A program made the position numbers and the translations under genes. A stretch of 64,000 nt of DNA from an uncultured Bacilli bacterium (GTDB taxonomy: Bacteria; Bacillota_I; Bacilli_A; RF39; UBA660): the NCBI GenBank assembly GCA_947625625.1, contig CANQPC010000003.1:1278-65277 (forward strand). The letters run 5' to 3'. Below are positions 1-64,000 of the stretch, piece by piece. The notes beneath the pieces are model-generated. The model was not told the DNA's origin, did no database searches, and was given only the letters and a program-made list of their open reading frames with translations. Positions within the stretch are counted from its first letter, which is position 1, and each line of letters begins with the position of its first letter.

Positions 1-881
1 GGGAATTTAGAAAATGTTTTGAAATTGATAGTCAGGGACAATTTGCCGAGAGAGTTTTAATTACGGAGTATATTAATAAATTTATCGATAATGATACGAA
101 GTGGAACGAGGAATATGTGCCAACTTTCTTTACAATTGACGATTTGGAAGTGGCTCTTAACTTTACTCTTATTTCGGAAGGATTACTTTTAAATGAGAAA
201 TCGTATAGTGAAGCGACGGCGCTAAAGGTTAAGTTGCACGCTATTGCTAATAGTTCGCAGAGAAAATTCTTTGAGTGTGAAAACTTTGTTTCGATTAATG
301 AATATATTTCGGGACTAATTTTAATTGGTAATAATAAGAGAGCACAAATTATTAATTTTGTTCTCGAAAATATCGACGATCGTTTTGCGAAGTCTCTAGT
401 TAAGGTTTATTCGAGAATTTTATTTAATTTTATGAAGAGTTTACCATCAAGAGGAAGTATGCCTATTCATTTGATGCTCGAAGAAGCTCACAGGTATGTA
501 CAAAAAGACAATGATATAAATATTCTTGGGTATAATATATTCGAAAGAATTGCGAAAGAAGGTCGTAAGTTTGGAGTTATCCTCGATTTGATTACGCAAA
601 GACCGACTGAATTATCGGAAACGGTTATATCTCAGTGTAGTAATTTTTTAATATTTAAAATTAATCATCCTAGCGATTTGGAATATATTGAAAAGATGGT
701 TCCTAATATTAGTAGTGATGTTATCGAGAAGCAAAAGTCACTTCAGGCGGGAACATGTGTAGCATTTGGAAGAATGATGAAAATTCCAATGATAGTGAAA
801 ATGGATTTACCTGATCCTCCTCCACATAGTTCAAATGCTAATATATTTGACAAGTGGATGATAAAGTGGAAAAATGATTAG
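1..881 (+). CDS. HerA/DUF87-family P-loop ATPase, C-terminal part (5' end outside window)
   Basis: The frame is open from the window edge, with no stop before the GTG at 117. Motifs LMLEEAHRY, AKEGRKFGV..ITQRP and SQCSNFLIFKINHPSD match HerA/FtsK-like DUF87 ATPases. Confidence 0.6.
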   Translation, partial: EFRKCFEIDSQGQFAERVLITEYINKFIDNDTKWNEEYVPTFFTIDDLEVALNFTLISEGLLLNEKSYSEATALKVKLHAIANSSQRKFFECENFVSINEYISGLILIGNNKRAQIINFVLENIDDRFAKSLVKVYSRILFNFMKSLPSRGSMPIHLMLEEAHRYVQKDNDINILGYNIFERIAKEGRKFGVILDLITQRPTELSETVISQCSNFLIFKINHPSDLEYIEKMVPNISSDVIEKQKSLQAGTCVAFGRMMKIPMIVKMDLPDPPPHSSNANIFDKWMIKWKND

Positions 882-883
882 TT

Positions 884-912
884 TAAAGTCTTGTATATCA
901 AGGCTTTTTTTG
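884..912 (+). terminator. Rho-independent terminator after the HerA-like gene
   Basis: Hairpin AGTCTT/AAGGCT followed by a T7 run. Confidence 0.6.
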
Positions 913-913
913 T

Positions 914-1046
914 TTATCAACATTATCAACAGACCTGTGGAAAAGTAAATTTACACAGGTTGATAACTTTATTTGACAAAATTTGTTGATAAGTACTCTA
1001 TTTATATATTTTATATGATATCATATTGTGGAAAAGCTGTTGATAT
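914..1046. promoter_or_regulatory. oriC DnaA-box cluster upstream of dnaA
   Basis: TTATCAACA at 914 and 923 (head-to-tail). TGTGGAAAA at 936 and 1027. TGTTGATAA at 984. GGTTGATAA at 958. TGTTGATAT at 1038. Each is within 1-2 mismatches of TTATCCACA or its complement. Confidence 0.8.
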
Positions 1047-1156
1047 ATTGTTATTTTAGTTGTTAATATGAATAAATTACTAGACAAAATTTATTTTTGT
1101 TATATAATAAAGGTAATGGAATTTGAGTGCGTACTTGAAATAAAGGAGGTTTTGTT

Positions 1157-2518
1157 ATGAATACGGAAATGCTCTGGAATAACTTTCTAGAAAAAATTAA
1201 AGATCGAATATCTCCTTTATCTTATGATACGTGGTTTAAAGATACGAAACTTTATAAATTAGATAATGGAAGCGCTACTATATTGGTACCAATGTCCCTA
1301 CATAAAAAACATTTGGAAGAAAACTATCTTGATGAAATTGAGGAAATTTTTAATTCGATAACGGGAACAAACTTTAATTTTCAGTTTAAATTAGAAAGTG
1401 AAATTGCCGATGAAGGGCCTTTGAAGGAAGAAATTGAAGAGGAAATTCAAAATGGTGTCCCTTATCAAGATAAGGGGTCCGCTAATTTAAAAAGTGAATA
1501 TACTTTTGATAATTTTATTGTCGGAGATTCGAATAGATTTGCTTTTACTGCGGCAAGAGCAGTCGCGGAAAAACCTGGTAAAGCTTACAATCCACTATTT
1601 CTATATGGAAAAAGTGGACTTGGGAAAACGCATCTTATGCATTCTATCGGTAATTATATTATTGAAAATTCGAATAAAAAAGTATTATATGTTTCTAGCG
1701 AGCAATTTGTCAATGATTATATTTATGCGGTTAGAAACAATGATAAGATGGGATTTGATAAGATTGATTCTTTTAAAAATAAATATCGGAATATCGACGT
1801 TCTTATTATTGATGATATTCAATTTTTAGGAACCGCTACAAAAGGACAAGAGGAATTTTTCCACACTTTCAATCAGTTACATGATTCTAATAAACAGATT
1901 ATTATTGCTTCTGATAGATCGGTGGATGACCTTAAAATGCTCGAAAATAGGCTCATTACGAGATTTAATTGGGGACTTACGGCGAACATTACACCGCCGG
2001 ACTTCGATTTACGTGTCAATATTATTAAGAAGAAAATTTCTCATCAAGAGGCCGCTGACGACATTCCTATCGAAGTTATTGAATATATTGCTAATATTAA
2101 TGATTCGGATGTCAGACAGCTCGAAGGGGCTATTACAAGGGTATTTGCCTATGCTCTAATGATGAATAAGGGAAAAATTACACTCGATATTGCTATCGAA
2201 GCTTTAAAAGATAAGGTTAGCGACAGAAGTGTTTACAAGAATGACGTTCATAGAATTCAGAGAATTGTCTGTGAGTATTTTAAAATAGATATTGAAGAAC
2301 TTAAAGGTAAAAAAAGAAGTAAAGATGTCAATTACCCGAGACAAATTGCTATATATCTATGTAGAATTATGACAAATGAGTCTTTTCCAAAGATGGGAAC
2401 TTATTTTGGGGGGCGCGATCATTCGACAATTATCAGTGCCTATCAAAAAATTGAGAAGGATTTGAAGACTAACGAACAGTTAAAAACAGTTATTGATGAA
2501 TTAAAGTCGAGAATATAG
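1157..2518 (+). CDS. dnaA: Chromosomal replication initiator DnaA
   Basis: Walker A GKSGLGKTHL, the IIDDIQF box and a C-terminal DNA-binding region (DHSTIISAYQKI). RBS AAGGAGG lies upstream. Confidence 0.97.
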   Translation: MNTEMLWNNFLEKIKDRISPLSYDTWFKDTKLYKLDNGSATILVPMSLHKKHLEENYLDEIEEIFNSITGTNFNFQFKLESEIADEGPLKEEIEEEIQNGVPYQDKGSANLKSEYTFDNFIVGDSNRFAFTAARAVAEKPGKAYNPLFLYGKSGLGKTHLMHSIGNYIIENSNKKVLYVSSEQFVNDYIYAVRNNDKMGFDKIDSFKNKYRNIDVLIIDDIQFLGTATKGQEEFFHTFNQLHDSNKQIIIASDRSVDDLKMLENRLITRFNWGLTANITPPDFDLRVNIIKKKISHQEAADDIPIEVIEYIANINDSDVRQLEGAITRVFAYALMMNKGKITLDIAIEALKDKVSDRSVYKNDVHRIQRIVCEYFKIDIEELKGKKRSKDVNYPRQIAIYLCRIMTNESFPKMGTYFGGRDHSTIISAYQKIEKDLKTNEQLKTVIDELKSRI

Positions 2519-2640
2519 TTGATAAGTTTACAGATATCAACATGTCCTGTGGAGGAAGAATCCTTAGTAAGTAAAGGGAAAAATGATGATATCAACTTTA
2601 TCAAGTGTATAATAATAATAAATAATATATAAGGAAGGTA
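2517..2640. promoter_or_regulatory. oriC second part: DnaA boxes plus AT-rich candidate unwinding element (dnaA-dnaN spacer)
   Basis: AGTTGATAA at 2517, ATATCAACA at 2534, TGTGGAGGA at 2548, ATATCAACT at 2589 and TTATCAAGT next to it. A pure A/T run follows at 2606-2632. Confidence 0.65.
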
Positions 2641-2651
2641 GATGAAAAAAT

Positions 2652-3767
2652 ATGAAATTTGTTGTAAAGAAAGAAAGATTATTAGAAAGCTTAAATAATA
2701 CTTCGAGAGCTATTAGTACTAAAAATTTAATTCCTATTCTTACTGGTATTAAGTTTGATTTGATGGAAGAGGGGTTATACTTATCCGCGAGTGATACTGA
2801 TGTGTCAATTAGGTCTTTTATTAGTAAGGATGAACTTACGGAAGTGGAAGAACTTGGCAGTATTGTTATTGGGGGTAAATATATTGTGGAAATTATTAGG
2901 AAATTACCTAATACAGATATTTCTTTTGAGGTCCTCGATGGCTATAAACTTATTATCAGTACAGAAAATACAGAATTTAATTTGAATGGTGTTAATCCTA
3001 ATGAATTTCCTAATTTGGATTTAGATGAAACTAAGGAACCTATTGTTATTAGTAATGGTGTTTTTAAAGATATTATAAATCAAACTGTTTTTGCTACTTC
3101 ACAAAATGAAACGAGACCTTTACTTACGGGTATTAATTTTATTATAAGTGGTAATACTTTAGAGGTTTTAGCAACTGATTCTTATAGACTTGCGAGAAAG
3201 GTTGTGGAATTAGATCATGATGCTTTGAATGATGTCAATATTGTTATTCCTGGTAAAAATTTAGTAGAGCTTACAAAAATGCTAGATGAAGATGATGAGT
3301 CTTTAGAAATTCATTTATTTAGTAATAAAGTGCTATTTAAGTATCATAATACAGTGTTTTTATCAAGGCTTTTAAGTGGTAGTTATCCAACTACTTCAAA
3401 TATTATTCCAAAGGAATTTGATATTGAGCTTGAATGTTCTTTTGATGATTTGTTTAATATGATTGATAGAGCTTCACTTCTTACTTCAGATAGAGAGAAG
3501 AATACAATTAAATTGTCTTTAAATAAGAATGAACTGATGATTTCTTCTAATTCGCCAGAGATTGGTAAAGTTGAAGAAAAAATTGAAGTTAATTCTGATA
3601 AGGCTATTAATATTTCTTTTAGTTCGAAGTTTATGTTAGATGCTATTAAAAGTTTTAATAGTGAGAAGATTGTTATTTGTATGAATAATGATATTTCACC
3701 AATTGTCATTAAAAATAATGATGATGAGTCTTTAGTGCAATTGGTACTTCCGATTAAGACTTCATAA
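2652..3767 (+). CDS. dnaN: DNA polymerase III beta sliding clamp
   Basis: 371 aa at the conserved position after dnaA. Typical clamp motifs (ATDSYRLA, LLSGSYP). Confidence 0.96.
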   Translation: MKFVVKKERLLESLNNTSRAISTKNLIPILTGIKFDLMEEGLYLSASDTDVSIRSFISKDELTEVEELGSIVIGGKYIVEIIRKLPNTDISFEVLDGYKLIISTENTEFNLNGVNPNEFPNLDLDETKEPIVISNGVFKDIINQTVFATSQNETRPLLTGINFIISGNTLEVLATDSYRLARKVVELDHDALNDVNIVIPGKNLVELTKMLDEDDESLEIHLFSNKVLFKYHNTVFLSRLLSGSYPTTSNIIPKEFDIELECSFDDLFNMIDRASLLTSDREKNTIKLSLNKNELMISSNSPEIGKVEEKIEVNSDKAINISFSSKFMLDAIKSFNSEKIVICMNNDISPIVIKNNDDESLVQLVLPIKTS

Positions 3768-3784
3768 TTGATTATTTAAATGCA

Positions 3785-3825
3785 AAAACCTCATTTCTTG
3801 GGTATGGAAATGAGGTTTTACTTTG
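3785..3825 (+). terminator. Rho-independent terminator after dnaN
   Basis: 13-bp stem AAAACCTCATTTC/GAAATGAGGTTTT followed by a T-rich tail. Confidence 0.7.
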
Positions 3826-3928
3826 AAAAAAAATTTTTATTATTTGTCGACATTATTAGACTTTTTTCGACAAAGGAATGTGCTTTAATATAGGGCACAT
3901 ATTTTTATATGTGGAAAGGGGGATATTA

Positions 3929-4390
3929 ATGGATACTTATATAATAAATGATGATGTTCTATGTTTTACGCTCGATGATGATAATCCGAAAAATATTTTG
4001 GTTATTGAGAAGAAAAGAAGGGTATCAGTTCATATGACTTGTCTTAAATTTTTGAGAAGATGTTGTAAAATATATGGTCATTCTTATGATATTCAAAGAC
4101 AATTTGTTATTGATAATTTTAATTATTATATTAAGACACCAATTATTGTATCAGAATATGATAATTTGATATTTTTTCCAACAACTTCTCCTAACTCGAA
4201 GAATTGTATTTGGATAGCTTATAGTAATGTCGATAGGTATGTTAAAGAAAATGATTACACAAAGATATATTTTAAAGGTGGAAAAATACTTAATATTAGT
4301 GCATCTTTTACTACTATTGACAGTCAAATTACGAAGTGTATTAAGATAGAAAAATTTATTAATAATATAAAATTAAGAGGAAATTTTTAA
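3929..4390 (+). CDS. ComK-family protein
   Basis: CLKFLRRCCKIYGHSYDIQRQ, KTPIIVSEYDNLIFFPTTSPNSKNCIWI and TKIYFKGGKILNIS align with the conserved ComK blocks (SCRFFGSSYAGRK, KPPIMV..IFLFPT..C.WI). The start at 3929 is preferred because GGAAAGGGGG lies just upstream; the track start at 3878 has no RBS. Confidence 0.65.
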   Translation: MDTYIINDDVLCFTLDDDNPKNILVIEKKRRVSVHMTCLKFLRRCCKIYGHSYDIQRQFVIDNFNYYIKTPIIVSEYDNLIFFPTTSPNSKNCIWIAYSNVDRYVKENDYTKIYFKGGKILNISASFTTIDSQITKCIKIEKFINNIKLRGNF

Positions 4391-4420
4391 TATGATAAGA
4401 AAAAATAATTTTATTGAAGG

Positions 4421-4457
4421 AAAAAAAGAGAAAAAAGCCATATTTCTCTTTTTTTTA
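4421..4457 (+). terminator. Rho-independent terminator after the ComK-like gene
   Basis: Stem AGAGAAA/TTTCTCT followed by a T8 run. Confidence 0.6.
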
Positions 4458-4542
4458 GGGGTATTTTGTGATATAATTATATATGTATAGGGGTACATAA
4501 AAATAGAAAAGGTGAAATAATGAGCTTAAAAAATACTTTTAA

Positions 4543-5688
4543 ATGAAAATAAAAAAAATTAAACTATTAAATTATCGAAATTATGATAATTTAGAAATTG
4601 AATTTAATGATAACTTAAATATAGTAATTGGGAATAACGCTCAGGGAAAGACAAATTTATTAGAAGCTATTTATGTACTTGCTGTTACAAAGTCTTTTTT
4701 ATCAATTAATGATAAAAATTTAATCAAGTTTAATAGTAAATTTTCGATGATAAAAGGGTTATTATCGGGAAGTAATTTTGATGATGAACTCTCAATATTG
4801 TTAAACGATAATGGTAAGACAGTAAAAATAAACGATAAAGAAATTAAAAAATTAAGTGATTATATATCAAAAATGAACGTCGTTATATTTAGTGCCGAAG
4901 CTGTTCGAATGATTAAAGAAAGCCCGTCTTCAAGAAGAAGATATCTCAATATTCAAATAAGTCAGATAAACAGAAAATATCTTAAATGTCTAAGTGATTA
5001 TAATATAGTATTAAGACAAAGAAATGAATTTCTTAAGATAATAAATTTAGATAAAAAGAGTGACTGTGAATATTTAGAAATATTAAATGATAAATATACT
5101 GATTTATCTATCGAGGTATACAATTATCGAAAAGATTATATTAATGAAATAAATAGTTATATAGAAGATATCTTTTATAAGATTACGGGATTATCTAATA
5201 TTAGAATAGCTTATATATCTAATGTATGCTGTGATAATAATAGTAATAATTTAAAAGAAGAATTACTTAAAAAATTAGATAAAAATTTACATAAGGAATT
5301 ATTATATAAGATGACTTTTATCGGACCTAATCGTGATGATTTTTATTTTATGTTAGATGATAAAAATTTATCATTATATGGTTCACAAGGACAAATACGT
5401 AGTGCGATACTGTCTTTGAAACTTTCAGAAGTTATTTTATTTAGTAATAAAACTGATGAAAGTCCAATACTACTTCTAGATGATATATTTAGTGAGTTAG
5501 ATATAAATAAAAGAAATAGTATTTTAGGGTATTTAGATAATAAAAAAGTTCAGACGATAATTACGACGACAGATATCGAAAATATTAAAGAAGATATGCG
5601 AAAAAATGCTAATGTTTATGAGATAGAAAATGGAAAAATTATTTCTCGGGAAATAGTTTCGAGCAGGAAGGGTGATAAAAATGAATAA
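4543..5688 (+). CDS. recF: DNA replication/repair protein RecF
   Basis: N-terminal Walker [14 protein letters not shown], signature GSQGQ and Walker [12 protein letters not shown]. Confidence 0.95.
5637..5658. promoter_or_regulatory. Degenerate NBS-like palindrome in the recF 3' tail
   Basis: AATTATTTCTCGGGAAATAGTT has 2 mismatches to the 22-bp palindrome of the gyrA-tadA array. It encodes IISREI and lies 23 bp upstream of the gyrB ATG. Confidence 0.5.
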
Positions 5689-7606
5689 TAGTGAACATTA
5701 TGATGCCTCTGATATTCAGGTATTGGAAGGGCTTGAAGCAGTAAGAAAAAGACCAGGTATGTATATTGGAACAACTGATGTCAAGGGATTACATCATCTA
5801 GTTTGGGAAATTGTCGATAACGCTATTGACGAAGCTCTAGCGGGTTACTGTCAAAATATTGAGGTTGTCATTAATAAAGATAATTCAATTACTGTCAAAG
5901 ATGATGGTAGAGGAATACCAGTTGAAGTACATCCAAAGACAGGTTTATCGACTGTTGAAACAGTTTATACAGTATTACATGCCGGTGGTAAATTTGGTGG
6001 AGGAGGATACAAAGTATCCGGTGGACTTCATGGTGTTGGAGCTTCCGTTGTCAATGCTTTAAGTAAATGGGTTGAAGTTAAGGTATACAAAAATAGTAAG
6101 GTTTACTTTATTCGTTTTGAAAATGGGGGACATACTGTCGAACCTTTGAAAGAAATTGATACTTGTGAAGAAAATAGAACAGGTACGGTAGTAACATTTA
6201 AGCCAGATCCTGATATTTTTGATACCGATATTTACGATTATGAAACTTTAATGGTTAGAATTAGAGAACTTGCCTTTTTAAATAAGGGACTTTCAATTAC
6301 AATTAGAGATGATCGTGATGAGGAAGATACGACGGGAGAAACTTTCTTATATGAAGGTGGAATTAAAGAATATGTTAAATTTATTAATAAAGAGAAAACT
6401 CCTATTCACGAAGATATTATTCATCTTGAAGGTGAAGAAGATGGCGTATATTTTGAAGTAGCAATGCAGTATAATACTAGCTATAATGAGAATATATATT
6501 CATTTGTTAATAATATTAATACACATGATGGTGGTACTCACGAAGAAGGAGTTAGAAGGGCTTTAACAAGAGTTATAAATAATTATGCGAGAAAAGCTAA
6601 TATATTAAAAGAAAAAGATGAGTCTTTAACTGGTGATGATGTAAAAGAGGGACTTACAATGATTATTTCTTGTAAACATCCTAATCCACAGTTCGAGGGT
6701 CAGACAAAGGGAAGACTTGGAAATTCGGAAGTTAGAAAACTTGCAGATAGTGTCTTTTCTCAAGGATTTGAACGTTTTCTTATGGAAAATCCAGAAGACG
6801 CTAGGGTTATTATAAATAAGGCTATGCTTGCTTGTAGAGCGAGAAATGCTGCTAGAAAGGCTAGAGAAATAACGAGAAAAAGTGATTTAGCAACGACTAA
6901 TTTCTTTGGTAAATTATCAGATTGTAAAAGTAAAGATCCAAAAGTATCGGAAATATTTATTGTCGAGGGAGATAGTGCCGGAGGATCCGCTAAAAAGGGA
7001 AGAGACTCGATGACTCAGGCTATTTTGCCACTTAGAGGTAAGATATTAAATGTGGAAAAGGCGAGACTTGATAGAGCATTATCTAATGAAGAGATAAGAA
7101 CAATTATTACAGCTTTTGGTACTGGTATTGGCGAAGAATTTGATCTATCGAAATTAAGGTACGATAAAATTATCATAATGACGGATGCTGATGTCGACGG
7201 TTCACATATTAGAGTACTTTTACTTACTTTGTTTTATCGTTTCTTTAGGCCAATTGTCGAAGCGGGGCATGTATATGCAGCACAACCTCCGCTATATAGA
7301 ATAATGCATGGTAAAACGAGAAAATATGTTTTGGATGATGCTGAATTAGACAGTTACATGAAGTCTTTACCAGATAATATTCGTAGTCGTGCGGAAATTG
7401 CTCGTATGAAAGGTTTAGGAGAAATGGATGCGGAAGAGCTTAATGAGACGACAATGGATATTGAAAAGAGAACGCTTCGTAAAATAACTGTCGATGACTG
7501 CGTAGCTGCTGATGCTATATTTGAAAAATTAATGGGGGATGAAGTTGAACCTCGAAGAAAATTTATCGAAGAAAATGCTATATATGCAGAGAATTTGGAT
7601 GTTTAG
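5681..7606 (+). CDS. gyrB: DNA gyrase subunit B
   Basis: GHKL ATPase and Toprim motifs ([33 protein letters not shown]). The ATG at 5681 is preferred over the GTG at 5672 from the spacing to AGGAAGGG. Confidence 0.96.
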
Positions 7607-7620
7607 GTGGTGAATGGTTT

Positions 7621-10191
7621 ATGGATGAAAATATTAATGATAACTTAGATGAAAATTTAGTTGTTGATAATTCTGAAAATTCTTCGGAAGAAAATACTGT
7701 AGATGAAGAAGAATTTAATGGTAATGATGATTTTAATGGTAATTTTCATGAACGCGATAGTTTATCGGAAAATAATATTGTCGACGAGGTTAGAAAATCT
7801 TTCTTGGAATATTCAGTAAGTGTTATTAAATCGAGAGCTTTACCTGATTTGCGAGACGGATTAAAACCCGTTCACCGAAGAATATTATGGTCGATGTACG
7901 AGAGTGGTTATACTCCTGATAAACCGCATCGAAAGTCCGCTAAAACAGTCGGAGAAGTTATGGGTAATTATCATCCTCATGGTGATTCTAGTATTTATGA
8001 GGCAATGGTAAGATTAGCTCAAGATTTTAACCAAAGGTATATGTTAATCGACGGACATGGTAATTTTGGTAATATTGAAGGTGATGGAGCGGCCGCTATG
8101 AGGTATACGGAGTCAAGGCTTTCGAAATTGTCACTCGAGTTACTTAGAGATATTAACAAAGATACTGTCGATATGGAAGATAACTTTGATGCAACGAGAA
8201 AAGAACCTAGTGTTTTACCTAGTAGATTTCCGAATATTTTGGTTAATGGTTCAATGGGAATTGCTGTCGGTATGGCGACGAATATTCCTCCACATAATTT
8301 GGGAGAGGTAATTGATGGTTGTGTTGCTTATATTGATAATCCTGATATTGATACTTTGGGATTGATGCAGCACATTAAGGGACCTGATTTTCCGACCGGT
8401 GGTATTATTTTAGGAAATTCTGGTATTAAAAAGGCTTATGAAACCGGACGCGGAACTATTACGATTAGAAGTAGAGCGGAAATTGAGGATTTGGGAACGC
8501 ATAGCAATATTATTATTACGGAAGTTCCTTATGGTGTTAATACGATGGAACTTAAAAATAAGGTTGCTGAACTCGTTCATAACAAGATAATTGATGGTAT
8601 TTCTGACTATCATACGGACTTGAAGAATGGTATTAAGATTACGATTACTTTAAAGAGAGATGCTAATCCGCAAGTGGTTTTAAATAATTTATATAAGCAT
8701 ACTAATTTTCAAGTATCTTATGGTATTATCTTTTTAATGCTAGATGGTCTTACTCCTAAAACGCTTCCTCTTAAAGATATTATTTCGAAGTATATCGATC
8801 ATCAAAAGGTTGTTATTATTAGGAGAACGAGATTTGATCTTAATAAGGCAGAAAAGAGAGTTCATATTTTAGAAGGTTATAAGATTGCTCTCGATAATAT
8901 TGATGAGGTTATTCAGATTATTAAAACGGCTGAAAGTGATGTCGAAGCTAAAGAGAAATTGATTTCGCGATTTGGTCTTACTGAAGTTCAAACGGATGCT
9001 ATTTTGGAATTGAAATTACGTCGTTTGACTGGATTAGAGAGAGACAAAATTGAGAATGAGCTTGCTGAACTTCTTAAGTTAATTGAAGAATTAAAGGCTA
9101 TTTTAGGTGATGAGAAGAAAGTTCTCGAAATTATTAAAAATGAGCTTTTGGAAATTAAAGATAAATATGCTGATGAGAGAAGAACTTCAATTGACATGAC
9201 CGCTATTGACTTTATCGAAGATGAATCTCTTATTCCTGTGGAAAATATTATTATTACTTTGACTAATAAAGGTTATATTAAGAGAATTGCTTCAGATACT
9301 TATAGAAGTCAAAATCGTGGTGGTATGGGAATTAAAGGAATGTCAACGAACGAAGAGGATTTTGTTGAACATTTGATTAATTCGACAACACATGATTATA
9401 TTCTTATGTTTACTAATCGTGGTAAGGTATATCGTATTAAAGGGTATGAAATTCCTGAATTTAGTAGGCAATCGAAAGGTCTTCCTATTGTTAACTTATT
9501 GAGTTTAGATAGGAATGAAAAGATTACAGCTCTTCTTAATATTTCTTCAGATGATGAATGTAAATATTTGGTATTTGCTACTAAGCTTGGTCTTATTAAG
9601 CGTACGAATATTTCGGAGTTTGATAGTATTAGAAATAATGGTAAAAAGTTTATTACTCTTAAAGATGATGATGAACTTGTTTCGGTTAAGAAGACTAATG
9701 GTAATAATGAAATTTTAATGGCATCATCAAACGGTCGTATGGTTAGATTTAATGAAGAAGCTATTAGAGTTATGGGAAGAAGTGCTTCTGGTGTTAGAGG
9801 TATTAATTTAGGGCCATCTGGTAGTTTGGTTGGTATGGAAGTTGCTAGCCCAGATCAGTTTGTTCTTGTTGTTACGGAAAAGGGTTATGGTAAAAAGACT
9901 CCTACTGATGAGTATAGAATAACTAATCGTGGTGGAAAAGGTGTTAAGACGGTTAATATTACTGATAAGAATGGCGCTATTATTTCATTTAAGACTGTTG
10001 ATAATTCAAAAGACTTGATGATTATTACAGATGCTGGTATTGTTATTAGAATGGATGTTGATAAAATTTCAACGATGAGTAGAGTTACACAAGGAGTTAA
10101 ACTTATTAATTTGAAAGATGATAGTGTTGTAAGTTCTATTGCTGTTGTCGATAAAGAAAATAGTGAAGAGGAATCTGCTTTAGATGAGTAG
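7621..10191 (+). CDS. gyrA: DNA gyrase subunit A, with a ~40-aa acidic N-terminal extension
   Basis: RALPDLRDGLKPVHRRIL, the active-site AAMRYTE region and a C-terminal beta-pinwheel. RBS AGGTGGTGA lies 7 nt upstream of the ATG. Confidence 0.96.
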   Translation: MDENINDNLDENLVVDNSENSSEENTVDEEEFNGNDDFNGNFHERDSLSENNIVDEVRKSFLEYSVSVIKSRALPDLRDGLKPVHRRILWSMYESGYTPDKPHRKSAKTVGEVMGNYHPHGDSSIYEAMVRLAQDFNQRYMLIDGHGNFGNIEGDGAAAMRYTESRLSKLSLELLRDINKDTVDMEDNFDATRKEPSVLPSRFPNILVNGSMGIAVGMATNIPPHNLGEVIDGCVAYIDNPDIDTLGLMQHIKGPDFPTGGIILGNSGIKKAYETGRGTITIRSRAEIEDLGTHSNIIITEVPYGVNTMELKNKVAELVHNKIIDGISDYHTDLKNGIKITITLKRDANPQVVLNNLYKHTNFQVSYGIIFLMLDGLTPKTLPLKDIISKYIDHQKVVIIRRTRFDLNKAEKRVHILEGYKIALDNIDEVIQIIKTAESDVEAKEKLISRFGLTEVQTDAILELKLRRLTGLERDKIENELAELLKLIEELKAILGDEKKVLEIIKNELLEIKDKYADERRTSIDMTAIDFIEDESLIPVENIIITLTNKGYIKRIASDTYRSQNRGGMGIKGMSTNEEDFVEHLINSTTHDYILMFTNRGKVYRIKGYEIPEFSRQSKGLPIVNLLSLDRNEKITALLNISSDDECKYLVFATKLGLIKRTNISEFDSIRNNGKKFITLKDDDELVSVKKTNGNNEILMASSNGRMVRFNEEAIRVMGRSASGVRGINLGPSGSLVGMEVASPDQFVLVVTEKGYGKKTPTDEYRITNRGGKGVKTVNITDKNGAIISFKTVDNSKDLMIITDAGIVIRMDVDKISTMSRVTQGVKLINLKDDSVVSSIAVVDKENSEEESALDE

Positions 10192-10208
10192 ATCCTTTTT
10201 TTTATTTG

Positions 10209-10234
10209 AAAATTATTTCCCGGGAAATAATTTT
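10209..10234. promoter_or_regulatory. NBS-type palindrome 1 (putative Noc/ParB-family binding site)
   Basis: Perfect 26-bp palindrome AAAATTATTTCCCGGGAAATAATTTT, 18 bp after the gyrA stop. It contains the 16-mer TATTTCCCGGGAAATA. Confidence 0.75.
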
Positions 10235-10304
10235 CGTACATTTGTTTGTTTAAATTATAATTATAATTATTTTTAGTGTTGACCTGTTGATAGATTATTT
10301 TTTG

Positions 10305-10371
<67 letters not shown>

Positions 10372-10460
10372 TTTAATATTTTGATATGTATTTTTAATAG
10401 TACTGACTTTATTTTTAATATATGGTTTATTTGGGAAATAAATTTTATCTTATTTTAGTA

Positions 10461-10482
10461 AATTATTTCCCGGGAAATAATT
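10461..10482. promoter_or_regulatory. NBS-type palindrome 2
   Basis: Perfect AATTATTTCCCGGGAAATAATT. Confidence 0.75.
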
Positions 10483-10588
10483 TATATCTTAAAATATGTT
10501 TTTGAGGTATTTATTTAGAATAAGGCTATTCATAAATGGTATTTTAAATTAGATATAGTGGCAGTGTGTTTTTGCATTTGCGAATGAG

Positions 10589-10608
10589 ATTATTTCCCGG
10601 GAAATAAT
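10589..10608. promoter_or_regulatory. NBS-type palindrome 3
   Basis: Perfect ATTATTTCCCGGGAAATAAT. Confidence 0.75.
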
Positions 10609-10800
10609 TTGTACCTTAAAATATGTTTTTGAGTGTATTTTTTTATTACCCTGTTGATAAATTATTTTAATAATTATTATCGTGAATATATTTTAATTTT
10701 TTTCCTTTAAAGATGATAGGTATGTATTTTTTAATATTCTTAAGTTTATTTTAGAAAATATGCGATTTGTTTGGGAAATAAATTTTATGTATTTAGAGTA

Positions 10801-10822
10801 AATTATTTCCCGGGAAATAATT
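10801..10822. promoter_or_regulatory. NBS-type palindrome 4
   Basis: Perfect AATTATTTCCCGGGAAATAATT. Confidence 0.75.
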
Positions 10823-10926
10823 TATACCTCAAAATATATTTTTGACGGTATTTTTTGAATATTGCTACTTATAAATATTATTTTAAATTAAATATTTTGG
10901 TAGAGTATTTTTGTATTTGCGAATGG

Positions 10927-10948
10927 AATTATTTCCCGGGAAATAATT
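10927..10948. promoter_or_regulatory. NBS-type palindrome 5
   Basis: Perfect AATTATTTCCCGGGAAATAATT. Confidence 0.75.
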
Positions 10949-11139
10949 TGTACCTTAAAATATGTTTTTGAGTGTATTTTTTTATTACCCTGTTGATAAA
11001 TTATTTTAATAATTATTATCATGAATATATTTTAATATTTTTTCCTTTAAAGAGATGATATGTATTTTTAAATATTACTAACTTTATTTTAGAAAATGTG
11101 CGATTTGTTTGGGAAATAAATTTTATGTTATTTAAAGTA

Positions 11140-11161
11140 AATTATTTCCTGGGAAATAATT
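11140..11161. promoter_or_regulatory. NBS-type palindrome 6 (one C>T change)
   Basis: AATTATTTCCTGGGAAATAATT. Confidence 0.6.
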
Positions 11162-11195
11162 TACATACATTTGTTCGTTTTTAATATTTTACTTA

Positions 11196-11211
11196 TGTTT
11201 CACGTGGAACA
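11196..11211. promoter_or_regulatory. parS site 1
   Basis: TGTTTCACGTGGAACA fits TGTTNCACGTGAAACA-type parS. It sits inside the longer palindrome ACTTATGTTTCACGTGGAACATAAGT. Confidence 0.8.
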
Positions 11212-11321
11212 TAAGTATTTCATTTATAAAATGAATATTTAATAATTATTAATGACCTTACGATATTGTATTAATAGAAAAAATATTATTTAAATATAGT
11301 TTTTAAATAAATATTATTTGA

Positions 11322-11337
11322 TGTTTCACGTGAAACG
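11322..11337. promoter_or_regulatory. parS site 2 (one mismatch)
   Basis: TGTTTCACGTGAAACG. Confidence 0.65.
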
Positions 11338-11379
11338 TGATTAATTGATTTTAAATATTTATTTTTTTAGCATCATACA

Positions 11380-11461
11380 TTTAATAAAATATTATTTAAT
11401 GGAACAAGTCAGAAGTAGAAGCTAGCGTTTTAGCATTTTATTAATGTGTGTATCTTTTTTT
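11380..11461 (+). ncRNA. Diverged SRP-RNA-like paralogue (possible pseudogene or novel small RNA)
   Basis: Aligns with the SRP RNA at 11631-11710. It keeps the 3' arm, the T-run terminator and a TTGATT-17-TAGCAT promoter-like spacing. The apical part reads UCAGA-AGU-AGAA-GCU-AGCGU instead of UCAGG-GGC-GGAA-GCC-AGCAG. Ends are approximate. Confidence 0.4.
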
Positions 11462-11462
11462 A

Positions 11463-11478
11463 TGTTCCACGTGGAACA
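11463..11478. promoter_or_regulatory. parS site 3
   Basis: TGTTCCACGTGGAACA, a perfect palindrome directly after the T-run of the SRP-like RNA copy 1. Confidence 0.8.
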
Positions 11479-11556
11479 GTGATATCGTTTAATTATTAAT
11501 ATTAAGTATAGTATTGGTTTTATTATTATATAGATTTTATGATTTTACTTGTTACA

Positions 11557-11572
11557 TGTTTCACGTGGAACA
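11557..11572. promoter_or_regulatory. parS site 4
   Basis: TGTTTCACGTGGAACA within CATGTTTCACGTGGAACATG. Confidence 0.8.
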
Positions 11573-11594
11573 TGATAGATTACTATTTTAAAAC

Positions 11595-11623
11595 TTGCTT
11601 TTTTTTATTCTTTTTAGTATTAT
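11595..11623 (+). promoter_or_regulatory. Sigma-A-type promoter for SRP RNA
   Basis: TTGCTT, 17 bp spacer, TATTAT. The predicted start is near 11630. Confidence 0.5.
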
Positions 11624-11630
11624 GTATTTG

Positions 11631-11710
11631 ATACAACATTAATTGATGGAACCAAGTCAGGGGCGGAAGCCAGCAGCTTTAACATTTTATTAATGTGTGT
11701 ATCTTTTTTT
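11631..11710 (+). ncRNA. ffs: Small (about 80 nt) signal recognition particle RNA
   Basis: Domain IV signature: helix AAG/CUU, symmetric-loop halves UCAGG and AGCAG, helix GGC/GCC capped by a GGAA tetraloop. Closing helix ACAUUAAU/AUUAAUGU, then a T7 run. No Alu-domain sequence is visible upstream. Ends are approximate. Confidence 0.75.
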
Positions 11711-11711
11711 A

Positions 11712-11727
11712 TGTTCCACGTGAAACA
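11712..11727. promoter_or_regulatory. parS site 5
   Basis: TGTTCCACGTGAAACA, directly after the SRP RNA T-run. Confidence 0.85.
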
Positions 11728-11816
11728 TTGATAATGTTTAATTGTTAAAATTATTTTAATATTAAATCCAATATTGATTTTATTATTATATAAATTTTAT
11801 GATTTTACTTGTTACA

Positions 11817-11832
11817 TGTTTCACGTGAAACA
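11817..11832. promoter_or_regulatory. parS site 6
   Basis: TGTTTCACGTGAAACA within the perfect 20-bp palindrome CATGTTTCACGTGAAACATG. Confidence 0.85.
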
Positions 11833-11860
11833 TGTATGATTATTTTTTTGTTTAATGGTA

Positions 11861-11876
11861 AGTTTCACGTGGAACA
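11861..11876. promoter_or_regulatory. parS site 7 (one mismatch)
   Basis: AGTTTCACGTGGAACA. Confidence 0.65.
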
Positions 11877-11921
11877 TAATATTTTGTTGCTTTTTTGTTG
11901 ATATGTATGTTAATATTTCTA

Positions 11922-11937
11922 TGTTTCACGTGAAACA
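11922..11937. promoter_or_regulatory. parS site 8
   Basis: TGTTTCACGTGAAACA, 18 bp upstream of the tadA start codon. Confidence 0.85.
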
Positions 11938-11955
11938 TTTGTGTGGTGATTTTTA

Positions 11956-12381
11956 ATGAATGATAAATATATGGATTTGGCTATTTTAGAGGCTAAGAAA
12001 GCTGAAAGAATAAATGAAATTCCTGTTGGCTGCATTATAGTAATGAATGATAATGTTATTGCTAGTGGTTATAATTGCAAGGAAAGTGAAAAAAATAGTA
12101 TTAGACATGCGGAAATTAATGCTATTGATGAAGCTTGTCGAAAACTTAATACTTGGAGATTGGATGATTGTGTTATGTATGTTACTTTAGAGCCTTGTAT
12201 GATGTGTATGGGAGCAATTGTGGAAAGTCGGATTAAAGTTGTTTATTATGGTACTAAAAATAATGTCGAACAAATGTATGATAATAGTAAAATTTGTAAA
12301 CGGGTAAACCTTATAAATACTGATAATTATGAATGCTCGAAGATACTTACTGATTTTTTTAGAAAAAGAAGAAAAAAGTGA
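11956..12381 (+). CDS. tadA: tRNA-specific adenosine deaminase
   Basis: CDA-fold zinc motifs HAEINAI and LEPCMMCMGAI. 141 aa, upstream of dnaX as in Bacillus. Confidence 0.9.
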   Translation: MNDKYMDLAILEAKKAERINEIPVGCIIVMNDNVIASGYNCKESEKNSIRHAEINAIDEACRKLNTWRLDDCVMYVTLEPCMMCMGAIVESRIKVVYYGTKNNVEQMYDNSKICKRVNLINTDNYECSKILTDFFRKRRKK

Positions 12382-12430
12382 TTTTTTTCTTTCTTTTTTA
12401 TGTTATAATATTTTTTGATGGAGGTGTGGA

Positions 12431-14113
12431 ATGGCATATTTGGCTTTGTATCGAAAATATAGACCTTTTAGTTTTGATGATGTATATGGGCAAGAAGAGG
12501 TTGTGACTGTTATTAAAAATGCTATTGCTAATAATAAGATTTCACATGCTTATTTGTTTTGCGGACCTAGGGGTACTGGAAAGACGACTATTGCTAAAAT
12601 TATTGCTAGGCTTATTAATTGTGAAAATTTAATTGATGGTAATCCTTGTGGTAAGTGTTACAATTGTATTAATTTTAATAATAGCAATGATATTGTGGAA
12701 ATTGATGCTGCTTCAAATAATGGTGTTGATGAAATTAGAGAACTTAGGGATAAGGTTAATTTGGTACCTAGTAATGCTAAATATAAGGTTTATATTATTG
12801 ATGAAGTTCATATGTTGACTACACAAGCTTTTAATGCTTTGTTAAAAACTTTGGAAGAACCTCCAAGTCATGTTATTTTTATTTTGGCAACTACAGAGCC
12901 ACATAAAATACCATTAACAATTGCTTCGAGATGTCAGAAATTTCGTTTTTCAAAGATTGATGATGATAAGATTGTTGATAGAATAAAAGAAATTGCTAAA
13001 TGTGAAAATATTTCGGTTCAAGATGATGCTTTTTATGAAATTGCACGTGTTGCTGATGGTGGTATGAGGGATGCTATTAATATTTTGGATCAACTTACTG
13101 CTTATTCTAATGGTAATATTACTCTTGAAGATGTTAATAAAGTGGTAGGTTCAGTTTCTTATGATGATTTATCTTCTCTTATTAAGAATATTGCTTTTAA
13201 TGATAAAAATGGTATTATTCGTTTTGTTGATTATTTAGATAAATCAGGAAAAGAAATTGGCAAATTTATTCCTGAGTTAGTTATTTTTTTGAAAGATGTT
13301 ATTCTATATAAAAATACTGGTGATTTAAGTAATATTATGACTAAAAATGCCTCGATTAAAGTTGTAAGTGACCTTTTTGATGATGATAAATTGTATAAAT
13401 TTGTTGAAGTTTTAAATGATATTTTGAGTGTTATTAAAGTTTCATCACATGGTTCAATTGTTTTTATGACTTATATGCTTAGATTTTCTGATGAGTTTTT
13501 TTCTAATGAAAAAATGGTCGGTGAAGGCGACAAAATTATTTCCCGGGAAATAATCGGAGATGAAAGTGTAAAAAAAAGTAGTAAAATTAACAATAATGAT
13601 TCTAGTGATGATGAAATTATTTCCCGGGAAATAATTTTGGGAAATAATTTTATTGATGATGAGGCTGTTGATATTAGAATTAATAATGCTTTTGCTTCGG
13701 CTTCTAAGGAAATTAAAAATACTTTAATAGATAATTGGAAAAAACTTGATGATTATATATATGATGAAAGTTATTCTTTGATTTCTGGTCTTTTAAAAGA
13801 TGCTTCTGTTATGGTAGCCTCGTCTTCAAATGTTATTATAGCAAGTGAATCACAATCAGTTGTAAGTAGAATTAATGAAAATATTGATAATATTGAAAAT
13901 ATGCTTGATAAAGTTTTTAACTTGAAAGTTAAGGCTATTGCTATAAGTAATAATAGATGGCTCGAGGAAAAGGAAAAATACATTAAGAATGTTAAAAATG
14001 GTGTTAAGTATGTAATTAAAGAGGAAAAAAGAATAGAAAAGCAGGTTGAAGATAAAACTCCTGTTGATAAACTTATTGAACTTGTAGGAGATAATATGAT
14101 AGAATATAAATAA
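12431..14113 (+). CDS. dnaX: DNA polymerase III subunit tau/gamma
   Basis: GPRGTGKTT Walker A, a zinc module (CGKCYNC), IIDEVHML and SRCQKF. The variable C-terminal half contains two in-frame NBS palindromes. Confidence 0.95.
   Translation: MAYLALYRKYRPFSFDDVYGQEEVVTVIKNAIANNKISHAYLFCGPRGTGKTTIAKIIARLINCENLIDGNPCGKCYNCINFNNSNDIVEIDAASNNGVDEIRELRDKVNLVPSNAKYKVYIIDEVHMLTTQAFNALLKTLEEPPSHVIFILATTEPHKIPLTIASRCQKFRFSKIDDDKIVDRIKEIAKCENISVQDDAFYEIARVADGGMRDAINILDQLTAYSNGNITLEDVNKVVGSVSYDDLSSLIKNIAFNDKNGIIRFVDYLDKSGKEIGKFIPELVIFLKDVILYKNTGDLSNIMTKNASIKVVSDLFDDDKLYKFVEVLNDILSVIKVSSHGSIVFMTYMLRFSDEFFSNEKMVGEGDKIISREIIGDESVKKSSKINNNDSSDDEIISREIILGNNFIDDEAVDIRINNAFASASKEIKNTLIDNWKKLDDYIYDESYSLISGLLKDASVMVASSSNVIIASESQSVVSRINENIDNIENMLDKVFNLKVKAIAISNNRWLEEKEKYIKNVKNGVKYVIKEEKRIEKQVEDKTPVDKLIELVGDNMIEYK
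13534..13554. promoter_or_regulatory. NBS-type palindrome inside dnaX (copy A)
   Basis: AATTATTTCCCGGGAAATAAT contains the exact 16-mer and is translated as KIISREII. Confidence 0.7.
13615..13636. promoter_or_regulatory. NBS-type palindrome inside dnaX (copy B)
   Basis: Perfect AATTATTTCCCGGGAAATAATT, translated as EIISREII. An extra half-site GGGAAATAATTTT follows. Confidence 0.7.
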
Positions 14114-14130
14114 AAGGAGATTGATATGTT

Positions 14131-14427
14131 ATGAATATGCAAAATTTAATGATGCAGGCTAAAAAAATGCAGAAAGATATTGAAAAAACGCAAAGTGAAT
14201 TGGAGGAACAGGTATACGAGGGGAAATCACAACTTGTCACTGCTGTTATGAGTGGAAAGAATAAACTTGAATCTATTAAGATTAATGAAAGTGATTTGTC
14301 ATTAGATGATTTGGAAATGCTCGAAGATATGATTCTTCTTGCAGTGAATGATGCTATTAATAAGATGGAAAATGATAAACAGCAAAAACTTGGTAAGTAT
14401 AGTCAATTTTTAAATGGTTTGATGTAG
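14131..14427 (+). CDS. ybaB: YbaB/EbfC nucleoid-associated protein
   Basis: 98 aa between dnaX and recR. N-terminus MMQAKKMQKDIEKTQ is typical of the family. Confidence 0.9.
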   Translation: MNMQNLMMQAKKMQKDIEKTQSELEEQVYEGKSQLVTAVMSGKNKLESIKINESDLSLDDLEMLEDMILLAVNDAINKMENDKQQKLGKYSQFLNGLM

Positions 14428-14428
14428 T

Positions 14429-15022
14429 ATGTATCCAGAGTGTTTGAAGAAGATTATTGATTCTTTTAAAGATTTACCAGGAATTGGAGAAAAGACAGCC
14501 GAAAGGCTTGCTTTTTCACTTATTAATTTTAATAAGGAAAAATTGACAAATTTTTCAACAGCAATTGTTGATGTTCGCGATAAAATTAGACCATGTTCTA
14601 TTTGCGGAAATATTACGGACAATGATATTTGTCCGATTTGTGCTGATGAAAGTCGTAATGGAAAGATTGTCTTTGTTGTAGAAAAAGCTAAAGATATTTC
14701 TCTCTTTGAAAAAATTAATGTTTATAATTCTAAGTATCATGTACTTGGTGGTCTTATTTCACCTCTAGAGGGTATTGGACCTGATGATATTAATATTAAT
14801 AAATTACTTGAAAGAATTGATAAGGAAAATATTGAAGAACTTATATTGGCATTAAAACCTTCGATTGAGGGGGAAACGACGATGCAATATATTAAGAAAG
14901 TATTAGAAAATAGGAATGTTAAGGTTACTAGAATAGCGACTGGTATTCCTATGGGAACAGATATTGAATATATTGACTCAATGACACTTGAATTTGCTCT
15001 TGAAGGTAGGAAAGACATATAA
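14429..15022 (+). CDS. recR: Recombination protein RecR
   Basis: HhH motif LPGIGEKTAERLAF, a C4 zinc finger (CSICGN..CPIC) and a Toprim domain. Confidence 0.95.
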   Translation: MYPECLKKIIDSFKDLPGIGEKTAERLAFSLINFNKEKLTNFSTAIVDVRDKIRPCSICGNITDNDICPICADESRNGKIVFVVEKAKDISLFEKINVYNSKYHVLGGLISPLEGIGPDDININKLLERIDKENIEELILALKPSIEGETTMQYIKKVLENRNVKVTRIATGIPMGTDIEYIDSMTLEFALEGRKDI

Positions 15023-15058
15023 ATTTTTGTTTGACATATATATTTACTGGGTGAAATT

Positions 15059-15247
15059 ATGTTAAATAAAATAATGATTGTCGTAAAAAAGATTATACTT
15101 GGTTTTCTATTTATTTATGCTTTTAATTCTCTTATGTTTTCTCTAGATGTTAATATTCCTATTAATTTTTTGACTGTTTCTTTTGTATCAGTTTTTGGAA
15201 TGCCAGCACTTATTTGTCTATCTCTATTTTCACTGTTTATTTTTTAA
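15059..15247 (+). CDS. bofA: BofA-family pro-sigma-K processing inhibitor (small membrane protein)
   Basis: VNIPINFLTVSFVSVFGMPALICL resembles the BofA core HIPINLVTA..GILGIPG. It lies downstream of recR, as in B. subtilis. Confidence 0.65.
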   Translation: MLNKIMIVVKKIILGFLFIYAFNSLMFSLDVNIPINFLTVSFVSVFGMPALICLSLFSLFIF

Positions 15248-15260
15248 TGAGGTGATGTTT

Positions 15261-16196
15261 ATGTTAAGCAAATATGAAAGTGGACAACCTTTATTTTACA
15301 ATGTATTTATGAATGCTATTTTAAATGATAAATTATCACATGCTTATTTAGTGGACTCTAATGGTAATAGTGAAGTATTTGAAATTGTGATGTCATTTGT
15401 TAAAGAAATTATTTGTCACGATAATGGTAATGTCAATTTGGAGAATATTTGTCAGAGGATTGATGATGGTAATTATTTGGATGTTAAAGTTATTGATTCT
15501 GATGGTATGTGGATTAAAAAAGAACAGATGCTTTCTTTACAAAATGAATTTAGTATGCGACCTATTGAAGGTAAGAGAAAAATTTATGTTATAAAATCTG
15601 CTGAAAAAATGAATGTGCAGACTGCTAATTCGATACTTAAATTTTTGGAAGAGCCTGTCGATAATATTATTGCTATTTTAATTGTTGATAATATTAATTT
15701 AATTCTTCCAACTATTATATCGAGATGTCAAGTTGTTAAACTTAATAAGAGTGAATATAAAAATAATTCTGTCGATAACTTTTCAATGATTGTTAAAAAT
15801 TCTAAGTATGATACTTTGACGGTTCAGGAAAAAGAAAGTTTTATTGAAAAGGTTATTAGCTTTATTAGAGAATTTGAGGAAAAGAAAATTGATACTTTAA
15901 TATATACAAAGAAGTTATGGCATAATAATTTTGGAGACCGTGATATTAATGTTGTAGCGGCCGATTTAATTATTTATTTTTATTTGGATGTTATTAAATA
16001 TAAGTCTTGTTTAGATGTGGATTTTTATAAGGACAAGCTTGATATAATTGAAGAGATTGCTTCTAAAAACGATATTGATGATTTAGCGAAAAAACTTGAA
16101 TATTTAGATAATTTTAGAACATCTGTTCGTTATAATTTGAATATTAATTTACTTGTTGATAAATTGATTATAGATATGTGTGGTGATTATAAATGA
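15261..16196 (+). CDS. holB: DNA polymerase III delta' subunit
   Basis: KLSHAYL, LKFLEEP and SRCQVV motifs. The start was moved to the ATG at 15261 (RBS GAGGTGA), so it no longer overlaps bofA. Confidence 0.85.
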   Translation: MLSKYESGQPLFYNVFMNAILNDKLSHAYLVDSNGNSEVFEIVMSFVKEIICHDNGNVNLENICQRIDDGNYLDVKVIDSDGMWIKKEQMLSLQNEFSMRPIEGKRKIYVIKSAEKMNVQTANSILKFLEEPVDNIIAILIVDNINLILPTIISRCQVVKLNKSEYKNNSVDNFSMIVKNSKYDTLTVQEKESFIEKVISFIREFEEKKIDTLIYTKKLWHNNFGDRDINVVAADLIIYFYLDVIKYKSCLDVDFYKDKLDIIEEIASKNDIDDLAKKLEYLDNFRTSVRYNLNINLLVDKLIIDMCGDYK

Positions 16197-16969
16197 GTAT
16201 TGTCGGTGTTAAAATTAATGAGAAAGGGAAAGTTTCTTATTTTAATGGAAATAATTTACCGATTAAAAAGAATTTAACAGTTATTGTCGATACGGAAAGA
16301 GGACCTCAGTTTGCAAAGGTTATGGAAATTTTGGATGTACCTGATAATCCGAAATATACTGATGTGATAAGAATAGCTACTAAAAAGGATTATTTGCAAT
16401 ATATGAAAAATATTAATGATGCGGAAAAGGCTTTAGATAATGCCCGCAAGTTAGCTATTAAAGAGGAATTAAATATGAATATTATTGATGCTGTTTATAG
16501 TTTTGATCGAAGTCAATTGATATTTAGATTTTTGGCGGATGAACGTGTCGATTTTAGACAACTTGCTCGAGAACTTGGGTCGAAACTTAGAACGAGGATT
16601 GAACTTCGACAAATTGGAATTAGAGATAAGGCTAAAGAGGTAGGAGGAATTGGACCTTGTGGAAGATTTTTGTGTTGTTCTACTTTTCTTACTACTTTTG
16701 ATGCGGTATCGATTAATATGGCTAAAAATCAGGGACTTGCTCTTAATCCTACGAAAATTAATGGTGTGTGTGGTAGGCTTCTCTGCTGTTTAAATTATGA
16801 AAATGATATTTATACGGAGGCAAGAAAAGGAATTCCTGATGTTGGTAAAAAGGTTACAATAAATGGTGTAGAAGGAAAGGTTATTTCTTCTGAACCACTT
16901 CTTGGAAAATATAAGGTTCTTGCTGATAATGAAGTTGTCGAGGTCTTTAAAGATGATAGTAAAGAATAA
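16193..16969 (+). CDS. ricT: PSP1-domain protein RicT/YaaT
   Basis: PSP1 C-terminal domain with the cysteine cluster CGRFLCC..CGRLLCCLNYE. Conserved position after holB. Confidence 0.9.
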   Translation: MSIVGVKINEKGKVSYFNGNNLPIKKNLTVIVDTERGPQFAKVMEILDVPDNPKYTDVIRIATKKDYLQYMKNINDAEKALDNARKLAIKEELNMNIIDAVYSFDRSQLIFRFLADERVDFRQLARELGSKLRTRIELRQIGIRDKAKEVGGIGPCGRFLCCSTFLTTFDAVSINMAKNQGLALNPTKINGVCGRLLCCLNYENDIYTEARKGIPDVGKKVTINGVEGKVISSEPLLGKYKVLADNEVVEVFKDDSKE

Positions 16970-17675
16970 TTTACTTAATTTTAAAAATAAATATATATAT
17001 CAAGATACGGATTATTTTAAGATGTCAATAGATTCTGTTCTTCTTGCTAATTTTGTTAATATTAACTTACGTGATAAGAGAATAATGGATATTGCTACTG
17101 GTAATGCTCCGATTCCAATGCTTCTTTCTTTTAGAACTAAGGCTACAATATATGGCGTCGAATTGCAAAAAGAAGTGTATGATTTGGGAATTTCTTCATT
17201 AAAAGTTAATGGATTAGATAAGCAAATTAGATTAATTAATGATGATGCTAAAAATTTGGTAAATATTTTTGATTCTGATTATTTTGATGTTGTTACTTGT
17301 AATCCACCTTATTTTAATACTAATAATGTTATTTTTGAAAATGATAATGATATTAAAGCACTAGCAAGACATGAAAAGACTCTTAATTTAGATGATATTT
17401 TCTCGATATGTAAAAAGATTCTTAAAAATAATGGGCGTTTGGCAATGGTTCATAGAAATGAAAGGCTTATGGAGATTATGATAAAGATGAAGGAATACAA
17501 TATTGAGCCGAAAAGAATCCGATTTGTTTATCCTAAAATGAATAAGAATTGTAGTATTATTTTAATTGAGGGGGTAAAAAATGGTAAACCGGGACTTACG
17601 GTATTACCACCTTTGTTTGTTTATGATAATTCTGGAAAGTATTCGAAAGAAATTATGGATATGTATGGAGAGTGA
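16953..17675 (+). CDS. SAM-dependent methyltransferase, tRNA (adenine-N6) YabB/TrmN6-like
   Basis: DIATGNAPI SAM motif and the NPPY catalytic motif (CNPPYF). The internal ATG at 16953 is preferred over 16902. Confidence 0.8.
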   Translation: MIVKNNLLNFKNKYIYQDTDYFKMSIDSVLLANFVNINLRDKRIMDIATGNAPIPMLLSFRTKATIYGVELQKEVYDLGISSLKVNGLDKQIRLINDDAKNLVNIFDSDYFDVVTCNPPYFNTNNVIFENDNDIKALARHEKTLNLDDIFSICKKILKNNGRLAMVHRNERLMEIMIKMKEYNIEPKRIRFVYPKMNKNCSIILIEGVKNGKPGLTVLPPLFVYDNSGKYSKEIMDMYGE

Positions 17676-17680
17676 TAATA

Positions 17681-18517
17681 ATGAAACAGGAAAGCTATGA
17701 TGGTAAAGCAACTTTATATTTGGTTTCAACTCCGATAGGAAATATGGGAGATATTACTTATCGCTCGGTGGAGATATTAAAAAGTGTCGATATTATTTTT
17801 TCAGAAGATACGAGAGTCACTTTGAGTCTTCTTGAATATTTGGGTTTAAAAAAGAAACTTATTGCTTTACATGACCATAATGAAGATGTAGTTAAAGAAA
17901 AAGTTTTGAATTATCTTAAGGATGGAAAAGATATTGTTTTAGTTACTGATAGAGGAACTCCAATAATTAGTGATCCGGGTTTTAAAACAGTTCGTTATGT
18001 TATAGAAAATAATTTTAATGTTGTTGCTCTTCCTGGGGCTACAGCTTTTGTACCCGCTATAATAGTGTCGGGAATTAATCCGGAACCTTTTATTTTTTAT
18101 GGCTTTTTGAATAGTAAAGAGAATAAAAGAAAAGAGGAATTGGAACTTTTAAGTGATGAAAATAAGACGATGATTTTTTATGAAGCTCCGCACCGAATAA
18201 TTAACACTTTAAAATTGATGCTCGAAGTATTTGGAGATAGAAATATTAGTATTTCGAGGGAAATTACAAAAAAGTTTGAAAGTGTATATCGTGGGAAGAT
18301 AAGTGAAGTATTAGAAATTATTCCAGAAAAGGGAGAATTTGTGATTGTTGTCGAAGGAAATAATAGTAATAATTTTGATGATAGTTTGAGTATAAAGGAA
18401 GCTGTTAATCTTTATGTTTCGGCAGGTTTTGATGTTATGACTTCAATTAAGAAGGTTGCTAAAGATAGAGGTGTACCTAAAGGTGAAATTTATAAAGAGT
18501 ATCATAGGGAGGATTAG
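17681..18517 (+). CDS. rsmI: 16S rRNA (cytidine1402-2'-O)-methyltransferase
   Basis: Tetrapyrrole-methylase fold: LYLVSTPIGNMGDIT, EDTR and SDPG motifs. Confidence 0.9.
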   Translation: MKQESYDGKATLYLVSTPIGNMGDITYRSVEILKSVDIIFSEDTRVTLSLLEYLGLKKKLIALHDHNEDVVKEKVLNYLKDGKDIVLVTDRGTPIISDPGFKTVRYVIENNFNVVALPGATAFVPAIIVSGINPEPFIFYGFLNSKENKRKEELELLSDENKTMIFYEAPHRIINTLKLMLEVFGDRNISISREITKKFESVYRGKISEVLEIIPEKGEFVIVVEGNNSNNFDDSLSIKEAVNLYVSAGFDVMTSIKKVAKDRGVPKGEIYKEYHRED

Positions 18518-18520
18518 AAA

Positions 18521-19090
18521 ATGAAATTAATTGTTGGTCTTGGTAATCCGGGAAATGAGTATGCTAAGACGAGACATAATATTGGATTTGATGTTTTAGA
18601 TATTCTTAGTAAAAAATATGGTCTAGAGTTTTTAAATAATAAAAAGTTTAATGCAATGGAAGCTATTTCGTATATTAAAGGTGAAAAGGTTATATTTGTC
18701 AAACCACTTTCTTATATGAATCTATCTGGTGATGTAGTTTCTAAATATGTTTCTTTTTATAATATTAGTAGTGATGATATTTTAGTTATCCATGATGATT
18801 TAGATATGGAGCTTGGAAAAATTAGAATTTTATTTGATAGTTCTAGCGGAGGACATAATGGTATTAAAGATATTACTTTGAAACTTGGGACACAAAAATA
18901 TACACGGCTTAAGATAGGTATTTCTAATAATAAAAATATTGATACTAAAGATTATGTTTTGGGTAAATTAAGTGAAGAGGAAAAAAGAATACTTGATAAT
19001 TCATACGAAAAGGTCTATAATATTGCTGAAGATTTTATTTTATTAGATCTTATTACTTTGAAACAGAAGTATAATAGTTTAAATAATTAG
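18521..19090 (+). CDS. pth: Peptidyl-tRNA hydrolase
   Basis: LIVGLGNPG..Y..TRHNIGF and GGHNGIKDI motifs. Confidence 0.95.
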   Translation: MKLIVGLGNPGNEYAKTRHNIGFDVLDILSKKYGLEFLNNKKFNAMEAISYIKGEKVIFVKPLSYMNLSGDVVSKYVSFYNISSDDILVIHDDLDMELGKIRILFDSSSGGHNGIKDITLKLGTQKYTRLKIGISNNKNIDTKDYVLGKLSEEEKRILDNSYEKVYNIAEDFILLDLITLKQKYNSLNN

Positions 19091-19136
19091 ATACATTAAT
19101 AATGTATCTTTTTGTGTTAAAGGAAAGTGATACTAG

Positions 19137-22100
19137 ATGAGATTTTTTGATAAAATATTTGAAATACATAATAATAGTAATAATGTTATTACGGGATTAA
19201 ATAGGGAACTTAATTCTATTTATATATATGATACTTTTCTTCAGAAAAAGAAGAGTGTTTTAGTCGTTACTAACTCTATATACGAAGCTAATGATATTTA
19301 TAATAGAATTTATAATTATACAGATAAAGTACTATTTTTTCCAATGGATGATTTTATTGCTAGTGAGGCAGTGGCGATAAGTCCTGAATTTATGACGGAA
19401 AGACTTTGTACTTTAAATAAGTTACTTACAAGTGATAATTATATTGTGATAACTAACTTGATGGGTATTTTAAGGTATTTACCTAGTATAGATATGTATA
19501 AGAGTAAGATTATTGAAATAAAAAAAGATGATGATATTGATCGTGATAAATTTATAGATAATTTATATAATTTGGGTTATGAAAATGTCAGTTTAGTCAG
19601 TAAAAGTGGAGAAATGGCAATTAGGGGATATGTTATCGATATTTTTCCTATTGACGTTGATAATCCGATTCGAATAGAATTTTGGGGAGATACTATTGAC
19701 AGTATTAAATATTTTGATGTTGAAAGTCAATTATCTAATGATGAAATTAATGATATTTGTATTTATCCTTTTACGGAGTTTTTAACTGATATAGATGTCG
19801 AAGATAAGAATAAGAAACAAAAATATTTACCTAATTATTCTAAAAAAGTTCAGGGTATTTGGGAGTATTTGAACGATTTTATATTATTTTACTATGATTA
19901 TAATCAGATTATGACAGGCTATAGTTTACTTAGAGAGACAATAGCGGGTTATGATAAAGAGGTAAATGATAGTATTTCTACTAATTATATGTTTGATATT
20001 GATGATATTAAGATTAGTGATATTGTCTATTTGATGGAGATAGATAATATTATCGATAAAAAAGATACGAGAAAGGTTGATTTTTTGGCTTTTGGTATCG
20101 ATAATTATGAAGGTAACTTTGAAAAAATAAAGAAAGATTTATTTCATTATATAAATATGGGAAAAACTGTTATTTTATGTATTTCAGATAAAATGGTGGT
20201 AAAACGTATTATTAATTATTTAGAAATTATTGATGATGTTATTTTGACTAGTGAAGATAATATTATTTTAGGAAAGATAAACATTATTAATAAAGATATT
20301 TTAAGTGGATTTATTTATGATAAATGGGTAGTTATTTCTTCTAATGATTTATTTGGAAAAGTGGAGATTAAGAAGAAAAATAAGAATAAATTTAAAGTTG
20401 GGACAAAGATTAGTAATATTAATACTTTAGTAAAGGGGGATTATATCGTTCATATCGACCATGGTGTTGGAATATATTCGGAACTTTGTACTCTTATGAA
20501 GAATGGTATTAAGAAGGATTATATTAAACTTATTTATGCTGATGGAGACGTTTTATATTTACCAGTCGAAAAGATCGATAAGATTAGTAAGTTTTCACCT
20601 AACGAAGGTTCTTTTGTAAGATTAGATAAATTGGGTAGTGATTCTTGGAATAAGAAGAAAGAGAGAGTTCGAAAGAGACTTCATGATATAGCGGGAGATT
20701 TGATGAAAGTGGCTTCAGAACGTGAGGCTATGAAGGGTTATGCTTTCTCTTCTGATGATGAGAATCAAATTTTATTCGAGAGTAAATTTATTTATGATGA
20801 AACGGCCGATCAGCTTCGGGCTTCGGAGATTATAAAGAAGGAAATGGAACGAGATAAACCTATGGATATGCTTCTTTGTGGTGATGTTGGCTATGGTAAA
20901 ACGGAGGTTGCTTTTAGGGCGATATTTAAGGCTGTCAATGATGGTAAGCAGGCCTGCTATTTATGTCCGACGACAATTCTTTCTAGTCAGCAATATAATT
21001 CTGCACTTCAAAGATTTGAAGACTTTCCTATTAATATGGCACTTCTTAATAGATTTACGTCTACTAAAGAGACACATGAGATATTGGAAAAACTTGCTAA
21101 TGGAAAAATTGATATTTTATTTGGAACACATAAGATTTTGAATGATGCTATTAAATTTAAGGATCTTGGTCTTTTGGTTATTGATGAAGAGCAGCGATTT
21201 GGAGTCGTTCATAAGGAAAAAATTAAACAATATAAAAATAATATTGATGTTTTAACTTTATCGGCTACTCCTATTCCTAGAACTTTACAAATGTCGATGT
21301 CGGGTATTAGAGGACTTGCACTTATCGAAACGCCTCCCGAGAGAAGAAGACCAATTCAAACTTATGTGATGCCGGAAAATAAAAATGTTATTAAGGATGC
21401 GATATATAAAGAACTTTCACGAAAGGGACAAGTATTTATTTTATATAATAGTGTCGAGAGAATTGAAAGTAAATTGGAGGAGATAAAGGAATTAGTACCA
21501 GAAGCGAGAATTAATTTTGCCCATGGTAGAATGACAAAGCAAGAACTTGAAAATATTATGAGTGACTTTATTAATTATGAATTTGATATTCTCTTATGTA
21601 CGACTATTATTGAGACGGGAATTGATATTCCTAATGTTAATACTCTTATTATTATTGATGCTGATAGATTTGGACTTTCACAGTTATATCAAATTAGAGG
21701 TAGAATAGGTAGAAGTGATAAAATTGGTTATGCATATCTTATGTATAATGGCAAGAAAGAACTTAATGATTTAGCAGTTAAAAGGTTAAATACGATAAAA
21801 GAATTTACTGAACTTGGAAGTGGATTTAAGATTGCTATGCGTGATTTATCGATTAGAGGTGCAGGAGATATTTTGGGTAGCGAACAGTCGGGTTTTATCG
21901 ACAGTATTGGAATTGAGTTATATTTGAAAATGCTTAAAGAGGAAGTAGATAAACTTAAAGGTATAAAGGTAGAAGAAGAAAAAGAAGAAAGTAATAAGCC
22001 TTTAATTGAAGTAGAAACGCATATTTCTAATGATTATGCTCCCGATGATGCTATTAAAATTGAAATACATAAGATGATTAATGAAGTAGAAAATTATCAA

Positions 22101-22454
22101 GATATCGATCGGATTAAGAATGAACTTGAAGATAGATTTGGTATGATTACAGAAGAAATGGTAATTTATATGCACGAGGAATGGTTTGAAAAGCAAGCTA
22201 AAAAGCTTTCTATTACGGAGAGTAAACAGACAAAGACTTTTGTCGAAATTGTTTTGCCTCAGATTACTTCGATGAAGATTGATGGGGAAAAACTATTTTT
22301 TGCGGCATATGATATATCGAAGTATTTTAGATTTTCTTATGATAATAAGCAAATACATATTATTTTAGATACGATAAAATTAGATAAGCATTTTATATAT
22401 TATTTAAATGAACTATTAGAGAAAATTATTACAGAAATTAAAATTAATGACTAA
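19137..22454 (+). CDS. mfd: Transcription-repair coupling factor
   Basis: 1105 aa. UvrB-like N-terminus, CarD-like domain (GDYIVHIDHGVG) and SF2 helicase motifs (GDVGYGKTEVA, DEEQRFG). Confidence 0.95.
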   Translation: MRFFDKIFEIHNNSNNVITGLNRELNSIYIYDTFLQKKKSVLVVTNSIYEANDIYNRIYNYTDKVLFFPMDDFIASEAVAISPEFMTERLCTLNKLLTSDNYIVITNLMGILRYLPSIDMYKSKIIEIKKDDDIDRDKFIDNLYNLGYENVSLVSKSGEMAIRGYVIDIFPIDVDNPIRIEFWGDTIDSIKYFDVESQLSNDEINDICIYPFTEFLTDIDVEDKNKKQKYLPNYSKKVQGIWEYLNDFILFYYDYNQIMTGYSLLRETIAGYDKEVNDSISTNYMFDIDDIKISDIVYLMEIDNIIDKKDTRKVDFLAFGIDNYEGNFEKIKKDLFHYINMGKTVILCISDKMVVKRIINYLEIIDDVILTSEDNIILGKINIINKDILSGFIYDKWVVISSNDLFGKVEIKKKNKNKFKVGTKISNINTLVKGDYIVHIDHGVGIYSELCTLMKNGIKKDYIKLIYADGDVLYLPVEKIDKISKFSPNEGSFVRLDKLGSDSWNKKKERVRKRLHDIAGDLMKVASEREAMKGYAFSSDDENQILFESKFIYDETADQLRASEIIKKEMERDKPMDMLLCGDVGYGKTEVAFRAIFKAVNDGKQACYLCPTTILSSQQYNSALQRFEDFPINMALLNRFTSTKETHEILEKLANGKIDILFGTHKILNDAIKFKDLGLLVIDEEQRFGVVHKEKIKQYKNNIDVLTLSATPIPRTLQMSMSGIRGLALIETPPERRRPIQTYVMPENKNVIKDAIYKELSRKGQVFILYNSVERIESKLEEIKELVPEARINFAHGRMTKQELENIMSDFINYEFDILLCTTIIETGIDIPNVNTLIIIDADRFGLSQLYQIRGRIGRSDKIGYAYLMYNGKKELNDLAVKRLNTIKEFTELGSGFKIAMRDLSIRGAGDILGSEQSGFIDSIGIELYLKMLKEEVDKLKGIKVEEEKEESNKPLIEVETHISNDYAPDDAIKIEIHKMINEVENYQDIDRIKNELEDRFGMITEEMVIYMHEEWFEKQAKKLSITESKQTKTFVEIVLPQITSMKIDGEKLFFAAYDISKYFRFSYDNKQIHIILDTIKLDKHFIYYLNELLEKIITEIKIND

Positions 22455-22532
22455 AATGTTATTAATTTTTTTCTTTGTCTGTATAATTATTTAGTTATTT
22501 GACAAAATATTAAAGAAAGTATAGGTGATATT

Positions 22533-23063
22533 TTGAAAACAACTGGTGTTATTAGAAGAATTGATGAACTTGGAAGAGTAGTTATTCCTAAAGAAATAAG
22601 AAAAAATTTACGTATTAAGAACGGTGAGAGTTTAGAAATATTTGTCGAAGGAGAAAATATTATTTTAAAGAAATTCTCACAGATAGAAAGTTTGGAGAAT
22701 GTATCGGTTGATTATGTCGAAGCTTTTAATCAAATTATTAAACATAATATAATAGTAACAGATAGAGATAAGGTTATTGCTGTAGCGGGACCTCTTAAGA
22801 AAAAGTATATGGGAAAGATGATAAATGATTTTACGGAAAGGTCTATCGAACGAAGAGATTCTTTTTCAGAAAAGCAAAAGAAAATATTTAAGGTAATTGA
22901 TGATGAGGAAGAAAATGGTTATTATTCTTTTGCATCGATTGTCAATAATGGAGATGCTATTGGAAGTGTAATATTAATATCGACTGATACGCCAATTACT
23001 GATGTTGAAGATAAGATGATTGTTATTTTATCGCATTTGTTAAGTCAAAAATTTATCGATTAA
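22533..23063 (+). CDS. spoVT: Stage V sporulation protein T (AbrB/SpoVT family regulator)
   Basis: SpoVT-AbrB N-terminus TGVIRRIDELGRVVIPKEIRKNL plus a GAF-like C-terminus. TTG start. Lies after mfd as in Bacillus. Confidence 0.85.
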   Translation: MKTTGVIRRIDELGRVVIPKEIRKNLRIKNGESLEIFVEGENIILKKFSQIESLENVSVDYVEAFNQIIKHNIIVTDRDKVIAVAGPLKKKYMGKMINDFTERSIERRDSFSEKQKKIFKVIDDEEENGYYSFASIVNNGDAIGSVILISTDTPITDVEDKMIVILSHLLSQKFID

Positions 23064-23091
23064 AACATAGATGATATGCTATGTTTTTTTT
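23063..23091 (+). terminator. Rho-independent terminator after spoVT
   Basis: Stem AAACATAG/CTATGTTT followed by a T run. Confidence 0.75.
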
Positions 23092-23183
23092 ATATTTGCT
23101 GATTGTAAAATATTTGTAAATATTTATTTTTATAATTTTTTTTTAATGATGTAAATGGTATAATTTATTTGGGAGTATTAGAT

Positions 23184-23894
23184 ATGAAAGATATTATAAA
23201 TAAACTTTTAGATGATAATTTTTTATTTGATGAAATTTCTCCTGACAATGATAATTATGGTTATTATATGGTCGCTAGAAAAGAGTTAGATACTAAAAAA
23301 ATAGAATCTTTTAAGATAAGCGACATAAGAAAGATTCTTGGTAGTTGTTCTAAATTAGATACTTATGTTGATATTTTTGATGATATTGATAAGAATCTTT
23401 TATATAAAAGTGTCAAACATGGTTTTAATCATAATGTTAGAGTTTTTATATATGCACTTATTATTTGCATTAATGAAGGATTAAGTGATGATGATATTAA
23501 AGTGGTATTAGAGGGGGCAAAATATCATGATATTGGAAGAATAAATGATTTAGAAGATAGTAGTCATGGCGTGAGAAGCGCCGAAAAACTTGATTTTTTG
23601 AAAGATAAATATAGTGATATGGAAATTAAATATTTAAAGACAATTGTCATAGGTCATAGTTTAAATGATGAATTTTTTGAAAAAATAGCGATGGAAAATG
23701 AAATAATTGATTTGGAAAAATGTAAGAAGATGTTTATGATACTTAAGGATGCTGATGCTTTAGATAGGGTTAGGCTAGAATATCCTTATGTTGATTTAAA
23801 TTATTTAAGGACAGATACTTCTTTGAAATTAGTTTTATTTTCTTATCAATTATATTATAATTATTGGAGGTTAATGGGAAATGACGATGAATAA
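23184..23894 (+). CDS. HD-domain phosphohydrolase-like protein
   Basis: H..R, YHDIGR, HG..SA and LKDADALDR motifs. The ATG at 23184 follows GGGAG. Confidence 0.6.
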   Translation: MKDIINKLLDDNFLFDEISPDNDNYGYYMVARKELDTKKIESFKISDIRKILGSCSKLDTYVDIFDDIDKNLLYKSVKHGFNHNVRVFIYALIICINEGLSDDDIKVVLEGAKYHDIGRINDLEDSSHGVRSAEKLDFLKDKYSDMEIKYLKTIVIGHSLNDEFFEKIAMENEIIDLEKCKKMFMILKDADALDRVRLEYPYVDLNYLRTDTSLKLVLFSYQLYYNYWRLMGNDDE

Positions 23895-24699
23895 AGATGA
23901 GTGTATAGAATTGGCTAATAGTAAATATAATGGAAAAGCTAAAGATGTTATTGTTAAACAAATTGATAATTTCTTTGATATTGAAGAAAGTAAATTTATT
24001 TTGTCTAAAAATAAATATAATGTAGGTGATTATGTAAGACTTACAAGTGATAATTACTTGCATGGAATTGGTAAAAATGAGACCTCTATTAAATTTGTAT
24101 CAGAAAATGGTATTTTATCTAAAGAGGCAACTGGTGATTTTGGAAATCATGCTTTTAGGTTTGTTGTAGGTTTATGGAGAGTTAAAGAAGATATTCTTCT
24201 TAGCGATTATATTAGAAATTATAGCGGAATAATTGCTAAATATAATGATGTTAACGAACAAGTTCCATATGGAAAATTAGATGAATTTGTCGATAAAATG
24301 CGAAATGTCGATCACTTTCTTTGGAAAGCGGAATCATCTATGGAAGTTAGATTTATGCCTAGTCTTGCAAGAGATATTAATCAAATTGGTTTTATTTTGA
24401 ATTTGGGATCTTCATATGGAAAAAAATTACTTAAAAATGATATTAATGGTAAAAAATATGATAAAAAAATTTCCGATAATTTTTTAAGGGAAGATCTTAG
24501 AGGTAATTTTTTTGATAATAAAGATAATGCTTTTTTGGAAAGGGCTAGTTATGTTGTCTTCGGAATTAACAAATGTTTTATCGAAGGAATAATTGTCGGA
24601 AGAAAATATGAAAGTGATGGTGATAAGATTTCTGATTTAAAAGAGTTATTTCCTAATTCTTATATATGTAATTTAGATGGTATGGTTATATGTGAATAG
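23881..24699 (+). CDS. Hypothetical protein (272 aa), overlaps the HD gene by 14 nt
   Basis: Long ORF with GGAGG 10 nt upstream. I recognise no family. Confidence 0.5.
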   Translation: MTMNKDECIELANSKYNGKAKDVIVKQIDNFFDIEESKFILSKNKYNVGDYVRLTSDNYLHGIGKNETSIKFVSENGILSKEATGDFGNHAFRFVVGLWRVKEDILLSDYIRNYSGIIAKYNDVNEQVPYGKLDEFVDKMRNVDHFLWKAESSMEVRFMPSLARDINQIGFILNLGSSYGKKLLKNDINGKKYDKKISDNFLREDLRGNFFDNKDNAFLERASYVVFGINKCFIEGIIVGRKYESDGDKISDLKELFPNSYICNLDGMVICE

Positions 24700-24753
24700 T
24701 TATAGTTTAAAAAAATAATAATTATTTTGTAATTACCTTAAATAAAAAAATAC

Positions 24754-24782
24754 TTGCAATATTATTATTTATATGATAATAT
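24754..24782 (+). promoter_or_regulatory. Sigma-A-type promoter of the T-box leader
   Basis: TTGCAA, 17 bp spacer, TAATAT. Confidence 0.6.
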
Positions 24783-24789
24783 TTGATAT

Positions 24790-25001
24790 GTAAAGCGATG
24801 AAGGAAAGAGTAATAGGAATAGTTTAGAGAGAGTCTATGTTGGTGGAAAATAGATAATGAAAACTATTATAAATGGTTCTGGAGCAGTTATATCTAATAG
24901 GTATAAACGGTTGTTACGTTATAACTTATATGAGTGTATTGTATGTAAAGTAAGGTGGTACCGCGGATAATTTGTTCGTCCTTTAGGTGTCACTTTTTTT
25001 T
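24790..25001 (+). promoter_or_regulatory. T-box riboswitch leader, probable Met (AUG) specifier
   Basis: Stem I elements GATGAAGG/AGAGTA, distal AGAGAG and GGTGGAA. Candidate specifier ATG followed by A at 24857-24860. T-box core AAGGTGGTACCGCGG at 24951-24965. T8 run at 24993-25000. The terminator helix is not clearly resolved. Confidence 0.8.
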
Positions 25002-25012
25002 GGAGGTAGATA

Positions 25013-25477
25013 ATGAGAAAATTTGAAAAAATAACTAGAGATGTATTTGAAAGAGACATTCCAGATGGTGATTATGACTCTTTGACTATTCCTAGAAGAA
25101 GTACGAAGTTATCTGCTGGATATGATTTTATAAGTGTTACTAATGTTACTTTAAATCCAGGAGAGAGAAAAATAATTCCTACTGGAATAAGAGTAATTAT
25201 GAATGATAATGAATATTTGGCATTATATATTAGAAGTAGTTATGGATTTAAATATAATGTACGGATGTGTAATCAAGTAGGAATAATCGATGCTGACTAT
25301 TATGGTAATAAAGATAATGGAGGACATATTTTTGTCTGCTTACAAAATGAAGGAGATAAAGTAGTAGAAATTAAAAAAGGGGAAAAATTTATACAAGGTA
25401 TATTTACACCATTTTTAATTACTGATGATGATGTGGTAAATGAAAAGAGAATTGGTGGAATTGGAAGTACTGATTAA
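25013..25477 (+). CDS. dut: dUTP diphosphatase (trimeric dUTPase)
   Basis: Motifs SAGYDF, GIIDADYYG and RIGGIGSTD. Confidence 0.85.
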   Translation: MRKFEKITRDVFERDIPDGDYDSLTIPRRSTKLSAGYDFISVTNVTLNPGERKIIPTGIRVIMNDNEYLALYIRSSYGFKYNVRMCNQVGIIDADYYGNKDNGGHIFVCLQNEGDKVVEIKKGEKFIQGIFTPFLITDDDVVNEKRIGGIGSTD

Positions 25478-25495
25478 TTTAGAGGAGATGATATA

Positions 25496-27025
25496 ATGAA
25501 AGAAAAATTTTATATAAGTACCGCTATTGCATATACATCTAGTAAACCACATATTGGAAATACTTATGAAATAGTTTTAGCGGATGCTATTGCAAGGTAT
25601 AAAAGGCTTTCTGGCTATGATGTTTATTTTCAGACTGGAACGGACGAACACGGGCAAAAAATAGAAGTAAAGGCAATGGAGAAAGGGGTAACACCACAGG
25701 AGTATGTCGATGAAATAGCAAAAGAAATTAAAAATATTTGGGATTTAATGAATACTTCTTACGATAAGTTTGTTAGAACGACAGATAAGGAACATGAAAA
25801 GAAAGTTCAAAAGATATTTAAAAAGTTATATGATTTAGGTGATATTTACAAAGGTGAATATAATGGATTATATTGTACGCCATGTGAATCTTTTTGGACG
25901 GAAAGTCAACTTGTTGATGGAAAATGTCCGGACTGTGGTAGAGAAGTTAAGGAAGCTACGGAAGAAGCTTATTTTCTTAGAACTAGTAAATATTCGAAAT
26001 GGCTTGAAAATTATATTTTGGAACATCCTGGTTTTATTGAGCCAGAATCTCGAAAAAATGAAATTATGAATAATTTTATTAAGCCGGGACTTCAGGATTT
26101 ATGTGTTTCTAGGACTTCTTTTAAATGGGGAATACCGGTAGATTTTGATCCAAAACATGTGGTATACGTATGGATTGATGCGCTTTCTAATTATATTACG
26201 TTTTTGGGCTACGACGTAGATGGTAGTACGAAAGAATTTGAGAAATATTGGCCTTGTGATATTCATTTAATTGGCAAAGATATTCTTAGATTTCATACGA
26301 TATATTGGCCGATTATGTTACATATTTTAAATCTTCCTTTGCCTAAAAAGATTTTCGGTCATCCATGGCTCTTATTTGGTGATGATAAGATGAGTAAGAG
26401 TAAAGGTAATATTGTGTATGCTGATGACTTGGTTCATGAATTTGGAGTAGATGCTGTTAGATTTTATATGTTACATGAAATTCCTTTTGCATCAGATGGT
26501 AATTTTACAAGGGAGTTATTAATTGATGCGATAAATGGTACTTTAGCAAATGTAATTGGTAATTTGGTTAATAGAACGATAGGTATGATAAATAAATACT
26601 TTGATGGTGTTGTAGAAAATAAAAATATTTGTGAGGAAATTGATACTGAATTTAAAGAGTTTGTCTTAGGACAGAAGAAGATTATTGATGAAAAAATAGA
26701 TAATCTTCGAGTTAGTGATGCTCTAGAAGAAGTTATTAATATTTTTCGTAAAAGCAACAAGTATATTGATGAGACAATGCCTTGGGTACTTGCTAAAGAT
26801 GAAAGTAAAAGAGATAGACTTGCGACAGTTATATATAATTTAATTGAGGCTATTAGAATAGGAAGTGTATTATTAGAGGCCTTTTTACCTACTACTAGTG
26901 AAAAAATCTTCTATCAAATAAATACTGATAAGACTTCTTTTGATTCTATTTTAAAGTTTGGTGGCTATGTTTCTGGAACAAAAGTTAATAAGCCAGAAGT
27001 ATTATTTCAGAGAATAGAGAACTAA
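25496..27025 (+). CDS. metG: Methionine--tRNA ligase (short form)
   Basis: HIGN (HIGH) motif, zinc knuckle CTPCE..CPDCG and KMSKS. Confidence 0.95.
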   Translation: MKEKFYISTAIAYTSSKPHIGNTYEIVLADAIARYKRLSGYDVYFQTGTDEHGQKIEVKAMEKGVTPQEYVDEIAKEIKNIWDLMNTSYDKFVRTTDKEHEKKVQKIFKKLYDLGDIYKGEYNGLYCTPCESFWTESQLVDGKCPDCGREVKEATEEAYFLRTSKYSKWLENYILEHPGFIEPESRKNEIMNNFIKPGLQDLCVSRTSFKWGIPVDFDPKHVVYVWIDALSNYITFLGYDVDGSTKEFEKYWPCDIHLIGKDILRFHTIYWPIMLHILNLPLPKKIFGHPWLLFGDDKMSKSKGNIVYADDLVHEFGVDAVRFYMLHEIPFASDGNFTRELLIDAINGTLANVIGNLVNRTIGMINKYFDGVVENKNICEEIDTEFKEFVLGQKKIIDEKIDNLRVSDALEEVINIFRKSNKYIDETMPWVLAKDESKRDRLATVIYNLIEAIRIGSVLLEAFLPTTSEKIFYQINTDKTSFDSILKFGGYVSGTKVNKPEVLFQRIEN

Positions 27026-27045
27026 TTTATTTTAGTTCTTTTTTG
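27018..27045 (+). terminator. Rho-independent terminator after metG
   Basis: Stem AGAACTAA/TTAGTTCT overlapping the stop codon, followed by a T run. Confidence 0.7.
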
Positions 27046-27150
27046 TCAATAGATGTAAAGTGAGTGAAAAAGTATTTTACTAGTAATAAAAATTATGATA
27101 TAGTTTTATTGTAGTGCCTGCAGTAAATATAGAAAAAGGAGAAAAGGGCA

Positions 27151-27318
27151 ATGCTAAAGATACGTAATCAGGGAGTAGTTTTTAGAATATTGTTACTATT
27201 GTTTTCAGTTATTATGATTACACTTATTTTTATTTATAAAAATATTACTGATTTAACATATGTAGGAATGTTACTTTTATTGTTTTTAGACTTTTTGATT
27301 GAAAAATATTTGAAATGA
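27151..27318 (+). CDS. Small hydrophobic protein (55 aa), putative
   Basis: ATG preceded by AAAGGAGAAAAGGG. Two predicted TM helices. Below the ORF-track size cutoff. Confidence 0.35.
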   Translation: MLKIRNQGVVFRILLLLFSVIMITLIFIYKNITDLTYVGMLLLLFLDFLIEKYLK

Positions 27319-27359
27319 TTGTACTATTTACTAGTATAATTTTTTATATGGAGGGAACT

Positions 27360-28121
27360 ATGTATATTGATACTCATTGTCATATTTTTAATGAATATTA
27401 TGATAATATTGATAATGTTATTTTGAAATGTATAGAAAATAAGGTGTGTAGAATTATAGTAAGTGGTTTTGATATTAATTCTAATAAGGAAGTATTGAAA
27501 TTAATAGATAAATACGATATAGTATATGGAACAATTGGATTTCATCCTACTGAGCTTGATAATTTTCAAGATAATTATTATTCTTTCTTGGAAGAGCATA
27601 TTAATGATAAAAAAATAGTGGGAATAGGAGAAATTGGACTTGACTACCACTATGAAAATACTGATAAAGAAAAGCAAAAAGAAGTATTTAAAAGACAATT
27701 AGAACTAGCGGAAAGATACAATAAGCCAGTAGTTATACATACAAGAGATTCTATTAATGATACATATAATATATTAAAAGATTATAATTTGAATGGCAGT
27801 ATACATTGTTTTAGTGGTTCTTTGGAGATGGCTAAAGAATTTATTAAACTAGGTTATAAAATAGGAATAGGTGGAGTATCTACGTATAAGAATGCGAAAA
27901 ATATTAAAGAAGTAATAAAAAATATTGATTTATCATATATATTATTGGAGACTGATTCACCATATTTGGCTCCAGAACCTTATAGGGGAAAAATTAATGG
28001 TCCTCAGAATATACCATTAATTGCTGAAAATATAAGTGAGCTAAAAAATGTTACAATACAAGAGGTTATGAGGGTTAGCACTTCTAATGCAGAGGCCATA
28101 TTTGACTTTTTAGATAAATAA
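27360..28121 (+). CDS. tatD: TatD-family metal-dependent DNase/hydrolase
   Basis: IDTHCH, GEIGLDY, HTRD and ETDSPYL motifs. The ATG at 27360 follows GGAGGGA. Confidence 0.9.
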   Translation: MYIDTHCHIFNEYYDNIDNVILKCIENKVCRIIVSGFDINSNKEVLKLIDKYDIVYGTIGFHPTELDNFQDNYYSFLEEHINDKKIVGIGEIGLDYHYENTDKEKQKEVFKRQLELAERYNKPVVIHTRDSINDTYNILKDYNLNGSIHCFSGSLEMAKEFIKLGYKIGIGGVSTYKNAKNIKEVIKNIDLSYILLETDSPYLAPEPYRGKINGPQNIPLIAENISELKNVTIQEVMRVSTSNAEAIFDFLDK

Positions 28122-28163
28122 TGTTACAATTAATATGCTTAAAATATTAATGAGGTGAATAAA

Positions 28164-28892
28164 ATGAAAAAAATAGCTACTAAGATAATTACAATCTCAT
28201 CTCAGATTGGGATTGCTAGTTTATTTTTAGTATTATTATTTTCAAATGCTAAAGCTGATGATGAAGTTATTGTTTTAGAGAATAATAACTTTAATAAAAT
28301 GGCAGATTCTGTTTTTTCTCTTTTTAAAAAAGAGGAACTTATGACTGCTGCAACTGATGATAGTATTGTTGTCGATTTAGATGATGTTTCTAATGATTTG
28401 AATAAAAAAGAAGAAGAAGAAAATCCTAAAAATGAAGATAATACTTCTGAAGAAACTAAAAAAGAAGAAATTAAAGAAGTTCCAAAAGTAGAAGAACCAC
28501 CCGCTGTCGAAAACAAAACACCTTTGGAATATGAAGTACTAGAAACTTATGTTGGTAATTTAACTGGTTATGGTCCCGATTGTTATGGTTGCTCGGGAAA
28601 AACGAGAAGTGGTCATGATTTAAATAAATCTGTTTATTATGATGATCCTGAATTTGGAACAGTTAGAATTTTAGCGGCTGATTCTAGTTTTGGTAAAAAT
28701 GCAATATTTAGAGTTAGCAATGTTCCGGGAATGGATTCTTTTATAGGAATAGTTTTAGATACGGGAGGTAATGTTGGTTTTAATAGGGGAACTTTATTTG
28801 ATTTAGCATTTGCTACTGAGAAGGATCCTAATATAATTGGTCTTACTTCAAATGTTACTTTTGAGCTTTTAAGAAGAGGAATTGCTTGGTAA
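28164..28892 (+). CDS. 3D-domain cell-wall protein (YabE-like position)
   Basis: Signal/TM N-terminus, an acidic linker and a C-terminal 3D domain (GYGPDCYGCSGKTRSG, VLDTGG). Confidence 0.75.
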   Translation: MKKIATKIITISSQIGIASLFLVLLFSNAKADDEVIVLENNNFNKMADSVFSLFKKEELMTAATDDSIVVDLDDVSNDLNKKEEEENPKNEDNTSEETKKEEIKEVPKVEEPPAVENKTPLEYEVLETYVGNLTGYGPDCYGCSGKTRSGHDLNKSVYYDDPEFGTVRILAADSSFGKNAIFRVSNVPGMDSFIGIVLDTGGNVGFNRGTLFDLAFATEKDPNIIGLTSNVTFELLRRGIAW

Positions 28893-28931
28893 TAAGTAAT
28901 TCTTTTTTTGATGATATTAAATGGTATATTT

Positions 28932-28958
28932 GAGAAGTTATGGGGACTTCTTTTTTTT
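28932..28958 (+). terminator. Rho-independent terminator
   Basis: Stem GAAGT/ACTTC followed by a T8 run. A second weaker hairpin plus T7 run lies at 28879-28909. Confidence 0.6.
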
Positions 28959-29011
28959 CGACATTTTTTTTAATTGAGGTGTCATATAATTTTAATGAGA
29001 AGATGTGATAT

Positions 29012-29938
29012 ATGAAGAGAATGTTATTTATTACTTTGATAATTATTTTTATTCCTTTTTTTATCGTAAGTATCTTTAATGTCGATAAAAAAAGTGAAAT
29101 AAAATTGAACTATATGTCGAATACTATAATTAGAGTAAAGAGACTAGATAGTAATGAAATAGTCTATTTACCTTTTGAGGAATATATTGTCGGCGTTTTA
29201 GCGGGAGAAATGCCGATATATTTTGAAAAAGAAGCTTTAAAAGCTCAAGCTGTGGCCGCTAGAAGTTATGCACTTAAAAGAATTGGCTATAATAGTGACA
29301 ATGATTATGATGTTGTCGATTCGGTTTTGAATCAAGTTTATTTAGATAATGATTACTTAAAGAAGGCTTGGGGAGATAATTATGTAAGTAATATTAACAA
29401 ACTTAGGGAAGTAGTCAATGAAACTAGTTTGGAATATTTGGACTATGATGGAGAAGTTATTGATGCTTTGTTTTTTTCGACTAGTAATGGTTATACGGAA
29501 ACGGCTTCATTGGTCTTTGATTTGGATTTGCCATATTTGAAGAGTGTTAAATCGGAATGGGATTCTAAAACTAGTTCGGTTTTTAGAGCTAGGGCGACAA
29601 TGAGTCTTAATAGTTTTTATGAAAAGATTGGTCTTCCGTATAATGAAAATTTAACTGTTAAAGTATTGGAAAGAAGTTCTACTAATAGAATAATGTCGAT
29701 ATCAATAAATGATATGGTCTTTTCTGGAAAAGATTTATACAATAAATTGGGATTAAAATCAACTGATTTTTCGTTAATTCAGGATGGAGATAGTGTTATT
29801 ATCGATACTGTTGGGTATGGGCATGGAGTAGGAATGAGTCAATATGGGGCTGAAGGTATGGCTGAAGAAGGATATAGTTATGTTGATATTCTTAAATATT
29901 ATTATAATGGTACTTCAATTAAAAAAATGGAAAATTAG
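29012..29938 (+). CDS. spoIID: Stage II sporulation protein D (lytic transglycosylase)
   Basis: AVAARSYA, FFSTSNGYTE and GHGVGMSQYGA motifs. Confidence 0.9.
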   Translation: MKRMLFITLIIIFIPFFIVSIFNVDKKSEIKLNYMSNTIIRVKRLDSNEIVYLPFEEYIVGVLAGEMPIYFEKEALKAQAVAARSYALKRIGYNSDNDYDVVDSVLNQVYLDNDYLKKAWGDNYVSNINKLREVVNETSLEYLDYDGEVIDALFFSTSNGYTETASLVFDLDLPYLKSVKSEWDSKTSSVFRARATMSLNSFYEKIGLPYNENLTVKVLERSSTNRIMSISINDMVFSGKDLYNKLGLKSTDFSLIQDGDSVIIDTVGYGHGVGMSQYGAEGMAEEGYSYVDILKYYYNGTSIKKMEN

Positions 29939-29985
29939 AGTATATATTTTATTTTTTAGGAAACAATTATACTAGAGGTGAGAAT

Positions 29986-30627
29986 ATGAATAGTAGAAGA
30001 ATTAAACCATTTTTGATGCCCGCAATATACGGAGGTTTAGTATTAGTTTTTTTAGTTAGTATGTATTTTGCTAAAGATTTATTTAGTAATTATCTTTTTT
30101 CTAGTGATAATCCTATTGAATATGTCGATGGGGAAATTACAGAAGATAAAAATAATGAATTACCAGTTGTAAGTACTACTTTAAAAATAGTTAGACCATA
30201 TCTTGATAGCTCTGTTTCGATTTCAAAAACTTTTTATGATTATGAAGGAGAGGCTAGCGAACAAGAAAATTCGATAATTTTTTATGAAGATACTTATATT
30301 CAAAATTCAGGAGTAGATTATACTAGTAATGATAAATTTGATATTATAAGTATACTTGATGGAACAGTAATATCTGTTGAGGAAAATGATATACTTGGCA
30401 CTACGGTAGAAATTAGACATAGTAATGATTTGATTTCGGTATATCAAAGTTTATCAGAAGTAGCGGTAAAAAAAGATGATGAAGTTATTCAAGGACAGAT
30501 AATTGCTAAAAGTGGGCTTTCAAATATTAGTAAGTCTTTAGGTAATCATTTACATTTTGAACTTTATTATAAGGGAAAAATTGTAAATCCTGAGGAATAT
30601 TATAATAAATCATTAGATGAATTATAG
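29986..30627 (+). CDS. M23-family peptidase-domain protein (SpoIIQ-like position)
   Basis: N-terminal TM segment and a LytM domain (GNHLHFELYYKGKIVNP). Lies between spoIID and spoIIID. Confidence 0.75.
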   Translation: MNSRRIKPFLMPAIYGGLVLVFLVSMYFAKDLFSNYLFSSDNPIEYVDGEITEDKNNELPVVSTTLKIVRPYLDSSVSISKTFYDYEGEASEQENSIIFYEDTYIQNSGVDYTSNDKFDIISILDGTVISVEENDILGTTVEIRHSNDLISVYQSLSEVAVKKDDEVIQGQIIAKSGLSNISKSLGNHLHFELYYKGKIVNPEEYYNKSLDEL

Positions 30628-30647
30628 GCAGTTATTGCCTTTTTTTA
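30626..30647 (+). terminator. Rho-independent terminator
   Basis: Stem AGGCA/TGCCT followed by a T7 run. Confidence 0.65.
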
Positions 30648-30692
30648 CATAATCTTTTATATTTCTTAATATAATATCTTAGGTGAAAAGAT

Positions 30693-30950
30693 ATGAATAA
30701 ACAAATTTATGATAGGGTACTTTTTGAGTCACAGTATATTATCGATACGAATGAGACAATAAGAAATGCCGCTACTGTTTTTGGTGTTTCTAAAAGTACT
30801 GTTCATAAGGATTTAAGGGATAGATTATGGGAAATAGATAAAGATATGTATGAAAAAGTGTCAAGTATTTTGCAGTATCATGTTGATATTAAACATATTA
30901 GAGGTGGAGAGTCAACAAAAAGGAAGTTTTTGGCAAAAAAAGTTAATTAA
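30693..30950 (+). CDS. spoIIID: Sporulation transcriptional regulator SpoIIID
   Basis: 85 aa with HTH AATVFGVSKSTVHKDL and the IRGGESTKRKF tail. Confidence 0.92.
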   Translation: MNKQIYDRVLFESQYIIDTNETIRNAATVFGVSKSTVHKDLRDRLWEIDKDMYEKVSSILQYHVDIKHIRGGESTKRKFLAKKVN

Positions 30951-31005
30951 ATATATAAAATTTAGGTAAAATGTGATAAAATGGAAATAAGGATGGTGAT
31001 ACCAA

Positions 31006-31998
31006 GTGTTTAATAAAGATATTGGAATAGACTTAGGAACTGCGAATGTACTTATATATATTAAGGGTCAAGGTATTGTGTTAAATGAACCATCTGTTGT
31101 GGCAATTGATGCTGAAACAAAAAAACCTTTAGCTGTTGGTACGGAGGCACATGAGATGCTTGGTCGCACTCCGGGAAAAGTTAAGGCTATTAAGCCAATG
31201 AAGGATGGAGTTATTGCTGACTTTGAAACTACTGAAGTTATGCTTAATTATTTTATAAAAAAAGTAAATGGAAGAAGTTTTTTATCTAGACCAAGAATAT
31301 TAATTTGTTGTCCTTCAAATATTACTCAGGTTGAAAAGAATGCTATTAAGGAAGCTGCCGAAAGGACGGGGGCAAAAAAGGTATTTTTAGAAGAGGAACC
31401 TAAAGTTGCTTCAATTGGGGCTGGTATGGATATTTCTAAACCTAGTGGTAATATGGTTATAGATATTGGCGGTGGTACTACAGATATTGCAATATTATCA
31501 CTTGGTGGTATTGTAAATAGTTCTTCGATTAGAATTGCAGGAAATGCTTTTGATAATGACATTGTAAAATATATTAAAGATAAATATAAATTGCTCGTTG
31601 GAGAAAGAACTGCTGAAGAAATTAAAATTTCTATTGGTACGGTTTTTCCAGGTTCAAGAAGTGAAAAGATGGAAGTTAGAGGAAGAGACTTAGTAACTGG
31701 ACTTCCACATACTATTACTTTTACTTCAGATGAAGTTGAAGAGGCATTACGAGAAAGTGTCTATACGATTATTCATGCTGTAAAGGGTATTTTGGAACAG
31801 ACTCCACCTGAATTGTCCGCTGATATTATCGATAAGGGAATTGTTCTTACTGGTGGTGGGGCAATGGTCGATGGTTTTGCACAGATTTTATCACAAGAAC
31901 TTAAAGTTCCAGTATTTATAGCGGAATCTCCTCTTACTTGTGTAGCTGAAGGCACTGGAGTTTTACTTGACAATTTATATATGCTTGAAAGACAATAG
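31006..31998 (+). CDS. mbl: MreB/Mbl-family actin-like rod-shape protein
   Basis: DLGTANVL, DIGGGTTD and VLTGGGA motifs. GTG start. The position after spoIIID matches Bacillus mbl; the paralogue assignment is tentative. Confidence 0.85.
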   Translation: MFNKDIGIDLGTANVLIYIKGQGIVLNEPSVVAIDAETKKPLAVGTEAHEMLGRTPGKVKAIKPMKDGVIADFETTEVMLNYFIKKVNGRSFLSRPRILICCPSNITQVEKNAIKEAAERTGAKKVFLEEEPKVASIGAGMDISKPSGNMVIDIGGGTTDIAILSLGGIVNSSSIRIAGNAFDNDIVKYIKDKYKLLVGERTAEEIKISIGTVFPGSRSEKMEVRGRDLVTGLPHTITFTSDEVEEALRESVYTIIHAVKGILEQTPPELSADIIDKGIVLTGGGAMVDGFAQILSQELKVPVFIAESPLTCVAEGTGVLLDNLYMLERQ

Positions 31999-32040
31999 AA
32001 AAACAGGAAAAACTTTTAGATAAAATTTCCTGTTTTTTTG
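31998..32040. terminator. Bidirectional terminator between convergent genes
   Basis: 10-bp stem AAACAGGAAA/TTTCCTGTTT flanked by an A run and a T7 run. Confidence 0.8.
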
Positions 32041-33171
32041 CTATTTTTTATAACTTGGAAAAGTTAATTTACCAGAATATGTAAATGGTATTTTTCTTGA
32101 TAATACATGCTTTGCTTCTTCTATTTGACCTCTACTAAAGTCTTCTTTAGATATGCTTTCTCTTGAACTAATAATGTTATTAAAAGCAGTTACTGTTGGA
32201 GTATGATAGCCAATTGTTTGGGCTTTATCTTCACCAAAAAGAAGATAATCACTAGAAAAGCTTTGGGCTTTGAGGGCTCCTGGTACTCTATTATTATTTC
32301 TTGTTATGCACCATGTATTATCCATGTACTGTTTAATACCATCTAATTCTACTTCGTTCCATGCATGTCCTGGACCAAATATACTACGTACATTAACTTG
32401 GAAAACTGGATTATTTAAAAGTAATGTAGAAGTATTGGCAATACTCATGCATAAACCATAATTATCATTTATTACAGCTTCAATTAAACTAGATCTTCTA
32501 TGTAGTTCTTCTTTTGAAAATGGAGTTGTAACAATATAAATACCATCAGCGGCTTTACTTTCTTCACTTTCTATAAATTGAACGTGTTCTTGAAGATAGT
32601 TAGAAACTAAAATTATTTTTTGCAAATCATTTTCTGGTTGATACTTATTTAGCGATGAGATAATCTCTCTTAATCTCATTAAGCTTTCTTTGGTTATTTC
32701 AGTATTACCATTATTATTAGCTAAGCAATTATTTATTCTGAATAGTGAGATTTTTGCTTTGTCTTGAAAATCAACATTCCACATTATATATGTTAAGGGA
32801 ATTGTCAAGTTAAATTTATCAAAACTATCTGGTTCGATGTAAGAACGATCTATTAGTTGTAGGTCATCTTGTAGATGTAATGTTAAGTTTTCTCTTTCTT
32901 TTAATTCACTGTTAATTAATTTGATACATTCATAATTTTCACAAAATATTTCAAATTCAAAGCGTCTTTCATTTAGTAATAATTTAAGAGTATGTAAAAA
33001 GAAATCAAAATTATTTTTTAATGTTTCAGAGTCAACGTATAATGATGATACGTGACTAGAAATGAATTCGTTGTTCTTACCAAGAATCTCTTTAAAATTA
33101 AATGGCCTTTCCCATACATCATCCATTATTTGTCTTGATGGTAATGGTGGCAATGGTGGTAATTTACTCAT
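32041..33171 (-). CDS. Transglutaminase-like cysteine-protease-fold protein
   Basis: Cys-His-Asp core (YGLCMSIAN, GPGHAWNEV, DNTW). The start is set at MSKLPPLPPLP, which follows AAAGGAGAG; the track start at 33228 is rejected. Confidence 0.6.
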   Translation of the reverse strand: MSKLPPLPPLPSRQIMDDVWERPFNFKEILGKNNEFISSHVSSLYVDSETLKNNFDFFLHTLKLLLNERRFEFEIFCENYECIKLINSELKERENLTLHLQDDLQLIDRSYIEPDSFDKFNLTIPLTYIMWNVDFQDKAKISLFRINNCLANNNGNTEITKESLMRLREIISSLNKYQPENDLQKIILVSNYLQEHVQFIESEESKAADGIYIVTTPFSKEELHRRSSLIEAVINDNYGLCMSIANTSTLLLNNPVFQVNVRSIFGPGHAWNEVELDGIKQYMDNTWCITRNNNRVPGALKAQSFSSDYLLFGEDKAQTIGYHTPTVTAFNNIISSRESISKEDFSRGQIEEAKHVLSRKIPFTYSGKLTFPSYKK

Positions 33172-33232
33172 ATTATCTCTCCTTTTTTTGATAGCCATTA
33201 TAATAACATATATTTGTTCGCTTGTCAAATAT

Positions 33233-34546
33233 TTATGGATTTAGTCTTGATGGTCCTCGAAAAATATACATTGTCTCTTTTAACGATCCTGTTTCTAATA
33301 ATAGCATTGTTATTCTGTCAATTCCAATGGCAAATCCTCCATGAGGAGGGCATCCATACTTAAAAAATTCGAGATAAAATTTTATGTCTTCTCCTAATCC
33401 TTTTTCTTTTGCTTGTTTAAGTAATATTTCATATCTATGTTCCCTTAATGCTAATGTAGTAGTCTCACAACCTTTCCAGATGAGATCTGCTCCTAGAGGA
33501 ATACCATTGTCTCTTTTATGATAGAAAGCTCTTTTTTTAGCACTGAAATCAGTTATAAAGACAAATTCATGTCCGTATTTTTCTTTAACATATTTCGAAG
33601 CTAATTTTTCTGATTCAGCATTCATGTCTCCTACATCTTCGTAATTCATTTTAAATCCGTAATTTTTTTCTAATGTAGTATATAATTCTTGTAATTTAAT
33701 TCTGGGAAATGGTTTAGTTGGGACTATGATGTCAACATCAAATAATTCTTTTATTTGTGTTCCGTATTTTTCTTTTACAGCAGATAAGCCTGCGATAAAT
33801 AAATCTTCTTCAAAGTCCATCAGTTCTTCTAGAGAATCAATGTAACTTATTTCGATATCAAAAGAGGTAAATTCAGTTGTATGACGATATGAATTTGAAT
33901 TTTCGGCACGAAAAGCTGGGGCAATTTCAAAAACACGTTCAAATCCACTAGCCATAGCCATTTGCTTATAAAATTGAGGGCTTTGAGCTAAATATGCTTT
34001 TTTATTAAAGTAATTTACTTCAAAGACATCTGATCCTGATTCACTTGCGGCACTTATAATTTTTGGTGTATGTATTTCGATAAAATTATTATCAATAACA
34101 AATTTTCGCATAGCATTAATAAGACAGGTCTGTACTTTGAACATGAGTAAGTTTTTTTCATTTCTTAAATCTAAAAAGCGATAGTTTAATCTAGTATCTA
34201 ATAGGGCGGACTTGCTATTTTTAAAGTTTAGTGGAAGGTCTTCTTCACTTTTACTAGTAATAACTATACTATTTGGTATTAGTTCAAAACCGTTTAATTT
34301 AACTTTTTCATTTTTTTGTAATTTTCCTATTATTTTAACAGTACTTTCGGAAGTTAAGCTTTCTACTATTTTAAGTAAATTTTGATTATTATCATTTTTT
34401 TCGATAGTAACTTGAATTTTTCCAGTAGAATCTCTTACAATTATAAATGTTACAAATTGAAGTTTTCTGATGTTATCGACAAATCCTTCAATGCATATTT
34501 CCTTTCCTAAATATTCTTGTAAATTTTTAAAATATATTTTTTTCAT
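33233..34546 (-). CDS. aspS: Aspartate--tRNA ligase, archaeal/type-2 form (possibly non-discriminating)
   Basis: 437 aa. QSPQFYKQ, motif 2 FRAENSNSYRHTTEF, motif 3 GGFAIGIDR and a ...RLNP C-terminus. Confidence 0.8.
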   Translation of the reverse strand: MKKIYFKNLQEYLGKEICIEGFVDNIRKLQFVTFIIVRDSTGKIQVTIEKNDNNQNLLKIVESLTSESTVKIIGKLQKNEKVKLNGFELIPNSIVITSKSEEDLPLNFKNSKSALLDTRLNYRFLDLRNEKNLLMFKVQTCLINAMRKFVIDNNFIEIHTPKIISAASESGSDVFEVNYFNKKAYLAQSPQFYKQMAMASGFERVFEIAPAFRAENSNSYRHTTEFTSFDIEISYIDSLEELMDFEEDLFIAGLSAVKEKYGTQIKELFDVDIIVPTKPFPRIKLQELYTTLEKNYGFKMNYEDVGDMNAESEKLASKYVKEKYGHEFVFITDFSAKKRAFYHKRDNGIPLGADLIWKGCETTTLALREHRYEILLKQAKEKGLGEDIKFYLEFFKYGCPPHGGFAIGIDRITMLLLETGSLKETMYIFRGPSRLNP

Positions 34547-34559
34547 TTCATTCCTCCTT

Positions 34560-34822
34560 TATATATAATAAAAATTATAACAGTTCTATTATCCGCAAAG
34601 GGACGAATAACTGTTATAATCCGCGGTACCACCCAATTTATTATATATAAAAGATATATAATCACTTAATTATAGATAACGGTTTAAATCCGACTTATCC
34701 TACTGTTAGTTCAGATAAGTAGCTCGTAGGTGTCTTTCTTTTTAACTTTTATATTATCTTTCACCAAATGATAACTCTCTATAATAAAAATTAAAAATAC
34801 TCTTCCTAGTCATTGCTGATGC
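34560..34822 (-). promoter_or_regulatory. T-box riboswitch leader upstream of aspS
   Basis: On the minus strand: GACTAGGAAGAGTA, AGAGAG and GGTGAAA, then T-box core TGGGTGGTACCGCGG (34621-34635). Terminator stem TTATAACAGTT/AACTGTTATAA plus a T5 run. The specifier is ambiguous within GATAATA (about 34752-34758). Confidence 0.85.
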
Positions 34823-34826
34823 CTAA

Positions 34827-34855
34827 ATTATATATTTATTTTTCTTTTTTGTCAA
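34827..34855 (-). promoter_or_regulatory. Sigma-A consensus promoter for the aspS T-box leader
   Basis: Minus strand TTGACA, 17 bp spacer, TATAAT. Confidence 0.75.
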
Positions 34856-34974
34856 TAGTCGTGTAATATATGAAATTGAGTCGTATTAATGTAAACTTAG
34901 TGACTATTTTATGATAAATGATGTATTTTTCTTGTTTTTTGTGATAAAATTATCTTGAGGGGAAGGATGATATA

Positions 34975-35409
34975 ATGAAAATAGGTTTAGCGAGTGATCA
35001 TCGTGGTTATAGAGCCAAAAATATGCTAAAAGACAGTTTATATAATTATGAAGTAATTGATTATGGAACGGATAATGAAGATTCGGTTGATTTTCCAGTA
35101 TATGCTAAAAAACTTGGAAGAGCTATACAAAATGGAGAAGTAGATCTTGGCGTTGCCATATGTGGAACTGGAATAGGAATGAGTATTACACTTAATAAGA
35201 TGAAGGGAATATATTGTGCTAAAGTATCAAATGTGAGTGAAGCTATGCTTTCTAAATCACATAATAATGCTAATGCTCTTGCTATGTCAGAAGATTTAAG
35301 TGATGAAATGATGTTAGAAATAGTAAATAAGTTTATTGAGACTCCTTTTTCTAATGTTAATAAATATATTAGAAGAAATGATATGATTAAGGAACTTGAA
35401 AATGATTAA
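34975..35409 (+). CDS. rpiB: Ribose-5-phosphate isomerase B
   Basis: LacAB/RpiB motifs SDHRGY and CGTGIGMSI. Confidence 0.9.
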   Translation: MKIGLASDHRGYRAKNMLKDSLYNYEVIDYGTDNEDSVDFPVYAKKLGRAIQNGEVDLGVAICGTGIGMSITLNKMKGIYCAKVSNVSEAMLSKSHNNANALAMSEDLSDEMMLEIVNKFIETPFSNVNKYIRRNDMIKELEND

Positions 35410-35593
35410 ATTAGTTTTATATTTAATTACTATTCCTCTAGTTATTTTTGGAATAGATAGTATAAATATAAATGGTATTTTTAAAAAGAATAAGATATAT
35501 CAAGCTAGAGTATTTTACATATTGTTAGTTTTTGGACTTTCTTATTTAATTACTAATTTTTTATACGATTTTGTGTATGCTGTTAAAATTTGA
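35396..35593 (+). CDS. Small integral membrane protein (DUF1146-like)
   Basis: 65 aa with two TM helices. Overlaps the rpiB stop. The start is either TTG 35396 or ATG 35402. Confidence 0.5.
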   Translation: MKMIKLVLYLITIPLVIFGIDSININGIFKKNKIYQARVFYILLVFGLSYLITNFLYDFVYAVKI

Positions 35594-35618
35594 TCTTTAC
35601 TTTGTGTAAAGATTTTTT
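35593..35618 (+). terminator. Rho-independent terminator
   Basis: Stem ATCTTTAC/GTAAAGAT followed by a T6 run. Confidence 0.75.
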
Positions 35619-35699
35619 AAATTTTAATTATGTTTAAAATAAGTAATATTTCTTTTATTTTTGATAAGATTATGCTAAAATACTAGCAAGAGGGATTTT

Positions 35700-36686
35700 A
35701 TGTTTAAGATAGGTAATGTTGAAATTAAAAATAAAATTGTTTTAGCTCCAATGGCTGGAATATCTAATCCTGCATATATGAAAATATGCGAAGAGATGGG
35801 AGTAGGATATGCCGTTACGGAATTACTTAGTGCGGAGGCTATTATTAGAAATAGTAAAAAGACATTTGATATGTTAAATGGTATTGAGACACTTAAAATT
35901 CCCGTTGGTATACAAATATTTGGTTCTAATTCAGATGTAATGGCAAAAGCTGCTGAAATATTAGTTAATAAATATAATATAAAGATAATTGATATTAATA
36001 TGGGTTGTCCTGTTCCTAAAGTGGCAGTTAAGTCACAAGCAGGAGCTGCATTACTTAAAGATCTTGATAAAATTTATGAGATGGTAAATAATGTTGTCAA
36101 TGCTATAAGTATTCCTGTTACTGTTAAAATTAGAAGTGGTTGGGATGCTAATAGTATAAATGCAGTCGAAGTAGCTAAAGTTATAGAAAAGGCAGGAGCT
36201 AGTGCTATTACAATTCATGGGAGGACTAGAAGTCAAGGATATTCTGGAACTGTCGATTTAGATATCATAAAGAAAGTAAAAGAAAGCGTTTCAATACCAG
36301 TTATTGGCAATGGTGATATAGTTGATATTGCTAGTGCAGAAAGAATGTTATCTTATACTGGTTGTGATGCTATTATGATTGGAAGAGGAGCTTTAGGTAA
36401 CCCATGGCTTATAAAAAAGTTAGTTACTTATTTTGATACTGGAAAGATTTATGATAATCCAACTTATGAAGAAAAAATTATGATGTGTTTTAAACATTTA
36501 GACTATTTGATGAGATTTAAGTGTGAGAAGGTGGCTATTCTAGAAATGAGAAGTCATATTATTTGGTATTTAAAGGGAATGCCTAGAACACAAAATGTTA
36601 AAAGTGAAATATTTAAGGCCTCTACTAAAGAAGAAGTACAAAAAGTTTTAAATAACTATTTAAAAGAAATTAAAAATAGTTTATAA
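35700..36686 (+). CDS. dusB: tRNA-dihydrouridine synthase B
   Basis: LAPMAGISN, DINMGCP and TIHGRTR motifs. Lies upstream of lysS as in Bacillus. Confidence 0.92.
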   Translation: MFKIGNVEIKNKIVLAPMAGISNPAYMKICEEMGVGYAVTELLSAEAIIRNSKKTFDMLNGIETLKIPVGIQIFGSNSDVMAKAAEILVNKYNIKIIDINMGCPVPKVAVKSQAGAALLKDLDKIYEMVNNVVNAISIPVTVKIRSGWDANSINAVEVAKVIEKAGASAITIHGRTRSQGYSGTVDLDIIKKVKESVSIPVIGNGDIVDIASAERMLSYTGCDAIMIGRGALGNPWLIKKLVTYFDTGKIYDNPTYEEKIMMCFKHLDYLMRFKCEKVAILEMRSHIIWYLKGMPRTQNVKSEIFKASTKEEVQKVLNNYLKEIKNSL

Positions 36687-36706
36687 TATTGATTGGAGAT
36701 GAGTTT

Positions 36707-37291
36707 ATGCTGGGAAGCTTTTTTAGAAGATTAGGAGCATTTTTTATCGATTCTTTTATAATTAGTTTTTTTATTTCGATAATTACTTTTGGATTTGAAG
36801 TCGATAATAGTTTGATTAAACAGACAACTGATTTGGCTAATGATTATTTAAATGAAAAAATATCAGTAGAAGAATATAATGAAAAAATTATTGATATTAA
36901 TTATCAATTGCAAAAAGAAAGTGTTTGGATAAATGGAATATCTGCTTCATTATATATAGGTTATTTTATTATTTTTGCTTATTTGAATAAAGGACAGACT
37001 CTCGGTAAGAAAATGCTTAAGTTGAGAATTGTAGGAAAAGATGGTAAACCTGCTAAATTTGTAAATATATTGATTAGAAGTTTATTTATATATGGAATTT
37101 TATCCACTATTTATGCTACTATATTTGTTAATTTCCTCAATGCCAATAATTTCTTTATTGGAGAATCAGCAGTATATACTTTTGAATGGTTCTCGATGGT
37201 AATTATTTTGTTTATGGTTTTATATCGTAAAGATAGAAGAGGTTTACATGATATGATAGCGGGTACTAGTGTGATTAAGGAGGTAAGATAA
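36707..37291 (+). CDS. RDD-family membrane protein
   Basis: FFRRLGAFFIDSFI N-terminus and RRGLHDMIAGT C-terminus. Confidence 0.75.
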   Translation: MLGSFFRRLGAFFIDSFIISFFISIITFGFEVDNSLIKQTTDLANDYLNEKISVEEYNEKIIDINYQLQKESVWINGISASLYIGYFIIFAYLNKGQTLGKKMLKLRIVGKDGKPAKFVNILIRSLFIYGILSTIYATIFVNFLNANNFFIGESAVYTFEWFSMVIILFMVLYRKDRRGLHDMIAGTSVIKEVR

Positions 37292-37292
37292 A

Positions 37293-38759
37293 ATGGAAAG
37301 AAGCGAACAAGAATTAGTAAGAATTGAAAAAATTGATAGAATTAGAGAGGTATGTAATCCTTATCCTGATAAATATGAAAAAACACATTCTTTGAATGAA
37401 GCAAGAAATTTAGTTGATGGTACAGAAAATGTTCGAATAGCGGGAAGAATAGTTTTTATGAGAAAAATGGGAAAACTAAGTTTTGTACGTATTCGTGATA
37501 TTGAGGGAGACATGCAACTTGAAATTAAAATTGATATGGTCGGAGAAGAAAAATATGATTTCTTCAAAAAATTAATTGATATTGGAGATTTTATTGGTGC
37601 TGAAGGGGAAATATTTACAACTCAAACTGGAGAAAAGACGTTAAGAGTTCATTCTTTTGAATTTTTGGGTAAAGCTCTTAGACCATTGCCAGAAAAATTT
37701 CATGGACTTACAGATATGGAAATGAAATATCGTCAGAGATATACTGATTTAATTATGAATGAGGAATCTAGAAGAGTATTTTTAGGCAGAAGTAAACTAT
37801 ATGCTTTTATTCATAAATATTTGGGAGAAAATGGTTTTTTGGAAGTGGAAACACCAATACTTCAGAATGCTGTTACGGGAGCCGCTGCTAGACCATTTTA
37901 TACACATCATAACGCTTTAGATATGGAATGTAATCTTAGAATTGCTCCTGAAACTTATTTGAAGCAATGTATTGCTGGAGGTTTCGATAGAGTGTATGAA
38001 GTCTCGAAGTGTTTTAGAAATGAAGGAATGGATAGTGAGCATCTTCAAGAATTTACACAAGTTGAATGGTATGTTTCATATTGGAATTTTGAAGATACAA
38101 TAAAGTTTTATAAGGATTTTATGCGTAGCTTATTAATGGAAATAGTTGGTACTACAAAGATTGAATATCAAGATTTTGTTCTCGATTTTGGAAAAGATAC
38201 TTGGAAGAGAATTAATTACTGTGAAGAGATGGAAAGAGTACTAGGATTTGACTTTTTAAGTATAGATGACCCATTGGTATTAAAGAAAAAAATTATCGAT
38301 AGTGGCTTATATTCGGAAGCTGAATTGGCTGATTATAAGTCGATTAGTCAGATTATTGATTTTGTCTATAAGAGAAAGATACGTGCAGATATTGTCGAGC
38401 CGACAATTATATATAATTATCCTGCAGTAATGATGCCTCTTACGAGAAGAAATGATGAAGATAATCGAAGGGTAGATATGTTCCAAGTGGTAGCGGCAGG
38501 TACGGAATTATGTAAAGCTTATTCGGAACTTGTCGATCCGATTATTCAGAGGGAAGCTTTTGAAGAACAACTTAAAGCTAAGTCTCAAGGTGATGATGAA
38601 ACGATGGATATGGATGAAGGCTTTTTATCAGCTATGGAACAAGGTATGCCACCGATATCAGGACTTGGTTTTGGTATTGATAGGCTCATGATGATTATCT
38701 TTAATCAAGCTTCAATTAGAGATGTGGTATTATTTCCACAGATGAAAGATAAAAAATAA
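37293..38759 (+). CDS. lysS: Lysine--tRNA ligase (class II)
   Basis: OB-fold N-terminus, YRQRYTDL, motif 2 FRNEGMDSEHLQEFT and motif 3 GFGIDRL. Confidence 0.95.
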   Translation: MERSEQELVRIEKIDRIREVCNPYPDKYEKTHSLNEARNLVDGTENVRIAGRIVFMRKMGKLSFVRIRDIEGDMQLEIKIDMVGEEKYDFFKKLIDIGDFIGAEGEIFTTQTGEKTLRVHSFEFLGKALRPLPEKFHGLTDMEMKYRQRYTDLIMNEESRRVFLGRSKLYAFIHKYLGENGFLEVETPILQNAVTGAAARPFYTHHNALDMECNLRIAPETYLKQCIAGGFDRVYEVSKCFRNEGMDSEHLQEFTQVEWYVSYWNFEDTIKFYKDFMRSLLMEIVGTTKIEYQDFVLDFGKDTWKRINYCEEMERVLGFDFLSIDDPLVLKKKIIDSGLYSEAELADYKSISQIIDFVYKRKIRADIVEPTIIYNYPAVMMPLTRRNDEDNRRVDMFQVVAAGTELCKAYSELVDPIIQREAFEEQLKAKSQGDDETMDMDEGFLSAMEQGMPPISGLGFGIDRLMMIIFNQASIRDVVLFPQMKDKK

Positions 38760-38878
38760 TAATTATTAAAATTATTTATATGAAAAGCATTAGAAAATAA
38801 GGAAGAAACGATATTTTTTCGCTTTTTTTCTTTACTTTTATATCTTTTGTGCTATAATTATTGATAGAGGAGGTTATT

Positions 38879-40339
38879 ATGAAAAAACATAGTTTATTCA
38901 AAACAATTTTGATAGTTCTAGGTTCTTTAGTACTTGTAAATGCAGTACTTGCTGTACTTGGATATTTTGTTCCAGGTATGGAAGAAATGTTTAGTTTTAT
39001 TCCACTAGCAGATGTTATGCTTAATTTTGCTCAATCATTCTATTATTTCTTTGATAGTGTTGTATATTTATTAGTACTTGGTGCTTTTTATGGAGTATTG
39101 AACTCTGTACCAGCATATAAGAAATTACTTGATAATATTGCTCTTGCATTAAAATCTCATGCTAAAGTATTTGTATTTGCAATAACACTTATTTTTGCGA
39201 TATTATCTTCAGTTACTGGACTTTCGATGGCATTACTAGTTTTTGTTCCATTTGTAATATCAATTATATTACTTCTTGGATACGATAAGTTAGTTGCAGT
39301 AAGTGCTACTATTGTTTCAATGTTAGTTGGATTTATGGGAGGAGTATTTATTACTTTTAGGGATCCTAATAGTTATTATGGATATTCCGCTACAACATTA
39401 GAGGGAGTAGCTGGTATTTCTAAGTATGCTAATTTGTGGCCTAAATTAGTATTGTTAATTTTAGGTGTTGGACTTCTTATTTTCTTCATCAATAGGCATA
39501 TGAATAACGTTCAAGAGAAGAAAGTTAAATATGATTTAGAAGAAGAGAATAATGTAGAAGTTACTGTATCTGAAGTTAAAGGAGATTATAAAAGACTTGT
39601 AACATGGCCTTTAATTGTAATTTTAGGGTTAATGTTTGTAGTATTTGTTTTAGGATATTTTCCTTGGAACAGTCTATTTGGCATTGAATGTTTTGATAAG
39701 TTTAATGAATGGTTACTTGGACTTAATATTGGAGACTTTGCTGTATTTTCTAATATTGTATCTGGTAACATATATGCCCTTGGTAATTGGGGAAGCTTAG
39801 GATCATATATGGCAATAGTTGTATCTTTGTTAGTATTTACTCTAATTATAAAATTAATATATAGAGTTAAATTTGATGAAGTTATTTTTTCTTTTGTTGA
39901 AGGTACTAAAAAAATGGTTCCAGCGGCTTTACTTGTCGTACTTAGTTATACTATTTTAGTTTGTTCTTTCAATAATGGATTTGTTTCTACTATTGTGAAT
40001 TGGCTTGCCGATACAAAAGTTGGATTTAATATTGCTACTGGTTCTATAGTAACTGCTTTAGGAACTCTTCTTCATAGTGATTTATATTATACTGTGACTG
40101 GAGTATTTTCACCTATGTTATCAGTTATTACCAATGAATCAATGTACGGTATGTATACATTAGCTTTTCAAAGTATTTATGGATTAGTTTCAATAATTGG
40201 TCCAACAAGTTTCTTATTAATTGTTGTTTTGAAATACTTTGATATTCCATATACTTCTTGGATTAAGTATATTTGGCGTTTTGTATTGATGCTTTTAATT
40301 CTTGTAATAATTTTATTACTTATACTTGCATTAATATAA
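38879..40339 (+). CDS. Polytopic membrane transporter, YfcC/DcuC-like
   Basis: About 12 predicted TM segments. LGYDKLVAVSATIVSMLVGFMGG resembles the YfcC family. The ATG at 38879 follows GAGGAGG. Confidence 0.5.
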   Translation: MKKHSLFKTILIVLGSLVLVNAVLAVLGYFVPGMEEMFSFIPLADVMLNFAQSFYYFFDSVVYLLVLGAFYGVLNSVPAYKKLLDNIALALKSHAKVFVFAITLIFAILSSVTGLSMALLVFVPFVISIILLLGYDKLVAVSATIVSMLVGFMGGVFITFRDPNSYYGYSATTLEGVAGISKYANLWPKLVLLILGVGLLIFFINRHMNNVQEKKVKYDLEEENNVEVTVSEVKGDYKRLVTWPLIVILGLMFVVFVLGYFPWNSLFGIECFDKFNEWLLGLNIGDFAVFSNIVSGNIYALGNWGSLGSYMAIVVSLLVFTLIIKLIYRVKFDEVIFSFVEGTKKMVPAALLVVLSYTILVCSFNNGFVSTIVNWLADTKVGFNIATGSIVTALGTLLHSDLYYTVTGVFSPMLSVITNESMYGMYTLAFQSIYGLVSIIGPTSFLLIVVLKYFDIPYTSWIKYIWRFVLMLLILVIILLLILALI

Positions 40340-40346
40340 TTAATTA

Positions 40347-40372
40347 GGACATCTTAAATGATGTCTTTTTTT
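40347..40372 (+). terminator. Rho-independent terminator
   Basis: Stem GGACATC/GATGTCT followed by a T7 run. Confidence 0.7.
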
Positions 40373-40435
40373 GATGTTTAAAAAGTGGTAAATAGGGACA
40401 TTATATTCATAGAATAAATTAGAAAGGAGAAAAAT

Positions 40436-42757
40436 ATGATTGGAAATTTTAATGAGGAAGCACAAAAAATATTAATTAATGCAAAAAAGGAAATGGTAGA
40501 TTTGGGGCATCCATATATTGGTACCGAACATTTACTTCTTTCAATATTAAATAGTGATAGTAATATTTCTAATAGGCTTGAATCTTATGGACTTACTTAC
40601 AATTTATTTAAAACAGAATTATGTAAAACGGTTGGAACTACTGATAAAAATCCAGAATTATTTTTGTATACTCCTTTGCTTAAAAAGGTTATTGAATCCG
40701 CGATAATAGATAGTAGAGAAAATAATGATGGCGAAGTAACAGCGGAACATTTATTTTTTTCAATGCTAGAAGAGGGTGAAGGTATTGCTATTAGAGTTTT
40801 AATTGGTATGGGAGTAGATATTGAAAGTATGTATGATGATTTTTCTTCTAGTTTAATTAAACGTACTAAAAAAGGTAAAAAAAGAAAGCTAATGATAACA
40901 GAACTTGGTGTCGATATGATAGATAAGGCTAAAAATGGTGATTTGGATCCTGTTATTGGAAGAGATAAGGAAGTTAAAAGGGTTATGGAAATACTTTGTC
41001 GTAGAACTAAAAATAATCCTATTTTAATAGGTGAAGCAGGTGTGGGGAAAACGGCAATTGTGGAAGAACTTTCTAGACTTATTTATGAAGAAAATGTTCC
41101 CGGTAATTTACTGGGAAAGAGAATTATTTCTCTCGATATGGCTACGATGGTTGCGGGAACGAAATATCGTGGTGAGTTTGAGGAAAGAATGAAAAAGGTT
41201 TTAAAGGAAGTTGAAGATAATAATGATATTATTTTATTTATTGATGAAATACATACTTTAGTGGGAGCTGGTGGGGCTGAAGGAGCAATTGATGCTTCAA
41301 ATATTTTGAAACCAGCTTTGGCAAGGGGAAAGATTAGATGTATTGGTGCTACTACTACTTCTGAATATAAAAAATTTATTGAAAAGGATTCGGCATTGGA
41401 AAGAAGATTTCAAAAAGTATTTGTCAAGGAACCTAGTGTGTCAGAGACTAAAAATATTTTAATGAATATTAAGTCGATATATGAAAAGTATCACAATGTG
41501 ACTATTTGTGATGATATTATTAATGAGATTGTTAAATTATCGGAAAAGTATATTTTTGATAGAAATAGGCCCGATAAGGAAATAGATATACTTGATGAAG
41601 TATGTTCGAGAGTAGGAATGAGAGAGTCTGAAAGTGATAGTGAAGCTAAAAATATAAAGAAGGAAATTAAAGAATTAAAAAGAGAAAAGAATAGTTATAT
41701 AATAGATAATAATATTGATAAGGCTTATGCTCTTCGTAAAAAGGAAACGCTACTTACTTCTTTTTTGAATGAAATAGAAATAACAAATAAGAAAAATAAA
41801 AATGAAATTACTGTTAATGATGTGGCTGATGTTATTAAGAGTAGAAGTTCTATTCCTGTATATGAAATAGTTAATAAGGATTTTACGGAAATAGATAATA
41901 TATTTAATAAGATTAGTATGGAAATTATAGGTCAAAATAAGGTTATAGATAGTTTGATAGAAATTAGTAAAAGAATAAAATTGGGGTATAATTCGGGTTG
42001 TTATTCGTGTTTATTTGTAGGATCTAGTGGAGTTGGAAAGAGTAAGTTAGCTAAGTTATATGCTGAAAGTTTGGTGGGAGAAGATAATTTTATTAGACTT
42101 GATATGAGTGAGTATTCTGACAGTACATCTGTTAATAAAATTATTGGCTCTGCTCCTGGATATGTTGGATATGATGATAATAAAAATATACTTGAAGAAG
42201 TTAGAAATAAACCAAATAGTGTAATTTTATTAGATGAAGTTGATAAGGCTCATCCTTCAGTTATTAATTTATTTTTTCAAATTTTGGAAGATGGAAAGAT
42301 TAAAAATTCAAATGGAGTAACTGTTCATTTTGATAATGCAATTGTTATTATGACTACTAATGTTGGTTTTGAAAAGAATAGTATTGGTTTTAATAAAACT
42401 AAAGAAGATAATGTTTATGCTACTTTAAAAAATAGATTGGGTATTTCTTTTATAAATAGAATAGATAGTGTCCTAGTTTTTAATAGATTAAATGAAGCAG
42501 ATATTTATATGATAGTTAAAAAGAAACTTAAAAATATATGTGATAAGTATAGTGATATTGTAATCGATTATTCTGATAATTTGATTCAGGAAATTGTAAG
42601 TGAAACTGATTATTTTGATTTTGGAGCGAGAAAGATTGATAAAATTATTTCTAGAAATGTTGAAAATATTATTATCGATGGGATTATTAATAATAAAAAA
42701 GAAGTTAAAATATCTAAAATAAAAGAAACTAAAGAAAAAATATCACTTTTTGATTAG
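40436..42757 (+). CDS. clpC: Clp ATPase, ClpC-type
   Basis: Clp_N repeats and two AAA+ modules ([15 protein letters not shown] and [17 protein letters not shown]). Confidence 0.88.
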
Positions 42758-42767
42758 TGATATTTTT
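42737..42767. terminator. Bidirectional terminator between clpC and the convergent gene
   Basis: Stem AAAATATCAC/GTGATATTTT spanning both stop codons. Confidence 0.55.
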
Positions 42768-43800
42768 ATGGTATTAATCCCCATCCGGTGACTACGTATC
42801 TTCCGCCTTGTTTTTTAGCTAAATAATTTGGTGAATTTATTAATTGATTTTCTACTACAAGTGATGTCGATTGTCCACCATCTAAATTAGCGGCATTATA
42901 CGCTCCGTATTTTTCTAAGACACTTATAACGTCTTGCAGACTTGCACCGTCTATGTAACTTTCACCTTCAGTTACTAAGAACATCATAACTCCATCTTTT
43001 GTTTGAGCAATGACACATTTATTAGCAACACCATACGGTGTTCCGACAATTTCGACAGATTTACCATTGACAATTAAGAATGGACCAAATTCTATGCCAT
43101 ACTTAACTCCTTTATTGATTGCTTCTTCACCGGTTGCATTATTTAATAGGGTTAGTTTACCGTCATTTGTTATACCGATAATATTGCCTCGGCTTCCATT
43201 ACTGGTACCATCATTTGACCAAATTACTTCATTATCTTCAATGACGTATCCAATTGGAATATCTGAGCCGTTATCTAGTCCGTTAGTAAATCCTCCGCCA
43301 TTAATACATACACTTCCATTATATCGTTTGCACATATCAATTACTCTTTCGCCGAATGTTCCAGCATTAAATTTTTTAGTTCTAATTAATTGCACTTTAG
43401 TGGGGTCATATATGGCTACTAAGTATCCTTTGGCATTTCCTACTTTAACATCAATTACTTTGTATAAATCATTACCAGGTTCTCTAGTTAATAATTCTTC
43501 TTCATATTTATTTTTATAATCTTTCTTTTCTCCAGTATTTATTTCGATATCGTCAAGATTTACATTTTCGTTGATATTTACTAAGTAGTTATTACTCTGA
43601 ATTTTTTCTATTTTTTTATCGCTATAAAATACTTTTGCTAGATATTTGTGGTTCATTGTTTGCATAGCGGTAGTTACATAAAGGTTTCTTACATAATTCC
43701 ATGGTCCATACATTACAAAAAAGCAAATTGCCACGATTATGTCTAACACTATAAATAAAATAGTTGTTTTATATATTTTTCTTTTTTTTCTTTTTCTCAT
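42766..43800 (-). CDS. Phosphodiester glycosidase family protein (membrane-anchored)
   Basis: N-terminal TM segment. INGGGF, GPFLIVNGK and NLDGGQSTSL motifs. Confidence 0.75.
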   Translation of the reverse strand: MRKRKKRKIYKTTILFIVLDIIVAICFFVMYGPWNYVRNLYVTTAMQTMNHKYLAKVFYSDKKIEKIQSNNYLVNINENVNLDDIEINTGEKKDYKNKYEEELLTREPGNDLYKVIDVKVGNAKGYLVAIYDPTKVQLIRTKKFNAGTFGERVIDMCKRYNGSVCINGGGFTNGLDNGSDIPIGYVIEDNEVIWSNDGTSNGSRGNIIGITNDGKLTLLNNATGEEAINKGVKYGIEFGPFLIVNGKSVEIVGTPYGVANKCVIAQTKDGVMMFLVTEGESYIDGASLQDVISVLEKYGAYNAANLDGGQSTSLVVENQLINSPNYLAKKQGGRYVVTGWGLIP

Positions 43801-43801
43801 A

Positions 43802-45133
43802 TTATTTTACCTCATATGGAGTATCAATACTGCCATTTCCTTTTGTTAATAATTCTTTTTTTATCTTAATGGTTGGAACTATTTTTAACTCTGAAAGAGC
43901 TGTTTTGGTATTTATATTAAAGTCGTTATTCATTGTATATATTAAGTCGTTATTTTCACTTATTCCTGTCGATAGATAGTAATTTGTTAAAATAGGATTT
44001 AAGATTATATCACCAATACTAAGAGGTGCTATTTTAGTTGAAACAGTAGTTTTTAATACTTTGATATAGTCATAGTCGGTATTATTACTGTATAAACCAT
44101 TTGAAAAATTTTGTTCTGTAAGTATATTTTTATAATTTAAACTATTGTAATAACTGTTATTTAAATAATAAGCTAATGATCCATATATTGTATCGTTGTG
44201 ATAATAATTTATGTCTGAGTATTTATGTGTTATTTCTTCGCCTTCATATTTTAAGTAGTTATTTAATGATAATTGGACTAAATTGTTATCAACATTATTT
44301 ATTTGCCATATATCTTGTCCTAGTTTAACATAACTTCCAAATAATCCATCTTCATTTTCAAATTTGTATGGATTATCTTTTGTCCCTTCACCACTTACTA
44401 TCGATACTGTACTTTTAAGTGTGATTACTGGTTTAATACCATATATATCTGTTTTGTCAGAAGTTCCGATTTTTCCGTCTTTATTTACGCACCATATTTT
44501 ATTGTTACTATTATAATTTATTAGGTAAAAATATTCTTGATCATTCATAAAACTATCTTTTCCACCTGTATTTATATAATCATTTATTGATGGTAAGGTT
44601 ATGTATAAATTTTCAGTAGTGGAATCACAAGATATTTTTTTGGTGTCACTAATTATATCATTACAAGTAGATGTCTTCGATAAATAATTGTCAATATTAT
44701 TTAAATTATTTTGAAGAATTCCAGTATATTCTTCGTTTTGATAATTTAACCATTTGTTTAGTTTGGATTCTTCAAATGATTTACTAGGACCCGCTGCTAA
44801 AGCGGTGATACTGTTATCTAAAACGACAGTTATCGATTTGTCTTCATTTATACGAATAATTCTCCAAAGTAAATTGGAATATTTTAAATAGTTACTTTCT
44901 TCTTTACCACTGAAATAGTAAATTCCATTTAAATTTTTAAAATTACTATTATTATGGTTATTATTCATTATATCATTTGTTAAGGTGTTTATTTCAAGTT
45001 CTTTATTGTTTTCATAATATAATTTTATAAATCTTGTTCCATAAAATACACAGCATGCTAATATGAATGCAGCACTTATTAAATTGAATATTTTTTGAAA
45101 ACTTATTTTTCTTTTTTTTACTACTTTTGTCAC
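43802..45133 (-). CDS. Membrane-anchored hypothetical protein with an internal repeat
   Basis: N-terminal TM segment. Two segments end in KPVITLK..GEGTKDNPYKFE and VPTIKIK..GNGSIDTPYEVK. Its stop lies 1 nt from the next gene's start. Confidence 0.5.
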   Translation of the reverse strand: MTKVVKKRKISFQKIFNLISAAFILACCVFYGTRFIKLYYENNKELEINTLTNDIMNNNHNNSNFKNLNGIYYFSGKEESNYLKYSNLLWRIIRINEDKSITVVLDNSITALAAGPSKSFEESKLNKWLNYQNEEYTGILQNNLNNIDNYLSKTSTCNDIISDTKKISCDSTTENLYITLPSINDYINTGGKDSFMNDQEYFYLINYNSNNKIWCVNKDGKIGTSDKTDIYGIKPVITLKSTVSIVSGEGTKDNPYKFENEDGLFGSYVKLGQDIWQINNVDNNLVQLSLNNYLKYEGEEITHKYSDINYYHNDTIYGSLAYYLNNSYYNSLNYKNILTEQNFSNGLYSNNTDYDYIKVLKTTVSTKIAPLSIGDIILNPILTNYYLSTGISENNDLIYTMNNDFNINTKTALSELKIVPTIKIKKELLTKGNGSIDTPYEVK

Positions 45134-45309
45134 TTCATCATCCCTCTTCTATCTTTTTTATTATAACAAATCCTACTTTTTTTTACAATATGTTATAAAA
45201 AATATAGTCATTTGATTTACTAAAATGTAAATAAATGTTATAATGTTAGTGAATGTATTTACTATGATTAATTGTATGGAAGGAGGTTTGGAAGGACTTC
45301 CAAATAAAT

Positions 45310-45507
45310 ATGAAATATGAATTAAATGATATTGTCGTTTTGAAAAAAAATCATCCATGTGGTGATAATAGATTTGAGATTGTCAGATTAGGAGTAGATA
45401 TAAAAATTAAATGTGTTACTTGCGGACATATTATTATGATTCCTAGAGTTGATCTCAATAAAAGGGTAAAAAAGGTGATAAAAAATGAAAAAGAAAAAGA
45501 AAATTAA
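45310..45507 (+). CDS. DUF951-family small protein
   Basis: DIVVLKKNHPCG..FEIVRLGVDIKIKCVTCGH pattern. No clear SD sequence. Confidence 0.65.
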   Translation: MKYELNDIVVLKKNHPCGDNRFEIVRLGVDIKIKCVTCGHIIMIPRVDLNKRVKKVIKNEKEKEN

Positions 45508-47023
45508 ACTTCATCCTGCTTTATTATTTTTGTTTCTTACTTTAGGAATTATGATTATAAGTAGTATTGGTAGCATACTTAATTTAGAAGCTAGTTATTA
45601 TGTTGTTAATGAAACAACTGGTGAGCTTACTTCGCAAGTAGTTAATATTAATAATTTATTTAACAGAACGGGGTTACAATATCTTATTAGTAGTATGTTA
45701 AAAAATTTTTTGGAATTTGCTCCTCTAGGGAATTTAATAGTTGGTCTTTTGGGTGTAGGGGTTGCTTATAAGTCTGGATTTTTGAATTCTTTATTTAGAA
45801 TGATATCGGAAAAAGTTCCTCGTAAATTTTTGACGTTTTTAGTAGTCTTTTTAGGAATAATATTTTCAATGTTCTATGAGGTTGGATATGTTATTTTAAT
45901 TCCTTTGGCTGCGATATTATTTATGAATTTGGGCAGGCATCCTTCGGCAGGAATATGTGCTGCTTTTTCGGGAATTACGTTTGGATATGGAGCTAATTTT
46001 ATAGTAAATAGATTAGATAGTATGCTCGTTTTATATACTAATAAAGCTGCTTCTATATTAGATACGGCATATAGTGCTAATTTATATGGTAATTTGATAT
46101 TTACTTTGGTTAGTACGATTTTACTAGCATATGTAGGAATGATTGTAACGGAAAGATTTATTATTCCTAAACTAGGAAAATATTCTTTTGATGAAGAAGA
46201 ACCTTCACAAGTTAAAGAGGTTAGTAAAAAAGAAAAGAAAGGTGTAGTAATTGCTCTTATTGCTTCTTTTGTAGCTTTTCTATTACTTGGATACTGTCTA
46301 ATTAAAGGGCTTCCTTTTTCAGGGCTTCTTTTGGATTTGAGTCAATCGCATTATGTAGATATGCTATTCGGAGAAGGATCATACTTTTATCAAGGGTCTG
46401 TAACAATATTTTCATTTATGTTAATATTTAGTTCGTTAATATATGGTCTTAGAGTTAAAACTATTTCTGATAATAGAGATTTAGTTGAAGGAATGAATTA
46501 TTATTTGAAGGATGTTTCTTCTCTCTTGGTTTTGATATTTTTTGCTTCTCAATTTTGCTTGATATTTAGAGAAACTAATATAGGACTATTTATTGTTGCT
46601 TCTTTATCTGAACTTTTAAATAGTATGAAATTATCAGGATTATTACTTGTTATTGTCACTTTTTTAATAGTTGCGATATCGACATTCTTTGTTCCAATGG
46701 CTTCGACAAAATGGGCTATGCTCTCTCCGGTTATTGTACCGATGTTTATGCAAAGTTCGATGACTCCTCAGTTTGCTGAAGTGGTTTTTAGAGCGGCTGA
46801 TTCTAGTATGAAGGGGCTTACTCCTTTGTTTAGTTATTTTGTAATTTTAATAGGATTTTTACATATTTATAATAAAAGAAAAAATGATGTTATAACTATT
46901 ACTGATGCAATGGGACTTATGATTCCTTATACGATAGCATTTACTATACTATGGATTGTTATAATTCTTGCATTTTATATTATTGGTATTCCTATTGGAA
47001 TTGGTACTGGAGTTATGTTATGA
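45485..47023 (+). CDS. AbgT-family transporter
   Basis: Polytopic membrane protein. NFLEFAPLGNLIVGLLGVGVAYKSGF matches the AbgT N-terminal signature. Confidence 0.75.
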   Translation: MKKKKKIKLHPALLFLFLTLGIMIISSIGSILNLEASYYVVNETTGELTSQVVNINNLFNRTGLQYLISSMLKNFLEFAPLGNLIVGLLGVGVAYKSGFLNSLFRMISEKVPRKFLTFLVVFLGIIFSMFYEVGYVILIPLAAILFMNLGRHPSAGICAAFSGITFGYGANFIVNRLDSMLVLYTNKAASILDTAYSANLYGNLIFTLVSTILLAYVGMIVTERFIIPKLGKYSFDEEEPSQVKEVSKKEKKGVVIALIASFVAFLLLGYCLIKGLPFSGLLLDLSQSHYVDMLFGEGSYFYQGSVTIFSFMLIFSSLIYGLRVKTISDNRDLVEGMNYYLKDVSSLLVLIFFASQFCLIFRETNIGLFIVASLSELLNSMKLSGLLLVIVTFLIVAISTFFVPMASTKWAMLSPVIVPMFMQSSMTPQFAEVVFRAADSSMKGLTPLFSYFVILIGFLHIYNKRKNDVITITDAMGLMIPYTIAFTILWIVIILAFYIIGIPIGIGTGVML

Positions 47024-47207
47024 TGGATGAATTATTACTTGCTTTGAAATATTTTAAAATTATATAATGTCGAAATTTGTTTGAGGTAAAATTCTTTGAT
47101 TATATTTTTATTTAACATATTCTAAAAAAAGAAAAGAAAATTAATAAAAAAGATGCATATTGTATCTTTTTTTGTTATAATAGTTTTGTAAGAAAGAAGT
47201 GATAATA

Positions 47208-48305
47208 GTGAGTTTAACGGCTGGAATTGTCGGACTTCCTAATGTTGGCAAGTCGACGCTTTTTAATGCTATTACTAAGAAAAATATATTAGCGGCAAAT
47301 TATCCTTTTGCTACTATTGATCCTAATGTCGGAGTAGTAACGGTTCCAGATAAAAGAGTGGAAGTTTTAGAAAATATGTATTTACCAGAGAAGACAATAC
47401 CGACTACTTATGAATTTACTGATATAGCGGGACTTGTAAAAGGTGCAAGTACTGGTGAAGGATTAGGAAACAAGTTTTTGTCTCATATAAGACAAGTTGA
47501 TGCCATTGTCGAGGTTGTTAGATGTTTTGATGACAATAATGTAATACATGTCGATGGCAATGTCGATCCAATTAGAGATATTGAGGTTATTAATGTAGAA
47601 TTAGTGCTTTCGGATTTGGAAATTATTTTATCGCGAATTGGTAAAATAGGTAAGAAGGCAATGACTACAAAAAATAAAGATGATTTAAAGGAAATAGAAC
47701 TATTAGAAAAAATTAGAGATGGGTTAGAAAAAAATATTCCTGCTAGAAAGATAGGACTATCAGAGGAAGAAATAAAAATGATAAGCTCATTTAATCTTAT
47801 TACTTTAAAACCTATTATATATGCTCTCAATGTCGGAGAAGATGATATTATAAATGGAAATAAGTATACTGAAGCTGTTACTGAGTATGCTAATAAAGAG
47901 GGTAGTGAAACGGTAATTGTATGTGCTAAACTAGAAAGTGAACTATCTGAATTAGATGATACTGAAAAAGAACTTTTCTTAAAGGATTTAGGAATAGAGC
48001 GTAGCGGACTCGATGCTTTAATTCATAGTACTTATAAATTACTTGGTCTGGCAACTTTCTTTACGGTGGGACCTGATGAGGTTAGAGCTTGGACTTTTAA
48101 AAAAGGAATGAAAGCTCCCGAATGTGCTGGTATTATTCATTCGGACTTTGAAAGAGGTTTTATCAAAGCTGAAGTTATGTCATACGAAGATTTGATATCT
48201 TTTGGTAGCGAATTAAAAGTAAGAGAAAATGGTAAAGCTAGGATTGAGGGAAAAGATTATATTATGCAAGATGGTGATATATGTCACTTTAGATTTAATG
48301 TATAG
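47208..48305 (+). CDS. ychF: Ribosome-binding ATPase YchF
   Basis: GIVGLPNVGKSTLFNA, a TGS-like C-terminus and DGDICHFRFNV. The GTG at 47208 gives an MSLTAGIVG N-terminus. Confidence 0.93.
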   Translation: MSLTAGIVGLPNVGKSTLFNAITKKNILAANYPFATIDPNVGVVTVPDKRVEVLENMYLPEKTIPTTYEFTDIAGLVKGASTGEGLGNKFLSHIRQVDAIVEVVRCFDDNNVIHVDGNVDPIRDIEVINVELVLSDLEIILSRIGKIGKKAMTTKNKDDLKEIELLEKIRDGLEKNIPARKIGLSEEEIKMISSFNLITLKPIIYALNVGEDDIINGNKYTEAVTEYANKEGSETVIVCAKLESELSELDDTEKELFLKDLGIERSGLDALIHSTYKLLGLATFFTVGPDEVRAWTFKKGMKAPECAGIIHSDFERGFIKAEVMSYEDLISFGSELKVRENGKARIEGKDYIMQDGDICHFRFNV

Positions 48306-48346
48306 TTAAAAGTAATACTTTAAATAAGAAGAAAGGAATAGGTTTA

Positions 48347-50134
48347 ATGAAAGATAGAGATAAAATTGATAAAAAGTACACATGGGATTTGGAAGTTATA
48401 TATAGCGGTAAAAAGGAATTTAATGATGATTGTGAATTAGTAAAGAAAAAAATTAAAGAACTTGGAAAATATGAAAATAAAATGACTAGTAGCTGTAATA
48501 ATTTTTATGAAACTATTAAATTATCTTTTGAAATAGATAGGTTAATAGATAAACTTTTATCGTATACTAGTTTGTCTTTCGATTTAGATACTTCGGACAA
48601 TAAGAAACAGGAATTATGTGAAATGGTATCTAATTTGGCGAATGAGTATTCAAGAGTGGGTTACTTTATTGTACCTAGTATTTTAAAATGTGATTATAGT
48701 GTCATAGAAGGTTTTTATAATGAAGATGGTAGACTTAAGGAATATGAAAGATCTATTAAAGATATTTATCGATATAAGGATCATACTTTAAGTGATGCTG
48801 AAGAAAAGCTTTTGTCGAATATTGGCAAGATAACGGGAAACTGTTTTGATACTTATGAATTATTTACTGACTGTGATATGTCTTTTGATAATATAATTAA
48901 TGAAGATGGAGAAAGCGTCGAGTTAAATAATAGTAATTATTCTTTATATATTGAAAGTAAAGATAGGAAAGTGAGAAAGAGCGCTTTTGAAAATTTATAT
49001 AGGGAATATAAAAAATTTACTAATACGATTGCTTCACTTATTTCTACTAATATGAAAGAATTGTCTACAATTTCTAAAATTGAAAAATATGATAGTGCTA
49101 TTGAAAGAAGTTTATATCAGGATGAAGTAGGTATTGAAGTTTATAATAATTTGATTGATAGCGTTCATAAAAATATTGAATATATTTATGACTATTATAA
49201 ATTGAAAAAAGAAATATTGGGACTTGATGAACTTCATTTGTATGATGTCTATGTTCCAATTGTTGGTAATTATGATAAAAAATATGACTATGAGACCGCT
49301 AAAAAGAATATATTAGATGTCCTTAAAGTATTTGGAGATGAGTATATAAATAAAGTTAAAGAGGCTTTAAATAGTAGATGGATTGATGTATATCCTACTA
49401 AAAATAAAAGGACAGGAGGATATTCGGGAGGAAGTTATGATACTTATCCTTATATTCTTCTTAATTATCAAGATAAATATCATGATATGTCTACTTTAAT
49501 TCATGAAATGGGACATTCGATGCATAGTTATTATTCAAGAACTTATAATAATTATCAAGATAGTAGTTATCGTATTTTTGTAGCCGAAGTTGCCTCTACT
49601 GTCAATGAACTTTTACTTAGTTATTATATGCTCGATCATAGTGATACTAAAGAAGAAAAGTTATCGATATTAAATAATTTAATGGAATTATATAGAGCAA
49701 CTATATATAGACAGACAATGTTTGCGGAGTTTGAAAAAAAGATATCGGAAATGGCTGATAAGGAAGAAGCATTAACTTCCGAAAAGCTATGTGATATCTA
49801 CTATGATTTGAATAAATTTTATTTTGGGGATTCAGTAATTGTAGATGATGAAATAAGATATGAATGGGAAAGAATACCTCACTTCTATTATGATTTTTAT
49901 GTATATAAATATTCAACTGGATTAAGTGCAGCGACAATGATAGTTAAAAATATTTTAGAGGGAAAAGAGAAGGCTGCCGAGAATTATATCGAGTTTTTGA
50001 AATGTGGTTCAAGACTTTCACCTATTGAGTCACTAAAAGTAGCGGGCGTTGATCTTACTAAAAAAGAAGTAATTGACGAAGCATTATTGGAATTTAAGCA
50101 TATTATTGATATGTACCGAGAGAATATGAAATAA
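48347..50134 (+). CDS. pepF: Oligoendopeptidase F (M3B)
   Basis: HEMGHSMH zinc motif. 595 aa. Confidence 0.9.
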   Translation: MKDRDKIDKKYTWDLEVIYSGKKEFNDDCELVKKKIKELGKYENKMTSSCNNFYETIKLSFEIDRLIDKLLSYTSLSFDLDTSDNKKQELCEMVSNLANEYSRVGYFIVPSILKCDYSVIEGFYNEDGRLKEYERSIKDIYRYKDHTLSDAEEKLLSNIGKITGNCFDTYELFTDCDMSFDNIINEDGESVELNNSNYSLYIESKDRKVRKSAFENLYREYKKFTNTIASLISTNMKELSTISKIEKYDSAIERSLYQDEVGIEVYNNLIDSVHKNIEYIYDYYKLKKEILGLDELHLYDVYVPIVGNYDKKYDYETAKKNILDVLKVFGDEYINKVKEALNSRWIDVYPTKNKRTGGYSGGSYDTYPYILLNYQDKYHDMSTLIHEMGHSMHSYYSRTYNNYQDSSYRIFVAEVASTVNELLLSYYMLDHSDTKEEKLSILNNLMELYRATIYRQTMFAEFEKKISEMADKEEALTSEKLCDIYYDLNKFYFGDSVIVDDEIRYEWERIPHFYYDFYVYKYSTGLSAATMIVKNILEGKEKAAENYIEFLKCGSRLSPIESLKVAGVDLTKKEVIDEALLEFKHIIDMYRENMK

Positions 50135-50160
50135 AAGAGACAAATTGTCTCTTTTATTTG
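50133..50160. terminator. Bidirectional terminator
   Basis: Stem AAGAGAC/GTCTCTT with flanking A and T runs. Confidence 0.75.
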
Positions 50161-50180
50161 TTAGAATTATGATATTTTAT

Positions 50181-50609
50181 TTAATCTCTAATATTAATAA
50201 ATGTTTCTTCTAAATAGGTGATGATTTCTTTACCATTATTGTAATAGGTACTATTGTTATCGAAATTTAGAACTAGTGATGTTTCATCAATTAGAAGTAT
50301 TTCATAATTTTTTACGACGGCACCTTTTTCGAAAGTTATTGTTACTTTTTGGAAGCAAACATCATTATTTCCCGTCCATGGGCCATTATTAGATAACTTG
50401 TCCCATTTAGCAAATATTTCTTTAACAGTATCACTTGGTAATTCAACTTTTCTTTCATTACAGTCTTCCATTGTAATAGTATACTTGTCGGAATTTAAAA
50501 CTTCATCTTGCCAACTTGTCTTTTTATTGCCAGTTACTAATATTATGATGATGACCGCTACAATGACTAAAATTGTACTACCTAAAATAAGATATTTATT
50601 TTTATTCAT
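50181..50609 (-). CDS. Membrane-anchored hypothetical protein (142 aa)
   Basis: N-terminal TM helix. RBS AAGGGAGGA on the minus strand. Confidence 0.5.
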   Translation of the reverse strand: MNKNKYLILGSTILVIVAVIIIILVTGNKKTSWQDEVLNSDKYTITMEDCNERKVELPSDTVKEIFAKWDKLSNNGPWTGNNDVCFQKVTITFEKGAVVKNYEILLIDETSLVLNFDNNSTYYNNGKEIITYLEETFINIRD

Positions 50610-50748
50610 ATTTGTCCTCCCTTAACTGGGCTTTTTTATTATGCTACTATACATTTTAATAGTAACATTAAGATTGATTTGTGTCAATAATTTTATAAAT
50701 TTCTTTCTTTTTTTGACAAATTACTGTATACTTATAATAGGTGATTGT

Positions 50749-51844
50749 ATGGAATTATTTGAACTAAAAAAAGAGTATAAATTAATTTGTGATGAGATTA
50801 CTTCTATTTGGAGGTCTCTTTGACGTTGATGAGAAGATAAAGAGAGAAAAAGAAATAGATAAAATGATGCTCGATTCTTCTTTTTGGGATGATAGAGAGA
50901 AAGCTAATAAAATTATTGAGGAACTTAAATATATAAAAAATTTGATTAATAATATTACTGATTTGCGTAATAGAATTAAAGAGAACTATGATATTGTCTG
51001 TAATGACAGTGATGAAGATCTTATTATGCTGGCTTCCGAAGAATTTGAATTACTTAAAGAGCGTCTCAATAAGTTATCACTTGATACTTATTTGAATGAA
51101 GAGTACGATATAAATAATGCTATTATGGAAATTCATGCTGGAGCTGGCGGTACGGAATCTTGTGATTGGGCTAATATGCTTTATCGAATGTATACGAGAT
51201 ATGCTTTAGATAATAATTTTAAACTTATTGAATTAGATAGGCAAGATGGAGAAGAGGTAGGTATTAAGTCTATCATGTTGCAAATTAATGGAGCATATGC
51301 TTATGGATATTTAAAGGGTGAAAAAGGGGTACACAGATTGGTTAGAATAAGTCCTTTTGATGCTAATAAGAGACGTCATACTTCTTTTGCCGCTATTGAG
51401 GTTATTCCGGAAATTAGTAATGATATTTCGCTTAAAATATCAGATAATGATATTAGAGTAGATATTTATCGAAGTAGTGGTCCAGGAGGACAAGGGGTCA
51501 ATACTACTGATAGTGCTGTTAGAATAACTCATATTCCTACAGGTATTGTCGTTACTTGTCAAAATGAAAGAAGTCAAATTAGAAATAAAGAGAAGGCTTT
51601 GGAAGTTTTAAAAAGTAAACTTTATCTTCTCGAGGTGGAAAAACAAAATAAAAAGATTAATAATATAAAGGGAGAACAGTTAAGTAATGGCTTTGGCAGT
51701 GCCAAGAGAAGTTATGTTTTATGTCCTTATACTTTGGTTAAAGATAATGAAAGTGGTTATGAGAGTAGTGATGTGCAGGCAATTTTAGATGGTGAAATTG
51801 AAGAAATGTTGGAGGCAGGGCTTAAAAATAGACATGTCAATTAG
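50749..51844 (+). CDS. prfB: Peptide chain release factor 2 (requires a +1 programmed frameshift at 50818-50822)
   Basis: Frame 1 runs from ATG 50749 to the in-frame TGA at 50821 (MELFELKKEYKLICDEITSIWRSL). Frame 2 continues DVDEKIKRE... and carries the SPF and GGQ (SSGPGGQGVNTTDSAVR) motifs. Confidence 0.93.
50810..50824 (+). other. RF2 autoregulatory +1 frameshift site
   Basis: GGAGG TCT CTT TGA C: an internal SD-like element, the slippery CTT and a weak-context stop TGAC. Confidence 0.9.
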
Positions 51845-51867
51845 ATAAAAAAGGTTGGTTGAAAATT

Positions 51868-52770
51868 ATGAGGTTGATTAATTATTTTAGAAAGAAAAAA
51901 GTTGATAGTATTGTAGAATTAGTTAATAGAAAAAATGTTGGTAAAAGATATGCTATGCTTATTTTGGGATGTTTAATAGTGGCGTTTTCTTTTAATATGT
52001 TCTTTTTGAAATATAATATTGTTTGTTTTGGTGTCAGTGGTATATCAATAGTGGTAAGTAAATTTGGAATTAATCCATCACTTTTTATTCTAGTTGTAAA
52101 TATATTACTTATGATTTTAGCTTACTTTACTTTGGGACTTGATAATACTAAAAATCAGCTAGTTGGGGCGCTTTTATATCCGGTATTTGTTGAAATTACT
52201 AGTAAGATTACTGACTATATTAATCTTGGCAATGTCGAGATGTTAGTGATTGCTATTTTAGGAGGAGTATTTGCAGGAATAGGATATGGACTTATTTATA
52301 AAAGTAATTTTTCAACTGGAGGTACGGATGTAATAATTGGTATTATTTGTAAATACTTAAAAATGTCAATGGGAAATGCAGGACTTATTGTCAATGGAAT
52401 AATTGTCATGATAGGAAAATTAGTTTTTCCTTGGAGTACTGTTTTATATGGTATATTTGTCTCGTATTTGATATCGGTATTTACAGATAAAGTATTATTA
52501 GGTATTTCTAAGAGTAAAGCTTTTTATATTGTCTGTGATAAAGAGCATGATGATAAAATTCGAGATTTTTTAATATCAGTTCCCGGTGTTGGAACGACAG
52601 TAATTGATGCTGAAGGTGGCTATTCGAGTAATAGTGAAACTCTTCTTTTAGCGGTAGTACCAACTAGAGATTATTTTATTGTCAAAGAAGGATTAAAAGA
52701 AATCGATAGCAATGTTTTCTTTCTTGTATGTGATTCTTACGAGGTTAGTGAAAAGGAGATTCTATCATGA
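51868..52770 (+). CDS. YitT-family membrane protein (DUF2179 C-terminus), paralogue 1
   Basis: Polytopic N-terminus (STGGTDV) plus a DUF2179-like tail (GTTVIDAEGGYS). Confidence 0.8.
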   Translation: MRLINYFRKKKVDSIVELVNRKNVGKRYAMLILGCLIVAFSFNMFFLKYNIVCFGVSGISIVVSKFGINPSLFILVVNILLMILAYFTLGLDNTKNQLVGALLYPVFVEITSKITDYINLGNVEMLVIAILGGVFAGIGYGLIYKSNFSTGGTDVIIGIICKYLKMSMGNAGLIVNGIIVMIGKLVFPWSTVLYGIFVSYLISVFTDKVLLGISKSKAFYIVCDKEHDDKIRDFLISVPGVGTTVIDAEGGYSSNSETLLLAVVPTRDYFIVKEGLKEIDSNVFFLVCDSYEVSEKEILS

Positions 52771-53666
52771 TTTTGAAAAAAGAAAGAAAAATCTCTGTCG
52801 ATAAAATAGTTAAGAGAATTAACAATAGAAACTATGGTAAAAATTTATTTTTATTTGTAATGGGAATGCTTATTTGTAGTATTGCTATCAATATTTTTTT
52901 TAATCCTAATAATATTATTCTGTGTGGTACTACTGGTTTAGCAACTTTATTAAATAACTATATTAATATTGACTTTTCATTAATGGTTTTTGTTATTTAT
53001 TCTGTCATACTCGTCTTAAGTTTTGGTATATGTGGAATTTATTATGGTAAAAGAATTTTCCTGGGAAGTATTTTTTTTCCGATATTTATTAAAGCTACTT
53101 CGATTATAAGAAAGGTAATTTTGCTCGATAATATTTCTCTTCTCTTTTTAGTAATTATAGGAAGTGCTTTGTATGGAATTGGGTATGGAATTATTAAAAA
53201 AAGTGGATTTTGTATGGGAGGATTTGAAGCACTATACGAGATTATAGATAAGAAAACTAAATTTTCTTATGAGAAAGTGCGAATGATATGTAATATATTT
53301 ATGTTATTTATCTGTGTATTTGTTTTTGGTATAGATAAAATGATTTATTCTACTATTGCTCTATATATTTATTTGACGGTTAGTGATAGAATTATGATAG
53401 GAATTTCGAGAAATAAAGCTTTTTATATTATAACGAAAAATCCTTTGGATGTAAAAGAGTATATTACTAATAATTTAAAATATACGGTGACAATTGTCAA
53501 TGCACGAGGTGGATATTCTGATAAAAAGAAAAAAATGCTACTTTGTGTTATTCCGACAGTTGACTATATTAAATTAAAAGAGGTTATTAAAAAGATCGAT
53601 AGTAGTGCTTTCTTTTTGGTGACAGATACATATGAAATAGTTGGATTAAACAAAACAATTAATTAG
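52767..53666 (+). CDS. YitT-family membrane protein, paralogue 2
   Basis: Same architecture as paralogue 1 (TIVNARGGYSDKKKKML). Its start overlaps the upstream stop. Confidence 0.8.
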   Translation: MILKKERKISVDKIVKRINNRNYGKNLFLFVMGMLICSIAINIFFNPNNIILCGTTGLATLLNNYINIDFSLMVFVIYSVILVLSFGICGIYYGKRIFLGSIFFPIFIKATSIIRKVILLDNISLLFLVIIGSALYGIGYGIIKKSGFCMGGFEALYEIIDKKTKFSYEKVRMICNIFMLFICVFVFGIDKMIYSTIALYIYLTVSDRIMIGISRNKAFYIITKNPLDVKEYITNNLKYTVTIVNARGGYSDKKKKMLLCVIPTVDYIKLKEVIKKIDSSAFFLVTDTYEIVGLNKTIN

Positions 53667-53768
53667 ATAATAATCTAATTTAGGAAAATTATGTAAAGTT
53701 AAATAAACGTGTTTTAAAATATTAAAAATAATGTTATAATTATTATTACAGATATGGAGGTATGTAGT

Positions 53769-54464
53769 TTGGAGTTAATTAGAGTTAGTGATGTTCAAAA
53801 AACTTATAAAACTGGAACAGTAGCTTTATATGATTTAAATTTGAGTATTAAAAAAGGTGAATTTGTATTTGTAATTGGTGCTTCGGGTAGTGGAAAATCG
53901 ACTCTTATTAAAATGTTATATCGTGAAGAAAAACCAGATAAGGGATCAATTATCATAGGCGGTATTAATGTTGCTAAACTTCGAAATAGAAAGGTATATG
54001 TACTTAGAAGAAAATTAGGAGTAGTTTTTCAAGATTTTAAATTACTTCCTAAACTAACGGTATATGAGAATGTTTCTTTTGCTATGGAAGTATTGGGTTA
54101 CGATAAAAAAGATATTCATAAAAGAGTTATGGAAGTATTGGATTTGGTTGGTCTTAAGAATAAAGTTAGACAATTTCCAGATCAATTATCTGGAGGAGAA
54201 CAACAGAGAGTAGTTATTGCTAGAGCTATTGTGAATAAGCCTAAACTTCTTATTTGTGATGAGCCTACGGGAAATTTGGATCCTGATACATCGATGGAAA
54301 TAATGAAGGTTTTAGATGAAATTAATGCTATGGGAACGACGATTATAATGGCTACTCACGATAGAGATATTGTCGATAAAATGAAGAAACGTGTAATACT
54401 TTTAGATCATGGAAGACTTGCTAAAGATATAGAGAAAGGAAGTTATTGTAATGAGAGGGCTTAG
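53769..54464 (+). CDS. ftsE: Cell-division ABC ATPase FtsE
   Basis: GASGSGKST, LSGGEQQR and LLICDEPTGNLD motifs. The TTG at 53769 is favoured by GGAGG at 53756-53760; ATG 53754 is also possible. Confidence 0.92.
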   Translation: MELIRVSDVQKTYKTGTVALYDLNLSIKKGEFVFVIGASGSGKSTLIKMLYREEKPDKGSIIIGGINVAKLRNRKVYVLRRKLGVVFQDFKLLPKLTVYENVSFAMEVLGYDKKDIHKRVMEVLDLVGLKNKVRQFPDQLSGGEQQRVVIARAIVNKPKLLICDEPTGNLDPDTSMEIMKVLDEINAMGTTIIMATHDRDIVDKMKKRVILLDHGRLAKDIEKGSYCNERA

Positions 54465-55371
54465 GGCTATTAAAAGATATTTTCGTGATGCTCTACATGG
54501 TGTATTTAGAAATTTTTCTTTGTCTTTGGCATCAATCTTATGTATAACAATTACTTTGATAGTAGTGGGTGTTTCTTTGGTGTTATCTTCTAACGTCGAA
54601 CATTTTTCAAATTCTATTCGTAAAGATGTTACTGTCGTCTTGTTTTTAAAGAAAGAGACAACTTCGGAAGAGGAAAAGACAATCGAAAAAGAATTAAAGT
54701 CGATAGAAAATATTAATACTGAGAGTATCGAATTTAAGTCGAAATCTGATTCGGCTGAAGAGTTAAAAGAAGGTAATAATGTCTTTGCTACGACAGTGGA
54801 TTCTTGGACGGATGAGACAAATCCTCTTCTCGACAGTTATATGTTTAAAGTTAATGATATTGAGAAGATTGATGATACGGTCAATGATGTAAAGAAATTA
54901 TCTTTTACAAAAGATAGAATTCACGATATTAATTATGGAGAAGATATCGTACATCAGTTAGTAGTGGTATTTAATGTTGTCGATAAGATTTCACTTGTTG
55001 CTGTTATTGCTCTTATTTTGGTTACGGCTTTCTTAATTGCTAATACAATTAAGCTTGCTATTTATTCAAGAAAAAGAGAAATTGAAATTATGAGACTTGT
55101 CGGTGCTTCAAATATATCGATCAAAATACCATTTATTTTGGAAGGATTATTTATTGGTGTTTTAGGTGCGGCCGCTCCAATAGCAATAACTGTATTTGGT
55201 TATGGTGCTCTCTATGATTTCTTTGGAGGAAAACTATTTGGTTCGTCTTTAGTTGCACTCGTAGATCCTGTTCCATTCGTATATGAAACTTCAGCTTTAT
55301 TACTACTTATTGGTATAGTTGTCGGAATGATCGGTAGTTATCAGGCGGTAAGAAAGTATTTGAAAATATAA
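54451..55371 (+). CDS. ftsX: Cell-division permease-like protein FtsX
   Basis: 4-TM FtsX fold with EIEIMRLVGAS. Overlaps the ftsE stop. Confidence 0.9.
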   Translation: MRGLRAIKRYFRDALHGVFRNFSLSLASILCITITLIVVGVSLVLSSNVEHFSNSIRKDVTVVLFLKKETTSEEEKTIEKELKSIENINTESIEFKSKSDSAEELKEGNNVFATTVDSWTDETNPLLDSYMFKVNDIEKIDDTVNDVKKLSFTKDRIHDINYGEDIVHQLVVVFNVVDKISLVAVIALILVTAFLIANTIKLAIYSRKREIEIMRLVGASNISIKIPFILEGLFIGVLGAAAPIAITVFGYGALYDFFGGKLFGSSLVALVDPVPFVYETSALLLLIGIVVGMIGSYQAVRKYLKI

Positions 55372-55406
55372 AAATTATAATATTTACGTAAGGAAAAGTA
55401 TAAAAT

Positions 55407-55446
55407 AAAAAACCTTTCAAATTTATTTGATTTGAGAGGTTTTTGA
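55407..55446. terminator. Bidirectional terminator
   Basis: 14-bp stem AAAACCTTTCAAAT/ATTTGAGAGGTTTT. Confidence 0.7.
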
Positions 55447-56016
55447 AATGTTATTTTGATAATCGTCAGTTCCATATTTTTTTTCTTTTGTATCATAAAA
55501 AATGTAATTTTTAGGTGGGTTGTAGGTGAGATAGATAAATCCTAAGTAGCATGATATAATGATAGGTATTATTAGTATATTTAATATTTTATATTCTTTT
55601 TCTTTTAAAATATTATAGCTTATGAACTGTTCGAAGACATAGACTAAAAACATTAGAAAAATGGCTATAAACATGTTTTCTCCAAGTAATTTATATAGTG
55701 GAATATATATTACAAGATAGATGGGAATCGATGATATGGCTGTAAAGTATAGTTGAAATGGAAAGTTATTGTATTTAATGTTATTCTTTTTTAGTAATAG
55801 ATAATCAATTATTCCATAAATGAGAGTAGAAGTAAATAATATTTTCATGTGTTCCCATATACTTTCGTTTACTGGAAAGAAAAAGGAAAAAATAATATTT
55901 GGGAAAATATCATAGGCAAAATGTGATAAAAATGATATTAAAAAAATACCAATTACCGCAATTATTTTTATTTGCTTTAAGTTTAATTTTTTAAGATTTA
56001 TTTTTTTTAATTCCAT
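55423..56016 (-). CDS. Polytopic membrane protein (197 aa), function unknown
   Basis: 5-6 hydrophobic helices. PVNESIWEHMKI motif. Confidence 0.5.
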   Translation of the reverse strand: MELKKINLKKLNLKQIKIIAVIGIFLISFLSHFAYDIFPNIIFSFFFPVNESIWEHMKILFTSTLIYGIIDYLLLKKNNIKYNNFPFQLYFTAISSIPIYLVIYIPLYKLLGENMFIAIFLMFLVYVFEQFISYNILKEKEYKILNILIIPIIISCYLGFIYLTYNPPKNYIFYDTKEKKYGTDDYQNNISKTSQIK

Positions 56017-56150
56017 GATTTTCCTCCTAGTAATAGTATATTATTATTTACTTTTTTTTATGTAAATAAAGTGAAATGGTAAATTTTTTATTTTTCTTGA
56101 AAAGCAATGACTTTTTAATAGAAATTTGGTACAATGTTAGTAGTGGTATT

Positions 56151-57395
56151 ATGAAAAAAGTGTATATTTTAATAGTAATATTTATTGTTTTTATTATTGG
56201 TATTTCTATTATTGGAAGTATAATAGTTACTGGTAATGTAGAAATTTTAGAAGAAAAGGATGCTATTGGCATTCAAACTAATAGGGAAGTTTATTTTACT
56301 TGTTATGGTTATTCTATTGATAATCCTAATGTTATAGTTAATCCTTATGGTAATAGTCCTCTTACCGCTATAGTGATGTTTGAAACTGATGATTATAGTA
56401 ATGTTTCTATTACTATTAAAGGGAAAAATGATAATGATATTAATTATACTTTTCCTAAAAATAAGTATCATTATATTCCTATATATGGTTTATATGCTGA
56501 CTATAATAATACGGTTATTTTAACGAGTGAAAATAAGACTAAAGAGATAGATATTAAAACGGAAAGTCTTCCTGATGATTTTGAATTTAGTAGTAGTGGT
56601 AGTTATGGTAATTTTACTTTTTATAATGTTAACTATCCTTATGCTGTTGATTCTAATAATGATGTTAGATGGTATTTGAATGAAAAATATTACGGAAATA
56701 TTACTTTTAATAGTGATTCTTCAATTATTATAGGAAGTAATAGATATGATGAAAATGGGAGAGCAATATCTATTTATAAAATGAATTTACTGGGAAAGAT
56801 ATTTAATGAATATTTACTAGAAAATTCATATTATGGTGTTAATGCGATTTATAATGATAATATTTTAGTTCTCAGTAGTGATGTTTTATTAATTGATTTA
56901 CAAACTGGAGAATTGGTTGATGATATTATGGAGAATGACAATTTTACGTATCTTGGAAATATAGATGATAAGATAGTTGTATGTAAAGATGATACTTATT
57001 ATGTTGTCAATGAAAATGGGTTAGAAGAAATATCTTATGATACTGGAGCTAATGTGAATAATTTTTATGATGAAATTAATGAATATAGAATTATTCCTTC
57101 TAATAGATATGGTTTACTTAATAAAACGGAAATGGCGAAGAAAAAGGTATCTTTACTTAATTATGATAAAAAGATGATCGACGGGGTAGAAATTACTAAA
57201 GAAGTTGAAAGAATTAGGATTGAGAATAGTACTGATGATGTTGTATATTTAATATTAGATAAATTTTTTGATAAGAGAATATATGAGATTAATGATATTA
57301 AATATATTAATTTAAATGGTCTATCAGGTAAATATACAATTTATTTAATGGTTAATGATAAAGTATACAAGACTGATTATTTTGTCGAGGTATAA
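56151..57395 (+). CDS. Arylsulfotransferase (ASST)-like beta-propeller protein, membrane-anchored
   Basis: TM N-terminus. NPYGNSPLTAIVMFET..ITIKGKN..IPIYGLYADYNNTVIL resembles the ASST N-terminal domain. ATG 56151 is preferred. Confidence 0.5.
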   Translation: MKKVYILIVIFIVFIIGISIIGSIIVTGNVEILEEKDAIGIQTNREVYFTCYGYSIDNPNVIVNPYGNSPLTAIVMFETDDYSNVSITIKGKNDNDINYTFPKNKYHYIPIYGLYADYNNTVILTSENKTKEIDIKTESLPDDFEFSSSGSYGNFTFYNVNYPYAVDSNNDVRWYLNEKYYGNITFNSDSSIIIGSNRYDENGRAISIYKMNLLGKIFNEYLLENSYYGVNAIYNDNILVLSSDVLLIDLQTGELVDDIMENDNFTYLGNIDDKIVVCKDDTYYVVNENGLEEISYDTGANVNNFYDEINEYRIIPSNRYGLLNKTEMAKKKVSLLNYDKKMIDGVEITKEVERIRIENSTDDVVYLILDKFFDKRIYEINDIKYINLNGLSGKYTIYLMVNDKVYKTDYFVEV

Positions 57396-57396
57396 A

Positions 57397-58596
57397 ATGG
57401 AGAGAATAATTTTGCATATTGATGTTAATAATGCTTTTTTGAGTTGGTCCGCTGTATGGATGTTAAAGAATGGGGTAAATAAGGATATTAGAAATAGATA
57501 TGCAATAATTGGGGGAGATGAAACAAAGAGAAAAGGAGTCGTATTAGCTAAAAGTAATTTGTGTAAGAAGAAGGGAGTTGTTACTGGAGAAGCTATCTAT
57601 TTAGCTAGGAGGAAATGCCCTTACTTAGAAATATATCCACCTAATTTTAAAGTATATAGGTATTTTTCTAATAAAATGTACGATTATTTATGTAATTATA
57701 CAGATATTATTGAAAGGTTTTCAATAGATGAATGTTTTTTGGATTATACTGGCAGTAGAAATTTGTTTGGCGACCCGATTAAACTTGCCTATAAGATTAA
57801 AGATGATATATTTAATAAATTTGGGTTTACAGTAAATGTCGGTGTGGGAAATAATAAACTTTTGGCTAAAATGGCTTCTGATTTTGAAAAGCCTAATAGG
57901 GTTCATACTTTGTTTGTCAATGAAATTGCAAGTAAAATGTTTCCTTTGCCAATTGAAGATTTATTTATGATTGGTAAATCTTCCAGTAGGAAACTTAGAG
58001 AGATGGGAATTAATACGATAGGCGACCTTGCAATAGTTAAGGAAGAGGTATTAACTCAAAAGTTTAAATCATTTGGTAAGATAATGCATAATTATGCTAA
58101 TGGTATCGACGATAGTCCTGTATATAGTGAGAGAGATGAAGTGAAGAGTATATCTTCTTCTACTGTGCTCGAATATAACTATACTAATAAAGATAGTATA
58201 AGAGAAGTTATTATGAGATTATCAATGGATATAGGTAAAAAATTAAGAGACAATAGAATGTATGCAGATACGATAGGAGTATGGTTAAAATATAACTATT
58301 TTGAAAAGATAAGTAAACAAGAAAAATTAGATGTTAGTATCTCAACTGATGAAGAAATTTACAATAATGCGAATTATTTATTTGATAAATTATGGAATGG
58401 TGAAGATGGTGTAAGAAGTATATGTGTGTTTATAAGTGGACTATCGACGGAAAGGAAAAGACAGCTATCAATATTCGATAATAATGTTATTGATAATAGT
58501 AAGCATGATGAAAAATTACAAGAAGTTATCGACGATATGAGAAATAAATATGGTAATGATATTATTAAGTTTGCTAATAGTAGAAAAGATAAATGA
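57397..58596 (+). CDS. dinB: Y-family DNA polymerase (Pol IV / PolY-like)
   Basis: ILHIDVNNAF, FSIDECFLD and GVGNNKLLAKMASD motifs. Confidence 0.88.
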   Translation: MERIILHIDVNNAFLSWSAVWMLKNGVNKDIRNRYAIIGGDETKRKGVVLAKSNLCKKKGVVTGEAIYLARRKCPYLEIYPPNFKVYRYFSNKMYDYLCNYTDIIERFSIDECFLDYTGSRNLFGDPIKLAYKIKDDIFNKFGFTVNVGVGNNKLLAKMASDFEKPNRVHTLFVNEIASKMFPLPIEDLFMIGKSSSRKLREMGINTIGDLAIVKEEVLTQKFKSFGKIMHNYANGIDDSPVYSERDEVKSISSSTVLEYNYTNKDSIREVIMRLSMDIGKKLRDNRMYADTIGVWLKYNYFEKISKQEKLDVSISTDEEIYNNANYLFDKLWNGEDGVRSICVFISGLSTERKRQLSIFDNNVIDNSKHDEKLQEVIDDMRNKYGNDIIKFANSRKDK

Positions 58597-58614
58597 GATG
58601 AAAGAGTGATAGAA

Positions 58615-60777
58615 ATGAATAATGAGATAATTAGTGATATAAGTAAAGAATTAAATGTTAAAAATACGCAAATTGAAGCGGTATTAAAATTATTAGAGGA
58701 AGGTAGTACAATACCTTTTATTGCTAGATATAGAAAAGAAGCTACTGGAGCTTTAGATGAAGAGCAAATTAGAAAAATAAATGAAGTTTATGAATATCAG
58801 GTTAATTTGTTAAAACGAAAAGAGGATGTCATTAGGTTAATTGATGAAAAAGGTTTACTTACTGATGATATTAAAGCTGATATTATGAATTCTCAAAAAC
58901 TTGTCGAAGTAGAAGATATTTATAGGCCTTTCAAGGAAAAGAAAAAGACAAAGGCTACAGAGGCTATTAAAAATGGATTGGAGCCTCTTGCTAAAATAAT
59001 TATGTCTTTTAAATGTAATAATGTTGAAAAGGCCGCTACTGCATATGTAAACGATAATGTTACTAGTATTGAAGATGCTATTTTGGGAGCTAAATATATT
59101 ATTGCTGAATGGATAAGTGACAATGCTTTTTTTAGAAAGTATATTAGAAATAATATGAAGAATTATGGGATTATAAAATCGAAGAAAAAGAAAGGGGCTT
59201 CTGATGGTAGCAAAATATATGAAATGTATTATGATTATGAAGAAAAAATAAAGTATATTAAACCGCATAGGGTTCTTGCTATTAATAGAGGTGAAAGAGA
59301 AAATGTGTTATCAGTAGGAATAGTTATCGATAATGATTATGTTATTAACTATTTGGAAAGTAAGATTATTAAAGATAAAAATAATTGTTGTGTAGACATT
59401 GTAAAAGATGCTATTAGAGATAGTTATAAAAGACTTATTTTTCCTAGTATCGAGAGAGAAGTTAGGGCAGAACTTAAGGAAATTGCAGAAGAAGGGGCTA
59501 TAGAAGTATTTGGAAATAATTTGGAAAATTTATTACTTACTCCTCCTATGAAAGATATTACTGTCTTGGGTTTTGATCCGGCTTATCGAACGGGATGTAA
59601 ACTTGCTGTAGTGTCGCCAACATCTAGTGTCCTTAATATATCGGTAATATACCCACATGAACCTAAAAATGAATGGAATGAAGCTAAAGAGATAATTAAA
59701 AAGTTATTTAAAGAATATGATATTGATGTTGTAGCTATCGGAAATGGTACGGCTTCTAGAGAAAGTGAAAGATTAGTAGCGGAAGTAATATCGGAATATA
59801 AGGAAAAAGATATTAAATATGTTATTGTAAGTGAAGCTGGGGCTAGTGTTTATTCGGCAAGTCCTCTTGCTATAAAAGAATTTCCTCTTTTGACTGTCGA
59901 AAAAAGAAGTGCTATTAGTATTGCAAGAAGACTTCAAGATCCTTTATCTGAACTTGTTAAAATTGATAGTAAAAGTATTGGGGTAGGACAGTATCAACAT
60001 GATGTTAATGAAAAAAGGCTTAATGATTCTCTTGATTTTGTAGTTTCTAAATGTGTCAATAATGTAGGTGTCAATGTTAATACGGCAAGTCCATCACTAC
60101 TTAAATATGTATCTGGTCTTACTAAAACGATGATAGATAAGATTATAAAATATCGTGAAGAAAAGGGGAAGATTAATTCGAGACAGGAGATTATCGATAA
60201 GAAAATATTGAGTTCTAAGGCCTACGAGCAGTCGATCGGATTTATGAGGGTAATTGATGGAGATAATATTATGGATGTTACTTCAATTCATCCTGAAAGT
60301 TATAAAACCGCTGATAAATTATTGAAAAAGATTGGATTTGGTATTAACGAGATAGGTAGTTTAGAGCTTAGTAAAAAATTAGATAGTATTGATTTGGAAG
60401 ATTTGGCTAAAGAATTAGATACAGATAAATATACTTTGGAAGATATTGTTAAGTGTTTAAAAATGCCTAATAGAGATTTTAGAGATGATTTTGAAAAGCC
60501 TATTTTAAAGAGCAATATACTTAAGATTGAGGATCTTAAAGTAGGAATGGAACTTCAAGGTACAGTACGTAATGTGGTCGATTTTGGTGCTTTTATTGAT
60601 ATTGGGTTACATGAAGATGGACTCGCTCATATTTCAAAGCTTACAGATAGATATATTAAACATCCAATGGAAGTTGTTTCGGTTGGCGATATTGTTACTT
60701 GTTATGTCGATAGTATATCTTTAGAAAAGGGAAAAGTTTCTCTTAGTTTAATTAATCCTAATTTAATTAAAAGTTAA
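58615..60777 (+). CDS. tex: Transcription accessory protein Tex (S1 domain)
   Basis: Tex N-terminal HTH (IPFIARYRKE), a YqgF-like domain, HhH and a C-terminal S1 domain (GTVRNVVDFGAFIDIG). Confidence 0.92.
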   Translation: MNNEIISDISKELNVKNTQIEAVLKLLEEGSTIPFIARYRKEATGALDEEQIRKINEVYEYQVNLLKRKEDVIRLIDEKGLLTDDIKADIMNSQKLVEVEDIYRPFKEKKKTKATEAIKNGLEPLAKIIMSFKCNNVEKAATAYVNDNVTSIEDAILGAKYIIAEWISDNAFFRKYIRNNMKNYGIIKSKKKKGASDGSKIYEMYYDYEEKIKYIKPHRVLAINRGERENVLSVGIVIDNDYVINYLESKIIKDKNNCCVDIVKDAIRDSYKRLIFPSIEREVRAELKEIAEEGAIEVFGNNLENLLLTPPMKDITVLGFDPAYRTGCKLAVVSPTSSVLNISVIYPHEPKNEWNEAKEIIKKLFKEYDIDVVAIGNGTASRESERLVAEVISEYKEKDIKYVIVSEAGASVYSASPLAIKEFPLLTVEKRSAISIARRLQDPLSELVKIDSKSIGVGQYQHDVNEKRLNDSLDFVVSKCVNNVGVNVNTASPSLLKYVSGLTKTMIDKIIKYREEKGKINSRQEIIDKKILSSKAYEQSIGFMRVIDGDNIMDVTSIHPESYKTADKLLKKIGFGINEIGSLELSKKLDSIDLEDLAKELDTDKYTLEDIVKCLKMPNRDFRDDFEKPILKSNILKIEDLKVGMELQGTVRNVVDFGAFIDIGLHEDGLAHISKLTDRYIKHPMEVVSVGDIVTCYVDSISLEKGKVSLSLINPNLIKS

Positions 60778-60869
60778 TTTTTAGAGATTTTTGGTGGATT
60801 TATAAGTTTAGTTATATAATTAATAAAATAATTATTTTTAGTGTTTTAATAGCTTGAGGTGATAAGAAT

Positions 60870-61949
60870 ATGAGTAAATATGTGAAAGTGATGTTTGGAA
60901 ACAAAGGTGCTAATTTTGAATATAAGATAGATGATGTAAATATTGCAACTGAATGGAGTCCAAAAGCTGATAATGGTAGAGATTTTGGAGGATTTAATTA
61001 CACAACTGAAGATTGTATATTAAGATGGTTACATCGTGGTGATACAATTTATGATGTTGAAGTTCCAAATGATGCAGAAAATATTAAATTAGAAGGAGCA
61101 ACAACAATATATAGAGCAAATAAAATAATAGTTAGAAATCCTAGAAAAATAGATGATGATTTAGCACTTCATTTTTACAGAATATCTAATATACCTGAAA
61201 AATCTTATTATAAAGCATTGGGTGCTGTTGCAATAATGAATTATAAAAAAACGGCCCTCGAAATTCTAAGAGATAAGGTAAACAAAGATAACATAGACGA
61301 AGTATTAGAAGAGTGGAATGATTTTATAAGTCATGGTGGAAAGAATGATAGAAAAGATTGTAGTGAAACAGTTAATTTAATAGGTGAGCTATTAGAAGAA
61401 GTAAAATCAGATTTATTAATTAGTAGATTTGTTGATAAAGATCCTTATATTAAAAATATAACAAGTGATAGGGTAATTAATATAACTGGTGAATCTGGAA
61501 GTGGTAAATCATTTTATAGTAATAAATATATTAATGATGATAACTACATAGTTATAGATACTGATATTGTGTTTAGTGATAAGCCCTCTGACAATAAGGA
61601 AAGTTTAGAAGTGCGAGAATTATTTAAAAATAGAAATAAAGAAGATATGATAAATGATTTCGACAACTGCTACTTGCAAATATTAGATTATTTTAAAAAT
61701 AGAAATAAGACTATTGTTATTGATTCGGCTCAGTATAGAAATATTAAAGATTATTCGATATTGAAAGGACAAGTTATCGTAATGAGAACTAGCATAAAGA
61801 CTTGTTATGATAGATGTTTGAGTAGATGGAAAGAGACTACGAAAGATTATACGGAAGAGGAATTTAATAAGTATGCAAATAGAAAGAGTGCTATGTTTAA
61901 GTGGTATGAAAGTTTAAATAAGTTTATATTGGAATTAGATAAAAGATAA
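60870..61949 (+). CDS. Two-domain protein: unknown N-terminal domain fused to a P-loop nucleotide-kinase-like domain
   Basis: Walker A GESGSGKS at about aa 207, followed by DTD and a kinase-like lid region. I recognise no family for the first ~190 aa. Confidence 0.55.
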   Translation: MSKYVKVMFGNKGANFEYKIDDVNIATEWSPKADNGRDFGGFNYTTEDCILRWLHRGDTIYDVEVPNDAENIKLEGATTIYRANKIIVRNPRKIDDDLALHFYRISNIPEKSYYKALGAVAIMNYKKTALEILRDKVNKDNIDEVLEEWNDFISHGGKNDRKDCSETVNLIGELLEEVKSDLLISRFVDKDPYIKNITSDRVINITGESGSGKSFYSNKYINDDNYIVIDTDIVFSDKPSDNKESLEVRELFKNRNKEDMINDFDNCYLQILDYFKNRNKTIVIDSAQYRNIKDYSILKGQVIVMRTSIKTCYDRCLSRWKETTKDYTEEEFNKYANRKSAMFKWYESLNKFILELDKR

Positions 61950-62171
61950 TAATAGTAATATTGTAATTGATTAGAATATAGAATTAGTAAAAAGATAACT
62001 TGAAAATACTTTATAAATTTGCATGTTATATTAGACTTTAATTAGATAAATCGTGAATTATTTGAATATTATTTGAGTTGTTTGTAAAAAAAATGAACTG
62101 GGAAAGAAATTGTTTATTGGCTATTGAGGCATTTATAAATGTGTTGTTATTTTGTTTAGAGGTGGTTAATT

Positions 62172-63767
62172 GTGGCAAAAGTAGTTAAAAAGAAAGAAAA
62201 AATTTTGAAATCGAAATTTTTCTTAAAATTATTTGGAATTCCATCAATTTGTATATCAATATTAGGAATTCTTGGAATGTTTCTACCTGATGAATCTAAT
62301 AATGAACCTGCAAATTGGACTGAATTTTTTGTAGGAATGTTAATTGTTTTAATTTTTTGGTTTGTTATTTCTTTTGTTATATCGTTAATTGTCAATAAAA
62401 TTAAAAAAAGTAATTCTAAAATAAGGACAACAAAAGAAATTCAATATATGACTAAATTAGAAGAAAAAGCTACGGTTAAGACAGAAAGTTCAAAAAAGGG
62501 GGCAAAGAAAAAAGAAAATAATAGATGTTTATATACATGTGAAAGTATAATTGATGCTTTTGAATATAAAAAAATGTCTAAGTATTTTCCGCAAATATAT
62601 TGGACTTATGTAATTTGGGGAACATTATTAAATTTGATAATTACCTCAATAATAGCAATTTTCTCTAGAAATTTAGTTATTACATTAATATTTTTGGTGG
62701 TATATCAAATATTTTTAATGATATTATATAAAGTTAGATTAGAACATTTTGCTGAAAAATATTTTTATTTGATGCAGAAGAAAGAAATATTTGATATGGA
62801 AATTCATATTGAATTTTATGATGATTATCTTTTGAGACAGAGTGAAAAAATAACTATAAAGGTTAATTACAATGATATAGAGCGCTGTATTGAAACTGAT
62901 ACAAACTTTTACTTAAAGATGTCTAAGGAGAATAGAATAATAATTATTCAAAAAAATTCATGTGATTTGGAACTGATAAATTTTATAAGGGAAAAATTTA
63001 ATAATTTAGAAAATTGTCTTGGCGATAAATCTAATTTTAAAGGCGTAAGAAAATATCATAATCCTAATTTTATTAAAAAATTTATGATTATACTGTTTAT
63101 CATAACTATATGTAGTTTATGGGGATCATTATGGTCGATGTCTTTAGCTGATAAGATTAATCCTCAACATGGGTTTAATTTTATTAAAAATACTTGGGTT
63201 TTCTGGTGTTGGTTACCAGTTCCATTATTGTCAGTGATTCTTGGTTTTAAATATAAGAAGGCTGGATTTAAGTGTACTAAAAATATTGTTGGAGGATTTA
63301 TAATTGGCTTCTTATTATTAATATATGGTTCATTTTGTTTATTTCCAACTTTCTCACAAGACTATAGAAAAATAGATGCTTATAGAAATATAATCGACGT
63401 GAGTCTTCCAGATAATGGTAATCTTGAAATTCAAGATTGGGGAACTTATTTTGATGAAGATAAAACTGATTATATGATAATGAATGTTTATTATGATAAG
63501 GTAGATGTAAGTGATTTGGTAGATAGTATTGAAAATAATAGTAATTGGGTTTTAAGTAGAGAAATAAATTCGGAATTAAAAGTTTTAATTCCATTAGAAT
63601 TTAGGGCTGATGATAATACTTACTATTCGATTTATAATAAGACTATTGATGAATATAATACTTTGCCTGAAATATCTGGTAATTATGAAATATATGTAAT
63701 GAAATATGATAAATCAGATAAACATCTAGAAATGCATAAATTTAATTATTTATATGAAAATAATTAA
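62172..63767 (+). CDS. Polytopic membrane protein with a YcxB-like (bPH) module
   Basis: GTG start after GAGGTGG. A TM pair is followed by IHIEFYDDYLLRQSE..NFYLKMSKENRIIIIQK, which is typical of YcxB-like domains. More TM helices and a soluble tail follow. Confidence 0.5.
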   Translation: MAKVVKKKEKILKSKFFLKLFGIPSICISILGILGMFLPDESNNEPANWTEFFVGMLIVLIFWFVISFVISLIVNKIKKSNSKIRTTKEIQYMTKLEEKATVKTESSKKGAKKKENNRCLYTCESIIDAFEYKKMSKYFPQIYWTYVIWGTLLNLIITSIIAIFSRNLVITLIFLVVYQIFLMILYKVRLEHFAEKYFYLMQKKEIFDMEIHIEFYDDYLLRQSEKITIKVNYNDIERCIETDTNFYLKMSKENRIIIIQKNSCDLELINFIREKFNNLENCLGDKSNFKGVRKYHNPNFIKKFMIILFIITICSLWGSLWSMSLADKINPQHGFNFIKNTWVFWCWLPVPLLSVILGFKYKKAGFKCTKNIVGGFIIGFLLLIYGSFCLFPTFSQDYRKIDAYRNIIDVSLPDNGNLEIQDWGTYFDEDKTDYMIMNVYYDKVDVSDLVDSIENNSNWVLSREINSELKVLIPLEFRADDNTYYSIYNKTIDEYNTLPEISGNYEIYVMKYDKSDKHLEMHKFNYLYENN

Positions 63768-64000
63768 TTTGTTTGATGGATGACTTTACATATTATTATT
63801 AAAAAAATAGTATGGATTATTTGAACTATTATGGAAAATTTAAGTTATAAAAGTAATAAGAAACTTTAGTTTAAGCTGACTACATAAATTTGATAAAAAA
63901 ACAGTCTTTGTAAGACTGATGTTGTTTCAAAATGGAAGTGTATAAAGAAAAAATTTATAACTCCATTATTTAAGTTAAAAATAATTAATCTATAAATTTT

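Follow-up and report, generated by a model that had tools for sequence, protein, structure and literature searches.

Why should a bacterial chromosome hold eight parS sites, the palindromes bound by ParB (Spo0J), within a single intergenic gap? The case examined here is a 64 kb stretch of DNA (the window) from an uncultured gut bacterium, in which such an array had been predicted a short distance upstream of tadA. A review of the field poses the general question of why parS sites are found near one another and what causes them to cluster (PMC7333895). The replicon is a chromosome, as it carries dnaA, dnaN and gyrBA (Pfam), and its GC skew is positive throughout the window. The order of genes around the origin, dnaA-dnaN-recF-gyrB-gyrA ... 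tadA-dnaX-ebfC-recR-bofA, is syntenic with that of Bacillus subtilis, and spoVT, spoIID and spoIIQ are encoded in the window; synteny and sporulation genes together indicate a Bacilli-type host genome.

The parS array and its setting

Six exact matches to the parS consensus TGTTNCACGTGRAACA were found in the window, against 0.00 expected from 100 shuffles, and two more copies carry one mismatch each (table 1). The count is thus as predicted, and the array spans 742 bp (11196–11937). The sites fit the 16-bp palindrome TGTTNCACGTGAAACA of chromosomal parS. The assignment to the Spo0J/ParB family of sites also holds, as the consensus exactly matches the 16-mer used as the duplex in ParB–parS crystallography (PMC7383237), and the extended palindromes that had been described around some of the copies were recovered. 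No further parS was detected in the 64 kb window at up to two mismatches, while two chance-level matches appeared at three. The predicted distance of the array from the start of tadA is correct when counted to the ATG at 11956, which is favoured by 141-aa homologues; the ENA gene calls place the ATG at 11971. The proposed distance of approximately 10 kb from dnaA also stands, and a cluster of DnaA boxes lies at a like distance. The density of packing is far above that of published chromosomal clusters (PMC5815017).

Table 1. Features of the locus, by position in the window. NBS, Noc-binding site; TRF, source of the tandem repeat call.
Feature	Position	Strand	Sequence or match	Remarks
DnaA-box-like 9-mers, cluster of five	914–1035			upstream of dnaA (1157–2518); presumed oriC
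NBS-like	5640–5655		1 mismatch	recF/gyrB junction
gyrA	7621–10191	+		left edge of 1764-bp gap; Pfam
NBS-1	10214–10229		TATTTCCCGGGAAATA, exact	23 nt past gyrA stop; position kept in most close relatives
339-bp × 2.3 tandem repeat	10382–11163		88% matches	amplified NBS, two per unit; TRF
NBS-2	10464–10479		exact	
NBS-3	10591–10606		exact	
NBS-4	10804–10819		exact	
NBS-5	10930–10945		exact	
NBS-6	11143–11158		TATTTCCTGGGAAATA, 1 mismatch	centre 53 bp from that of parS-1
parS-1	11196–11211		TGTTTCACGTGGAACA, exact	centre of 28-nt extended palindrome (11190–11217, 12 pairs)
parS-2	11322–11337		TGTTTCACGTGAAACG, 1 mismatch (terminal A>G)	
Decayed ffs duplicate (pseudogene)	11372–11462	+		75–83% identity to relatives' ffs
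parS-3	11463–11478		TGTTCCACGTGGAACA, exact	abuts 3' side of decayed ffs copy
parS-4	11557–11572		TGTTTCACGTGGAACA, exact	
ffs (small SRP RNA)	11625–11711	+		inside array; Rfam RF00169
parS-5	11712–11727		TGTTCCACGTGAAACA, exact	begins at base right after ffs T-run
parS-6	11817–11832		TGTTTCACGTGAAACA, exact	within 24-nt perfect palindrome (11813–11836)
parS-7	11861–11876		AGTTTCACGTGGAACA, 1 mismatch (initial T>A)	
parS-8	11922–11937		TGTTTCACGTGAAACA, exact	18 nt 5' of tadA ATG
tadA	11956–12381	+		right edge of gap; Pfam, homologues
NBS in dnaX	13537–13552			encodes I-S-R-E-I; variable linker
Second NBS in dnaX	13618–13633			reading phase and peptide as for NBS at 13537

In other respects the original prediction needs revision. 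The array had been placed in plain non-coding DNA, but the gene for the small SRP RNA (ffs) and a decayed copy of it sit among the parS sites. The intact gene scores 54.9 bits against an Rfam gathering score of 40, is 84–92% identical to the ffs of relatives and occupies the same locus in seven of them; the decayed copy went unmatched by Rfam at a threshold as loose as E ≤ 1. Both ffs and two parS were copied by a tandem duplication of 260 bp × 1.9 (TRF; 11358–11849). The array grew through tandem duplication, leaving a dead ffs copy behind. Nor is the array of the window a regular iteron array in the plasmid style that had been suggested: its spacing is irregular (44–155 bp, approximately one site per 93 bp) and derives from the 260-bp duplication, the only unit that TRF detects where a plasmid-type iteron centromere would show regular repeats. 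Along with ffs and the duplications, a neighbouring set of Noc-binding sites (NBS) had been overlooked, and the picture of the locus is altered because this second array adjoins that of parS. The tandem repeat that amplified the NBS gives a blastn self-match of 508 nt at 85%, and in one other locus (L086) the gap holds a 294-bp tandem unit.

As the window derives from a contig of a metagenome-assembled genome, the repeats might have been expanded or collapsed during assembly, an artefact against which the original prediction itself had warned. Low-coverage contigs of the same species (L001, L002) do break near or inside the repeats. However, assemblies from two other samples (L003, ERZ27249395; L004, ERZ27249389) contain every one of the eight parS at unchanged spacing, the second being 96.7% identical to the window over 1237 nt, and long-read and short-read assemblies agree on the array of a close relative. 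Because independent assemblies reproduce both the eight sites and their spacing, an artefact is excluded for the parS part, and for the locus as a whole such an origin is scarcely credible. The number of NBS in the gap (six) is less secure, because the L003 and L004 contigs break inside the 339-bp repeat.

Conservation and turnover across the clade

All close relatives (TadA 47–69% identical) have between three and nine parS in the gap between gyrA and tadA, and the 109 parS found across 349,813 bp from the clade all fall within it. The 57 complete gyrA–dnaX intervals recovered from metagenomes hold a median of four parS (range 2–9), with none outside the interval in 489 kb. Conservation on this scale, across a large clade, shows that the array is functional DNA. 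Between species, alignment is limited to ffs and the motif cores, the spacers being unalignable. Information content drops sharply beyond the 18-bp palindrome, and in a logo of 113 clade parS the sole variable position is 5/12, the known degenerate one. These patterns indicate that selection keeps the 16-mers and not the spacers, while the arrays grow and decay through tandem duplication. Since the motifs stay exact (six of eight in the window, 89 of 113 in the clade) while the spacers diverge past alignment, the older copies must be individually maintained. Regular arrays are confined to some relatives, with units of 43 bp in L026 (at least 14 copies) and 38 bp in L136.

Turnover of this kind could also be read as neutral amplification, whereby one or two parS do the work and the rest hitch-hike through slippage or unequal recombination, their number being unselected. 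Recent tandem duplications are visible, the dead ffs having been copied along with the sites; the gap also contains an (ATT)30 microsatellite; copy number varies among close relatives; and one parS is usually enough for segregation in model species (PMC7333895). Yet exact motifs persist between spacers that can no longer be aligned, in none of roughly 140 arrays has the number of parS fallen to one, and the helical phasing of parS with NBS (see below) implies a constraint on spacer length. We therefore regard this explanation as rather unlikely.

The proximity of the sites to two genes raises another possibility, namely that the palindromes chiefly regulate ffs and/or tadA-dnaX through roadblock or silencing by a ParB-family protein, segregation being secondary. 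In approximately half of the close relatives the last parS lies 31–35 nt from the tadA ATG, and the parS next downstream of ffs starts 1–3 nt beyond the Rfam-called 3' end of that gene in the window and in L005, L011 and L018. A weak promoter-like match (TTGATA-16-TATGTT; 11898–11925) overlaps parS-8, but matches of this type are no commoner in the gap than chance predicts for AT-rich DNA (25 against 19.4 ± 4.1 expected). The position is not a constant one either: the last parS is 84–166 nt from tadA in other relatives, the L026 array lies 5' of ffs with an NBS at the −36 position instead, and in some metagenomic loci arrays flank tadA on both sides. With 3–14 copies, the arrays also far exceed what an operator requires, and we consider a mainly regulatory role unlikely.

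Noc-binding sites and their pairing with parS

Seven exact and two one-mismatch NBS are present in the window, against 0.05 expected; all nine lie at 5.6–13.6 kb and none at 14–64 kb. The 16-mer is identical to the duplex co-crystallized with Noc (PMC7383237). About ten relatives have an NBS at an upstream distance equivalent to that of the site at recF/gyrB, either exact or with one mismatch (L010/L013). The reading phase and the I-S-R-E-I peptide of the dnaX site are constant in 10 genomes, although the linker around it is unconserved. CGG and TCC, codons that this NBS uses, occur nowhere else in dnaX, and both are rare genome-wide (CGG, 8 of 441 Arg; TCC, 15 of 773 Ser). These features indicate that the dnaX NBS is under selection at the level of DNA.

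We searched for the cognate proteins, taking as ParB a protein having ParB_N with GERRxRA plus HTH_ParB, and as Noc one with the specificity residues Q, K, K and R, which are R, T, A and G in ParB. Genes for ParB, Noc, ParA and SMC were absent from the 64 kb window, from the ±10 kb flanks of the relatives and from 120 metagenomic loci. A GERRxRA scan and a ParB HMM, applied to every ORF in the window and in the loci, gave matches only in Erysipelotrichaceae/Clostridia loci. The 10 kb upstream of dnaA, reached via DnaA homologues, held polA, fpg and a DUF87 ATPase but none of the four genes. A protein search with the L035 Noc as query returned Erysipelotrichia matches only; the most AT-biased Noc matches, too, belong to Erysipelotrichia-type genomes, which lie outside the clade and serve as an outgroup. 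These sisters encode a Noc with the signature GKSQSxxANK...TERHAR, and in those that encode noc-parA-parB one parS precedes tadA and another occupies the homologous position in dnaX. In L087 and L089 the locus is interrupted by a 444-aa ORF, which was considered as a binding protein but has no more than weak HTH and rve-integrase matches and is probably an IS transposase. Because the searches yielded no gene from the lineage itself, only Erysipelotrichia Noc, its cognate ParB and Noc are assumed here; the site preferences of both are reported to be conserved across orthologues.

The palindromes might, then, belong to neither protein and be targets of another factor, hairpins (terminators or REP-like elements) or restriction palindromes (CACGTG, CCCGGG). 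Besides the lack of ParB and Noc genes in the window and metagenomic loci, a promoter/terminator scan of the gap scored two of the eight parS as terminator-like, with a hairpin followed by a T-rich tail. Against this, the full 16–18 bp are conserved and agree with the B. subtilis consensus at every base, with variation at the degenerate position 5/12 alone; the sites are restricted to one origin-proximal locus and not dispersed; rare codons keep the NBS within the coding sequence of dnaX; and sister genomes with parB and noc have the same sites at homologous positions. The array does not qualify as intrinsic terminators, for which a GC-rich hairpin before a T-run would be expected, or as REP-like repeats dispersed over many intergenic sites, given that only two of eight sites are terminator-like and that all are restricted to one locus, and a non-ParB/Noc identity in general is very unlikely.

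A scan of metagenomes for parS and NBS 30–60 nt apart yielded at least 120 further loci, 117 of which, from AT-rich genomes, represent the locus described here. One composite unit, that of L170, has an NBS followed by a parS at 37 bp and a parS followed by an NBS at 69 bp. The parS–NBS distances at these loci show a 10.4-bp periodicity with a half-turn offset, which implies that the length of the spacer is constrained, while no phasing was found between neighbouring parS or neighbouring NBS. We found no published description of a parS array adjoining NBS, nor of helically phased pairing between the two. Pairing this tight suggests that ParB and Noc are able to function while physically coupled. 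A more specific reading, which is conceivable but which we hold only tentatively as it is more doubtful than not, is that of a two-faced composite centromere, in which interdigitated parS and NBS would load ParB and Noc next to each other. The centres of the sites would be held half-integer helical turns apart, so that Noc would face the membrane and ParB, on the other side of the DNA, would face ParA and SMC. If so, the centromere would at the same time be a handle for segregation, a site of SMC loading, a tether to the membrane and a beacon for division inhibition, and a direct stereospecific relation would exist between two CTP-clamp paralogues. Alternatively, one bispecific ParB-family protein could recognize both parS and NBS. 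The in-place switch from parS to NBS in dnaX would be a trace, on the DNA side, of the split between ParB and Noc specificity.

A probable compact centromere and its known counterparts

Taken together, the locus is probably a compact, evolutionarily maintained chromosomal centromere for ParB (Spo0J), coupled to Noc loading. The predicted centromere is situated approximately 10 kb rightward of dnaA/oriC; it surrounds the gene for the SRP RNA and is joined to the NBS. Binding by the lineage's own ParB and Noc, and everything that follows binding, we infer by analogy with the established CTP-clamp models of the two proteins. ParB dimers would bind the 16-bp palindromes, take CTP, close as clamps and slide into the flanks, so that eight sites in 742 bp may act as one high-flux loading point at effectively a single chromosomal position. 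The many clamps would promote ParA-driven segregation and SMC loading, and the benefit of eight copies could lie in part in sparing SMC complexes the collisions that dispersed sites cause; clustering of strong parS has been argued to avert such collisions (bioRxiv 10.1101/2020.12.04.411900). Noc would load at the NBS that bracket the array, at the recF end, past gyrA and inside dnaX, and would cover this origin-proximal region and tether it to the membrane. In B. subtilis, Spo0J and Noc act together (PMC6852036).

The clade offers a natural extreme, in which parS is compressed to approximately 1 kb, renewed by tandem duplication and present in 2–14 copies. It also places dense clustering within the Bacilli, the group cited as the exception for its scattered sites. 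Because the motifs are identical, the coupling of parS and NBS can be tested directly with existing B. subtilis proteins, and the locus supplies compact natural parS+NBS cassettes for DNA-labelling tools, which already use both systems (PMC11109969).

The Spo0J–parS system of B. subtilis has the identical 16-bp consensus, an origin-proximal position and a Bacilli host. Its parS, however, are single and mostly intragenic, with tens of kb between them; distances of 5, 13 and 39 kb separate the four strongest (PMC5815017), and such scattering has been described as typical of Bacilli (bioRxiv 10.1101/2020.12.04.411900), whereas here the sites share one intergenic gap. Clustered chromosomal parS are known from Caulobacter crescentus, with its five strongest parS within 5 kb (PMC5815017), and Myxococcus xanthus, with 24 parS upstream of parAB (PMC3778016), where grouped sites near the origin act as one centromere. 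Those clusters lie beside parAB, extend over kilobases and are partly intragenic, while the array described here is approximately 10-fold denser than that of Caulobacter and differs from both in having no adjacent parAB, an embedded ffs, turnover by tandem duplication and paired NBS.

The sopC centromere of the F plasmid consists of 12 × 43-bp repeats. Such plasmid arrays likewise gather many ParB-binding inverted repeats into less than 1 kb, and the 43-bp unit of L026 is similar, but the present array is on a chromosome, uses the chromosomal parS motif, lacks adjacent parAB and is irregularly spaced. The ram sites of RacA form another origin-proximal group of palindromes, which tethers the B. 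subtilis origin to the membrane or pole during sporulation; motif and protein family both differ from those considered here, and the likeness would be one of function only. The Noc–NBS systems of B. subtilis and Staphylococcus aureus use the same 16-mer as the window (PMC7383237), and Noc is confined to Firmicutes. In known systems NBS are origin-proximal (PMC5540599), but in S. aureus they are scattered, with 41 loci over the origin-proximal half, whereas the present locus has as many as nine in 14 kb, on both sides of the parS array, and in relatives they are interleaved with parS.

A parS array between gyrA and tadA

Exact matches to TGTTNCACGTGRAACA were located by pattern scan of the window at 11196, 11463, 11557, 11712, 11817 and 11922, with one-mismatch copies at 11322 and 11861 (parS-1 to parS-8, in order of position); shuffled sequence contained none. 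The scan therefore bore out the original prediction of six exact and two one-mismatch parS sites. The predicted 18-bp distance from array to tadA was also correct (18 nt between the end of the last parS and the ATG at 11956), as were the extended palindromes, two sites reaching 24–28 nt, and the Spo0J/ParB parS consensus, the 16-mer being that of the duplex crystallised with ParB (PMC7383237). The scan for additional parS that had been proposed, run here on the 64-kb window, recovered the eight sites and no others with up to two mismatches; at three mismatches, only two chance-level matches appeared. An assembly collapse or expansion had been named as an alternative. All eight sites recur with identical spacing in two independent assemblies from other samples (L003 and L004; L004 is 96.7% identical to the window over 1237 nt), and an assembly artefact is therefore excluded for the parS array. 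The best-supported reading is that the array would constitute a conserved, compact chromosomal centromere.

The description of the array as non-coding held only in part, as the SRP RNA gene ffs lies inside it (Rfam; see the table), with parS-5 starting at the base directly after the ffs T-run. A 260-bp unit repeated 1.9 times at 11358–11849 duplicated ffs together with two parS; the upstream, decayed ffs copy, which gave no Rfam match at E ≤ 1, is a by-product of this duplication. Further upstream, a 339-bp unit repeated 2.3 times (10382–11163) carries the Noc-binding site (NBS) 16-mer.

The window DNA is chromosomal, and its origin region shows synteny with the corresponding region of B. subtilis. 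A cluster of DnaA-box-like sites is followed by dnaA, dnaN, a comK-like gene, recF, gyrB and gyrA (ending at 10191), then by a 1764-bp gap and tadA, dnaX, ebfC and recR. Upstream of dnaA, an ATPase gene replaces the usual rpmH-rnpA...noc-soj-spo0J block, so that neither side of the origin region has the canonical parB neighbourhood. In relatives, polA and fpg precede this ATPase gene (L086:7979-9739) and a BofA-like gene follows recR. The nearest genomes are uncultured gut MAGs. Sporulation-type genes in a 28% GC genome with relatives labelled ‘Tenericutes’ suggest an endospore-forming lineage, and closed or near-closed relatives (1.46-Mb chromosome, 1.68-Mb contig) suggest a small genome.

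Features of the window and of array-bearing loci in other genomes
Feature	Location	Strand	Details
DUF87/HerA-FtsK-like ATPase gene fragment	1-881		upstream of dnaA; opens the window
Five DnaA-box-like sites	914-1035		clustered
ComK-family gene	3878-4390		between dnaN and recF; same place in close relatives L086-L089
(ATT)30 microsatellite	10294-10380		inside gyrA-tadA gap
Decayed ffs duplicate	11372-11462		75-83% identity to relatives' ffs; core mutated
ffs (SRP RNA gene)	11625-11711		inside parS array; Rfam 54.9 bits, threshold 40
SpoVT gene	22533-23063
T-box leader (Rfam RF00230)	24789-24986	+	upstream of dut/metG genes
SpoIID gene	29012-29938
SpoIIQ-like gene	29986-30627
MreB gene	31006-31998
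T-box leader (Rfam RF00230)	34596-34822	-	upstream of aspartyl-tRNA synthetase gene
Metagenome locus L170	2090-3549		9 parS + 9 NBS; period ~106 bp
Metagenome locus L096	6012-6627		5 parS + 6 NBS; period ~123 bp
Metagenome locus L136			7 parS; period 38 bp
L071 (genome scan)			127-bp unit, one parS + one NBS each
L026 (genome scan)	1-600		43-bp unit with one parS, repeated head to tail at least 14 times; contig begins within array

Conservation and turnover of the array

Scanning 185,579 species genomes for TadA yielded 80 loci. Every close relative (L005-L022, TadA 47–69% identical) has 3–9 parS in the approximately 1 kb upstream of tadA, usually in the order gyrA stop, NBS some 20 nt on, ffs, parS array and tadA. 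The ffs gene was confirmed by Rfam in seven relatives; the first parS starts 1–3 nt past its 3′ end in L005, L011 and L018, and in about half of the relatives 31–35 nt separate the last parS from the tadA ATG. The window species represents a derived state, in which one ancestral NBS has become six and ffs is preceded by four additional parS.

Within the clade, 349,813 bp of sequence contained 109 parS, every one of them inside the gap. Between species, blastn alignments were confined to ffs and to stretches of 21–45 nt centred on the motifs, while comparisons within genomes revealed recent duplications; beyond the 18-bp palindrome, information content is at background. These patterns fit purifying selection acting on each site while the array as a whole turns over by birth and death of copies. 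As a side function, the array might also act as an operator for ffs or tadA, but this fits poorly with the variable site positions and high copy numbers.

In long-read assemblies of one close relative, an insertion of approximately 1.8 kb separates NBS and parS array (L087:19016-20800; same site in L089). The HTH and rve-integrase matches of its 444–453-aa ORF are all weak and below threshold, and the insertion is probably an IS element; L086 and L088, short-read contigs with an identical DnaA protein, are without it.

A metagenome search for parS followed by an NBS core within 30–60 nt returned at least 120 stretches. Among the matches listed, 117 of 120 represent this gyrA-tadA-dnaX locus, their genomes having 21–33% GC, and the 57 complete gyrA-dnaX intervals hold a median of 4 parS (range 2–9) and 2 NBS (range 1–9), with no parS beyond the interval in 489 kb. 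Recognition by a factor other than ParB, or a hairpin function, is unlikely given that the model-organism consensus is matched base for base and the sites are confined to a single locus in the sequence scanned. Many metagenome loci are built of regular composite repeats (table). The F-plasmid sopC repeat also has a period of 43 bp, and its agreement with the L026 unit is probably coincidence. In L093, L104, L134, L157, L170, L187 and L195, parS/NBS arrays flank tadA on both sides, including the tadA-dnaX space, so that tadA is enclosed by the proposed centromere.

Noc-binding sites and helical phasing

Directly upstream of the parS array, between 10214 and 11158, lie five exact copies of TATTTCCCGGGAAATA and one with a single mismatch. 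By sequence, this 16-mer is the NBS: it equals the duplex that was crystallised with Noc, and the parS 16-mer likewise equals the one crystallised with ParB (PMC7383237). Two exact copies are found inside dnaX (13537-13552 and 13618-13633) and a one-mismatch copy at the end of recF (5640), with none over 14–64 kb of the window. Ten genomes share the reading phase of the dnaX NBS, which encodes (I/N)-I-S-R-E-I in an otherwise unconserved linker. It requires a TCC and a CGG codon, the only ones in dnaX; across 24 window genes, TCC accounts for 15 of 773 Ser codons and CGG for 8 of 441 Arg codons. The NBS thus appears to be functional DNA too. Erysipelotrichia-type genomes encode noc-parA-parB 8–9 kb downstream of tadA and have a single parS upstream of tadA and another inside dnaX (L210:2537, L040:9824). 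The latter aligns with the clade NBS in identical phase, encoding V-S-R-E-T versus I-S-R-E-I in the clade; aligned position and shared phase indicate that the dnaX site changed its type, parS or NBS, without moving, S-R-E being kept, via mostly synonymous changes.

Measured from centre to centre, the distance from a parS to a neighbouring NBS shows peaks near 26, 36, 47, 58, 68 and 78 bp. A period of 10.4 bp gave a spectral power of 19.7 and a phase of 5.8 bp, or about half a turn (239 dereplicated spacer families, dereplication removing shared ancestry in part only); none of 2000 jittered nulls attained this power. The phase was unchanged for distances below 45 bp, outside the range selected by the search pattern (n = 66; 11/5000 nulls), and for those of 45–75 bp (0/5000 nulls); the signal fades above 75 bp. 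Neither adjacent parS-parS (114 families, power 0.7) nor adjacent NBS-NBS spacings (34 families, power 3.7) were phased, while like sites with one unlike site between them tended weakly to integer turns. The window's single NBS-parS junction (11143 to 11196, 53 bp) is off any peak, so phasing is a property of the wider clade and not of the window. Neutral amplification of parS would account for the origin of the copies, but leaves unexplained the exactness of old copies, the lack of any genome reduced to a single parS and the phased spacer lengths.

Proposed function and comparison with known systems

In the CTP-clamp model, ParB nucleated at parS closes into a clamp, which then slides off (PMC7053999, PMC7333895); a centromere of eight adjacent parS would then create a high ParB loading flux at one genomic position. 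It has been argued that Smc-Smc collisions are prevented where strong sites are clustered, and parS scattering has been called peculiar to a few lineages, Bacilli among them (bioRxiv 10.1101/2020.12.04.411900). Noc nucleates at NBS, with CTP-dependent spreading and membrane binding (PMC8429893); in S. aureus, it spreads over 8–10 kb and holds back initiation (PMC5540599). Together with Spo0J, Noc counters Z-ring assembly (PMC6852036). These published properties make co-located loading of ParB and Noc plausible. We infer that this lineage's ParB and Noc exist and bind these sites; its own parB or noc gene was not found in the window, the relatives' retrievable flanks or the metagenome loci listed.

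In the literature searched, we found no description of such parS density on a chromosome, of a comparable array conserved across a large Bacilli clade, of an SRP RNA gene embedded in a parS array or of systematic, helically phased parS-NBS pairing. The components, parS, NBS, ParB and Noc, are already known, as are origin-proximal parS clusters (PMC7333895, PMC5815017).
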